A stretch of 64,000 bases of DNA from assembly GCA_002104945.1 (NCBI GenBank), contig MCFH01000047.1:62001-126000 (forward strand), written 5' to 3'. Positions 1 through 64,000 of the stretch are shown here, one piece after another (the stretch's first letter is position 1; every line of letters starts with the position of its first letter). Position numbers and translations under genes: made by a program. This DNA is from Piromyces finnis finn. Its lineage: Eukaryota; Fungi; Neocallimastigomycota. Under the pieces are notes generated by a model, which was given only the letters and a program-made list of their open reading frames with translations, had not been told where the DNA came from and did not search any database.

Positions 1-317
1 TGACAATTTTTATATTGACTTTATCATTAATAAAATAAACATAATATTCTTTAAAGGATACTTAGTTTATACAGTTTTAAATCATATTACCTTTAAACGA
101 TTTTTAATTAAAAAAAAACTATTTTTCTTTCATCTATTTTATATATTATTTATCGGTTTTTTTTTTACTTGATAATTAATATATAATTAACGAAGGAGTG
201 AAACTTCTTTAATTATATTAAATATTTAATTGTGTCATATATTAAATAAAATATTGTGTTATATTAATATTTTATAATTAATATTAAAAATTTTTTTTAT
301 GACTTATAAGAATGGTT

Positions 318-794
318 TCTGGTTCGACCCCGCAGATGTCAGTGCCTGTGGATTTTCCCACTGGGTTTGCCATGGGTTGGGTTATGATATTCAGGTAAGT
401 ATAAATGAACTTTCTAATTTACTACTATGATAATAACACTCGTCTAGCCGGCCTGAGAGGGTCTAGTGTACATGGTACATTCCAAATTAGAACTTAATAA
501 GTGGTGACTTAGGCTATGCCAAAAACACATAATATTCCTTAATCAATTTAAGTGTAAACATTAGGGGGCGGTTGACACGTGATCAAATTGACTATAAGAG
601 GCTTAGCATTGTAGTTGTGAAATATCGTACAACGACATGCATCTAATGTACATGGATTAAGTGAGCGTCGAAGCTGAAGAAACAGTATGACAGACCAGGA
701 GGGTCACAACCACCTAGCAATAGGAATGAGCCAACGTTTCTCTAAGAACCACCATTGGAGCTAACTCTGATCGATGGGAGAAATGCACTCGGAA

Positions 795-874
<80 letters not shown>
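318..874 (+). mobile_element. SINE-like non-autonomous non-LTR retroelement insertion (GC-richer body plus 77-nt poly(A), flanked by 14-bp TSD)
   Basis: Direct repeat TTATAAGAATGGTT at 304-317 and 875-888. Pure A tract 798-874. B-box-like GGTTCGACCCC at 321-331. Body is clearly more GC-rich than the flanks and has no long ORF. Confidence 0.85.
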
Positions 875-876
<2 letters not shown>

Positions 877-1574
877 ATAAGAATGGTTATAATATATTTA
901 CAAATTATATTTTAAACTTAGTATTTTGGACATTTCTATATATAAGCCATATAATTATAATAAATATATAAATGCAAAGAAGAAAAAAAAAACATATACA
1001 TAATTGATAATATTATTCATATCATCAGCATTAATGATCTAAATCAGAATTAAAGTTTTACCATATAGTGTTTGCTGATGATAATTAGAAATTATAATTT
1101 ATTATTAATATTAAATTTAAAATCTTCTTAATGTGTAACTTTTTAATCAAAATTAATTGTACTACCAATAATTATTTTTATTATCAATTATATAACCTTT
1201 TTATTATTTAATAAAAGAAATAGATAAATACTTTATAAAGATGATTACTATAATTATTATTATATTTTAATATTAACAGTTAAAAGTTATTATATGTAAT
1301 TTTTAATTTATTATATAATTTTACATCAGAAATTTAATGACATTTTTATCGATTATTCAATTTTTCATTATGGATAAATTTTTTAAATTTTATTAATAAA
1401 AAATTTATTTTAAAAATAGTATTCAAAAAATTGAAATTATATATAATATATATATATATATATTTTTCCCCTTAAACATATCCTTATAATTCTAAATAAA
1501 TTATACTTCTCAAATAAATTTGAACACTATGATACTACAAAATAAATGAATGAATATATATATTAAATAAAAAA

Positions 1575-2602
1575 ATGAATGATGAAGAAAAAAACAAAGA
1601 TACTTTTCATAGTAACATTGTAATTGATACAACTACAATTTCAGATGTTGCTACCACAAGAAAGAAATATAGAACAGGAAATAATCCTACTTCTGTCAAA
1701 GGTATTTTCATCTTTCATATCAAAATAAAATGATAGATAAATATATATTAATTAAGTGCTTATTATATCAAATATCTATACCATTATTAAAATTGTAATA
1801 TAACTTAGTTTATACAATAGCACAGGAATCAAGGTATTCACATATTCATTAATAAAACAAAAATTATTTAAAAAATAAATAAATAAATAAAAAATAGATT
1901 CTTATGTAGTTATATTTTAATAGATATTTAATAGTATCGAATGTACCGGTATTGGGAATTACAAAAGAATTGATAGAATTATTTGCTTTATATGGACCAA
2001 TTGAAGAGTATATTTCAAAAATTTTTTCTATGTCAAAATTAACAATTTTAATAAAAAAAAATTAAAAAAATAAATAAATAAAAGTAAAAATAAAAAATTA
2101 AAACAAACGATAATATTTTTTTCTTTTTCTTCTTTTTTATTTTCCTTTGAAATATCAATTCTTCATTAAAAACATTCAAAATAGATATAGATTTTTAGAT
2201 GAACATGACAATTCCAATAGTTACTTTGATACATATTGGATAAAATTTAAAAATATTTCACAGGCAAGGTAGTAAATACATAAGCAATTCTAATGTTAAG
2301 ATTCTTTTTAGAAATTTATTTAATATAAATATATTTGATTAAATTAAAAAAAAAAAAATAGATTTGCTAAAAGAAAATTAAACAAATATGTTTTTTATGG
2401 AAGTACTTTAAAAGTTGAATATTCACCTGAATCTGAAAATGAAGAAGATATAAAAATAAAAATGCAAGATAGAATACAAAGTGTATTAAAACGTTTAGAT
2501 ACTTTGGTATAGATTATATATATTAAATAGAATGTTTATATGCCAATATTATTTTTATTAATGATATTAAAATATAAATCATAATATATAAATTTTTTAT
2601 TA

Positions 2603-2633
<31 letters not shown>

Positions 2634-2884
2634 AAAGCAGGCAACCTCAAAAAGAAAAAGAAATTAGTATCAATAAAAGAAAACCTAATTTAAGAAATTT
2701 TTACAACCAGCCATTGCCCATAAAATCTAATAAGAATGAAATACTATCCAAACCATCATATAATTCAAATAACTTCATTAGTGGAAATAATAATAAGAAA
2801 AGAATTCACCTTTTATCAAATGCACACAATAATAATAATGCATTTAATTCTTCTAATAATAAAAAGCAAAGACGAAGAATATAA
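1575..2884 (+). CDS. RBM48: RNA-binding protein 48 (RRM; minor spliceosome factor), 6 exons
   Basis: Exons 1575-1701, 1809-1833, 1924-2007, 2185-2268, 2362-2506 and 2627-2884 join in frame via GT-AG introns. Peptides VYTIAQESRYLIVSNVPVLGITKELIELFALYGPIEEY and AKRKLNKYVFYGSTLKVEYSPE, plus the C-terminal RRRI, match recalled RBM48 motifs. Confidence 0.88.
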
Positions 2885-3314
2885 AGTAATATTCATTAGT
2901 GATGATAATTTAATTATTAGTAATACAATATACAATATTATACAGTATAAAGCATTATAAATTATAAATATAATTTTAATATTATATGTTAAAAATAAAT
3001 AAATATATAATAATATACCCCAAATTAAATGATGAATTAATTATTTATTATGACATATTGTACTAATTATTTCTAATTTTTATTTAATGTTATATCTAAT
3101 ATCGTTTAAATAATAAAAAAAAAATAATTATGTGTTAATAGAATATTAATAATCAATAATATGTTTTGGTATAATTCTATTAAAGTCTATTATTATGAAA
3201 AATGAAATAAAATAAAAACATAATTTATAATGAAAATGTTTTTAAGAATAGGAAAAATATATATATTCAAAAACTGTTATATTTTAAAAAGTATTAGTTA
3301 AATTTAAATATAAA

Positions 3315-5284
3315 TTATAAATAAATTCTTCTTAAATCGCCCGGAGATGTGATGATTTGACATTGAGGACATAAACGCTTTGCTCCCAAAGTCTGTAACC
3401 AACATTTTTCACAAAAAACATGCCAACAATTAATAGAAGTAACAGGATTAACAAATGGTTCTAGACATATTAAACATTTACTTGATTCTGTATGTTGTTT
3501 TTCCTTTTATTTTATTATTTTTTTTTCATTAAGTATATAAATATATATATTAAATAATTAAATCATTATGGATGATAATTGGTAATAAAATTATTTAGTT
3601 TAATATGAATACAAAAAGAAAAATATATTTATATAAATACCATTTCTTTAATTTTAGCTCTTAACGCATCAATAATTAAATTTTTGTCATTTTTTTTCTC
3701 TTCAATTTCATCCTGTTTTTTAATAGTTTCTTGTTTGTTATTATTCTGTTCCTTATTCTCTTTCTGGCTATTTTTAATTAAATTTTTTGGTATTGGTATT
3801 CTAATTATTGAACTATAAATATTTAAAAGTAAAACTTAGCCATTAATATTTTTCCAAACTATATTATAATTAATGCATTATAATATTATACCTTTTCTTT
3901 TTTGGAGGAGTATTTTGATTTCTCTCAATGTTTTTCTCTTTTTCATTTTCATTTTCTTGTTTTACCTTTAAAATACTATGTTCTCCATATGTATAATGCA
4001 TAAAAATATATATTAAGATAAAAGAATGAAAATTAAAGATAACGAAAAAAAGTTTTATATTTCCTCACAACATATAGAAAGTAAAAAGGAGATATGTAAC
4101 ATAATAATCATCATATTCAAAAAAAAAAAAAAAAGGATATTGTTTCTGTCCATATATTTCGGTTTCATCATCCTCTATATTTAATTCAACATCAGTATCA
4201 TCATCTACTCTTGAATGATTAACTGGATTAGAAGCAATATCTAATTTCATAAATTTATATTAATAAGTTTTTGCTTTTTATTATAAATATTAGTTTATAA
4301 TTATACCTGATATACTCCCCTCATGTAATGAGGTTGCTCGTATTCTTGTTTGCCCTGCCCAAGTATATTCATCAAAACTTCCTGATTTCTGTAGATAATA
4401 TTATAAAAATGGTGAATGAGGTGAATCATACATATCTTTTTAAAAAAAAAAAAAATACAAAAAATACATTTAATAACACTGAAGGCTCTTCAACCATCAC
4501 ATTCTGTTGCTGTAAACATTGGTCTATATGTAAATTAATTTGTTCTAAGGAACCAATAAGTACAGCTCCACACATAAAACAAGTGGATGGGTTTATACTG
4601 TTATTATATTCATCTTTCGAATTTTTTAAAAAAGTTTGGTTAAATTTTAAAATTTGGTAAATTATAAAAAAAAAATAATATTTTTTTTTTACTTATTAAA
4701 TTATCTATTTCGTTTTTTTTATTTTTTCTTTTAGTTTTCTCTAATGATGACAAAATTATTATTAATAAAGCAATTAATATTTTTATGAAATTTTAAATTA
4801 AAAAAGAAAAATAAATATACATGTTATTATAATTATTTATTGACCTCTTAATATATTTGTTCTTGATATTCTATTGCTCTTTACTCGAGATAATAGCTTT
4901 ATAATTATTTATAATTGTTTAATTTAATAATGAAAAATAAATTATTAATGTAAAACAAAATAAAATTTTATTGAAATATTATATATAATATTATCAATAT
5001 TAAATATATTTATATATATATCGGTATAATGTTATTATACATACTCTTTCATTATCGTCTTCTAGAAAATCTTTCTTGGAAGAAAATTTTTTCATAGCAA
5101 CCATAGCTGCTCTCCTATTCATCTTTCGATTTTCGACTATCCAATCTGATTTACTTTCAATTTTATTGGAATTAGCATTATTCCAGTGGTGAGTAAAATG
5201 TAATTTTATTGTAGATTTGGATATATGGTCACCACATATAGGACAGTTTAATAAACTCGAATTTGATTCACTTTTTCTTGTCAT
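3315..5284 (-). CDS. RNF220: RNF220-like RING-finger E3 ubiquitin ligase, multi-exon, contains one AT-AC intron
   Basis: C-terminal RING CLICLEPFVNPVTSINCWHVFCEKCWLQTLGAKRLCPQCQIITSPGDLRRIYL*. Internal EYTWAGQTRIRATSL and DVELNIEDDETEIYGQKQY, plus two N-terminal CxxC..H zinc motifs, match recalled RNF220 motifs. Confidence 0.88.
3991..4140 (-). other. U12-type (minor spliceosome) AT-AC intron, 150 nt
   Basis: Minus strand: 5' end ATATCCTTT, branch-like TATCTTAAT (4012-4020), 3' end TATAC. Removal restores the frame GQKQ|YGEHSIL through to the RING exon. Confidence 0.85.
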
Positions 5285-5312
5285 TATAGTAATAATGAAA
5301 TAATAAATGTTT

Positions 5313-5351
<39 letters not shown>

Positions 5352-8300
5352 TTTTGAATGAATAATTTAGATTTTATAACTTTTTAATCTCAAAAGTAAT
5401 GTTTGGAATTTAAAAGGTTAAATCAATTTATGTATTTATATTATTAATATTTTAATAATATTTATTAAATAATAATTTATTTTCTCTATTAAATGATTAT
5501 AAATTCATCAAATAATGTTTAATGATTCTATCTATAAATTTAAATTCAATGTTTAAACATTTAAACATTATATTTTCTGTCCATTTAAAAAATGAAATTC
5601 TTTTTTTTTTTTTTTTTTTAAACAACTCAAAAAACTATATAATAATTATGTTTATATTTATCTTTTTAATTTTTTATTCATATATATATATACATATTTA
5701 TTTTTTTTTTTAACACGTTTTTTTCACTGTCCTTTATTAGTACCTAAAATTTTTAATTTATACAATAAATAATTTTTTTCATTATTTTATTAGTAAGAGC
5801 AAATAAACTTTAAATTTTAATTATTTTTGATTTTTAATTAATATCTAATTAATTATAAAAAATGCAAAACACAAATAGCATTATTGACAAAATATTCTGT
5901 AATGTTTTTATATTAGATAATAGTAGAATAATATAATAAAAAAATATAAAATATCTTTTAATCTTTAAAATTAAATAGCAATAATTATACAATTAAAAAT
6001 AATTAACTCAAATAAATAAGAACTCGTTTTAAAAGTTTTCATTATTATTGTACATGTTAATATTCTATATATATTAACATAATTTTTATTACTTTATCAA
6101 TGCAATATCGTTAACATTAGTATGGAAGGTTTAATTACTATATATATTAAAATTAATAATATTTTATATATATTCCAAATAATTATATTGCATTTATAAT
6201 TAAAAATATATTATATGCATTACTATTTTGCATAAAAGAAATTATATGATAAATATATATTCAATTTATAAAAATTATATATAATTTATGATCTAGTTTT
6301 TTTCATTATTTATTATATGCTATTTATTCTTATATTGGTTTAAATTACAATAATGGATACCGAAATAATTATTAAGAAAAATAAAAAAAAAAATTTAGAT
6401 AAATTCGGTATATATTATTCAATTTTTATTTAGTAATCTTTTATTTGATAAAAACTTAAGTTTGATATATTGTTTATTACTTATATAATATGGTATTTGT
6501 TATGAAAGAGTATTAATTATTAATAGAACATATAATGTTTTTATTTATCTACTTGTTTTATTAATACTAAATATATATTAGTAATAATTATAATATGTCA
6601 TTTAATTCTTCTAGTATGTAGTGTCATTACTTTTTTTTTCTTTTTATAACTAATAAATAATGTAATTTATAGATCATTAAAATATTTTTATATAAAACAT
6701 TATCATTAAAACACTAATTAATTGTATAACTGATATAATTGCTCATTATTATAGATACTATTTATTATACATTTTGTTTTATATAATGTTTATTGTAATA
6801 TACTTTATTAAATAAAAATTTACTTATCTTAAAAAAAAAAGGATAAATTAAATTTAAGCCAATAAAAAATTATGATTGATACTACAACCAAAATAAAATT
6901 TTATCAAACAATTTATTAATCATTCATTAAATTTCTGTATAAATTTAAATAAATATAATTATTAATTTTAACGATTATAATTGTAATTAAATACTTTTAT
7001 ATACTATATTCTGCTCTACTTCTTTTTTCTCTTAATACAAAAAACAGGCTTAATATATTTATATATAATCATACTATATATCTCATTCTTTTATTTAATT
7101 ATGAAATAAAAACTATTTTTTATTTTATTTTTATGATCAAAATAACAACTCTCAAAAAGTTGGTTTTTTCAAATTTGTTAATAAACTTACTTGGTATTTA
7201 AATTTAACCGAAAATTGTCATGTGGACTTTTTCAAATCATTTATGATCTACTTGATGGAATAATATTATATCATATATTCAATATATATACCAATGATTT
7301 AATATATTATAATAATAAATACAAAGTTTAATTAATTTAAATTTTTTAAAATTTTACATTTAATAAAATAAAGAACAAACAAACAGTTTGCCATATATGG
7401 AAATTATGGATGTTTTTTTAAATTAAAAATATAAAGGAAAAATAATATAGAATTACAGGAAATAAAAAATTTTCTATATACCAAAATGTAGAAAAATGCA
7501 TTTTTTGTAATGTATTAAAAAACCAATTTTAAATATAACTTTCATTCACTATAACAGCTTTATACATATTATATAATAAATATTATATACATAATTTTTA
7601 TAATATTATGAAATATGAATATATACTGATGTTTTATTTACAATATTTAAAATAAACTTTATTAGTTATATTTCACATTAAATTTTCAAAGTTTAAATTA
7701 ATAAAAATAACTATATTTAATTTAATTATTATATATAAATTAGATTATATATTATGCATTTTTTATAATCAATAAGTATCACATTTTTAATATAAATGAG
7801 CTAAAAAAAAAAAAAAAAAAAAAAAGAAAGAAAATATATTGTTGTTATTGTTGTTACAATAAACATTGAGAAAAAAAAAACTATTAATTTGAATATATAT
7901 AACATAGATATTATTAAAATAATAAATATTATATGTAATATAATAATAATGATTATTATATGTGTAGCACTGTAATGGCATAATTAAATTAGAAGGTATA
8001 ATTATATATTGAAATTTATTTTGAATGTTAAAATGATACATATAGATATATGACCTTTTAGATGTTCATTGTTAAAATTAATAATTAACTTTTAAGAATT
8101 GTCATAGGTTTCTATTTTTAAATATTAAAATTTAAAATATGAGTCACTTTAATGATATTTTTCTTTACTATATAATATATTATTATTATAAAAAATATTT
8201 ATGATATATGAAATTAATATCACTTTTTATAACATTTTAAAATCGTTTCTAAATATAATACAAGTATCATTTTCGGAATTTATTATTAAATATTACGTAT

Positions 8301-11300
8301 TTTTATAAAATTTAAAATTTGCATTTCATATTTATTTATTTATTATGGTATAAAAATCTTATTAAATTTTAAATATAGTTATATAGTTATTTAAGAAATA
8401 AATATACCGATTAAAAAATTTAATTTTATAAAACATAAAAAAATTATAATAACCGTTCAATAACTTTGTGAGGGGGACGTTGATTAATATATGTTATTTT
8501 TATCTTTTAAATATTAAATAAGGTTTATTATTTAATTAATTTAATATATAATTGTTTTACCTTTCAACACTAAATTTGTAATAATATTTTTTATTTAAAA
8601 TTAAAAATGATTTACAATATAAAGATAAAAAGTATTATTTTTTTATTTATAGTTCAATAGAAGAAAATTGAAATGCTCGCTCAGAGTAAAAAAAAAAAAA
8701 AAAAGGAATATTGAACTATTATAATCTATTATAATATCTTTGTAATTATAAAAATTATATAAAATTAATATATTAAAAAAAAAAATAAATAGTTAAATTA
8801 TAATAAAAATAAATTTTGCTTAATTAAAATATATTTTTTTTTCTTTGTAGATTATTCTTTACATTTCTTTTATAACAAATAAAAATTTTAAAAAAAAAAT
8901 AATACTGAACCATTGAATTAATATATAAAAAAAGAAAACTCTAAAAAAAAGGTTATATAATATATTTTAAATAATAATAATTAATTAATTAAAAAAGTAT
9001 ATATTTTTTTGCAATTTAAAATAAAACAATTTTTGGTTATTTTTTTACTAATGATGAATGATGAATGATAGATGTTACTGCTTTTTATTCTATATTTTTC
9101 GATAAAAAAATGAAGAGAAAAAAGCAATTTAAAAATATTAGTATTAAATATAATATTTTTTAATTTATCATTTTAAACAAATTAATAAAGTTAAAATATA
9201 TTTTCCAATAATTAATATATAGATATATAAAAATTATGTAATAAACTTTTTACAATTTATATAATAAAAGAACTTTTTAGATTTTCAAGCTTTTTATTAT
9301 ATATAGGATTTAAAACAAAAATTAGAATTGAAATATAATATTTATAATCATGTGAATCAAAAAATAAGAATAGTATTAAGGAAATTTTAAAAAATAAAAA
9401 AAAGAAAATATTAAAGCAATTCTATTCAATTTTCATCATACTTAAATTTGTTTATTATTAAATTTTCACCAAACCAAATTTAAGAAGAAAAATAAAACTT
9501 AATAAAATTTAAAAGTTTATACATTAAGAAAAAGGATTATATATAAATAAATTTATCTTTTACAATAAAGGTAATTTTATTTGTATTATAACTGTTAATA
9601 TATTTTCAATATTAAACATCTTTTTTTATAGGTTATCATTAAATATAGTATATTTCACATTTTTTATTATTGTATGTCAAATTAAACTAATTCTTTTTAA
9701 TGTTTAATATCACGTTTAAAAAAAGAAAGAAAGAAAGAAATCTCTTATTATTAAAAATTGTGTAATTTAATTTAATGCGGTGAGTAGTATAAACAAACTT
9801 TAATTATTAATATATTTTTAAAGATTTTCTTGGTTCAAAAGAACAATAATAAAAGTAATAGTATTAATATACACTATATATATTAATTAATAATATTTAT
9901 TTTATTGCTTATATATGACCATTATATATTTATATATTAATATTTTTAAAATATTTACATCACATTCCTTTTTTTTTAAATAAGACATTGATATTTACTT
10001 ACATTTTATGTTATAAAATAAAAATAAAATAATAGCATTATTATGTAATTAATATAATATTAGCATGTATTAGCATGATAAATACCATATTATATCAAAA
10101 AAAAAAAAATTAAGTAATTACTTGGCTTTAATTAAAGAACTACTTTATTTATTATTATTTTTTTTACTGCCAACTTTAGGATAAAATTTAATTAAAATTC
10201 TTATATTAATATTAAAATACAACAAGTTCAACAAGTTCGTAATAAAAGGTAAATTTAGACTAAAAGTAAACTTTTTTTTAAAAGTTAAATAAAATGAATT
10301 AAATAGTTACTATCACAATAGTTTTCATATAAAATTCAAATTTATTTTAAATAAAAAGTTACAAGTTATACACTAATCAAAAAAGTCAAATCTTTAACCA
10401 AATAAAAAAGTATTATTATTTTATTATAATTATTTTCTTTAATTACATATTTAAAGTATTTCTATAATTTCTATTTTTTATATTCAAGTTTAAAGATAGT
10501 TGTTGGATAATATATGGCTTTTTTTTGAGATTTAGTAATATTGTTTTACAGAAAATAAAATATATTAACTAAATACTATATATTATATTTAGTTATCAAT
10601 AAGTAATTAAGATTAATATATCGTTAAAAAATCATATTATAATAAAATATTTAATATATTATTATTTATTAGTCTTTATATTCTATAATATTCTATAATA
10701 TATATTATATATTAATGACGATTACTTTAATATTATTCATATATTAATAATATATGTGATAATATTTGTAATATATTATTAGTAGATATACTAATTTAAT
10801 ATAATAAAATTTTTTTAAATTTAAAGTTTTATATATATTCATTTATTATAATATAAAATTATAATATATTATATAAATATATTAATATAATATTATAATT
10901 ATTTAAATAATTATAATTTTTATTTATTAACTATTCTTTATTTTCATAATTCCAATTTAATCTTTTTAAATATAAATAATTAATTAATATAATGTGATAA
11001 ATATATTAAAATATAATTTGATAATATATTAAACAAAAGTCTACTTATTATTTTACAAAAAAAAAATTTTTTCAAAAAAATATAAAAGGACATAATTTTC
11101 ATCTCAAATATTCAGAGCAATATAAATTTAAAACCAAAATTATAATATATGAATATATAAAGTCAAGAATAAATTAATCATTAATTTTAAAACAATAACG
11201 AAAAATTAATTTTCGTTAAAATAGTGATAGTTTGAGATAAATTAGCCCAATAAGTTTAAACAATAGAACAAGTTCATAAATATCATACATTTTTTTTTTA

Positions 11301-11694
11301 ATTACAATTTATTGTAATAAAAATTTTTTTCATATTAGCGTTTTTTTTTAAATAAAATATTAATTTATCAAGAAAAAATAAAATATATTATTTTTAAACG
11401 AAGAAAAAGTAGTTCATTATATTTTTATTTTTTGTCTTTAGAACCTGAATGCACAAATTATATAAAATAAATAGTACCATAACTACAAGTTATCAAAGAA
11501 GATTTGAAATAACTGTTAGAGAGATTCCACCTTAAAATTAAACTTATAAAGCTTTTATTATATTATTTAATAAATTTAATTAATATTCAAAAGCCATAAA
11601 GTTTTATTCATACTTATTAAAAACAAAACCATCATCCTACAAAGAATAATCTTTTTAAAATTATTTTAAAAATAATTAAAAAAAACAATTCAAA

Positions 11695-12411
11695 ATGATG
11701 CCAGCACCGTGTTTTAATACCGACACTGCATTCGGTGATTCCTTAGTATATAATTCTACAAATACATTAAAAAGGAAAAAATATAACAAAAGAGATTCTT
11801 ATGCTAGTTTTAATTCCTACAGTTCATATAATACTTATGTAAATTCAATATCAAGTTATTCATATAGTGATAGTAAACCATCATCTATCTATGATAGATA
11901 TGATAAATATAAATGTGAAAAGAAAGAAATGAAAAATATCCTTAAAGGGTGTGAAAGTACAAAGAATACAATTTATAACAGTAAATTTTTAAATGTATTT
12001 GATTCTGAGGCTACAATTACATCTATTTCATCCATTCAATCGAATTTAACTGTTGACTCTATGGTTTCTACAGCAACTAGTGAATCGCGGAAGAGAGTTT
12101 CATTTTCAGATGAAATTTTTTATATACCACCTCCAGTTATTATAAAAGAATCAAAGAAAAATAGGTTAGAAAGGAAAATGGAAAAGCGACTGGAGAAGAA
12201 ACTTGAAAAAGAAAGCAATAAAGAAAATGAAAAGAACAAAGAAAACGAAAAAGAATCTATTAGAGATAAACTAAAATTTAAAATTAAAGAAAAAGATAGT
12301 AAGAAAGAAACTAATGAAGAAAAAAGGTTGAATGATAATAATGAAGTAACTGAAAAGAAAAAGAAATCTATTAAGCGTTTATTCAAAATATTTAATGTTA
12401 AGAAAAAATAA
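11695..12411 (+). CDS. Hypothetical intronless protein, Ser-rich N-half, Lys/Glu-rich C-half, RVxF-like motif RKRVSF
   Basis: 238-aa ORF with coding-like composition and a good ATG context (caaaATG) in otherwise non-coding AT-rich DNA. No family recognised. Confidence 0.75.
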   Translation: MMPAPCFNTDTAFGDSLVYNSTNTLKRKKYNKRDSYASFNSYSSYNTYVNSISSYSYSDSKPSSIYDRYDKYKCEKKEMKNILKGCESTKNTIYNSKFLNVFDSEATITSISSIQSNLTVDSMVSTATSESRKRVSFSDEIFYIPPPVIIKESKKNRLERKMEKRLEKKLEKESNKENEKNKENEKESIRDKLKFKIKEKDSKKETNEEKRLNDNNEVTEKKKKSIKRLFKIFNVKKK

Positions 12412-15400
12412 AAGTAATATTAATTTCATTAATATTATCTTGAATCAAAATTTTTATTTTTTTGTATAAATTTTTCTATTATAGTTTTACCAGAAATTTT
12501 CAAATCCACTTATACATAATTAATATACATAAATATAAAAGTGGGTTCCATTTTTTTTTTATAAAAATTATACTCCTTTTTTTTATTTAGGAAAATAAAA
12601 TAATATTATAATATTTATTTTATCTTCAACTTTATATAATAATATTCTATTAAAAAACTTTTTTTTATATAAATGTTTAAATATTAAAAAAATCATTATA
12701 TCTCAGGATATTTGAGAATATTTTAGAAAATAAATAATTATTTTTTATATATTGATTATATAATAAATAATTTACCTTTTTATAATCATCATAATAAAAA
12801 ATTAAAATAATTATTATAATTATAAATTTAACAATTAAGTGTATAATAATTAATAATCTATAATAGTCTATTTTATTAATATATATAAATGAATATTGTT
12901 GTCGTCTTTATTTCATTTATAAAATTTATAAAAATTATTATTTTAGGTATTCTGAGCTGAGTAAATAATAAATGTAAAATGGTATTTGAATATATCTTTT
13001 TTCTTTAAAAAAAAAAAGAGGGGGAATATTAATATTTATGATATTAATTCTAATAGTAATGTTTGTTTTAAATAAATAAATTAAAAAAGAGAATCATGTT
13101 AACATTATAAAAGTATTTAGATTATTTTAAACAAATACAAATATTTTTATATTTTCTTAATATTGATTAAATAATAACCACATTATACATATCATACATA
13201 TCCTACATATCATATGTTACAAAAATGAATAATATTATAATAATTTTAATTAATAGTTTATTGAGTAATAGGAGTTTGTTTTTGGTTTTAATATATTTTT
13301 TTTATCTATTTATTTTACAATAAATTTTTGGAAACAAATAAAAATCAAAAAAATTTAATTTTTTAAAAATCATTCAAAATCTCTATCATATATAATTAAT
13401 AATATGACAATTCACAGCCCAAATATATAAAATATTAAAAACTATATTTAAATAAAAATTTGAACAATACAATAAATTACATAAAATATTTTATTTTATA
13501 AAATAAAAATAAAAAAAAAGAAAGAAATAGAAAAATAGAAAAACAAGAATAGAATGTATTATTTTATTTGTAATATATTTTCTCTTATTTATCTCTTTTA
13601 TCAAATTAGAAAATGATATTAAATGTTTATTTAAAAAAATGTTATTTATTTATGATAACCCTCGAATAATAATTTTATTATACATTATACCAATATTTAT
13701 GAATATTTAAATAATCTATATACAAACATTAAACTACTTTTTTTGCAATAAAAAAATTTTTTATTTTAACATTTTAACATAATAAAATAAATTTAAGAAA
13801 ATTCTAAAACTTTATTTTAAAATTTTCTCCTTTTTTTTCTGTAATTTTATGTAAAAGTGGCATATGTTAAGCAATATACATTAAAAAAAAAAAGAAATAA
13901 GCCACATATGCAATTGCATAAAAATAAAACTCTAAAGAAAAAAAAAAAAACTTTTTAATTTTTTTTTATTGTCATAATTATAATGTTTCGTTTACTTTTG
14001 GTATAATAAACTGCTTCACTATTTAATTACATCTATTTTTGGTATGAAAAAATTTTCTTGAAGTTTCTTGATCTTTTTTTCAAACCATTCTTTGACATTC
14101 TTTCATTTTCTTAAAATCTCTAAAAAAAAAAATTTATTAATAAAATTCTCCAATTAATATTGACCAATACTTTTTTTCCACTTTTTTAATATAGTGATAT
14201 ATTAAAAAAGTGGAAATGTTATGCTTTTATGAATATCAAGGTAGGCAATTATATGTGTTCTTTTTTTCAAAATAAATAGTATATTAATATTGATTTAATG
14301 TTATATATAAACATATAATAAGCAATATATTATATTATTCGTATTCTATTCATTGTTATTATAATGTTAAGCAGAAAAGAACTTTATATCTAAATAACTT
14401 TATCTTTAAAAGATGTTTATTCTTTGTGATTATTTTATAATATAATATATATTTATACTTTTTTTTTTTTTTCATTAAAAGAATTCTACTTTCATATTTA
14501 TAATTATATTTTCCTCTATAGCATTTTATTATTTAAATACTTTTTTTTTCTTTTGTTAGTATTCATTATTAGATTGTAATGTTAATCCGTTAATCGACAC
14601 TATTAATGTACATATTCATTTATAAACATTATAGATATATTTAAAAATGTACTTTTATCTTTTTAAGTATTTATTAATTTATAAAATTAAATATAGAATT
14701 AAATTCATTTTGGTATAGTATAGAATGTAAAAAAAAAATTATATATACTTTTTTTATAGCATAAAATTTAGTAATATTACAATAATAAACTTGTTGCCTA
14801 TTAACATGTAATATTGTTAATTGAATTTCAAATAGAATTTAAACAAGTAACTTTTTTGCTTTTTTAATTTGGTATTCTGTGATGATGAAAAGGTGTGTCA
14901 TTTTAAAAAATTGTCTCTCAAATTCATTTTCATTTTATTAATCAAGGTTGTACTTTCAAACAAATTTCAATGTAACATTATAAATTGTTTATTAATATAT
15001 TACACAATATATTTTAATATACTATTTTCTTCATATACATTTATGTTTTATTATCTAAATAATTAATTTTGTCAAAATTTTATTGGTTGGTATGATCATT
15101 AAGGTTATTAATATCTTTTTATATATGAAAAAGAATAATAATAATTTTAATATTATAAATTAAAGAATATTATAAAAAAATTTTTTTAAAAGTCTTTTAT
15201 TTTTCATATAAAAAGTCAACTTTCTTATCCTTTTTTTTTTTTATCTTTCTAATATAATTTTTTTTTTTTTATAAAAGTAGTTTTAAATTAAAAAAAAAAA
15301 AAAAATAGAATAATAATATAATTATAATTTAAAAAAAAAATAAATATTAAAAAAACTTTTATTCATTTTTAAAAGTGCTTATAAAAAAAATAATAATAAT

Positions 15401-15764
15401 AATAAACAATTAGAAAAGTTATAAAATAATACTAAATATTAGAAATAATAAAGAAAAAAAAAAAAAAAGAAAAAAGAAAATATAATTTAAAAAGCTAAGA
15501 TAATAACAGAAAATTTGGAATTATTAATAACACAATAAAAAATAATATAATATTAAAAAATAATTACCCAATATAAATAAATATAGTAAAAGAAAAAAAA
15601 ATAACAATAATAAATTAGTAAATTAAAAAAAGATAAAATTTAAAAAAATCATAAAGTAAAAATTAAAAATAGATTAAAGTTTAATAAATTAATAGAAAAG
15701 AAAAAACAATTATTTACCTTTTAAAAAAATAAATATAAAAAAAAATTTTTTAAAAAAAAAAAAA

Positions 15765-17597
15765 ATGTTTAAAATAAAAAATATTATTTTAATAGCATTA
15801 TTAACATTATGCCTTTCCGTTGGAATGGTACATTGTGAATTTGGCAAAAGTTTACGTTATGCCAAAGCACCAAATGGTGAAGATATAATTTGTGTTTATA
15901 GATTTGGTGTTGTTGAAAACTGTTATCCAAGAGTATTCAAAGCAACAGCTGAATACCAAACTATTTTAGAAGGTCAAGAAATTCCAAAAGGTTTAGATAT
16001 TCAACTTAGTATGAGAACCGGAGAACGCAGAGCAAAATTAAGTGAAGCTACTATACAAAAACAAAGAGTTCAACAACAACTTAAAGAATACCTTCAACAA
16101 CAACAACAACAACAAAATGAACAAATACAACAAAAATCCCAAAAACAAAAACAATACGATGAATACCTTCAACGTAAAGCTCAACTACAACAATATGATG
16201 AATACCTTAGATACAAGGCACAACAACAAAGATATGATGAATATCTTCAAAGAAGATCTCAACAACAGCAATTTGAAAAATATCTTCAACAAAAAGCTCA
16301 ACAACAACAATATGAAGAATATCTTCAAGAACAACTTCAAAAACAAAAATACAGAGAATACCTTCAACAACAAGCCAGAAAACAACAATACCAAGAATAT
16401 ATTAAACAACAACAACAAATTGAAGAACAAAGATATAATGAATACATTAAACAACAACAACAACTTCAAAGACAAAAGTATGATGAATATCTTCAAGAAC
16501 AAGCTAAAAGACAACAACAATATGAAGAATATCTTAGACAATTAAACAGTCAACCACAATTAGAATCACTCGAAGAAAAGCAAGAAGAACAACAACCACA
16601 CGAAATCTTTATGGTTAAACCTGAAGAAAATGAAAACTCAAAGGAAGAAGAAAGTAAAACCGAAGTTAAGGTACAAATTCACTCTGGCAAATACAAGAGT
16701 AGTGAAAGTCCAAGTGTCGAAAGTCCAGAAAATAAAAAGCAATTCGAAGGTGATGATAGTGATGATAGCGATGATGACAGTGATGATGATAAAGTTGTTA
16801 GAATTAATTATGAAGATAATGTTTCTTACACCGAAGCTTTCAGTTATCTTTCTAAAGCTAAAACTCTTGAAGAAAAAATTGAAGTATTGGAACAATTAGA
16901 AAATATTGTTCACCATATTGAATTTGGTCATGAATTAATGAAAAGTTTATCACAATTTCTTAATTTCTTAAAAGATGAAAATCCAAAGGTTCGCGCCTTA
17001 GCTTCTATTTGTATTGGTAGTTCCCTTCAAAACAACCCAAAAGCTAGAAAAGCCGCTATTAAGCGTAATCTCTATGATATTTTAATTGAAAGATTAACAA
17101 ATGAAGATGACATTAATGTTCTTAAACGTTTATGTTACGCCTTTTCTAATCTTGTTCGTGGTGATACTGCAATGATTAAGAAACTTCATGAAAGTAAGAA
17201 TTTAGGTTTATTATATCATTTATATGTCAATAAGCCAACACTTCGTAGTAAACTTGAAATATTTGTTACTGATATCTTTGATCCAGAAAAAATGAAAGAA
17301 AATGTTAAATTAGAAGAATTTGTCGATAAAGAAAGTGCACAATTATGGTGTACTGTTTTCCAAGATAGTATAATATCAAATGAAGGATACATACCAGATA
17401 GTCTTACTTCATTATCATTAATATTAGAAAATGGTCAATGTTTACCTGTAAGCAAAGATCTTCGTCAAACACTTCAAGATTTACCAAAAACTCAACCAGA
17501 TTTGTTTGAGGATGCCCTTGATTTAAATGATAATATACAAAAAGTATTGAATTATCAAGGACCTCAACAATCACAGTCTTATAAAGATGAACTTTAA
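15765..17597 (+). CDS. SIL1: ER nucleotide-exchange factor for BiP (Sil1/Fes1 ARM family) with Gln-rich repeat insert
   Basis: Signal peptide, Sil1-like N-terminal motif CYPRVF...IPKGLDIQLSMRTGERRAKL, ARM-type segment (IGSSLQNNPKA, YAFSNLVRG) and C-terminal KDEL. Confidence 0.88.
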   Translation: MFKIKNIILIALLTLCLSVGMVHCEFGKSLRYAKAPNGEDIICVYRFGVVENCYPRVFKATAEYQTILEGQEIPKGLDIQLSMRTGERRAKLSEATIQKQRVQQQLKEYLQQQQQQQNEQIQQKSQKQKQYDEYLQRKAQLQQYDEYLRYKAQQQRYDEYLQRRSQQQQFEKYLQQKAQQQQYEEYLQEQLQKQKYREYLQQQARKQQYQEYIKQQQQIEEQRYNEYIKQQQQLQRQKYDEYLQEQAKRQQQYEEYLRQLNSQPQLESLEEKQEEQQPHEIFMVKPEENENSKEEESKTEVKVQIHSGKYKSSESPSVESPENKKQFEGDDSDDSDDDSDDDKVVRINYEDNVSYTEAFSYLSKAKTLEEKIEVLEQLENIVHHIEFGHELMKSLSQFLNFLKDENPKVRALASICIGSSLQNNPKARKAAIKRNLYDILIERLTNEDDINVLKRLCYAFSNLVRGDTAMIKKLHESKNLGLLYHLYVNKPTLRSKLEIFVTDIFDPEKMKENVKLEEFVDKESAQLWCTVFQDSIISNEGYIPDSLTSLSLILENGQCLPVSKDLRQTLQDLPKTQPDLFEDALDLNDNIQKVLNYQGPQQSQSYKDEL

Positions 17598-18029
17598 AAA
17601 AATTATTTAACTTTCCTTAAAAAACTATACGATTATCTTTATTGGAAGAAAAAAAATTATCGTCATACCAAAGTTGTTTTTTTTTTTTTTAATTTATACA
17701 TTAATTCGAAAATACTATTATATTATCATATATCCGTTTATTATATTTTTTTTTTTCTCTTTCTCTCTCTTGAAGAAATTGATAATAATTTTTTATATAT
17801 AAAAATACTCAAAAATTTATAATTTTTGATTAAATTAATACATAATCATATATATTTTTATCTATAATAATCCTATAAAAAATTCTAAAACGAAAAAAAG
17901 AAAAAAGAAAAAGAAAAACTAAATATATTATTTCATTTAATATCTTTATCATTTATAAAACATAGAAATATTTTATAATATATATAATAAAAATAAAATA
18001 AAATAAAAAATATAAAAAATATATTAAAA

Positions 18030-20800
18030 TATAAATAATGGTAATATGTTTGTGTTAATGTAAATATATGGCTATATATAATATTCCTCTATTTTAAAAT
18101 TAATATAGGAACTATATATAAAATTAAATAAAAATAAATGGTAAAAGAAAAAAGTAATAAAAAATGATAGTAATAATAGTGATTAAGTTATCTGTTATGA
18201 AGAGTAATAATATTGTTAGAGAGAGACTAACGATAGCTTTAAATAACAATGTTGAAAATAAATTATAATAGAAGCAAAAAAATAGGAAAATGGTAATTCG
18301 AGTTCTTCAGATTTGAATGATTATTTTAGTTTTTAACAATAATTTATAAATCATGTTAATAGGGCAAGAATTTGGTATGAAGAACCAACGAATAAGCGTT
18401 TTTCACTCCCTATGCTTGATGAATGGGATATCAACCAAGATATTAGTATTGATGAAGTCAAGTCAGCTATCCTCTCTATATAGCATCGGGTCCATATGGT
18501 ATTCCAATTGAATTTTACAAAGCATTAATTCCCACAAGTAATGATTCTAATAATGCTATAGATAATGACTCTTCTGGTAATGTCATTTTAGATAATGATG
18601 CTCATAGTTTAAATTGTATTCTTAAATTATTCAACTGTATTTAGGATGGAGACTTCCTCATGGAATGAATCCAGTATTGTTTCTATTCCTAAGAAGGGAG
18701 ATTTGACAGATTGGGATAACTACCGAGGTATATCACTTACTAATAATGGTATTAAGTTGATTTCAAAAATTGTCAATTGTCACCACTAGGATTTCAGAAT
18801 ATGATCTTAAGAATAATGTCATTAGACCCGAACAATTTGGTTTTCGTAAAAAAGGAAGAAAGTATCAGTCTTTTCATTTCCATCCAAGAAATATGTCGTA
18901 GACATCAATTAGATAATAAAGAGACATATTTGGCCTTTTTAGATCTCAGAAAAAGCATACGACTCAGTCCCAATCGATAATATTCTCCATAAATTAAATT
19001 GTTTAGGAATCAGAGATAAGAGTTTACAATTGATTAAAAATTTATATTTAATATCTAAGGCTAATGTCAAATTAGATAAAGAAAGGAGGTCCGTCAAGGT
19101 TGCCTATTTTCACCTATTCTTTTTAATCTCTTTATTAATGATATTTTTAAAGAATGCGAAGATCTTGGAGTTAGTTTAGGAGGCATTCGATGTTGTGGTG
19201 GACTTTTTGCAGATGATATAGTTATTTTTGCTCCATCAAGAGGATACTTAAAAAAGAGTAAATGAATGGACTTTGTATAATGAAATGGAATATGGTATCC
19301 AGAAATGTTCAACGATGATGATTCGCCTTGAATCAGGAGAAAATTAGAACAAGAAAGATCCAACATTTTATTTAGTAGGAAAATCCATTCCAACTACTGA
19401 CTGCTATACTTATTTTGGTGTTCCATTTGATAAGAATTTGTCCCTCAAACTAGTTATTAAAGCTCTTAATAGCAAGGTTTTGAAAGGACTTTTCTCAGTT
19501 AGTAAATTCTTAAGAAATCCTAATATTCCTATTCCTTTCAAAAAGCTAATACTTAACTCACAAGTGATCAGCAGAGTTTCATACTTTCATTACTTGGATC
19601 CAATAAAGCTAGGTCAGGGATTGCTTAGAAGCATGTTAACAAAGGAATACGATGGGTTGTAGGAGGTCATAAAGCTATATCATTTATATCTCTATACTCT
19701 ATCTCACCCTAATATTCCTCCATTGTCAGCCAAATGCGCATTAGCTCAAGTTAGATGTTTTAACAAGTGAAAAAACTCAAATTGTATTATTTCATACTTT
19801 GTCAATTACATTCCTAAATTTAAAAAATATATATGGTGCAAATCAAGTAGGACACTTGATAAAAAAAAATTAAAGAAGCATAGAGATGTTAAAACAGTTA
19901 AAAACTTTTATTGGAAAGATCTCAAAGGAAATTCAATCAGCAATATTATGACGATAACAAATTCATTGAAACTACAGATTTTATTTAATTATGTTATGAG
20001 TACTCAGAGTTTGCCTATGGTTTCTACTAGCTATTGAAAGCAAGAAGCGAATACAAGTTAGATGTTAAAGTTGCAAAAGCTGCTAAATTTATTGATCTAG
20101 TTTGTCCTAACTACTGTCCATGTTGCAAAAGTGGAGATCAAAGTATTAAGCATTGGTTATTAAATTGTCCAACATTTAGAGATATCCGTATTAAACACTA
20201 CAATTATATAGTCAAACTATTAAGTTTTTTTAGTCTACATAATTCCAACAGTCCTACCAATAATAATGAAAATGTTAATACCAGTAGAGATAGTAATAAT
20301 ATTAATAATAATATTATTAATAATAGTAGTAATAACAATAGTGAAGATAATAATTCTAATATAGATAGTAATTTAGTTAATAATAGTAATAGCTCTAGTA
20401 ATCCGGTGAATATTAATGTGTATGATTATTCTAGTGTGTTCAATAAAATATTTAAATTCCTTCTTGGGGGAAGAAGTTTTAACAATATCAATTACAATTC
20501 AAGGAAATAGAAAGAACTTTGCAAGTGTCAAATTCAATCGGGCACTTACGAAGGAACAACATTCTTGACAGTAACAGCGGAATTTCTAACCAAAATCATG
20601 TCTTTTGTTCTTTTGTTATTGATCAACAATGGTCAGTGTTCAAAAGGTTTGAAGCAACATCCAAGAATGTCAATGCTGAAGAAATAGTAAGACAGGTCAG
20701 AAGAGCTAGCGCAACCAATGACAAAATTTTGATCTTTGATTCAGTGTCCCATTGAAAGTAAAATACAATTATTATACTTTAGTATAATAGTAGCTTTCTT
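18030..20800 (+). mobile_element. Degenerate LINE (non-LTR) retrotransposon, RT plus C-terminal Cys/His motif, many stops and frameshifts; boundaries approximate
   Basis: Fragments in shifting frames: NYRGISL, FLDLRKAYDSVP, QGCLFSPILFNLFINDIF, GLFADDIVIF, and CPCCKSGDQSIKHWLLNCP. Confidence 0.9.
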
Positions 20801-20955
20801 ACTTTAATTAAAATGACTCGAATATATATATACCCAAATTTTTATTCATTTGTGTTTATTTAAACCTATTTTTTATAACATGTATTATAATTTTAATTAA
20901 ATTAGTAAAGTTGAAAAATAGTTGATTCCGTCAAAAAAAAAAAAAAAAAAAAAAA

Positions 20956-21113
20956 GGGCAAGATTAACCAATATTGATTAGAATTTTGTCTCTTTACATA
21001 GTTTGATTCAATCAGTCCTATTGAGAATCAAACACAATATTTAGTGATATATATAATTAAAACATTAAAATTGTCTAGGCTAAAAGATGTTCTAATAATC
21101 TATCATAATATTG

Positions 21114-21164
<51 letters not shown>

Positions 21165-22200
21165 CATTCTCTCGGGAACATGTCTCCAATTATTTAGATT
21201 AAAAAATATCAAGTATTACAAGATAAAAGGAATAATTTCTTTCTGAAATAATGATGTTATTTATTTAAGTTTTATTTAATAAATCGTTCAACTAAATTTG
21301 CGATATAGCTCATGGAATAAATCAAATATTATTTTTATTTCTAAAAAGAGAAACTTAATAGTTTGTGATAATTCTCATGGTATCTACATTTTTTAAGTTC
21401 AAAAAATTGATACTATTAGAGTTTTAAAATACAGTTTTAAGAACTATCTCATTAAACCAGAACACTTTTTTTTTTTTTTTTTTTTGCAAAAAGGTAAAAA
21501 GGATCAGTCTTTTCATTTCATTCCAAGAAATATATCATTCATATCAAATAAATAACATAAGAACATATTTAGCCTTTTTTAAATCTTAGGAAAGTATATG
21601 ATTCAGTTCCAATATTTTAACTTTGTTGAAAAATTCATTCCAACTACGGATTGTTAACATTTATCTCGATTTACCATTCGATAAAATTTTGTTCTCTTAA
21701 CTTGTTATTAACAAAGTTTTAAATGGACATTTTTCAATTAAAAAATTTTTAAGGAGCTTAAATATACCTAATTCCATTCAAGAAACTTGTTCTTAATTCA
21801 CATGGAATCAGTAGAATTTCATACTATGCTCCATCACTTGGATTTAATAAAGCTAGATCTAGGATTTCACACAGAAACAGGTCAACAAAAGAATATGTTG
21901 AGTTGCGGATATATATATATATATATGATGTAGCATTTTATATTTCTTTATTCTATTTCAAAAAATTTGAATTTTCCTCCATTGTCGGTTAAGATATACC
22001 GCTCAGGTTAGATGGTTCAACAAATAGAAAAATTCTATTTGTATTATTATTTACCTCGTCAATTACATTTATAAATCAAGGAAGCCTCTTTACGAAAAAA
22101 TTAATGATGAAGATGTTTAAAAAAAAAAAAGTAGTAAAAAGCATTTATTAGAAAGATTTCATAATAAAATTAATCAAGGCATAACATTACAATGATAATA
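20956..22200 (+). mobile_element. Second, more decayed LINE copy of the same family with internal deletion; boundaries approximate
   Basis: 21490-21615 resembles 18845-18975, and 21630-22190 resembles 19375-19970. It is interrupted by (AAT)n and T runs. Confidence 0.75.
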
Positions 22201-23618
22201 AATTTTTATTTTATTTAATTTTAATTATATTTTAATTTTTATTTTTATTTTATTTTTATTTTTTATCTTTATTTTTATTTTTGTTTTATATTATTTTACT
22301 TTATTTTTAATTTATTTTATTTTATATTTTTTCTTTTATTGAAGTTTTGAAAAAAAAAAAAAAATAAAAGTAATAATTATGAAAAAAAAAATTATTCTTA
22401 ATTTAAACGATAAACCAAAAGATTATTTACAAAATTGTTTGAAAAATAATTTTTTCTGTTTGTTTGTTTGCTTGCTTAATTTTGTTTTTAATTTTGTTTT
22501 TAATAATTATTTTTGTTTTGTGTTTTAAAACAATCTGTTTTCATTTCGTTTTTCAATTGTTACTAAATAAAATAATTTTTAAAAAAGAAAAAAAAATTTA
22601 TATATATTTTGAAATGATAAATATACTTAAAAAAATAGAATAAAAATAAAAATGAAAAAAGGATAAAAAAAACGAAAATTTACTGAAAATGTTATAAAAA
22701 TATTTGTATAAAAAAAAAAATGGAAATATTGATATCTCTTTAAATTTTATTCATAATCCTATTATATATACACAGTATAATAATAAGATAATAAAATAGT
22801 CTAAAAATATAAAAAAAAAAAAAATAATGATAAATATAAATGAATTATTTTATTTATTTTAGAAAAAGGATAATTAAAAAAAAATATTAAATCTTTCTGC
22901 AAATTCATTTGTTAAAATATATCCACCGAACTTTCGTCTTCTTTGTAAATTTGATTAATAAGAACGATATCTTAATAAATTATTTTGATTTCTTCTCTTT
23001 GAATATTTTTATTTTGTTTCTTGGTATTTTAATTTATGTTGTGATTCAATTATTACTTTAATTCTAATGTTAACTTTACCCGTTAAATAACCAAGTTTTC
23101 TATACAAATAAAAAATATTTATATATTTTAATACATATATTTTTTATTGTTTTTAAAGTTTTCGATAATTCTTGCTATAATTATTTGATGTTATTTTAAT
23201 TTTAAATTTATTATTTATTCTTATTCATCTTTTTTTGATTTATCCTGATTTCGATCAATGATTATTTTATCATGCTATTTTATTTATATATTCAACAGTA
23301 GAATACTTTGCTATTTATAGCTTATTTTTTGTATAAAGTAAATAATATATTCACTTATTCAACGGGATATTTACTTTGTAAAACGAACTGTTCATTATTT
23401 GATATGTTGTTTTACCTGGTTTCATTCAATATTAAACTTTAATACAGTTAATTTTTTTAAAAAAATTTCATTTTCATTAATATAAAATGAAAGTTGTTTT
23501 TTTGGTATATTTAAAAAAATTGGGAATTTTTATTATATTGAATGATCTAAATGAAAATTTCTGAATACTAAGATTTTCAACCTTTATATATCATTGTTGT
23601 TTTTATTATTATTGTGTT

Positions 23619-26600
23619 TTAAGAAGATGATTCAGTTTTAGCTGCATTACTATCTATCCATTCCTTATTTGATTTTAATCCATCAAGGACAACATTTATT
23701 TTTTCTTGGGATTCAAGTAAATTCATCTTACTATATGTCTTATTATTATAAGATTTTGATTGTCTCAACGTTGATGTATTTCCACTTGTATTATTTTCAT
23801 CACAAGTTGATGAAGAAGAAATTATCTTTTGTTTTTCTAAATCTGTTGTTACAGAGTCACGATTTACTAATGAGGTATCATTAGTAGAGTTAGCTTGTAC
23901 AGAGCTTTCTCTAGATAATGATGTATTGGCACTAGATATTTGTAGTTGTTTTTGAGTAGCAGCATTTTTCGTGATTTGGTATTTTCCAATAAATTCACCA
24001 ACAGCTTCAAATATTGGTGCAGCAACAAAATCAATAAAACCTTTCTGACAACTATAAACATTGGAATTGTTTCTATTACAAAATGGACTTATAGTAATAT
24101 TTAATTGCTTTTCACGATCACCCTGTGAATAGAATTCAGACATAACTCTATTTATCCATTCTTTATATAGAGATCTACTTTTTGTTGGATTTGAAACATC
24201 ACAGCATTTTATAAACATTTGCATTAATAACAATCTGTCTTCTCGGGTATTGCATGTTAAAGTATCTAATAATTTTTTCTTGAAAGAAGTAAGGTAAGCA
24301 AAGTGTCCACTCAAATCAGTAGCTAATACTAGTTCAATAATTGTCTCACGAAGCTCACGCTTCTTTTCTTTATCAAGACGTTCAATAAAGTTATTTCCTG
24401 GCTTATTTAATAATCTTAACGCAGATGAACAATGATGATTTTCTAATACTGATTTATCATTATAACGTTCAGCCAATGGATCACCAACATTAATTAAGAA
24501 CTTATTATTAACACCTGGATGATCAAAATCATGTATACAAGCAGCTACATACAAACCTAAGTAATCTAAATCCTTAAAGCATGTAGCAACATTAGGTATA
24601 GTTGAGAAATAATATATACAATGAAGAACATCACTAGCATGTTCTGCATTGTGGAATTGATGTTCTGGATGATATCCATCTTCTACCGCTGACATAAAAT
24701 TCAAAAATTGATTTACTGAAAGGTGAAGACGACTTAATAAACCTGATTTTACAAATATATGATAAGACATAGTAAGTAAAGGTCTTGATGTTGATTTGAA
24801 ATACTCGAACATTGGGAAATTATATTCATTAATACGTGATAATAACTCAGCAGAATGATTTGTCAAATAATTATCTATATTTATTACTTGATATTCAGAC
24901 TGATGATCATGAATTGATGGTGAATGGGAACCTGTATAAAATGGTGAATGGGAACCGGTACCTAAACTTGATGAACTGGATGAACTTCTTTTAGAACGCT
25001 CAATTTGCTTTCTATGAGCAACTTCACTAAATAACCAATTCTTACGTTCATCATCCATTTTTAGGCCTTGAGTAACTTGTTGGTCTAAATCTGGAGCAAA
25101 AAGGTTTGGAACCTGTAGATAGCATAGCACTAATCCTAAAGCCTTCAAATGTTCAGGACCAATTGTTGGACTTGCCATTAAAGAACGAATAGTTATTATA
25201 GCTTTTTCAATAGGAGCATCCAAATCAGCTGCTTCATCTGCAAAACCTCTCTCAATGCGATTAAGTTGTGATACTAATTTTGAATTTATTCTCATTAAAC
25301 GTTGTTCATTTAAAAATTGACGACGTGATGTTCTTTCTTTCTTATATAATGAATATAACATTACAACTGATATCAAACAAAACAACGCTATTGTTAAAAT
25401 AATTAAATATATATCTCTTGATCTATCATCATTATTTTCATTTTTAAATTCACAATACACTTTATTGAAAACAAATACTATCCAACATACGCAATATATT
25501 AATACTGAAAATATTGCAGGTTTATAACTGTAAAATAATAGATAATTACCAACAAAGAATAATGAAATATACATAAATAATGTTATTTCGTAATAGTTGT
25601 TATTTTCAATTATTATGTTAGATCCAAGAATTAATAGTGGGCCTATTATTATCATAAGTGGACCCATTACAAAAAGAATCAAATTAGCCAAGTATGGCAT
25701 TAACTTAAATAATACCCGTGTTTTTAAACGATATATGATATAATAAAATATTGATACAGGAATTATCAATCCTATTATATTTAATAATATTATTTCATAT
25801 ACTTTTTTGTTTTGATTCTTTTCTAATCCAACACTAAATATTAAAAACAATTGATTAATTAACGTTGTTAAAGCTAAAAGTACTACACTTTTTTTCCAAA
25901 AATATAAAAATTTGTTATGAATGTATCGGTAATAACTAATTTCCGTATATGGATCCTTAAAACAAAGACTAAAATTATTATGAATACTTTTTTGGAAAAT
26001 ATCATGAATAATTCGGGTGTCTTCACGTTTTATATCAAGATAATCTTCTTGGATTTGTCCATTCTCACCACTTTGATTCATTAATCGTTTATAAAAAGAC
26101 TTTTGTTTACGAGTCGATTTTGGTTTCGTTGATGAATACATATCGGTTGAGTTATATATATCATCATTATCTTCAGTATTTTTATAATCAATACTATTTA
26201 CTTGATCATTTAATTCATACCCACTATCATCAATAACAGAAGTTATGATATTCAAAGGGGTATTTTCATTATCTTCTTCATGATTTTTATTAATGGTATT
26301 ATATTCTATTGGATTTTGTGTATGACGATTCGATAGGGAATTTGCGGATGTTATAGAAGATGATTGATTGTTAAGCGTTGTATTAGAAAATACTGAATTA
26401 TTATTATTTGAATTATTGTATGATATAGTTGAAACAGAAGATGATATGACATTACTATTTCCATTATTATTTGATGCGTTATTATGGGATGTTGTTGGAG
26501 GATTTGTATTATTTGATGTAACTGAATAAGATGGAATGTTGTATATTTGAGAGTGAGGTGAATGATGTTGATAAGTATTAAAAGTATAACCATTGGTATA

Positions 26601-27086
26601 ACTTCTATGTTTATAACCATTAGATAATCCAGGATTACCTATTAAATTGAATTGTGATACAGAATTACTTGGTGCTGAATGAATTATTTTTGGTGTTGGG
26701 GATGTACGACTACGAACATTATTGTTATTCATTGATTGATCTGACAACTTGCGTTTTATATTTTGAATATCAATTGATATTGACTTTTTATGACCTCTAT
26801 TATATTTTCTCAATGTATTATCATCTTGTTTATTTATTGACGAAGGTTGCGTTGTATGAAAATTTGAAGATACATTGTGAGTTGTATCTTCAATGGGTAA
26901 TATTGCGCCCATTGCTGCCATTGATAATAAATTATCTTCTTCACTTTTGCTAGTCTCAACAGAAGAATGACTATCAGTTTCCATATTATCTTTTAACACT
27001 AAAGTTTCATTGGAAGTTCCAATTTTTTGAATGTATGGAAGTAACCTTTTTGAACCACTACTATTCTTTCTTTGACTATATGTCAT
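23619..27086 (-). CDS. Class I 3',5'-cyclic nucleotide phosphodiesterase with N-terminal low-complexity region and about six TM helices, intronless
   Basis: 1155-aa ORF with PDEase_I motifs FHNAEHASDVLH, ACIHDFDHPGVNNKFL, YNDKSVLENHH, LVLATDL and KCCDVSNPTK. A hydrophobic block lies around residues 395-580. Confidence 0.93.
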   Translation of the reverse strand: MTYSQRKNSSGSKRLLPYIQKIGTSNETLVLKDNMETDSHSSVETSKSEEDNLLSMAAMGAILPIEDTTHNVSSNFHTTQPSSINKQDDNTLRKYNRGHKKSISIDIQNIKRKLSDQSMNNNNVRSRTSPTPKIIHSAPSNSVSQFNLIGNPGLSNGYKHRSYTNGYTFNTYQHHSPHSQIYNIPSYSVTSNNTNPPTTSHNNASNNNGNSNVISSSVSTISYNNSNNNNSVFSNTTLNNQSSSITSANSLSNRHTQNPIEYNTINKNHEEDNENTPLNIITSVIDDSGYELNDQVNSIDYKNTEDNDDIYNSTDMYSSTKPKSTRKQKSFYKRLMNQSGENGQIQEDYLDIKREDTRIIHDIFQKSIHNNFSLCFKDPYTEISYYRYIHNKFLYFWKKSVVLLALTTLINQLFLIFSVGLEKNQNKKVYEIILLNIIGLIIPVSIFYYIIYRLKTRVLFKLMPYLANLILFVMGPLMIIIGPLLILGSNIIIENNNYYEITLFMYISLFFVGNYLLFYSYKPAIFSVLIYCVCWIVFVFNKVYCEFKNENNDDRSRDIYLIILTIALFCLISVVMLYSLYKKERTSRRQFLNEQRLMRINSKLVSQLNRIERGFADEAADLDAPIEKAIITIRSLMASPTIGPEHLKALGLVLCYLQVPNLFAPDLDQQVTQGLKMDDERKNWLFSEVAHRKQIERSKRSSSSSSSLGTGSHSPFYTGSHSPSIHDHQSEYQVINIDNYLTNHSAELLSRINEYNFPMFEYFKSTSRPLLTMSYHIFVKSGLLSRLHLSVNQFLNFMSAVEDGYHPEHQFHNAEHASDVLHCIYYFSTIPNVATCFKDLDYLGLYVAACIHDFDHPGVNNKFLINVGDPLAERYNDKSVLENHHCSSALRLLNKPGNNFIERLDKEKKRELRETIIELVLATDLSGHFAYLTSFKKKLLDTLTCNTREDRLLLMQMFIKCCDVSNPTKSRSLYKEWINRVMSEFYSQGDREKQLNITISPFCNRNNSNVYSCQKGFIDFVAAPIFEAVGEFIGKYQITKNAATQKQLQISSANTSLSRESSVQANSTNDTSLVNRDSVTTDLEKQKIISSSSTCDENNTSGNTSTLRQSKSYNNKTYSKMNLLESQEKINVVLDGLKSNKEWIDSNAAKTESSS

Positions 27087-30000
27087 TGAACTGAAAAGTT
27101 TTTGGTTTTAGGTATTATTAATTAATGATATTAATTATATTATTATTGTATTAATTTATTTGTTTTTGTAAAAGCTGAAATTCAAAATTGATAATTATTC
27201 TTTTTTTAATCTTATTAACTTTTGATTTTTTGGAAAAGCAAAAATGTAATAAAAAGATTATATAAATGTTTATCAAAAATAAAAAAAAACAAATATGTTG
27301 TTTTTTTATTATTATATTTTATTTTGATATTGAATAAAAATGTATTTATTTTTCTTTTATTACTCCTGGAAAAATCATATATTATTCATTGTTATATATA
27401 AAAGTTCGGTTTAAAAAAAATAATTGAACTTTAGTTAATTTTATATAATTGTTAATGATATTTTTGCTTAATTGAATAAAGAAATTGTTATTGAATTTTG
27501 GCACAATATTCTGTTGATTTTAGTTTAAAAGTAAAGATTGAAATATTTTATATAAACAAATAATTTTTTTTTGAAATTTAATGTATTTAACAAAAGTATC
27601 TTCGATATTTTTTCGAATTTTTATATTTGAAAAATAAACTATTTTAAAAAATATTAAAACACTATTAATATAATTTTCCTTGATATATGTTGGGTATTGT
27701 TTGAAAATATCAATGTTTTAAATAATATCAATTTGTTTATTTTAAATTCTAATTGATTCTTTCTTCTATTAATCTAATGAAAATTATAAATATAATAATA
27801 TTAGTTAATAAAATGTTTTATATGATTTTATGTTTATTATCAATTGATTATATCTAATATCATCTTATTATATCTATTTAATGATACACTTAAAATGGTA
27901 ATAATAATTTTTAATTTGAAAAATTTACTTAATATTGCTTTTAAAAATTAAAATAATTTTAACACTTTATTAAAATAATATATTCATTATTATATTTTAT
28001 CAACTTTTATTTGATTATATTATTTAAATTACTTATTAACTATTGTTTATTTATCACGAATACTTGTTTGTTTGTTATTATTGATTATTGCTATTATTTT
28101 TTATAATGATCGATTTTATTTGTAATTTTTATTGTTTTGTATGTTTTTGTAATCAATCAATCAAATTTATTTCTTTTTTTCAAAATTCAGAATACTTAAT
28201 ATATATGTATTATATAAATCTTGTTAATATTTACTTTATATTTCTTTTTTATATATACTATTTTTAATTTTTTAGATAAAATATGATTTATTTGTTTATA
28301 AATATAAATGATGATAAAAAGTCATTATTATGTATAAATTTTAAAAGATAAAAAATCTAATAAAAAATAGTATAAAAAAAAGGTGATAAAAAAAAATATT
28401 AAAAGAATAATATTGAACTAATAATTATGTAATTATGAATAATGCTTAATAATAAAAATAAAACCTTATTTATTATTAAAAAATGCATTTTTTTTCTTTC
28501 TATTTGAAAATCATTTATTTAATTAAAAATATAGTATTAAATATTTATGATTAACTTGTATATACTAACATAATATATTATTCATATATTATTATTAGTA
28601 ATTAAAAATTAAAGATAGAGTTATGTCTTTAATTATAAATGAAAGCTTATTAAAATTTATATATTACAAATGTTTTAATAATATATTACATATATATTAT
28701 ATCCTTATAGTTTGTTTACTACTTATAATATATGCATGATATATTATTAATAATATATCAATAATTAAAACTTACGCAATGAATTTATTTTTTCTTTGAT
28801 TATAAACTCTAATAAATAATGTATTTTCAAAAATTCCATTTAACTATAATATATTTATGTAACAATAATAAAAAATTCATAATCAATAGAAAAGTACAAG
28901 AAAGTATAATTATATCATTATAGGTTGTACTAATATATATAATATATTATAATATATTTATAATTTAAATCACTATTTAAATTTTGAAAAAAACTTTATT
29001 CAATATTATTCTATAATTTTAACTACTTTTTAAATTTAAATAAAAGATTGTTTACAATTCAATTTGTAAATAAATTAAGTTTTATATATATAGCAAATAA
29101 TATATTAATATATACAAAGTTATATATTATTATATATTAATAGTACATATTTATTAACTTTTATTATTATCTATATTGATAAATTCTATATATAAATTTT
29201 ATTTAGTACTATCTATTGTATACTATTGTATATTCTTTATTCATTCTTCATTTTCATAGTTTTTGATATATCTTCAAATATTTACCAATAAGATTTTATA
29301 TAAAAAAAAGAAATAAGATTATTAAAATAGAAGTTTAATTATTAATAAATAAATTAAATATAATATATTAAAAGTTTAATTTATTTTGTATTTAATAGTA
29401 TATATAATTCAATTGATCTAATATATACATATTAATTCTTTATGTATAAAAAATTAAAATATATAACTTAAAGTTTATTTCCTATTCTTTCTATTATATC
29501 ATAACTTTTAAAATTCAAAAATATTATAATCTTTAAAGTACAAAAAAAGAAAAAAAAAGAACAATAGTTCTGGTGTATTAAATATATTAAAATTGTTGGT
29601 TCACTTTATGCTGCTAATTTTTCTTCAAAATAAAAGCATAAATTAATAAAACTAATTATAAAACTAATTAATTTTATTATATGCAAATTTTCAATTAAAA
29701 TTGGACCATTTTTACTACTTTCGTAAGTACTACCAAGATTATCTAATTGAAAATATAATATTAATTATCAATTATTTTTAAATACTTTAAACTTTATTTT
29801 AAAAGTTTATTCTCCCACTAAAAATATATAATAAAAATATTTATAGGCATAATTAGCAAAATAAATTTAATAATAATCTTTTTTTTTATTATTAAATTTT
29901 ATAGTAACTCGTAGAATAAAAATAAAAAATTAATATATATAATTTTACCTATAATATTTAATAGTGAATAATATTATTATCAAACTTTATTTCTATTAAA

Positions 30001-31096
30001 AATTGTAAATTGTATCACTAATACTTTTTTTGTGTTATTATTTATCACTATTTAATAAATATTAATAAATAACCTTTTTTTGTAACCTTTTTTATGAAAA
30101 TGACTATCCATCTTTATTTTATTTTGACCTAATCCATTATACAATTAATATATTAGAATATATTAGGTTATATTAAGATGAAATAAATGTTTTTTTTAGT
30201 GAAACCTACATTAAGGTTTTATTGGTTCTTATTTAATTTATTGATTCTTACTATATTAAATAGATTAAAGGTAATATAATTAGATGAATCAATTAACTAT
30301 AAATAATTAATGATGATTATTATTAATAAATATGTTATCATCTTAATATAACACTTTTTTTTTTGTTCATATAATACTATTAATAAAAAGATAGGTATTA
30401 TATAAAAATAAATAGCCTTAATATATAGATGTATGGCATGTATAGCATGTCTACATACATTTTTATATGATTATTGTAATTATGTAGTATAATAACATGA
30501 AGAGGAATCATTTTAATAGAATATCTTACCTTTTATAATAAAAAACCCCACTTTGTTTTAAATAAACATTAAATACCATTAATTTTAATATTTTGTAAAA
30601 AGTACTTTTTTTTAAATATAATTATTATAATCATTGTGTGTTTTATCCAAAGTAATATTATTATGATATATAATTAAACTTTTAAAATACTATATATTTA
30701 TTCTGAAATATTTCCATTCAAAAATTAAAAGAATTTAAAAAAAGTAAATCTTATTGTTAATAAAAAGTGATGTATATAACTTATAATAAAGAAGATAATT
30801 ATAACATAAATTAAACAATTATTGATTGTTCAATATCACAATTGTAATTATATATTAATATTGTTTTTATTTGTTTTTTTATTGATTATTAAAGAGTATT
30901 GAATTGAATGGAACTTCTTTTTATTCTAATTTTTATAATTATAAATCTTTCAATACTTTTTTAAAATAATTGACTCATCTTTCTTTAATCATTATTTTGA
31001 ATAAACTTTTTTTACTTTTAACAATCTTTAATATATTTTAATTATAGTTTTTTTTTTTTTTAAGAATTAAAAATATAAATATATATTTTTAATTAA

Positions 31097-31127
<31 letters not shown>

Positions 31128-32289
31128 TATTGATGTATCAACAATATCACTTTAATTTTAAAATTAAAGAATCAAAACTATATATATAAACACAATATTC
31201 ATTCAATTAATTTGGTAAAATTCCTGTATTAAAAACCCCCATAATATAATAATAACTCAAATTTTACTGCTATTTTAATATATTGCATTATATTATTATT
31301 ATTATGTTGTTGTTGTTTTAACTGAGCTTGAAATATTCTTAATTGTAATTAAACAATTACATCATGCTTATTTCATGAAATTAAATTATTTTAATAAAAG
31401 TTACACAATATCAAATATAACATAGGTAGAATCTTTTTTTTAAAAAAAAAAAAAAAAAGAAAAAATAAAATATCATCTTTACTATTAAATATTACAATAT
31501 ATACTAATTTTAATTATACTCATTTTTTTCTCTTCTCTAAAAAGAAAAAAAAAATATTATATTATTTATAACAATATATTGTTTATTATTTAATGTCTCA
31601 TACATATATATAAATATACAATTTAATTAAAATCTTATCTATATTATAAAATATATGTAGCATTTTTATACAATATAAAGCGCATAAGAAAGGGAAAATA
31701 AAATAAATACATAATACTTTGAAAAAATATGCAAATGGTTCATATATATTAATACAACATAGATGCATGATCTTATATCATTTTGATTAGTATATATATT
31801 CAATATCCTATTCTTTATTTATATGTTTTAATGTTAGTTCACCTATTTCAAACATAATACTTTTTTTTTCTATGACTCAGTTGATAAAATTAATTAATTA
31901 AACTACTTATATCAATAATAAAATAATAATATTTTGAATGATGAATGGTCGATATTTTTTTTTAGATGTATGGACTTACTCTTCTAAAACGTCATTATAA
32001 AAGTTTCTTATTTCTCAATTATTGAAAACCATAAAGTGGATATTTGCTTGTTTAATGAGAATTAATATAAAAAGATACACCTTAAATTACCAATAACTTG
32101 TAATAAAAGAATGTATTTAATTAATAAAAGTTAAAAATACATACTTTTATTACAATAATGTAATTATAAAAATACAATAATTGTTATGTAATAAAAATTT
32201 AAAAATAAAGGTAAATTTTAAATATATTAATTAAAATAATTAATTATATAAATTTTTAATAATTAAAAAATATTATAATTTTGAATAAA

Positions 32290-32659
32290 ATGAAAAAAGA
32301 AGCTGTTATTGAAGAATTAGAGTATTTACAAAAAATTAGATATGGCTTAAAACCTAATTCAGAAATATATATTAAAAAAAATAATGATGGTGATATATTT
32401 AATTATATAAAAGATAATGATAATGTTGGTTTAATGGATATTGATATATCGCCCAACTTACTAAAGGATAATACATATTTTATACATTTAGAAGAATTAA
32501 ATCAAATTCACGCAAAAGAGAATAATATTAAATTTGTAATTTTTAAATTTTGTATAATTGAAAATGTTTGGATAGTAGTTAAACTAAGTGATAATGGCTA
32601 CATGGTAAAATAAATCATCAAAAATATATATATATTAAAATGTATTCCTTTAATAATAA

Positions 32660-32696
<37 letters not shown>

Positions 32697-33225
32697 TTCC
32701 TCATTTTCCAATATTTTTTTAACTTTAAAAAGTTATGTTTAATTAAAATATAAATTTATTTTAATTAAAAAATGATTTTTCTTCTTTATTCTTATATTTT
32801 ATTTTTTTTTTTCTGTCTTTATTATTATCATTATTATAATTAACTTTTATTCAAATAAGATTCTTGATTTATTAACAGAAAAACCAACATTTGAAAAAAT
32901 TGAAGATTTTGATTTTAATTTCTTGCAAGATAGAACAGGTTTTTAATATATTATTAATAAAGAATTTTACACAAATTACAACTTTTATTATGATTATTAT
33001 TATTATTATTATTATTTTATTATTATTAATTTTTAAAATATATATATCAAATTTTGCTTAAATGAATGAATTTAATTAGTGGAAACAAGTCTATACAAAT
33101 ATATAAATTTCACCTTTGAAACTATGGAGATTTTATTGCATACCATTAGCCCAGGCTTCCGTTTACAATTTAAAGACAGTCTTATAAATAAATTACAACT
33201 GGAATTAGAAAATTGTAATGATTAA
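32290..33225 (+). CDS. GSKIP/DUF727-like protein, 3 exons
   Basis: Exon 1 (track ORF 32281-32613) splices via GT-AG to about 32861-32938 and about 33080-33225 in frame. C-terminal ETMEILLHTISPGFRLQFKDSLINKL resembles the GSKIP [21 protein letters not shown] motif. Confidence 0.6.
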
Positions 33226-34147
33226 ACTTGTTTTAAATAATAAACAGAATTAATAAAATATGATATTGATATTGGTATTAGAAAAATTCCTACTGATTAA
33301 TTGTTAAAAAATACTTTTATTTTATACTTTTTATTTACTATTATTTATTTAGTTAATTTAATATTCTTCGATATATTTTTATTATTTAAATAAAAAATAA
33401 AAAAAAAAACTGCAAATTCATTTGTACACTATATTTTTTTGATATTCAACATTTATTATATTAGATGAAGAGTAACTTAAACAAAGTTGATAATATGTAA
33501 ATGCTAAAATACTAAATCGTACTTTAATTGATATTAATTTTTTGTGTTTACAAACGTTTTAGTGATAAAAACAAGACACATTGAAATATCTCAGCTAAAT
33601 ATTTCATTTATGTTTCTAATAAAAAAAAGAACTCTTTAATTAATTTAATTATATGTTTATGTATTTAAATTCATATATATTTATATATATAAATTTTTAC
33701 ATTTTGAAATTTAAATAACTATGGGAAAATAACTATTAATAAAAATATATATATGTTAATAATTTTTTAATAATAGATGTATTATTTAATAAAAAAAGGA
33801 GTTACTTTTTTTTTTCCTTTAAATATACAATTTAAAGGAAAAGGAGAAGTTCTGTTTCATTTTAAATATTTCATTTTTAAAAAAGCAAAATTATTTTTAA
33901 ATAGTAAATAAAGGATTAGATTAATAATTTTCATATAAATTTAGATAAAGTTATGTAACAATAAAATAAAAAGTAAATTAGGAGTACAATAAATTATAAT
34001 AATATAAATTTGGTATTCAAAAAGTTAATATATTATTTATTTAAATTTACCCTGTGAAAATTAAAAGTTTAAAAAATATTTTTAAAAGTCCATTTTTTAA
34101 TTATCTATATTTCAATTATTTATTTTATATATAAGATTTCGTAAAAG

Positions 34148-35696
34148 ATGGCAAAATTATATTTTTATTATTCAGGTAAAATTTGAAAGTACTACTCTAT
34201 TATAATGAAAATAATAATAAAATAAAAAAAAAAATCATTACAATTTTAACATTTCTAAATTTTTTAAAATTAATATAGCAATGAATGCCGGGAAATCAAC
34301 TTGTAATTATTAATTTCTTAAAATCAAGATTTTCATATTTTTCTTTTAATATAAAAGACATTAATTTGTATAAATATCGCTTTCATTTTATTTAGCTTTA
34401 TTACAAAGTGCATTTAATTATAGAGAACGTGGAATGAATACAATTATTTATGTAAATGCTAATTTAATAATTACTATAAAAAAAAAAATTCTTTTTTTTT
34501 TTTTTTTTTTTTTCCTATTTATTTTCTTAATTTTTGTATTTATACTGTATATATATAGTCTTCAATAATTGATGATAGATATCAAATTGGCTATGTAACA
34601 TCAAGATTGGGTAGTTATATATAAATTATTATTATTAATTATTAAAATGAAATTTAAAAATTAATTGAAATTAAAATTATTAAATAAATTATATAATTTC
34701 ATTTAAAAAGGTATTAATTCACCTGCAGTTGTTTTCGATACAAAATTTGATTTTTTCGAAGATGGTAAAATATAATAAAAAATAATAAATAGTCATTTAT
34801 ATATAATAATTAATAATAAAATATTTTCTTTTTCTTTATAGTAAAATCACGAATTAAAAATAATACAGTTCAATGTGTCTTTGTTGACGAAGCTCAGTTT
34901 CTAAAAAAAGTTCAAGTAAGACAACTTTGTAGAATTGTAGACGAACTTGACATTCCAGTATTAACATATGGACTTCGTTCAGATTTTAAGGGGGAACCAT
35001 TTGGTAATATAAAATTTATAATGACTATTTAATAACTTAATTTTATTATTTTCATTTTTAATTATTTGTTGTTGAATTTTATTTTTTTTTTTTTATAACA
35101 ATGATAATATAATTAAAACTAATAATGTTTTTATATATTAATTAATTTCAGAGGGTTCAATTTATTTACTAACTTGGGCAGACAAAAATGTAATTTTAAC
35201 AATTTACTAATAAAAGTAAAGCCTATATATAGTAGAAATATTCCAAAGTATATTAACAAATATATATATATATATATTTTTTCGAAAAAAATAATAGCAA
35301 GAATTAAAAACGGTATGTCATTGTGGTAAAAAAGCAACAATGAATATGAGAATAGCAGAAGACGGTTCAGTTTGTGAAGAAGGGTAAATATATTTATCAT
35401 CATTTAATTCCTTATAATTTTTTTTAAAACTATTTATACATCTCAATTTACTAATATAATAAAAATATAAATAACAGAGATCAAATTGCTATAGGTGGAA
35501 ATGAGTTATATATATCTACCTGCAGGTAACGATTACTAATAATCATTAAAACTTTTAATAAAGAAAATTGGAAAAAATAAAGTTTATTAAATATACAATT
35601 TTAAAAATAATGTATTATATATATAGAAAACATTTTTATGAAAAAAAGCCTGGAGTTATTAAAGATGTTGGAAGAAATTTCACATATATAATATAA
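34148..35696 (+). CDS. tdk: Thymidine kinase of bacterial (E. coli Tdk-like) type, 10 exons, 205 aa
   Basis: Exons 34148-34175, 34279-34302, 34396-34451, 34559-34610, 34711-34764, 34842-35003, 35152-35189, 35298-35383, 35478-35525 and 35627-35696 total 618 nt in frame. Motifs MAKLYFYYSAMNAGKST, VDEAQF, YGLRSDF, ELKTVCHCGKKA and IGGNELYISTCRKH. Confidence 0.93.
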
Positions 35697-35737
35697 AGAA
35701 AAATTATATTAATATAACACTTTCAAAATATATATAT

Positions 35738-35777
<40 letters not shown>

Positions 35778-36198
35778 ATAATTATATTTTTGAATAGTTT
35801 TTTTTGAATAGAAAAATTAACATATTAAATTCACTCTGAAAAAATAATATTTTATAACATAATTATTTTGTTTTTTTTCTTTTCATTCATATTTAAATAT
35901 GAAAATACTGTAAATAATCAATTTTGTTGGAAAAAAAAAAAAAAAAAATTAAACATATCTTTCTATCAATTAATATAATAATACCATATTTTACATTTTA
36001 CTATTATACGTTTTTCAATCTTATTTTTATCTAATAATAATAAATCAATAAATAAAATACTAAAATACTATAATGTGATTTTTTTTTTCTAAAGAATTAA
36101 GAATTTTTTTATTTTTTTTTTTTTTTTAATTATCTGCTTTTATTTAAATAAATGGTATATTTATAGCAATTATAATATTTAAAAAATATTTTAATTAG

Positions 36199-38770
36199 TT
36201 AATGTCTATGACTACGACTATGAGAATGATGTGAACGTGAATGATGACTTGATTTAAATGATTTGGCTAAATTATCTTTTTTTTTTGAATAATATTCTTT
36301 TTTAGATTGTTTTCTAGGTTTTATTGATAAATACATATATTTATATAATTTCACAAAGTTAATAAAATATGTATATATTAAATATAATATATAAAAAAAA
36401 TATATATATATATATATATATAGACTTACTCTCTTTCTCTTGGATCAATAACAACATAATCGTCAACTTTAAAAATATCTTTTGAACCTTCATCTTCAAA
36501 TACAAGATTATGTGAAAGCCAATTATCATCATCGATACTATCCTTGTCATTATCATCACTGATTTCGCCTAATAATTCCTTTTGAGTTCTTTCATTAAAT
36601 AATGCTTGGCATGATAAACAATTTTTCTTATTATGAAGTTTACATAATCCATGTTCATCGATTTCAACTTTATCCTTTTTTTTAGATGAATTATTGGACT
36701 GATTTTCAGTATAGGTAATGTCTTGTAATTGTTTCTGGAAATTAAGCATTAATTTAAAGGTTTCATCTTCATCATGACTTGCTTTATGTTTTTTATTTCT
36801 TTTTGTAATAGCTTTAGAACTATTCATATATTTCTCTCTTTCCATTTGAAGTAATTCTAATCCTCTTTTCTTTTTTTTCTTTTTATCATCTTTTTCTTTA
36901 TCATGATCTTTTGATGATTTCTTTTTATCTTTATCAATAAATTCTTGTTTTATTTTATTAATTTCATCTTGAATACTTTTCCTTTTACGGATGAATTTAT
37001 ATATTACAAAATAAGCAAACCATAAAATGATTTTATAATTAATACCAAAGATCTAGTATCAAAAAATAAAATATATATAATATACTTACATTTTCTCCGA
37101 TTTAATATCATCAATATTCTTATACTCTTTATCTTTACTACTACTTTTTTTTTCATGATCTTTATTGTCAACATCTTTACTAGAAATTTCCTTTGATTCA
37201 TCTTTGGATTTCTATTTAAATAATAATAATAATTTATTAATATTTATTAAAAGTTATGAAGAACTTGATGTAATATGTATTTAAATTACTTCTTTTTCTT
37301 TCTTTTTTCTTTCTTTTTGTTCTTTCTCTAAATCAATTGATACTTTATTACTTAAATGTTCATCTTCTGTTAATAAATCATGACTGCTTTTTATTTTTGT
37401 ACTTATTTTTGATTTTTCCAAGTCTTTTTCATGTTCCTCTTCTTCAGCACCAAAAGATAAAAGATTTAAACGCCTTTAAAACATAAATTTATATGTAAAA
37501 TAATAATAATAATAATATTGTTATTATTAATATTAATATTCATATTCATATTCATATTCGTTATGAAATTTTAAATAATTAAACAATTAAATTTTATGTT
37601 ATTATTATCTTTACTTTTTTTCCTTTTTCTTTGGTTTTTTGGTTTCATTTTTAAGTTTTTCAGCTAATTCAGCGGCTTTTTTCTCTTCTGATGTTATTCT
37701 TGGTAAAATATCATCAAATGGATTATTAATTATACTTATAGATAAAATTTTTGGTGGGTATAAAGGTCTTTCGGTTTCTGAATCAACTTCTAATTCCTCC
37801 ATTTTTAACATATTGAATAAAGTTGAACCAACGATCTACAAACATATACATAATAATGATAATAATAATTAGATATATATTTAGATATATATTTAGATAT
37901 ATAACATTTCAATGAATGATAATAAAAGTACAAAAATCATGCCATACTTTTCCAAATAAAGTATTTTGACGATCTAATTCTGGAGTTGCATCAAAAGTAA
38001 AGAAAAATTGACTTTCATTTTGATTCTTTCCTTTATTTGCCATTCCCAATAAACCTCTTCTATTAAATCTCAAACGTGAATGAAATTCATCATTAAATGG
38101 TTTTTCATATATTGATTCACCACCTATATTATTATTATTAATTATTAATTATTATTTGTTATTATTTGTTATTTATTTGTTATTATTGTTGTTGTTATTG
38201 TTTTCATTTCATAAGTAAATTATTTTATTAAATTTTTAAAAAAAAAAAAAAATAAAATACATTGAAAAAAAAAAAATAATAATAATATTATTATTATTAT
38301 TAACCTTCGCCAGTTCCTGTAGGATCTCCACCTTGAACACAAAATTTTGGAACAACTCTATGAAATATTGTATTATCATAATATCCTTCCATACTATTTT
38401 GATTATATATATAGTATACGGAATAGAAGAAATATTAAAGCATAATTAATATATATTTATAATAGAGATGAATGAATGATTTAACACATTTTTCATTAGA
38501 ATATTAGAATATATAAATGCATTAGTAATGAATATAAATATATCTTATATGTTATATTTATGCACTTTTTTTTCTGAGTAATTTTTTATTAATATTGTTA
38601 TTATTGATTCTTTTTTTTTTTTTTTTTTTTGATATCTACCTAAGTTGAATGAAATTTCTACATGCTAAAGGGGTCTCCTTTGACCATAATTCAATTTCAA
38701 TATCACCCATAGTTGTGTGCATTACAACTTTCCCTTTTGTTGGGGGTTCTGATATATATACGTTTGACAT
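36199..38770 (-). CDS. CWC27: Spliceosome-associated cyclophilin CWC27, about 8 exons
   Basis: [81 protein letters not shown], followed by a charged tail. Confidence 0.92.
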
Positions 38771-39317
38771 TATAATGGATTTATATTTAGTTTAAAATAA
38801 TAATATTATATATATAGATGAATAATGAAAACAAAATTAGATTTAAAATATTTTAAATATTGTCTATTTAATTAATTTTTTTTTTTTTTTTTTTGATTAA
38901 AAATTAAATTTTTAATAATATAAAATATAAATATTTATTTCAAAAAAAAAAAAATATATATATTATTATTATTATTATTATTTTATTTTATTTTATTTTA
39001 TTTTATATAAAATATAAAATAACTACAGTTAAACTTCATGATTTTAAGATATATATATTTATAATATGTTTAAAAAAAAAAGATAATAAAACATAATTAA
39101 TTATTGTTCAATTGATGAGGAAGATATATATGAATTAAGAAAAAAAAAAAAAAAAAGAATTGTATGCTAATACAATTTTTATGCTTTTAAAGTTACAAAA
39201 AAAAAAAAAAAAAGAAATAATACTAAAATTATAATATTAAAATATTAAAATAATAATTCATAAATTATAAAAAGGGAAAGAAAAATATTGGTCTTAAATT
39301 TTACATTAGAATAAAAC

Positions 39318-42300
39318 TTAAGATTTTGGACGGTACTTCGCTAAAGCCTTTAAGTTCATACACTTAATATCAGATGCATTAACCATTCTGACAATACCAT
39401 CATTTCCATCAATACTATGAAGATTACCGATTTGGTTTCTATTTTTACCAATAATAACCTTAACTTGTTGTTTCTTTTGATCTGGACAAACTGGTTCTAA
39501 GAATTTTGTAGGTATAGTAATATTAGAATTATTTTGATCTAATATAACTTGACAGTGATGTTTGTCAACCTTTTCAATAACACCATGTTGATTGTTGTAA
39601 ACACCAAAATTGAATTCTTCACCATTCTTCGGTACAATAACAACTTCAATTTCTTCAGTAGCCCAATCATCAGTTGCAGTTGGTACTATTAAAGCATTAT
39701 TTCATAAAAAAGAGGAAATATTAATACAATAATAATCAAATATATAAATATAAAATATATTAATATATGAGGGTGGGAAATTACTACAAAAAGTTTATAA
39801 AAATAAAAAGTTTCAACTTACAAAGATCATCAACATTTGATAAAGCATAATCACCACCTGTAGGCATGAATGGTGTAGCTGGATTGGTAAATTGTGTACC
39901 TGGAGTGTAATCAGCTGGCGTAAATGGTGTTGTAGGTCTTACACTTCCAGTATTTGGATATAATGGTCCTGGTGTTGATGGAATACCTGGAGTTTGTGGA
40001 ATGGATGGTGTAAATGGAGCAGGTGTTGCTGGGTTATATGGTGTTTCAACATCAGCCTAATATATATTAAATATTTAATAAGTTGAAGAGTTTTTAAAAA
40101 AACAGGACTAATGTATATGTAAAAAATAAAATAAAAAAAAAATTACAGGTGTAGCTACGGCACCATAAGCAGGTGTAGCAGGTATTTGAGCATAATTTGA
40201 TGTACCACTTTCCCTATTAATAATAGATACATATATTTATGTTAACAATTTTTTAATTTCCATAGAGTAATGATTAATAATTAAACAAAATCATATACTT
40301 TACCCAAACGAATTAGAGTAAGATGATTGTCCATAGCTATTTCTGGAATTAGCAGAACTATCAGCATCCCAAGCTGGTGTTTTACTTCCCATATTATAAC
40401 CTGGAGTTCTTGAACCAGCATCCCATGCAGGAGTTTTAGATCCATCAGAGTATGGATTTGGAGTTGATCCATCATATCTATAAGATGGTGTTTTAGAACC
40501 ATCATAACGGTATGATGGAGTTCTTGGAGTTTTGGCTCCAGAATACATTGGAGTACGACCACCATCTGATATTCTTCCGGAATAACCTCCATGAGAATAA
40601 TTTTGGTTGCTGTAGTTTTCACCTTGTTCATGAACTTCATCTCTTGGAGCTGTAATAACCTTTGAGTTAGTATGCAATTCAACTCTAACCATATCACCAG
40701 AGCAATCCTTAACAATACCTAGATAACCCTTAAATGGACCCTTAGTAAGTGTAACTGTTCTTCCTAATAAATTATCTCTTCCTCTTCTACCACCACGACC
40801 TCTAATATTATTTCTTCTATTGTTATTGTTATTGTTACGATTTTGGAAATTCTTTCTTGAATATGATCCAAATGGTTTAGAAAATCCATCATCATCCTTT
40901 ATCAATTTATTAAATATGTGTTCATTTTTATTTATTTGTTTGTTATTTCATTTATGTATAGCATATATTTCAAAAATAATAATAATAATAATAATAATAG
41001 TTACCTTCATATTTTTACCGTTTACTAATAAAATATTATCAGTCTTTTCATAAAATACACCTTCATTTTCTGGATACTCTCTTGAATATAAAAAGGCTAA
41101 ACCTCTATAAACATGAAGAATAACAGCTTTACGTTTTTGAGAATCGGTAGTTTGAACAGTATCTCCAGGCGATATTGTATTTCCATATGCATCAGATGCC
41201 AATCCTTTTCTGTTATGTTTTTGACCGAGATTCTTCGAAGATATAGTTTGTACTTGACCATAATTATCAAGAACTTTACACATATCACGTTCAATTTTGA
41301 TAATTACACCAACGTTATTATAACTATTTTGTTTTTTAATTTAAAAATACATTAGCAATGTATTCTTATTAATATTATTTATGTTATTATTAATAGTTTA
41401 GATCAATATTAATGAATTTAAATTAATTTACCCAATTTGAACAAGATCATGTATATCATATGGTCCAATTGTTGCAATAGTTGAAGTAATTTCTGCTGCT
41501 GCTTTTAAATCTTTTGAAAATACAACAATTTCTTTTAAGGTTAAATCAGATAATACAGTAATAATTGTTCCTACAATCTTTAAAACTAAACCAGTTTCAT
41601 CTTTATGCTTTCCATTAATGACCTTTACATGATCACCTTCCAAGAATCTTTTTCTTAATTGATTGGCAGCAAAAGTCAAAACACCCTTTTTTTATTAATA
41701 TTATTTTATTTAACATAAACTATTTCAATTGGATATATTAATTAATAAATAATATATAAATTTAATACATACAGTATCTAATTCTTCTGAATCAGCTGGG
41801 ATAATCGATACAATATCATTATCAACAGATTTTACAATACCGTGTAAATTAATTAATTCACCTTCTGTTACTTCGACATGTTCACCTACAAAGAAATCTT
41901 CAGTACTTGCAACAGCAGTACCACTAGTAATTGATAATTCTGCTAAATCTGTTTGATTTTCACCAATTGCACCCCCAGTAAATTTTGTAATTTCATCTAA
42001 TGTTGGATTAATATTATTTGTATCAAGTGAAATAATTTTCATTTCTTTTTCCAAATAACCATCTTTATTAAACATATCACTACCATAAATCCAATAACCT
42101 TTAGATTTTGATAAATTATGATCTGATTTACTAATATTAATAAATAGTTATTATTAATAATCAAAATAAATTTCATTTTAGTTATACAATAATTTTAAAT
42201 ATTTATAAACATACTCAACATCATTTGGATTAAATAATTTTTGTGGTGGTCTACCCTCTTCCTTTTTTCTTTTTTTATTATCTAGTAATCCCTTTTTCTT

Positions 42301-43872
42301 TAATTCAAGTCTAGGAATAATCTTAACTCTAACTGCATCTGTTGATTCTGTGATTTCAATAATCTTATTTAAATAAATAAAATATTCATGAAATATTAAA
42401 AATAAATAAATTTAACCGATATAATATTAATTTTATTTGGGTTTCAAATTATTAATTTAATGATATTTACTTGACATAAATCTCCTTGGTATTTTCCTCT
42501 TTTTACTCTAGCCCATGATCCCGGTTTAATTTCAGCTTCTTTACTACGAATTGTTAATACATCAGTCATTTCTTGAATTGGTACCAAAGTCATACGAGAC
42601 ATATAAACATTATTTGTTTGTTCAATAGCCTTTTGAACAAAAGCTTTACTTTCTGATTCAATATATAAATACCCTTTTAAATTATCTCTTGTAAAAATTG
42701 ATAAAATCTGAACTGGATGCTCTGAATATTCCATATCGAAATATTTTCTCATCATATTAAATACAATATCTCTTTCTTTTCCAGGCTATGATTATTTTAA
42801 TTAAATAAATATTTATTTATCGCATATTGTCAAAAATTATATATATTTAATATTACTATATTTTAATATATAAATAAAGTGTTTTGTTTGAATTAATATA
42901 TATATGTACTTTGCATCTAATACACCATAATTTTGGATCTTTAACATCTGGCATTAACAAATTTTGTGGTACATGATCGACATTTCCACGAAAACCATGA
43001 CTTTGACTTGCATAACGTTGTTTAAATTGTTCTGCTAATTCTTCTGCATCCATTTCATCTTGATATTGTCTTGAACGATCAAGTTGACGATGACTACGTT
43101 CATCTAAATAACTTTTTTCAATAGAAGCAGCAGCTTCTGCTTCCTCTGATTAACAAATTAGAGTTTTAAATATATATATAATTAAACATTTAAAGAATAT
43201 TATTTTTTAATTTTACAAAAAAAATATTTATTTTTCAATTATGTAATAATTTAATATTAATAAACTCAGTTAATATTATTTATTTATTTATATTAGTCTT
43301 ATATTTCTTATATTTACCACTACGGTCATAATCTTCTTCTTCTTCTTCTTCTTCCTCATCATCTACTGCAGCTTCAGTATCAATGAACATATTACGTGCA
43401 GATCTACTCTTTTTTGCAGGATGCTAATAATGTATAATTATTTTCGAATATATATATAAATTTTGTTTACAAAATTAATTATTTTTTAAATCTTCAAATA
43501 AAAATACTAATAATAATAACATTGTTCTTTTACACAAAGAATTTATAAATAATAAATTAAAATGATATTTTTTTTTTTTTTCAAAAAAAATAATTTCGTA
43601 AATATATATATTAAATTCTATTAAATAATTGATTCAGGTTTAAGAAATTATTTTTTAATTTAATTTCCTGATGTATTTTATGTTGCTTTTTTTTATTTAT
43701 TTTAAAAAAAAAAAAATGAATTTTAATTTAAAGATATAAAATATATTGTACATAATCATACTTCATATTCTTCATCATAATCATCATCCTCATCATAGTC
43801 ATCTTCTTGTTTCAATTTAGAATTATGTTCTATCTCTTCATCAGAATAATTTTCCCGTTCACTATCAGACAT
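39318..43872 (-). CDS. SPT5: Transcription elongation factor Spt5 (NGN, KOW, CTR repeats), about 12 exons
   Basis: Acidic N-terminus, PDVKDPKLWCIRCK, LKGYLYIES, KPGSWARVKRGKYQGDL, LRKRFLEGDHVKVINGKH, LGRTVTLTKGPFKGYLGIVKD and GSKTPAW repeats. Confidence 0.95.
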
Positions 43873-44420
43873 TTTCTATATTTAAAATTTTATTCCTCCA
43901 AAAAATAATAAAAAAAAAAAAACTAATAAAAGATAAATAAAAAAAAGTGAAAATTTAAATGCTTAAATAAATATTAATAAAGGTTATTATATTTCAAAAT
44001 TTAAATTTCAAAAAATTCTATTTTAATTATCTACATAAAATAGAAAACTTTGAAAATATAGTATAATTTCTATATCAATTTTTGATATAGATTTAATAAT
44101 AATTTAATTAATATTTTAAAGGTTATTTTTTTTTTTTTTTGAAATATAAACAATAATACAATAGATATAATATTTATAAAAATAAAATAATATATATAAA
44201 TGTATTATCAAATTTGTATTTTATATATTATCATTAAATATTATTTTAAATTTTACAATTTATAGAAAATATATATATTTAAGTTTCCAATACATTTCTT
44301 ATAATTATTTTATGTAAAATTCATTTTTTCATATTTTTATTAATAGAATTAAAATTTACATTTATATACAGAATATTTAGTAAAAATCTTCAATACTTTA
44401 TTTATACCACCACAAATAAC

Positions 44421-44850
<430 letters not shown>

Positions 44851-44956
44851 GTTTTTTAATTATATAATTATCATTAATAATTAAAAATGTAATAAAAATA
44901 TTTTATTTTGTAATGAATATGTGTTAATAGTATTATATATACCCTAATGTATATAT

Positions 44957-47140
44957 TTATTTACTAAATGTATCTTCTTTAAAAGTCTTATTTTCTATTC
45001 TTTTGCAATATATTTCGGGAAGGCCGATATCTCTTAATTCCTATATTAATGCAAATAATAATAATGATTATGTTAATAATAAATAATGAAATAAATTAAA
45101 ATATTAAATAGTATATGATACTAACTTGAATCTTTCTTAATTTAATCTCACGAATTCTATTTTTTCTTAAATTAAATTCATTTAATTGTTTAATTCCTTC
45201 TTTGAAATATTCTTGTCTTTCTTGATATTTACTATCATTTTTTTCTTTTATTTGTTTCTATTTTTAATTCATCATTAATTATATTTAATATCGATAATAC
45301 AAACAATTTTTTATTTATATTATTTTTGTATATATATATTACTCTTAATTCATCAACATATTGTTGATTTTGTTGTTGCTTCAACCTTTCCTTTTCTTTT
45401 TCCTTTTCAAATATTTTTTTTTCTCTCTCGATATTTTGTAAATATTCATCTTTAATTCTTTTTGCCTAAAATTTTTATATAATATATTGGTATTAGATAA
45501 AAAGTAATTATGTATATTATAAATAATAATACAAATACCTCTATTGCTATTTGTAATTCTTTTTCTTTTTGTTGTTTAAGTCTTTCTTTTTTCATTTCAT
45601 CATTTTGTTTTGCTTTGTTAATTGCTTCTTCCATTTCTTTTTTTCTATATTCTCTTTCATATTCCTCCAATGCTCTATGTTCTTTCATAATCTCATCTTT
45701 TCTTGCCCTATCTTGTTCCTATCGAATATAAATGGTTATTGTAACTACTGTAACTATAATATAATTTTTAAATTTACTTAATTAAAATAACTAACCTTAA
45801 TAAAAGAATTTTGTAATCTGAAAAATTCTCTTTCCTTATTTAATTTTGCAATTCTTTCTTTTTCAGCTTTTTCTTTTTCAATTTTTTCTTTCTCAATTGA
45901 ATATCTCAACATTTTAATTTCTTCTTCTTTTTCTCTTTCCTTTTCCATCTTTTTCTTTTCAATCAACAACTCATTTTCACGCTTTAACTATAGTATTATT
46001 AACATATATATCATATAAATTCGGTAAATTTATATATTTTATTTAGTAATGATATATTGATGTTGATAGTTTACCTCATTAATCATTTCTTTTTTCTTTT
46101 GATTTAATTTAAGTTGTTCTTTTCTTTCATTTTCTTTATTGTCTTCAAATTGTTTTAAATATAACATATTTTCTTTTTCTTGTTTTTCTTTACGATCTAA
46201 CTTATCTTCATATCTTTTCATTATTTGAGCTTTAATTTCCTCAGCTCCTTCCTTAATTTCTGTTAATGTTTAAAATAAGATTGAATAAAAAATTTATATA
46301 TACTTTTAAAATTTTATTTTTTAATACTTTTTAACTTTGCTATCCTTTCGATTTCATCCTCTTTTATTTTATTTAATCTATTTTGTTCCATAATAACATC
46401 CATTCTCATTTCTTCTTCATTTCTTTTTTTTTTAATATAATTCTTTATTAATAATTTCAATATATATACAAATAATCAATATTATTTACCTTTATATAAA
46501 TAAACAATTTTTAATTATAGATATATCTTACTTTTTCTTCTATCTGAAGGTCACGAATAACACCACACTTTACGTATAAAATTAATTCATTAAGTTTTTT
46601 AATTTCATCTTCTTCATTATCATTAACATTTTTTAATTTTTCTAATAAATAATCATTATTTTTTTTTGTTTCAATTTCAATTTGAAGAGGCTTCCTATCT
46701 TGTCTTTTTAAGTCATACTCCTCCATTTTTTTCTTTATTATTAATATTTTTTATATTCATATTAATGTATTAAAATTTACACATTTATTTGATTAATAAT
46801 ATTATTAACCTTTCTTGCTTCTATTTCTTCTTTTTTCTTTAATTTTAATGCTTCGGCTAATTTTTTATCATCTAAACTCTTTTTATTCTCTTTTGATTCG
46901 GATTCTTTCTATAGTTGTTATATATTAAAATTTTATTAATCTAATTATTCGATTCCAATTTATCCTTTATTACAATAATTTTACCAATATTTTTTGGAAC
47001 TCTTGATAGTTTAATATTGTATTTTTATAATTCATAACATTGTTACTATTATCATCTTGACTAACATTTGTTCTATTGTTATTATGTGGGTTTAAAAATC
47101 GTATATTATCTCTTGAAATAATTTGATATTTCTTATTCAT
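44957..47140 (-). CDS. CFAP45: Cilia- and flagella-associated protein 45 (trichoplein/TPH-domain coiled coil), about 10 exons
   Basis: LNELILYVKCGVIRDLQIEEK and C-terminal ELRDIGLPEIYC resemble recalled CFAP45 motifs. E/K/R-rich coiled-coil exons are joined by GT-AG introns. Confidence 0.8.
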
Positions 47141-48902
47141 AATAAAAGTGTTATTGATATTAGTTTTAAAATTTTATAATACAATAATTTTTATTAATAT
47201 TTACCCCTTTTATAATGCTAGGCGTTATCTAATAAGATTGTTTTGTTATACATATATATATATTTATAAATTAATAGGTATATATAATATAAATACTCAT
47301 TATAAATATTCAATATTTATATGTTTACATACTTTATTAAACATTTTTAATAATTATATTATTTCTTTTAAAATATATATGTATATTATTATTAAGTATA
47401 TCAAAAAAAAAAAAAATAATAATAATAGTTGAATATAAAATTTAAAAAATATTTTTTTTTATTATCATTGGTTAATATTACATATTTTTACATATATTCA
47501 TATTTTTATATTATTAATATAAAAATAATATTCATAATATATAAAGGTTCTTTTATATTATTCGGAAATAAAGATCTATAATAAGTCATAATAAGTAAAT
47601 TACTAAATAAAATTATTCTATATCATCTATAAATAAATATGGTTTTTAAAAAAAAAATATATATATATATTATATTTATTATATTTTTTGTGCAACTAAT
47701 AAATTTTGGTTAGATCAAACTTTAAATTTTAAATTGATTTTTCCTAATAACATTTTTTAGATCTCTATTTATTATTTATTATATAGCAATCAAATTATAA
47801 TATTTAAAAAAAAAATAAAATTTTAACTTTAAAGAATCTTAATTTAAAAGCATTATTATAATAGAATAAAAATACATATTACATTTAATATCGAATGCAA
47901 AAAAATGAAACCTTAAATTATTGTATTATTTAATCATAAACAGAAATATTATAAATATTACTCTTTTAATATTAATGTTTGTGAATAAAAACTGAAATAT
48001 TTTTTAATTAGAATTCAGGTGTTGTATATCTATAATTTGTATATTTTGTTATTTGTTAAATAAAATTTTGAATTCATTATCAGTTACACAAAATAATAAT
48101 CTCAAAAAAAAAAAAACATAAATCATTAATAAGTGTTCAATAAAAGTAAAATATTGCAAGTGACCTAGCAAGTTCACTATAATAATCCATAAAATGTATA
48201 TAATTTTTATTAAAATTTCAATTTATTATGGTATTATGGTTTTATATTTAAATGTTAAATATTAAATTGATATTTATGCATTTCTTTATTTAAATATTAA
48301 TAATTGATTTAAAAACCATTAATAGCACCAAAATTATCATATATTTATAATCAAAATAACTACTTTTACTATAAACTTTTCATAAGACATATATTATAAT
48401 AATATAATAATATAATATAATAATATTATTAACATCTTCAAAGAACTTTTACATTATTATTATGTCAAGAATATAAATTATTTTTTTATATAAATTGTAA
48501 CTTTATAATTAAAATAAAATTTATACTAAATAGAACTATAAGAATTAATTTTCTACATAGAAAGAAAAAAATTAATGTCTATATAATATTTTAATAGTTT
48601 AAAATGGACATCTTAAAAATAGACATATTTCATAAAATTACATTTATGATATTTATAATGCAAATATACATCACTTTAAATATTAATAAAAAAAAAAAAG
48701 ATTCTTTTTTCTTAAAATAATAGCATTAAAATTAGTATATTCCCATTTTAATATAATTAATTTATCCTATATACATTTGTAAATTAATATTATTGGTTAC
48801 ATTCTACAAAAAAAAAAAAAAAAAAATAAAAACTTAAATAATCAAAAAAAAAATTTTTTTCGCACAGTTTTTATTATAAATTATAATAATAAATAATAAA
48901 AA

Positions 48903-49159
48903 ATGAATCCACAAGAAAAATTCGATCTTATTAGCAGAAACCTCCAAGAAGTTTTAGGTGGTGAAGAAATCAAAAAGATTCTTAATGAAAGAGATTTAAA
49001 CCTTTACTGGGGTACTGCTCCAACTGGTAGACCACATGTTGGTTACCTTGTTCCAATGTCAAAAATTGCTGATTTCTTAGCTGCTGGTTGTAACGTAAAT
49101 ATATATTTCAATCAAATTTAATAATATTAATATTATTATATAAATATTCTTAAAAAATA

Positions 49160-49193
<34 letters not shown>

Positions 49194-50461
49194 GAAAAGA
49201 AAAAAAGAATATAATAGGTATAATAGGAGTAATAGAATGAAGAATTCACATTTTAATTAGAATATTATTGAAAAAGTAATTAAAAGTATGAAATATAAAA
49301 ATATTTATATTTTTTCAAAAAAAAAAAAAAATGCAAAGAAAATAAATTATCAAAATCAATTAAGAATTTAAACAAAAGAAAAAGAAAAAGAAAGAATACG
49401 ATAAAATCATAATAAATTTCATGTTTCAAAATTAAATAAATCATTTTAGCCTTCAAAAAATTTGTTTATACTTAATTAATCTTAACCTATATTTTGAAAT
49501 TATATAAAAGGTTACCATTTTATTCGCCAATCTTCATGCTTACCTTGATAATATGAAAGCTCCATGGGAATTATTAAAATACAGAACTGAATACTATCAA
49601 GTTGTTATTAAGGCTACTCTTAAGAGTATTGGTGTCCCAATTGATAAATTAAAGTTTGTTAATGGTACTGACTACCAACTTTCTGAAAAGTACACCCTTG
49701 ATGTTTACAAGTTATCAGCTATGGTTACTGCTCACGACGCCAAAAAGGCTGGTGCTGAAGTTGTTAAGCAATCTGACACTCCACCATTAAGTGGTCTTCT
49801 TTACCCAGGTCTTCAAGCTTTAGATGAAGAATACCTCAATTGTGATGTTCAATTCGGTGGTGTTGATCAACGTAAGATTTTCGTTTTTGCTGAAGAATAC
49901 TTACCAAAGCTTGGATACAAGAAGCGTGCTCACTTAATGAACAAGATGGTTGGTGGTTTAACTGGTGGTAAAATGAGTGCCTCTGATCCAAACTCCAAAA
50001 TTGATTTATTAGATAATGCTAAGCAAGTTGAAAAGAAGTTAAAGAAGGCTTTCTGTGAAGAAGGTAACATTGAAGAAAACCCAATTCTTGCTTTCATTAA
50101 GAACGTTCTTATTCCAATTAACTGTCTTTCCACTGGTAAGGAATCATTTGAAATTACTCGTCCAGAAAAATTCGGTGGTAACACTTTATACGAAACTTAT
50201 GAAGACTTAGAAAAGGCTTTCGTTGCTAAGGAAATTCACCCAGGAGATTTAAAGATGTCTGCTGCTAATGCTCTTAACGCTCTCTTAGAACCAATCCGTA
50301 AGGAATTCGAAGATCCAGAAAAGTTAGAATTACTTAAGAACGCTTACCCAGAACCAAAGCCAGAACCAAAAAAGAACAACAAGAAGGACAAGAAGAACAA
50401 GAATAAGAAGCAAGGTGAAAAGAAGCCAGAAGAAGCTAAACCAGAAGAAAAGAAGGAATAA
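48903..50461 (+). CDS. TYS1: Cytosolic tyrosyl-tRNA synthetase, 2 exons
   Basis: [14 protein letters not shown] (HIGH-like), [25 protein letters not shown] and KMSAS. One GT-AG intron at about 49095-49510. Confidence 0.96.
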
Positions 50462-50702
50462 ATTGAATAAGAAATTAATATAAAATTTAAAAATTAGAAA
50501 ATAATATATTAATTCACATTTCTTAAATTACAAAAAAAAAATATAATAAAGGAATAAAATAATTAGAAAAAGAAAAAAAATAGAAATTTTAAAAAAAAAA
50601 TAAAATAAAAATAACAATAATTTTCGAAAGCTCTATTAAAATAAAATAAAAAAATAACAAATAATAATATAAACTTTATAGGCTTATCATCTCTTGGATT
50701 TA

Positions 50703-50734
<32 letters not shown>

Positions 50735-51266
50735 TACAATATGGACTTTTCTCAACTGTGTTATGAAAAAAATGTTTTTAATTACTACCACTCATTATAT
50801 ATACTAAAATCTCGCATTATTTTTTTTTTAAATTTAATTTTTTTTTTTTTTATTTTTTTATTAAATATTTAAAATTAACTAAATAAGATTAAAAAAAAAA
50901 AATTTTTTTCTTTAGTTACTTTTTTTTTTATGCTTTAGTTTTAATTATTATTTTATATATGTGTTATAATATTTTTGCTTTTTTTCTTTTTTTTTTTATT
51001 TTTGTTTTTTTTTTTTTTTTTTTTAATATTTTATATTTTATTATTTACTTTATTTAACAATTGATATTAAAATCTTTTTTTTTTTTTTATTATCATTATT
51101 ATTATTTATTTATATATATTTATTATTAGTAGTATTTAATATTTAAATTTGCTGTAAATAATTAAATATTATTACATTAGTTTAATATAAAAAGAATTGT
51201 GAAATTATGTTTGTATTAATGTTTTTAATATAGAATAAAATTTTGTATAATCATAGTAATTTAAAT

Positions 51267-54200
51267 TTAATCTTCTTCATAAACAAATGGTTCTGGTGGT
51301 TCAGGTTCTTCATCTTGTGGATCTACAGTTGTTATTTGTTCTTTTACAATAAATATATATACAATTTCAATTAATCACTCGTACATTTGTAATAAGGAAA
51401 AAAATATATATATACATATATATCTATCGTATTAAATTTTTAAAATATCTTACTTGGTGTGCTGAATTCTAATAATTCTTCTTGTTCACCCTTTCTTCTA
51501 TCTTCCATAATTGTTATACCACCAACAATATCCTTCTTTACTGGTACATAACGGGAATCTTCCTTAAATGTAATGTATTTTAATTGGGCTGGTAATACAC
51601 GAGTTAAATTACCAAGTTTTTCAAAGGTTTGCTTCTTTTTCTTTTCTTGCTTTTCAACCTATATTTCATGGGATAAAAGTTAATAAAACATATTTTAATA
51701 TTTCTTTCTTAAAATATTTATATTTATTACTTCTTCATCCTTCTTTTCTGCTGAGTCAACTTCCATTTGAGTTTCTTCCTTCTTTTCATCCTAATATTAT
51801 TATAAATAAAATAAAAATAATTAATATCGATAAATGTTATATATATGACTAAAACAATAATTACAGTATCCATTGAATCTGGTTCATTTCCATTCTTTTC
51901 CTTTTCATTCTTCTTAGCACGAGCCTTGGTTTTAGCAGTTGTAGATAAAACAGCAGTTGCAACCTTTTCAACAACAGCCTTTTCTTGCTTCTTCATTGGG
52001 GATGGGTATGCAAATAAAGATGGTTTTGCATTTGAAATGAATTCAAGTTTTGGCATCTTTGAATTATAATATAAAAATAGTTGTTATTTTTAAAATTATT
52101 AATAATCCCTATTACTGAAATAGGTGATAATTTATATATTACTTACTTCAAGATTTGAGTTAAGACCAATAAAAGCAGTTGGAGTAAAAGCTAAGGATAA
52201 GAAGTGGGTAAGTGGATACCAATACCAGAATTGGGTAAATATAGTCATACCAACAATAGAGGCCATGTTATTGTATCCAGATCTAGATTGTAAAGATATA
52301 GTAACATTACGACCACCAGCATCTAATATACCTTGACTTAAAATGGCACCAAACTTAGCCATAGCTTCTTCATGCTTATCCTTAATAATAGTTTCGTATA
52401 ATTTACGAATTGAAGCAACCTTTGGGGCCATAGTTTCATTACTTTGGATTAAGACCATAGCTGAAGCAATTAAAGCACCTTGCTTAACAAAATCAACTTG
52501 ATCCTTAGTTAATGGTTCTAAAAGTTCCATAGCTTCTGGCATAGCAGTACCAGCACAAGAAATACCTAAAGCAAGAGTACAACCATAACGAACATGTGGA
52601 TTGTAACTTTCTGATAATAATTGAACAATACGTGGAACTTGTTTTGGAGTCTTGAATAATATGAAACCAAGAGCAATAACAGCAGCACTTCTAACATCAT
52701 CATTTACATCACTAACAGCAACATGTAAGCACTTTTTAATAGCCTTATTGTTACCAGTACCACAGTATGCTAAAGCAATCATATATATACCACCATATCT
52801 AATAATGTGATCCTTATCTTGTAAAAGTTGTTCAATTAAAGAATCAGCAGTATCTTCCTTTCCGTACATAATTAAAGCCATACCAATTGCTAATCCACGA
52901 ATAATCTTTTCATGTTGAGTTTCATGAGCATATTGTAACATTTCATCAATAGCCTTTTCAGAAGAAGTACCAAGCATAACTAAACCCATAGCTAAACCAG
53001 CAGCTTCACCAGCAACAGCACTATCAGTGAATAAGACATTCTTTAATTCTTCATACATTTCATCACTAGCAGTAGCCATTCCAGCTGCACCTAAACCTAA
53101 TGCAGCACCATGTTGAATAATTTCATTTTGAGTTTTACCTAAAGCATTTCTTAAGTAATCTAAAACTTCACCACCATGATTAACATTAATTAAACCTAAG
53201 GCGAAAAGAGAACCACCTTCAGAATATGGACTACTACTAACACCATCTTGAGGTAAGTATGGAGCAAGTAACTTTAAACCTTGATCAACGTGACCCTATT
53301 TATAAATATAAATGCAATATGATTATAAATTAATAAATATATATATATATTAAAAATAGTACTCTTTTAAAAATATTATATTTTGATATTAGTATAATTA
53401 TTATTTTAACTATTGCGAACCTTGTGGATAACACCTAAAGCAGCAGTAGCACTAAACTTAGACCAGTTGGAAGCTCTAGATAACCATTCTAAGTTATTGC
53501 GAAGGAATTCATCACTAGTGGTACCAGAGTTCATAAAGGCATTAGCAAATGTAATAGCTGAGTGATACATTGAATTTCTTGAATCAACAGCATCCTAAAA
53601 TGAAAATTATTTAATAAGCATAAAAATAAATACATTTGTAATTCAAAATAACATCTTTTTATAGAAAAAGAAATACCTTTGTAGCATTTAAGATTTGTAA
53701 ATCAGTGTGAATATTTCTGAATAAAAATTCTAAATTCAATTTAATAGATAAATCACCATCTAAAATTTTTCTAATATTTGAAATAGCATCAGTAGATGGC
53801 TAATAAATTAATAATAATAATTAAAAGGGAAATAATCATTAATATTTAATCTATTTTTGTATATTTTAATATAATTATTAGTTGTCTAATTTACAGTTTT
53901 TTCATCAGTTTCCATGTCAGCTTCATTCTTACCAGCTGGTTCTGGTAAATAATCAATAACTTGAGATAAGAAATCTTGTGTAGCATTTTCTTCAAGATCA
54001 AATGCAATTTGATAAGCCATCAATAACTATTTTATTAAAATCAATATAAAATATTTAGAAAAATGGTTTATCACATAAATTATAATTACACGTATTAAAA
54101 AATAAATTTATAATTTTTAAGGAAAATAAAATTATTATTAATAATATACTATATATTAAATAGAATTATTTATTTACTTCTTTGCTTTCAACTAAGTCCT

Positions 54201-55577
54201 TTAATGTTTCAGCGCAGGAAATTGAATCCTTTAAATGTAAATAGCATTGAGTCATGGATATATAGTCTGGTTCATCCAAATTTTTATATAAACCAACAAG
54301 TAATTTTAATACCTAATAATAAATAATTTTAACATTAAAAGATTGAAGCTTAATTTCATATTCTTTGATTAATCACTAATTAATATTTGTATAAAAATTC
54401 AATTTACTTCATTTCTAGCATTAAGATTTTGAACTAATGTCATAGAAGCATTTAAAACATATGATAAAAGTTCCTTTGAATCACCAGCCTTAATAGCCTT
54501 TTCAATAATATCTAATCTTAATGATTCTAAGGCAATACCAATAACCTTTATTCAATAATAATAAATTATATATGTTATATTTTATTATGAATTATTTTAT
54601 AGTTTAAATTGAAATTTTACAAGAAAAAAAAATATTTATATACTGAAATTTGATTTTAAATTTACTTGTTTATATTCCTTGTCTTCAAAACATCTTTCAA
54701 AAACTTTTTCAATTACTTGTTCAAGTTCTGGTGAAATTTCATCAACTTGATTATCTGATCTTAAGTAAATATAATGATCAATGCACTTGGCTTTTTATAC
54801 ACATAATATAATTATAATTGTAAAATAATAAATCTCTAATTAATTAAAAATATCTTTAAAAAAGGTTTTTGAAATTTTAAAAACTTACCAACAATTGTTT
54901 CAACATATTCATTACTAATTGAAGAATCAAATAGATCACCTGCACCAAGAGCAAATGACATTGATTCATCAAATTCACCAAGATGGTAATATACCTTTTA
55001 TTTAATAATAAATTTAATTAATTAATAATTTGTACCTTTTATTCTCTGACTCTAAAATTTATATATTTATATTTTTGTTTATGATATATTCATAATATTC
55101 ATACTTTTGAAGCTACTAAAGCAGCTAAATTACGATGTTTGAATTGTTCATCTTCATAAAGAACTTCACTATGTTTTTTTAATTAAAAAGTCCAAATATT
55201 TAATGTTATTGAAAATAAGCAAAATATAAAAATCATTAATTTATATTTCTTTGTTTAATATATATAACTACTATAAAGAATACATAATAAAATTTACATC
55301 TTTGAGACAGAATCTGATATTTCAGCCCAGAATTGATCTACTATAGTATTAAGCTTTTTTAAAGCGTAAATTTGAAGCTCTTCAGATTCATCAAGTAATG
55401 ATATTACACCAGCTTTTTTTTATTATTGATAAATAATAATGAATATTTTATATAAAGCATTTTGTTTAATTTTCTGTTTCCAAATCCTTTTTTGCCTTTT
55501 TATAATAAATAATTATACATGACTATAATATATTATATTAATATATTTATTTTACCTGCAGATGTTAAAGCAACCAT
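51267..55577 (-). CDS. RPN2: 26S proteasome regulatory subunit Rpn2 (PSMD1), about 15 exons
   Basis: [44 protein letters not shown] repeats ([27 protein letters not shown]) and [18 protein letters not shown]. Confidence 0.96.
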
Positions 55578-55620
55578 ATTAAAAATATTTCAATAAATAA
55601 AACCTAATAATACTATTATT

Positions 55621-55750
55621 AATAATAAATAATAATTAATTAATTAAATTGGTAATATAACTTTATATTTTCTATTTTATATAATAAATAATAATTAATT
55701 AATTAATTAATTAAATTGGTAATATAACTTTATATTTTCTATTTTATATA
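55621..55750. repeat. Near-perfect tandem duplication of about 62-68 bp just upstream of the RPN2 start
   Basis: ATAATAAATAATAATTAATTAATT...AAATTGGTAATATAACTTTATATTTTCTATTTTATATA occurs twice in tandem. Confidence 0.85.
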
Positions 55751-56822
55751 TGTATATCTTAATATACAAAATATTTGAACAATATATATTATGTATAGTT
55801 TTGTTAGAAATTAGGTACAATATAATATTAAATATTTTTTCTTTTCATAAATGTCTTAATTTGATAATAGTTTTAATCAATTATAATTTTTTATTCTCAA
55901 ATATTGGGATCATATATTACATTACAATATTTATTATTATAATAATATAAAACTTAAAAACTAAAATAACAAAATAATAATTTTATTATCAAGTATAATT
56001 TTATCCATATCTGAACTATTCAATTTAATGAATAATATTTATTTGTATTATTTATCGTTATTTCTCATCACATAATAAAAAAAAATATTCAACCCAACAT
56101 TTGATGGACTAATGATCAAAATAAATGTTAATATATTTTTTATATATTATCATAATATTAATAAATTTAAGGAATCTTTAAATTTTATTTTAAAATATAT
56201 ATATAATATTATTTTTTATAGTTTTCTTTACTGAATTTATTTAATATTAAATAAAAAGCTTACAATGTTCTTTTATATGAGTATACTTTTATTCTTTTGT
56301 ATTATTTAAGTATTATGTTTAAAATGATTTTTATTTATTTTATTGTTTTTTTTTTTTTTTTTTTTTTGCTTTTTTTAGGTTTATTATTGAAAGAAAAAAA
56401 TTTAATTTTATAAATATAAATATCAAAAAAAAAAAAAAAAAAAAAATATAAAAAATATTAATTAATTAATATATATAATTAAATATTAAATTCTTTAAAT
56501 TTTCTTAATATTTTTTTAATTAATAATTAAAAATCATTTTAATTTTAAATAATAATAATTATAAATTTGGTTAATGAAATAATTGTTGAGTTTACATAAT
56601 AAATATTAAAAATATTAAAAATGTATATTTTTTAATAATTTATTTAACATTAAATATTTTTATATTAATGTATACATTATCTATAAAATCAAATCTATTG
56701 TAAAATAATAATGTAAAATGAAAAAAAAAAAAAAAAATTCAACAAAAAAAAAAAGTGAATGAAATTATAAAATTTCATTTTAATAATTTGAAATTTATTT
56801 AGTTTATAATATATAGTTAAGA

Positions 56823-58261
56823 ATGTCAAAGAATAAAATTTTCGTATTAGGAAGAGAAGAAAACCAACCTTTTATTGTTGTTAAAGGTAATAATATAAAT
56901 TAATAAAAAACTGAAAAAAAATAATAATAATAAAATATGTAAATAAAAAATATTAAAACTTCAAATTTAAATTAAATTAAATTATGAAAAACTATTATTT
57001 AAAGAAATTTTAAAAAAAACAAATAGCAAAGAAGATATTAATAAAGATACCCATTGTGTTCCCTGGAAAATCAACAATAAATATTATAAAGCAAATGTTC
57101 AATTTTGGATTGACTCAGCAAAACCAGAAGAATCAAATGAAGAAACAAAAAAACATTGGAAAGAAATTGGAAATGTCATAGATGCATTCATATTTGTTTT
57201 CGATAAGTATAAGGTAAATGAAAATTAAATAGTAACAATAAAAATAAATATATTTATACAATTTCATTTCAATAATAAATAAAATGTAATTTTTAAAAAT
57301 ATATATATGTATACAATTATTAATTAATTAAAAATTAAATAATTCAATTGTTATATAAATAAATAAATATAATAATAATAAAATTTTAGCCTGAAAGCTT
57401 TGAGGATATAAAAAAATGGAATGATATAATAAGTGAATTTGATATTAATGTTAGATTATGCGTTGGAAAAGCTTCAAACAATAAAAGTGAAACGGATAAA
57501 AATAAATTAGAAAAATTTTATGATGATATAGAAAATTGGACCCTCGATAACGATTTTGAATACATTGACTTTGAAAATAATGAAGGTTAAAAAAAATATA
57601 CATATATATATATAATTATAAAGAAAATAGATAAACATTATAGTTTTTTATTAAATGAATTTTAATTATAAATATCATTGTATAAAAAAAATAAAATTTT
57701 AAATATAATATTATACAAAATATACTTTTAAAATGTAAAACAGCAACGGAAGAAGGAAAAAATGGTGTTGAAAGAATAATTGAAGCTTTAGAAACTAATA
57801 TGTGGGAGAATGCCGTAATGAAAAAAGGAAATGGTAAAAAGTTGTTTGTTTCAAAAAAAAAAAAACTTTTATAAATTATAATATTCAAAAATTAATTACA
57901 TTCTTTTAATAATATTTATATAGAAGATGATGAAGATAACGATGAGGATGAAAAACTAATGAAAGAAGTTGAAGATTTAAGAAATAGACTTTTTTCAAAA
58001 TTTGATGATGATGATGGTTTTGATAACTTAATAACAAATTTGAAAAATTTAAAAGGTATATTGATAAATATAATTGGTTTAAATAAAAACTTTAAATATT
58101 AATTTTTTTATAAAAAATAAAAAAAAATATGATTGAAAGATTTTGGACAAAGCTTACCAGATGAAGCAAGAAGAGATTTAGCAGCTAAAGTTGCATTATC
58201 TTTTGAAATGCAATTTGGTCTGGACGATGAAGATGAAAATATTAAAGAAGAGTTTCTTTAA
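56823..58261 (+). CDS. AAGAB: Alpha/gamma-adaptin-binding protein p34 (AAGAB/Irc6-like), 6 exons
   Basis: WKINNKYYKANVQFWID, GVERIIEALETNMWEN and C-terminal LPDEARRDLAAKVA. Exons are joined in frame by GT-AG introns. Confidence 0.85.
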
Positions 58262-58950
58262 ATTAAATAAAATACATAACAAAATTAAATAAAAAATATA
58301 TATATACAAAAAAAAAAATAATAATAATAATAATAGTTTTTAGAGTTCTATTATAAATCTAACAAAAATTTAATGTATATCTTTAATAATAATAATAAAA
58401 TAAAGATTTCTTTTAATGAATTAAATGTTAAATTATTAAGAAAGTATCATTTATTTATTTTAGATATTTGGTATATAAAATATAATTTTAATAATAAAAT
58501 TTTATATAAAAGATAATTTATTAAGATATGTTATATTTATAATTATATATATTTGTTATTTGTTATTATTACATAAATCTTTAAATATTTATCTATATCT
58601 TTTCTATTAATTCTAATAAATTAAATAATAATAACATCAAATATATTTATAATAATATTTTATTATTATTATAATAATAATAATAATTTCATTTTCTATA
58701 TAATCAAAATAAATAAATAAATAAATTATAAAAATAAATATAAATATAAATATATTTTCTTTTTCTCTCTCTTTTTTTTTAAATATATATATATATTATT
58801 GTAATTATTAATAATATTGTATTTTCTGGGGTTATTTTGTTTTTTGTTTCATTTTGTTTTATTTTGTTTTTATTTTGTTTATAAGTATTATTGTTTTCTT
58901 CTTTGTTTTCTGTTTTGTATTGTTGTATTTTGCTTTTATTTAATTTGTAT

Positions 58951-59058
<108 letters not shown>

Positions 59059-59227
59059 TATAATATTTGATTATTATACTATTTTAACTTCTTTCCTTTA
59101 TCCTGTTTTTTGAAATATATATATATATTAAATAAATGCCAATTCAAAACTGTTATGAAATACTATATAATCAACATTTATTCAACTTTTCATATGCTTT
59201 ATTAAATAATAATTATTAATTATTCCT

Positions 59228-59523
59228 TTAATAAATTAATGGTATTAAGCATTTTCGTTTTCTTGGATACCCAACTATATGATTTAGATACCATTTTCTT
59301 GTTTGATATGAACGGCCAACAAAAGTACAAAGTATGAATACAATATGGCCATAAAATGATAACCTATGTATTATTACTGAGAATCCTACCCATGTCAATA
59401 ATTCCATGAAATAATGAGGGCATGATACATAATCAAATAAACCACCTCTTGGTATTTTATATTTTTTTGCATTACGTGGTGACTCTATATCAGAAAAAAA
59501 ATTATTAAAATAAAATATATATA

Positions 59524-59559
<36 letters not shown>

Positions 59560-60577
59560 TAATAATAATTATCATAGATTATAGTGATGAGCAATATATA
59601 AAAAATTAAATAAATAAAATCGTATAATTATAAAATAACTTTAAATCAATATTATTGATGTATTGCTATAATGACTTACTTCTTAATTTTGCAAGTAATA
59701 CATGATGATAAAAACTTCCTAACCAACCAAAAAAAATTAATGGGCATGGTAAAATTAAATAAAAAAAATTTGAATTATCCTTATTTTTTTTATTTAATAA
59801 AATAAATCGACAAAGTATCGAATTCACAATAGCATGAGAAATTGTTAAATATAATATTGAAAAAAATGATATTTTTTTGGAAAATCTAAAAGGTAAAAAA
59901 AAAAAAAGTATAATATACATGGTATTAATATTAAATATAACTGTTATTGAGTAAAAATTAGTAAAATATTATTGAAGTTATACTAACTTATGAATAAATA
60001 AAACCTCAAAGCAACGTTTTAGGTAGTTAATTAGATAGAATATATAAACAATGATATGATATGGGGTTTTCTTTCTTGTATCATTAACATATATTAATGT
60101 AATATTTAAAATTGTTGAAAAATAAATTAAAAAAAGGCTAAATCTAGTATTGAAATATCTCCTAAATACACCCTATAATAATATAATAAGAACATTAAAA
60201 AAAGAAAAGAATTTCAAATTAATTATATATTAAATATTTTTTTTTTTTTTTTTTTTTTTACATCTATTAATATTGCAGTTATATATAATAATTAGTAATT
60301 AATAATTGTACCATTGTATTATTTAATTACAATATTAATAATTTTAATAAAAAAATGAATCATACTAAATAACTAAATATATTTTAAAATTTATAGAGCT
60401 ATACTAAAAATAAAAAAAAAAAGACATTCTTACCCTTTCATTTTTTATTTCGAATTTCGAATACGGAATATTATTACCCGTTATTTCAAAAAATAATATA
60501 ATTATACCTAAGAGAACTAAAATAAAAAATAAACTTTGTTCTGTATTGCTTGATATCGGAATAATTGATTCTGCCAT
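59228..60577 (-). CDS. 3-oxo-5-alpha-steroid 4-dehydrogenase (Steroid_dh/SRD5A-TSC13 family) membrane reductase, 4 exons
   Basis: Spliced peptide contains PYSKF, YLKRCFEVLFIHKFS, YHHVLLAKLR, YKIPRGGLFDYVSCPHYFMELLTW and RSYQTRKWYL...YPRKRKCLIPLIY*. Confidence 0.88.
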
Positions 60578-60778
60578 TTTTTATAAATATTTTTGTTGAA
60601 AATGTGTATTAAATAGTAATTTATTTTATCTATGTAAAAATAAAAAAAAAAAAAAAATAAAAAATAAAATAATAAAATATTATATAATATAATATAAAAA
60701 AAAGGAAATAAAGACGAAGAAAAAAAAAAGAATACTTTATTTAATAGTTGATTCTATTTAACTTTCTTCTTACTTTTC

Positions 60779-60814
<36 letters not shown>

Positions 60815-63800
60815 TTATTATTATTATTATTTTACTGGTGTATTTTAAATATAGTTATTACTTTTAAATTATATATTAAAATATATAAGATTCTTTTATT
60901 CTCAGTAGAAAAAAAAAAAAAGGTATATATATAAAAATATTTTCTATATGACAGTTATCTTATTTTGTAATAACAATTTATATTTTAATATTATTATATA
61001 ATGTTTTTTGCTTTGTTTTATTGATAATTATATATATATTCGACTTGAACTGTTTAAAAATGATAATATCTTAACTTATTTGTTGAAATATACGTTTATT
61101 CGGTTAATTTTAAAATTAATTTTTAAAATTTAACTTTAAAAAATATTAAATTTGATTTATTTCATATATTGTAATTTCTATCGATAATCTATAATACTTT
61201 AATATCGTTTTAGGTATCTTTTTCTATTCAAAAGAATTGAAAACAAAAAATTAATAGAATGGTAAATTAATTATGAAAATTCAAAGTTTTATCTCATACA
61301 GTAAAACCTTGAAAAAAACAAAATTTCTTTTTTTTTTTTTTTAATTCGAGAAATTAATAAATCATGATATTACATTTTAATGTCAATTTTTTAGAAACCT
61401 TCAAATTGGGTATTTTATTTACTTATAACAAAAGAAAATAAAATCATTTATAATATCATAATATCAACATTTCATTTTAAAGCTTTTATATTTTAATACT
61501 AATTTTTTCATAATGAAAAAAAAAAAAAAAAAATCAATTCATCAAATAATATAAAAATTTTTAATAATATATAAAAATTAAATATTTTAATTTATCTATT
61601 AATAAAAATTTTCTTGTACAATTTTCTATATAACAATATGTAATAATGAAAAAAAAAATATATATATATTATAAAAATAAAGCTATAATATGTTATATAA
61701 TATGTATTGCTTAAAATAGATATAATAATTATAATAATAAGTGATAATGGGATTACTATATATTTATTTCAAAAAAGTATTACTTTATCAATTTCAACAT
61801 TTACTTATTGTATAATGTGAATATTTTTTCTTTTTTAACATTTATTCTACAAAATTTACTATTCAATGAATGGATAGGTGCCTATAAATTTTATTTTAAC
61901 TTTTCTGTATACAAAATATTAAATTAAAAAAATATTAAAATCATATGAAAAAAAAATATATATATATATATACACAAATCATAAAACATTAATAAATACT
62001 TTATTAAAGAAATGTATAATAAAGAATATATATACATTATTTTTTGAATACTATTTTTTTATTCATATTATTCATATATAAATATAGCATTAAAATTAAA
62101 AGGTATAAAATAGGAATATATATGTCCATCTATATTATATCTTAATTTTCATTAAAACTTTATAATTTTAACTAATAACTATTAAATATACTATTAATAA
62201 CATCTACTTCCTTTAATAGAATACCAATGCATATCAGGCTTTTTTTTATTCCATAATTTTAAAAAAGAAAATTATAAAAAGATAAAAAAATCATATTAAT
62301 AAATCAGTAAATAGTATTGTTATATTATACGAAATGTAGTTAGTGTTATATAATATTATTAAATAAAGTTGAGCTACTTATTCTCTTATAATATTCACAT
62401 TGAAAAGTAATAATCTTGTTTTTAGTAACAGTAACATGTATTACTTTTATATTATTTATATAATTATCCTAACCCTAACATATTTTAATATTTTTGTGTC
62501 ATATGACATTTATTTAACCCAACCCACTTATTTAAATTGGATTACAAATACTATATTTAGAATAATAAAAAATCAAACTTTTGTAGATTAAAAAAAAAAA
62601 AAAAGTAAAACATTGTCATAGTTATTAAAAATATCACTATTATTTCTATAAATAATAAATAGAATTAGAAAGGAATTGTAACTATAACCTCAACTATTTT
62701 CTTTTCATAACTATAAAAATACGTTAAATTGTAATTATTTTTATTAAAAAATATAGTATTCAATTTATTATCAAAATTATTTTTTATGATAAAAATACTT
62801 TTTATTATTAATTTTATATATTAAATATAAATATATAACGCTTAATAATATATATATTATATACTATTATATGATTTATTATTTATTTTGTTTCAATATA
62901 TATAATTAAACACCATTCTATTAGGTATCTTTGTATATGGTAGAAATGACTTTTTTACCCGATACAAAAAAATTATTTTATAAACTTTTAATAATTAATA
63001 TTAATGAAATTATAGATTTCATGGCATGATTGTAAAGTAAAATTTCTCCAAAAAATCATAAAATTTATTCATCCATATCTGTAAAAATAATTGGATAAGA
63101 AATTTATTAGAAATAGAAATAATAGCTATTATTATAAAAAATTATGTAAAAAAGTTTTTATAAGAGTAATAATAAAAATATAAAATAATTGCTATATTGT
63201 AATATTAAGTTTATTTTTTTTTTAATGATTTATATTTAATAGTATATTCAGGTTAAATCCCCTTTTAAAAGATCAATTTTCAAAATTACCATATTTTTAT
63301 AATATGAATAAATAATAAATTAATATATTAATATTATTGGCTATTGAAATCTTTATAAAATTTAACTTTGCATTTTTATCCAAATTATAAAATGTGGATA
63401 AATTTATTATGTATAAAATGCAGACTTTTTTATTTCATATTTTTATATTTTTATTAATCAATTTTTTAGGAATTAAGATATGTTATTTATTTCTTTTTAA
63501 TAATATTATACATTCCTTTCCCTTTTATCTACTGTTTTATTTTATAAGAAAAAAAAATAAAAGTTTTCTATAATATTTATAATATTTATTAATTAAAAAC
63601 TATAGGTATTATTAAACAAAGAAATTTATTTTTAAAATTTATAAGACATACATCTATTAAAACTATTTTATGAAAATAAACATAAAGATATCTGATTGAT
63701 ATATAATAGTTTAGGCATATTTTAATAATTTTCAAAAAACTATACTAGGAATTGAATACGAAATTTTTAAAATTCAAAATGTACAAAAATCAATTACATT

Positions 63801-64000
63801 AACCAATAATGTTAATTTAAACATAATGATTTTTGTACATTTTCGTTAATATAGAGTTTAAAGAAAAAGTTTTAAAGGATCTTTACACGATGATTAAAAT
63901 TAATTTAATTATATAATATATTACAATATATTACAATATTATAATTATTTTATTAATGTTTTAGTAAATTTTTCCTTTAAAAAATTTTTAAATAATAATA

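Follow-up and report, generated by a model that had tools for sequence, protein, structure and literature searches.

An RNA-supported U12-type AT-AC intron, probably as old as the fungus-animal ancestor, in an RNF220-family gene of the anaerobic gut fungus Piromyces finnis

Piromyces finnis is known to have minor introns and minor snRNAs (Larue & Roy 2023, PMC10639083), and the human and mouse genes RNF220/Rnf220 are recorded as carrying a minor intron (Olthof et al. 2019 supplements, PMC6717393). The mammalian listing gives the 5' splice site as ACA|GTATCCTTG, the branch site as TTGTCCTTGACC, and the intron length as 200 nt in human and 177 nt in mouse, where the intron listed is that of ENSMUST00000030439 at chr4:117277830-117278006 (PMC6717393). 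Minor splicing in the gut-fungus lineage and the RNF220 minor intron of mammals are both, in this sense, already published. The minor introns that Larue & Roy 2023 describe in Neocallimastigomycetes come from the same group of organisms and belong to the same class as the intron considered here, but the text of that paper singles out no RNF220 gene (PMC10639083), and a link between RNF220 and minor introns was not found in the full text of any paper in our literature searches. We describe an interval (4140..3991, minus strand) of the window, by which we mean the whole 64,000-nt stretch of P. finnis DNA that was analysed, with a G+C content of 19%. The interval is very probably an ancestral, constitutively spliced, U12-dependent AT-AC intron in the RNF220 orthologue of this anaerobic gut fungus. 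Minor splicing has been recognised in this fungal lineage only recently, and the interval provides it with a U12-type intron backed by RNA. The minor intron of mammalian RNF220 would date back to the common ancestor of fungi and animals or earlier, with switching from AT-AC to GT-AG and repeated losses since.

The gene lies on the minus strand and comprises nine exons encoding 375 aa, with a reading frame that is open through the RING exon and a 3' UTR that reaches at least position 3200. Exons were searched singly, and the nine-exon join was used locally for the frame check alone. The features, in the order of transcription, are as follows:

5045..5284, minus strand: exon 1, with the ATG at 5284 (transcript contigs and frame check)
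4845..4896, minus strand: exon 2 (transcript contigs and frame check)
4693..4740, minus strand: exon 3 (joints 4613/4693 and 4740/4845 in contigs; frame check)
4468..4613, minus strand: exon 4, RNF220 domain, with a zinc-finger-like CxxC...HxxxC (contigs; PF15926 profile positions 109-135)
4307..4388, minus strand: exon 5, core of the RNF220 domain (contigs; PF15926 at 29.1 bits against a cut-off of 26)
4141..4240, minus strand: exon 6, ending in ...EIYGQK plus the CA of a split Q codon (contigs, frame and PF15926)
3991..4140, minus strand: U12-type AT-AC intron, intron 6 of 8, 150 nt, phase 2 (skipped in transcript contigs of four runs; boundary and slide test)
4132..4140, minus strand: 5' splice site ATATCCTTT, a U12 consensus, followed by a T-run (sequence)
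4012..4020, minus strand: branch-site-like motif TATCTTAAT, the sole CTTAA[CT] of the intron's 3' part
3991..3992, minus strand: the intron's 3' terminal AC, the first AC past the branch motif (transcript contigs and sequence)
3892..3990, minus strand: exon 7, starting A|TAT GGA (..Q YGEHSIL) (transcript contigs and frame check)
3641..3812, minus strand: exon 8 (transcript contigs and frame check)
3315..3503, minus strand: coding part of exon 9 including the stop, with a C3HC4 RING and the C-terminus ...CPQCQIITSPGDLRRIYL (contigs, frame and domain match)

The matches to PF15926 in exons 4, 5 and 6 are colinear (profile positions 109-135, 155-178 and 186-210), with exon 5 alone passing the cut-off, and exon 9 matches zf-C3HC4_2 at 4.5e-15. 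The gene therefore has the arrangement by which the family is recognised, in which PF15926 precedes a C-terminal C3HC4 RING that ends ..GDLRRIYL, and on this domain order its predicted product is an RNF220-family RING ubiquitin ligase. A search with exon 9 gave 790 relatives, the best of which included RNF220-named proteins of corals, arthropods, echinoderms, hemichordates and fish, together with unnamed ones from early-diverging fungi, from Diphylleia and from an amoebozoan; no public protein of P. finnis or a close relative was among the best 150 representatives listed. RNF220-family transcripts were seen in Diphylleia rotans (P0047) and in the amoebozoan Clastostelium (P0010), indicating that the family is older than the opisthokonts. 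Since gene predictors easily mis-model introns that are not GT-AG, the public annotation can be checked against the exon map above.

The RNA data consisted of assembled transcript contigs from four public runs in three studies, a form of data in which rare retained or alternative forms are hidden. About 30-40% of the gene's sampled words were present in each of the four runs, as expected for spliced RNA. The contigs align to the gene as nine blocks, and seven of the gaps have the plus-strand ends CT..AC, equivalent to GT..AG on the strand of the gene; by contigs and sequence together, the remaining seven introns are all GT-AG. At the intron itself, every contig record consists of a piece at 4240-4145, exactly four unaligned letters, and a piece at 3990-3892. 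The aligner had masked 4107-4144 (a T-run repeat), and the four letters, which are not displayed, were assigned to 4144-4141 from the coordinates of the records, so that exactly 150 nt are missing from the transcript. Depth in the interior of the intron (bin 4014-4087) was zero in the assembled contigs of all four runs. The spliced junction 4141|3990 is predicted to spell ...GACAGAAACA|ATATGGAGAA.

The intron begins ATATCCTTTTTT and ends ...TATCTTAATATATATTTTTATGCATTATAC. Its removal gives GGA CAG AAA CA|A TAT GGA GAA, that is GQKQ|YGEHSIL, interrupted in phase 2 within a Gln codon, while its retention would introduce an in-frame stop after about 28 codons, ahead of the RING; removal would therefore be needed for an active ligase. 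The four nucleotides ATAT are shared by the two ends of the interval, and sliding the junction over them gives AT..AC, TA..CA, AT..AT, TC..TA and CC..AT, none of which is GT-AG and of which only AT-AC is a known boundary pair. The window contains the motif ATATCCTT 6 times, no more often than expected (6.8), and the significance of the motif here comes therefore from its position at an RNA-supported junction and not from its count; at an RNA-proven junction that is not GT-AG, this 5' motif is decisive for the U12 type. Towards the other end, TATCTTAAT ends 21 nt ahead of the 3' end of the intron, and the branch nucleotide would be A4013 or A4014, with 22 nt from A4013 to the 3' junction. The TCTTAAT within it starts at -28 and differs at two of eight positions from TCCTTAAC. 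A TCTTAA[CT] has a chance of about 1.2% of falling within any 30-nt stretch of the window, and it occurs in none of the seven GT-AG introns of the gene, one of which has ACTTAAT at -31. When the U12 box, the 5' end of U11 and U6atac were each paired with the intron in RNAduplex, the energies did not set it clearly apart from the GT-AG introns, the sequence being AT-rich. A crude filter for other U12 candidates in the window returned the RNF220 intron alone. The first-pass annotation, made from the letters of the window, had proposed a U12-type AT-AC intron at 3991-4140 with a branch-like motif about 21 nt from its end, had seen no need for a GT-AG solution, and had predicted that excision would join GQKQ to YGEHSIL in frame with the RING exon; each of these points was borne out, the frame running open to 375 aa and the junction 4141/3990, which it had named as the place to look in RNA, being the one at which contigs of all four runs skip exactly 150 nt.

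We compared the same site in other species. The RNF220 homologue of Syncephalis fuscata (Zoopagomycota; KAI9598950.1) is interrupted at the same codon, likewise in phase 2, by a U12-type intron of the AT-AC subtype, and a U12-type intron of the GT-AG subtype occupies the site in a millipede; both are annotated introns:

Syncephalis fuscata, L012:2627-2707: AT-AC U12-type intron, 81 nt, phase 2, ATATCCTTTTAT...TACTTAAC plus 20 nt ending AC, splitting the Q before Y in YGAQ(Q)YTEEDV
Millipede Chamberlinius hualienensis, L039:6035-6128: GT-AG U12-type intron, 94 nt, phase 2, GTATCCTTTCGA...TTCCTTAAT plus 14 nt ending AG, at the same codon GCT CA|...|A TAT GGT

The Syncephalis intron shares with that of P. 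finnis the codon and phase, the 5' site ATATCCTTTT and the terminal AC, and its branch motif likewise lies about 21 nt ahead of the 3' site, but the intron belongs to another phylum, is shorter (81 vs 150 nt) and has the branch motif TACTTAAC in place of TATCTTAAT. The millipede intron likewise shares codon and phase, with an exon end ..CA| and a next exon starting |ATATGG, whereas it is of the GT-AG subtype and has a near-perfect branch motif, TTCCTTAAT, whose spacing, about 15 nt, is canonical. The mammalian intron lies in the same gene family, is short and has a U12-type 5' site; its exon end ACA| fits (CC)A CA|, the P-Q of GKPQ|YTEAD, and thus a phase-2 split of Q at what, by the published listing, is probably the same codon. 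It differs from the P. finnis intron in being of the GT-AG subtype (GTATCCTTG), in its stronger branch site, TCCTTGAC, and in its length (177 and 200 nt vs 150 nt).

No intron was present at the site, which reads inside one exon, in the chytrid Zopfochytrium, Podila, Coemansia (where the gene is intronless), the starfish Patiria miniata and the hemichordate Glandiceps talaboti. The coral locus (L015), which covers the first 295 aa only, was left out of the comparison. Closer to P. finnis, a 2.8-kb metatranscriptome contig (L018, Ga0138317_1008783) holds the full spliced orthologue mRNA of a related anaerobic gut fungus, with 94% identity to the P. finnis gene in the RING exon and about 70-90% elsewhere; its nine exons are contiguous, and it reads an unbroken EIYGQKQYGEQSIL across the junction. 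Among the metagenome loci L019-L037, no [AG]TATCCTT was found upstream of the RING, and YGxxQY was unbroken where the motif was visible. The suggestion of the first-pass annotation that the intron might occupy an ancient opisthokont position is thus upheld by Syncephalis (AT-AC) and the millipede (GT-AG U12-type), in both of which an intron splits this Q codon in phase 2.

The neighbouring GT-AG intron 5 (4241-4306, phase 1, after ..LHEGSIS) apparently lies at the same place in Syncephalis, Zopfochytrium, starfish, hemichordate and millipede (L012, L011, L016, L017 and L039); its site appears to be common to these species and, if so, a shared major-type intron stands beside the minor one. The public model of Podila minutissima seemingly skips 29 nt between aa 355 and 356 (L013:2789-2817), which is too short for a normal intron and may therefore be an annotation patch.

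We searched the genome (56,455,805 bases in 232 contigs) for the minor-spliceosome machinery, with Rfam gathering scores as thresholds. U12 was found at 66.6 bits (gathering score 53) with its GAGUAAGGA box intact, and U6atac at 52.1 bits (gathering score 33). The U11 candidate, with a conserved stem-loop III and Sm site, scored 38.2 bits, just under its gathering score of 39, and the U4atac candidate scored 49.2 bits, under its gathering score of 53; the 5' part of the latter with the U6atac of the same genome gave -35.2 kcal/mol, against -22.6 +/- 3.8 for shuffles. The claim that this lineage splices U12 introns, for which the first-pass annotation had pointed to the minor snRNAs, is supported by these scores, two above the gathering scores and two just under. 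Among proteins, an exon-by-exon search gave no match to PF16021 (PDCD7/59K), which is uninformative for PDCD7, and one match to PF05253, the U11-48K zinc finger (27.9 bits), a domain that is not exclusive to U11-48K.

The U6atac gene (L002:1501-1649; G000:C112:211500-211648) reads GCCGA where most species have AAGGA, the box that pairs with the 5' site, and is thus a CC variant, which pairs poorly with ATATCCTT. It was the one U6atac gene found, a genome search for a second with an AAGGA box having given chance-level matches alone. Such CC variants have been described from cnidarians, Acanthamoeba, Physarum, moss and oomycetes, fungi not being among those reported, and were already hard to reconcile with 5'-site pairing in 2008 (Davila Lopez et al. 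2008, PMC2396436). The 5' end of the U11 candidate (L003:1501-1615; G000:C152:317514-317628) reads AAAGAAAAGUUU and could pair with the C and U-run that follow ATATCC in many P. finnis introns. The human U11 5' end is AAAAAGGGCU. About 550 nt from the U11 candidate lies a SNORD14-like snoRNA (L003:2162-2325; 52 bits, below the cut-off of 64).

By the known pathway of minor splicing, U11 would recognise the 5' site ATATCCTTT and the intact GUAAGGA box of U12 would pair with the branch motif TCTTAAT, after which the U4atac/U6atac.U5 tri-snRNP would join; the 3' site would then be the first AC to follow the branch site, at a distance of 22 nt. The intron would have been inherited from at least the common ancestor of fungi and animals, kept as AT-AC in two fungal phyla and as the GT-AG subtype in the millipede (and probably in mammals too), and lost in several other lineages. 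Because terminal dinucleotides alone do not define the type of spliceosome, the same ends could in principle belong to the rare class of U2-type AT-AC introns, on which the major spliceosome acts, and both the imperfect branch motif, 22 nt from the 3' end, and the poor pairing of the CC-variant U6atac with the 5' site would agree with this. We regard it as very unlikely, given a 5' site that is the full U12 consensus, unlike the GT-AG 5' sites of the same gene, the strong U12 5' sites and branch motifs of the orthologous introns in Syncephalis and the millipede, and the four minor snRNAs in the genome, even with the U11 and U4atac candidates just under their thresholds.

Nor is it at all credible that the missing 150 nt are an artefact of template switching by reverse transcriptase, or of assembly collapse, between the flanking 4-nt ATAT repeats. 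There is a 4-nt microhomology at the junction, and the evidence does consist of assembled contigs; however, the same junction is seen at full contig depth in four runs of three studies with no retained form in the contigs, the open frame requires the removal, the related gut-fungus mRNA (L018) has the same protein junction, and two distant species have annotated introns at the same codon. The ATAT repeat itself is made up of the U12 5' site and the conserved Tyr codon that follows the intron. A further reading accepts the intron as minor but holds it to be regulated, that is, detained, with slow splicing limiting the level of RNF220 protein; animal minor introns are often slowly spliced, and retention here would truncate the protein ahead of the RING. 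We think this unlikely for P. finnis, where contigs leave the interior uncovered in every run (contigs cannot measure retention), and cell-cycle-linked regulation of minor splicing was not found in the fungus studied by Larue & Roy 2023 (PMC10639083). Constitutive removal of the AT-AC intron by the minor spliceosome accordingly remains the reading that we adopt.

The distance between the branch site and the 3' site bears on how the minor spliceosome of this species may choose its 3' sites. In U12-type introns this spacing is 10-15 nt by textbook accounts, with a mammalian optimum of about 11-13 nt. A genome scan for ATATCCTT with TCCTTRAY downstream, limited to matches with open frames on both sides, yielded 11 further candidate AT-AC introns (L050, L054, L055, L061, L062, L064, L065, L066, L069, L082 and L084) with a perfect TCCTTAAY. 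With 3' sites set by the open frames alone, distances from the branch A to the junction were 11, 11, 11, 12, 13 and 13 nt in some candidates and 20, 23, 24, 27 and 37 nt in the others, so that 5/11 have a spacing of 20-37 nt. Given this range of 11-37 nt, the 22 nt of the RNF220 intron are ordinary for the P. finnis genome, though long by mammalian standards. In the RNF220 intron and in each long-spacing candidate that was read through, no other AC comes between the branch motif and the one that serves as the 3' site. We tentatively suggest, as a possibility that we hold to be on the doubtful side, that the minor spliceosome of the AT-rich P. finnis follows a relaxed spacing rule, using the first AC even when it lies 20-37 nt past the branch site, alongside a CC-variant U6atac and a U11 5' end reading AAAGAAAAG. 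If this is true, the choice of minor 3' sites would have changed in a lineage-specific way, of which the RNF220 intron would be one instance. Among the scanned loci there is also a near-identical multi-copy sequence, ATATCCTTGAGTTCCTTCTTCAACTCCTTGAAATC..., at about 27 places on many contigs (e.g. L060, L067, L068 and L070-L074), probably the antisense reading of a repeated gene or of a mobile element.
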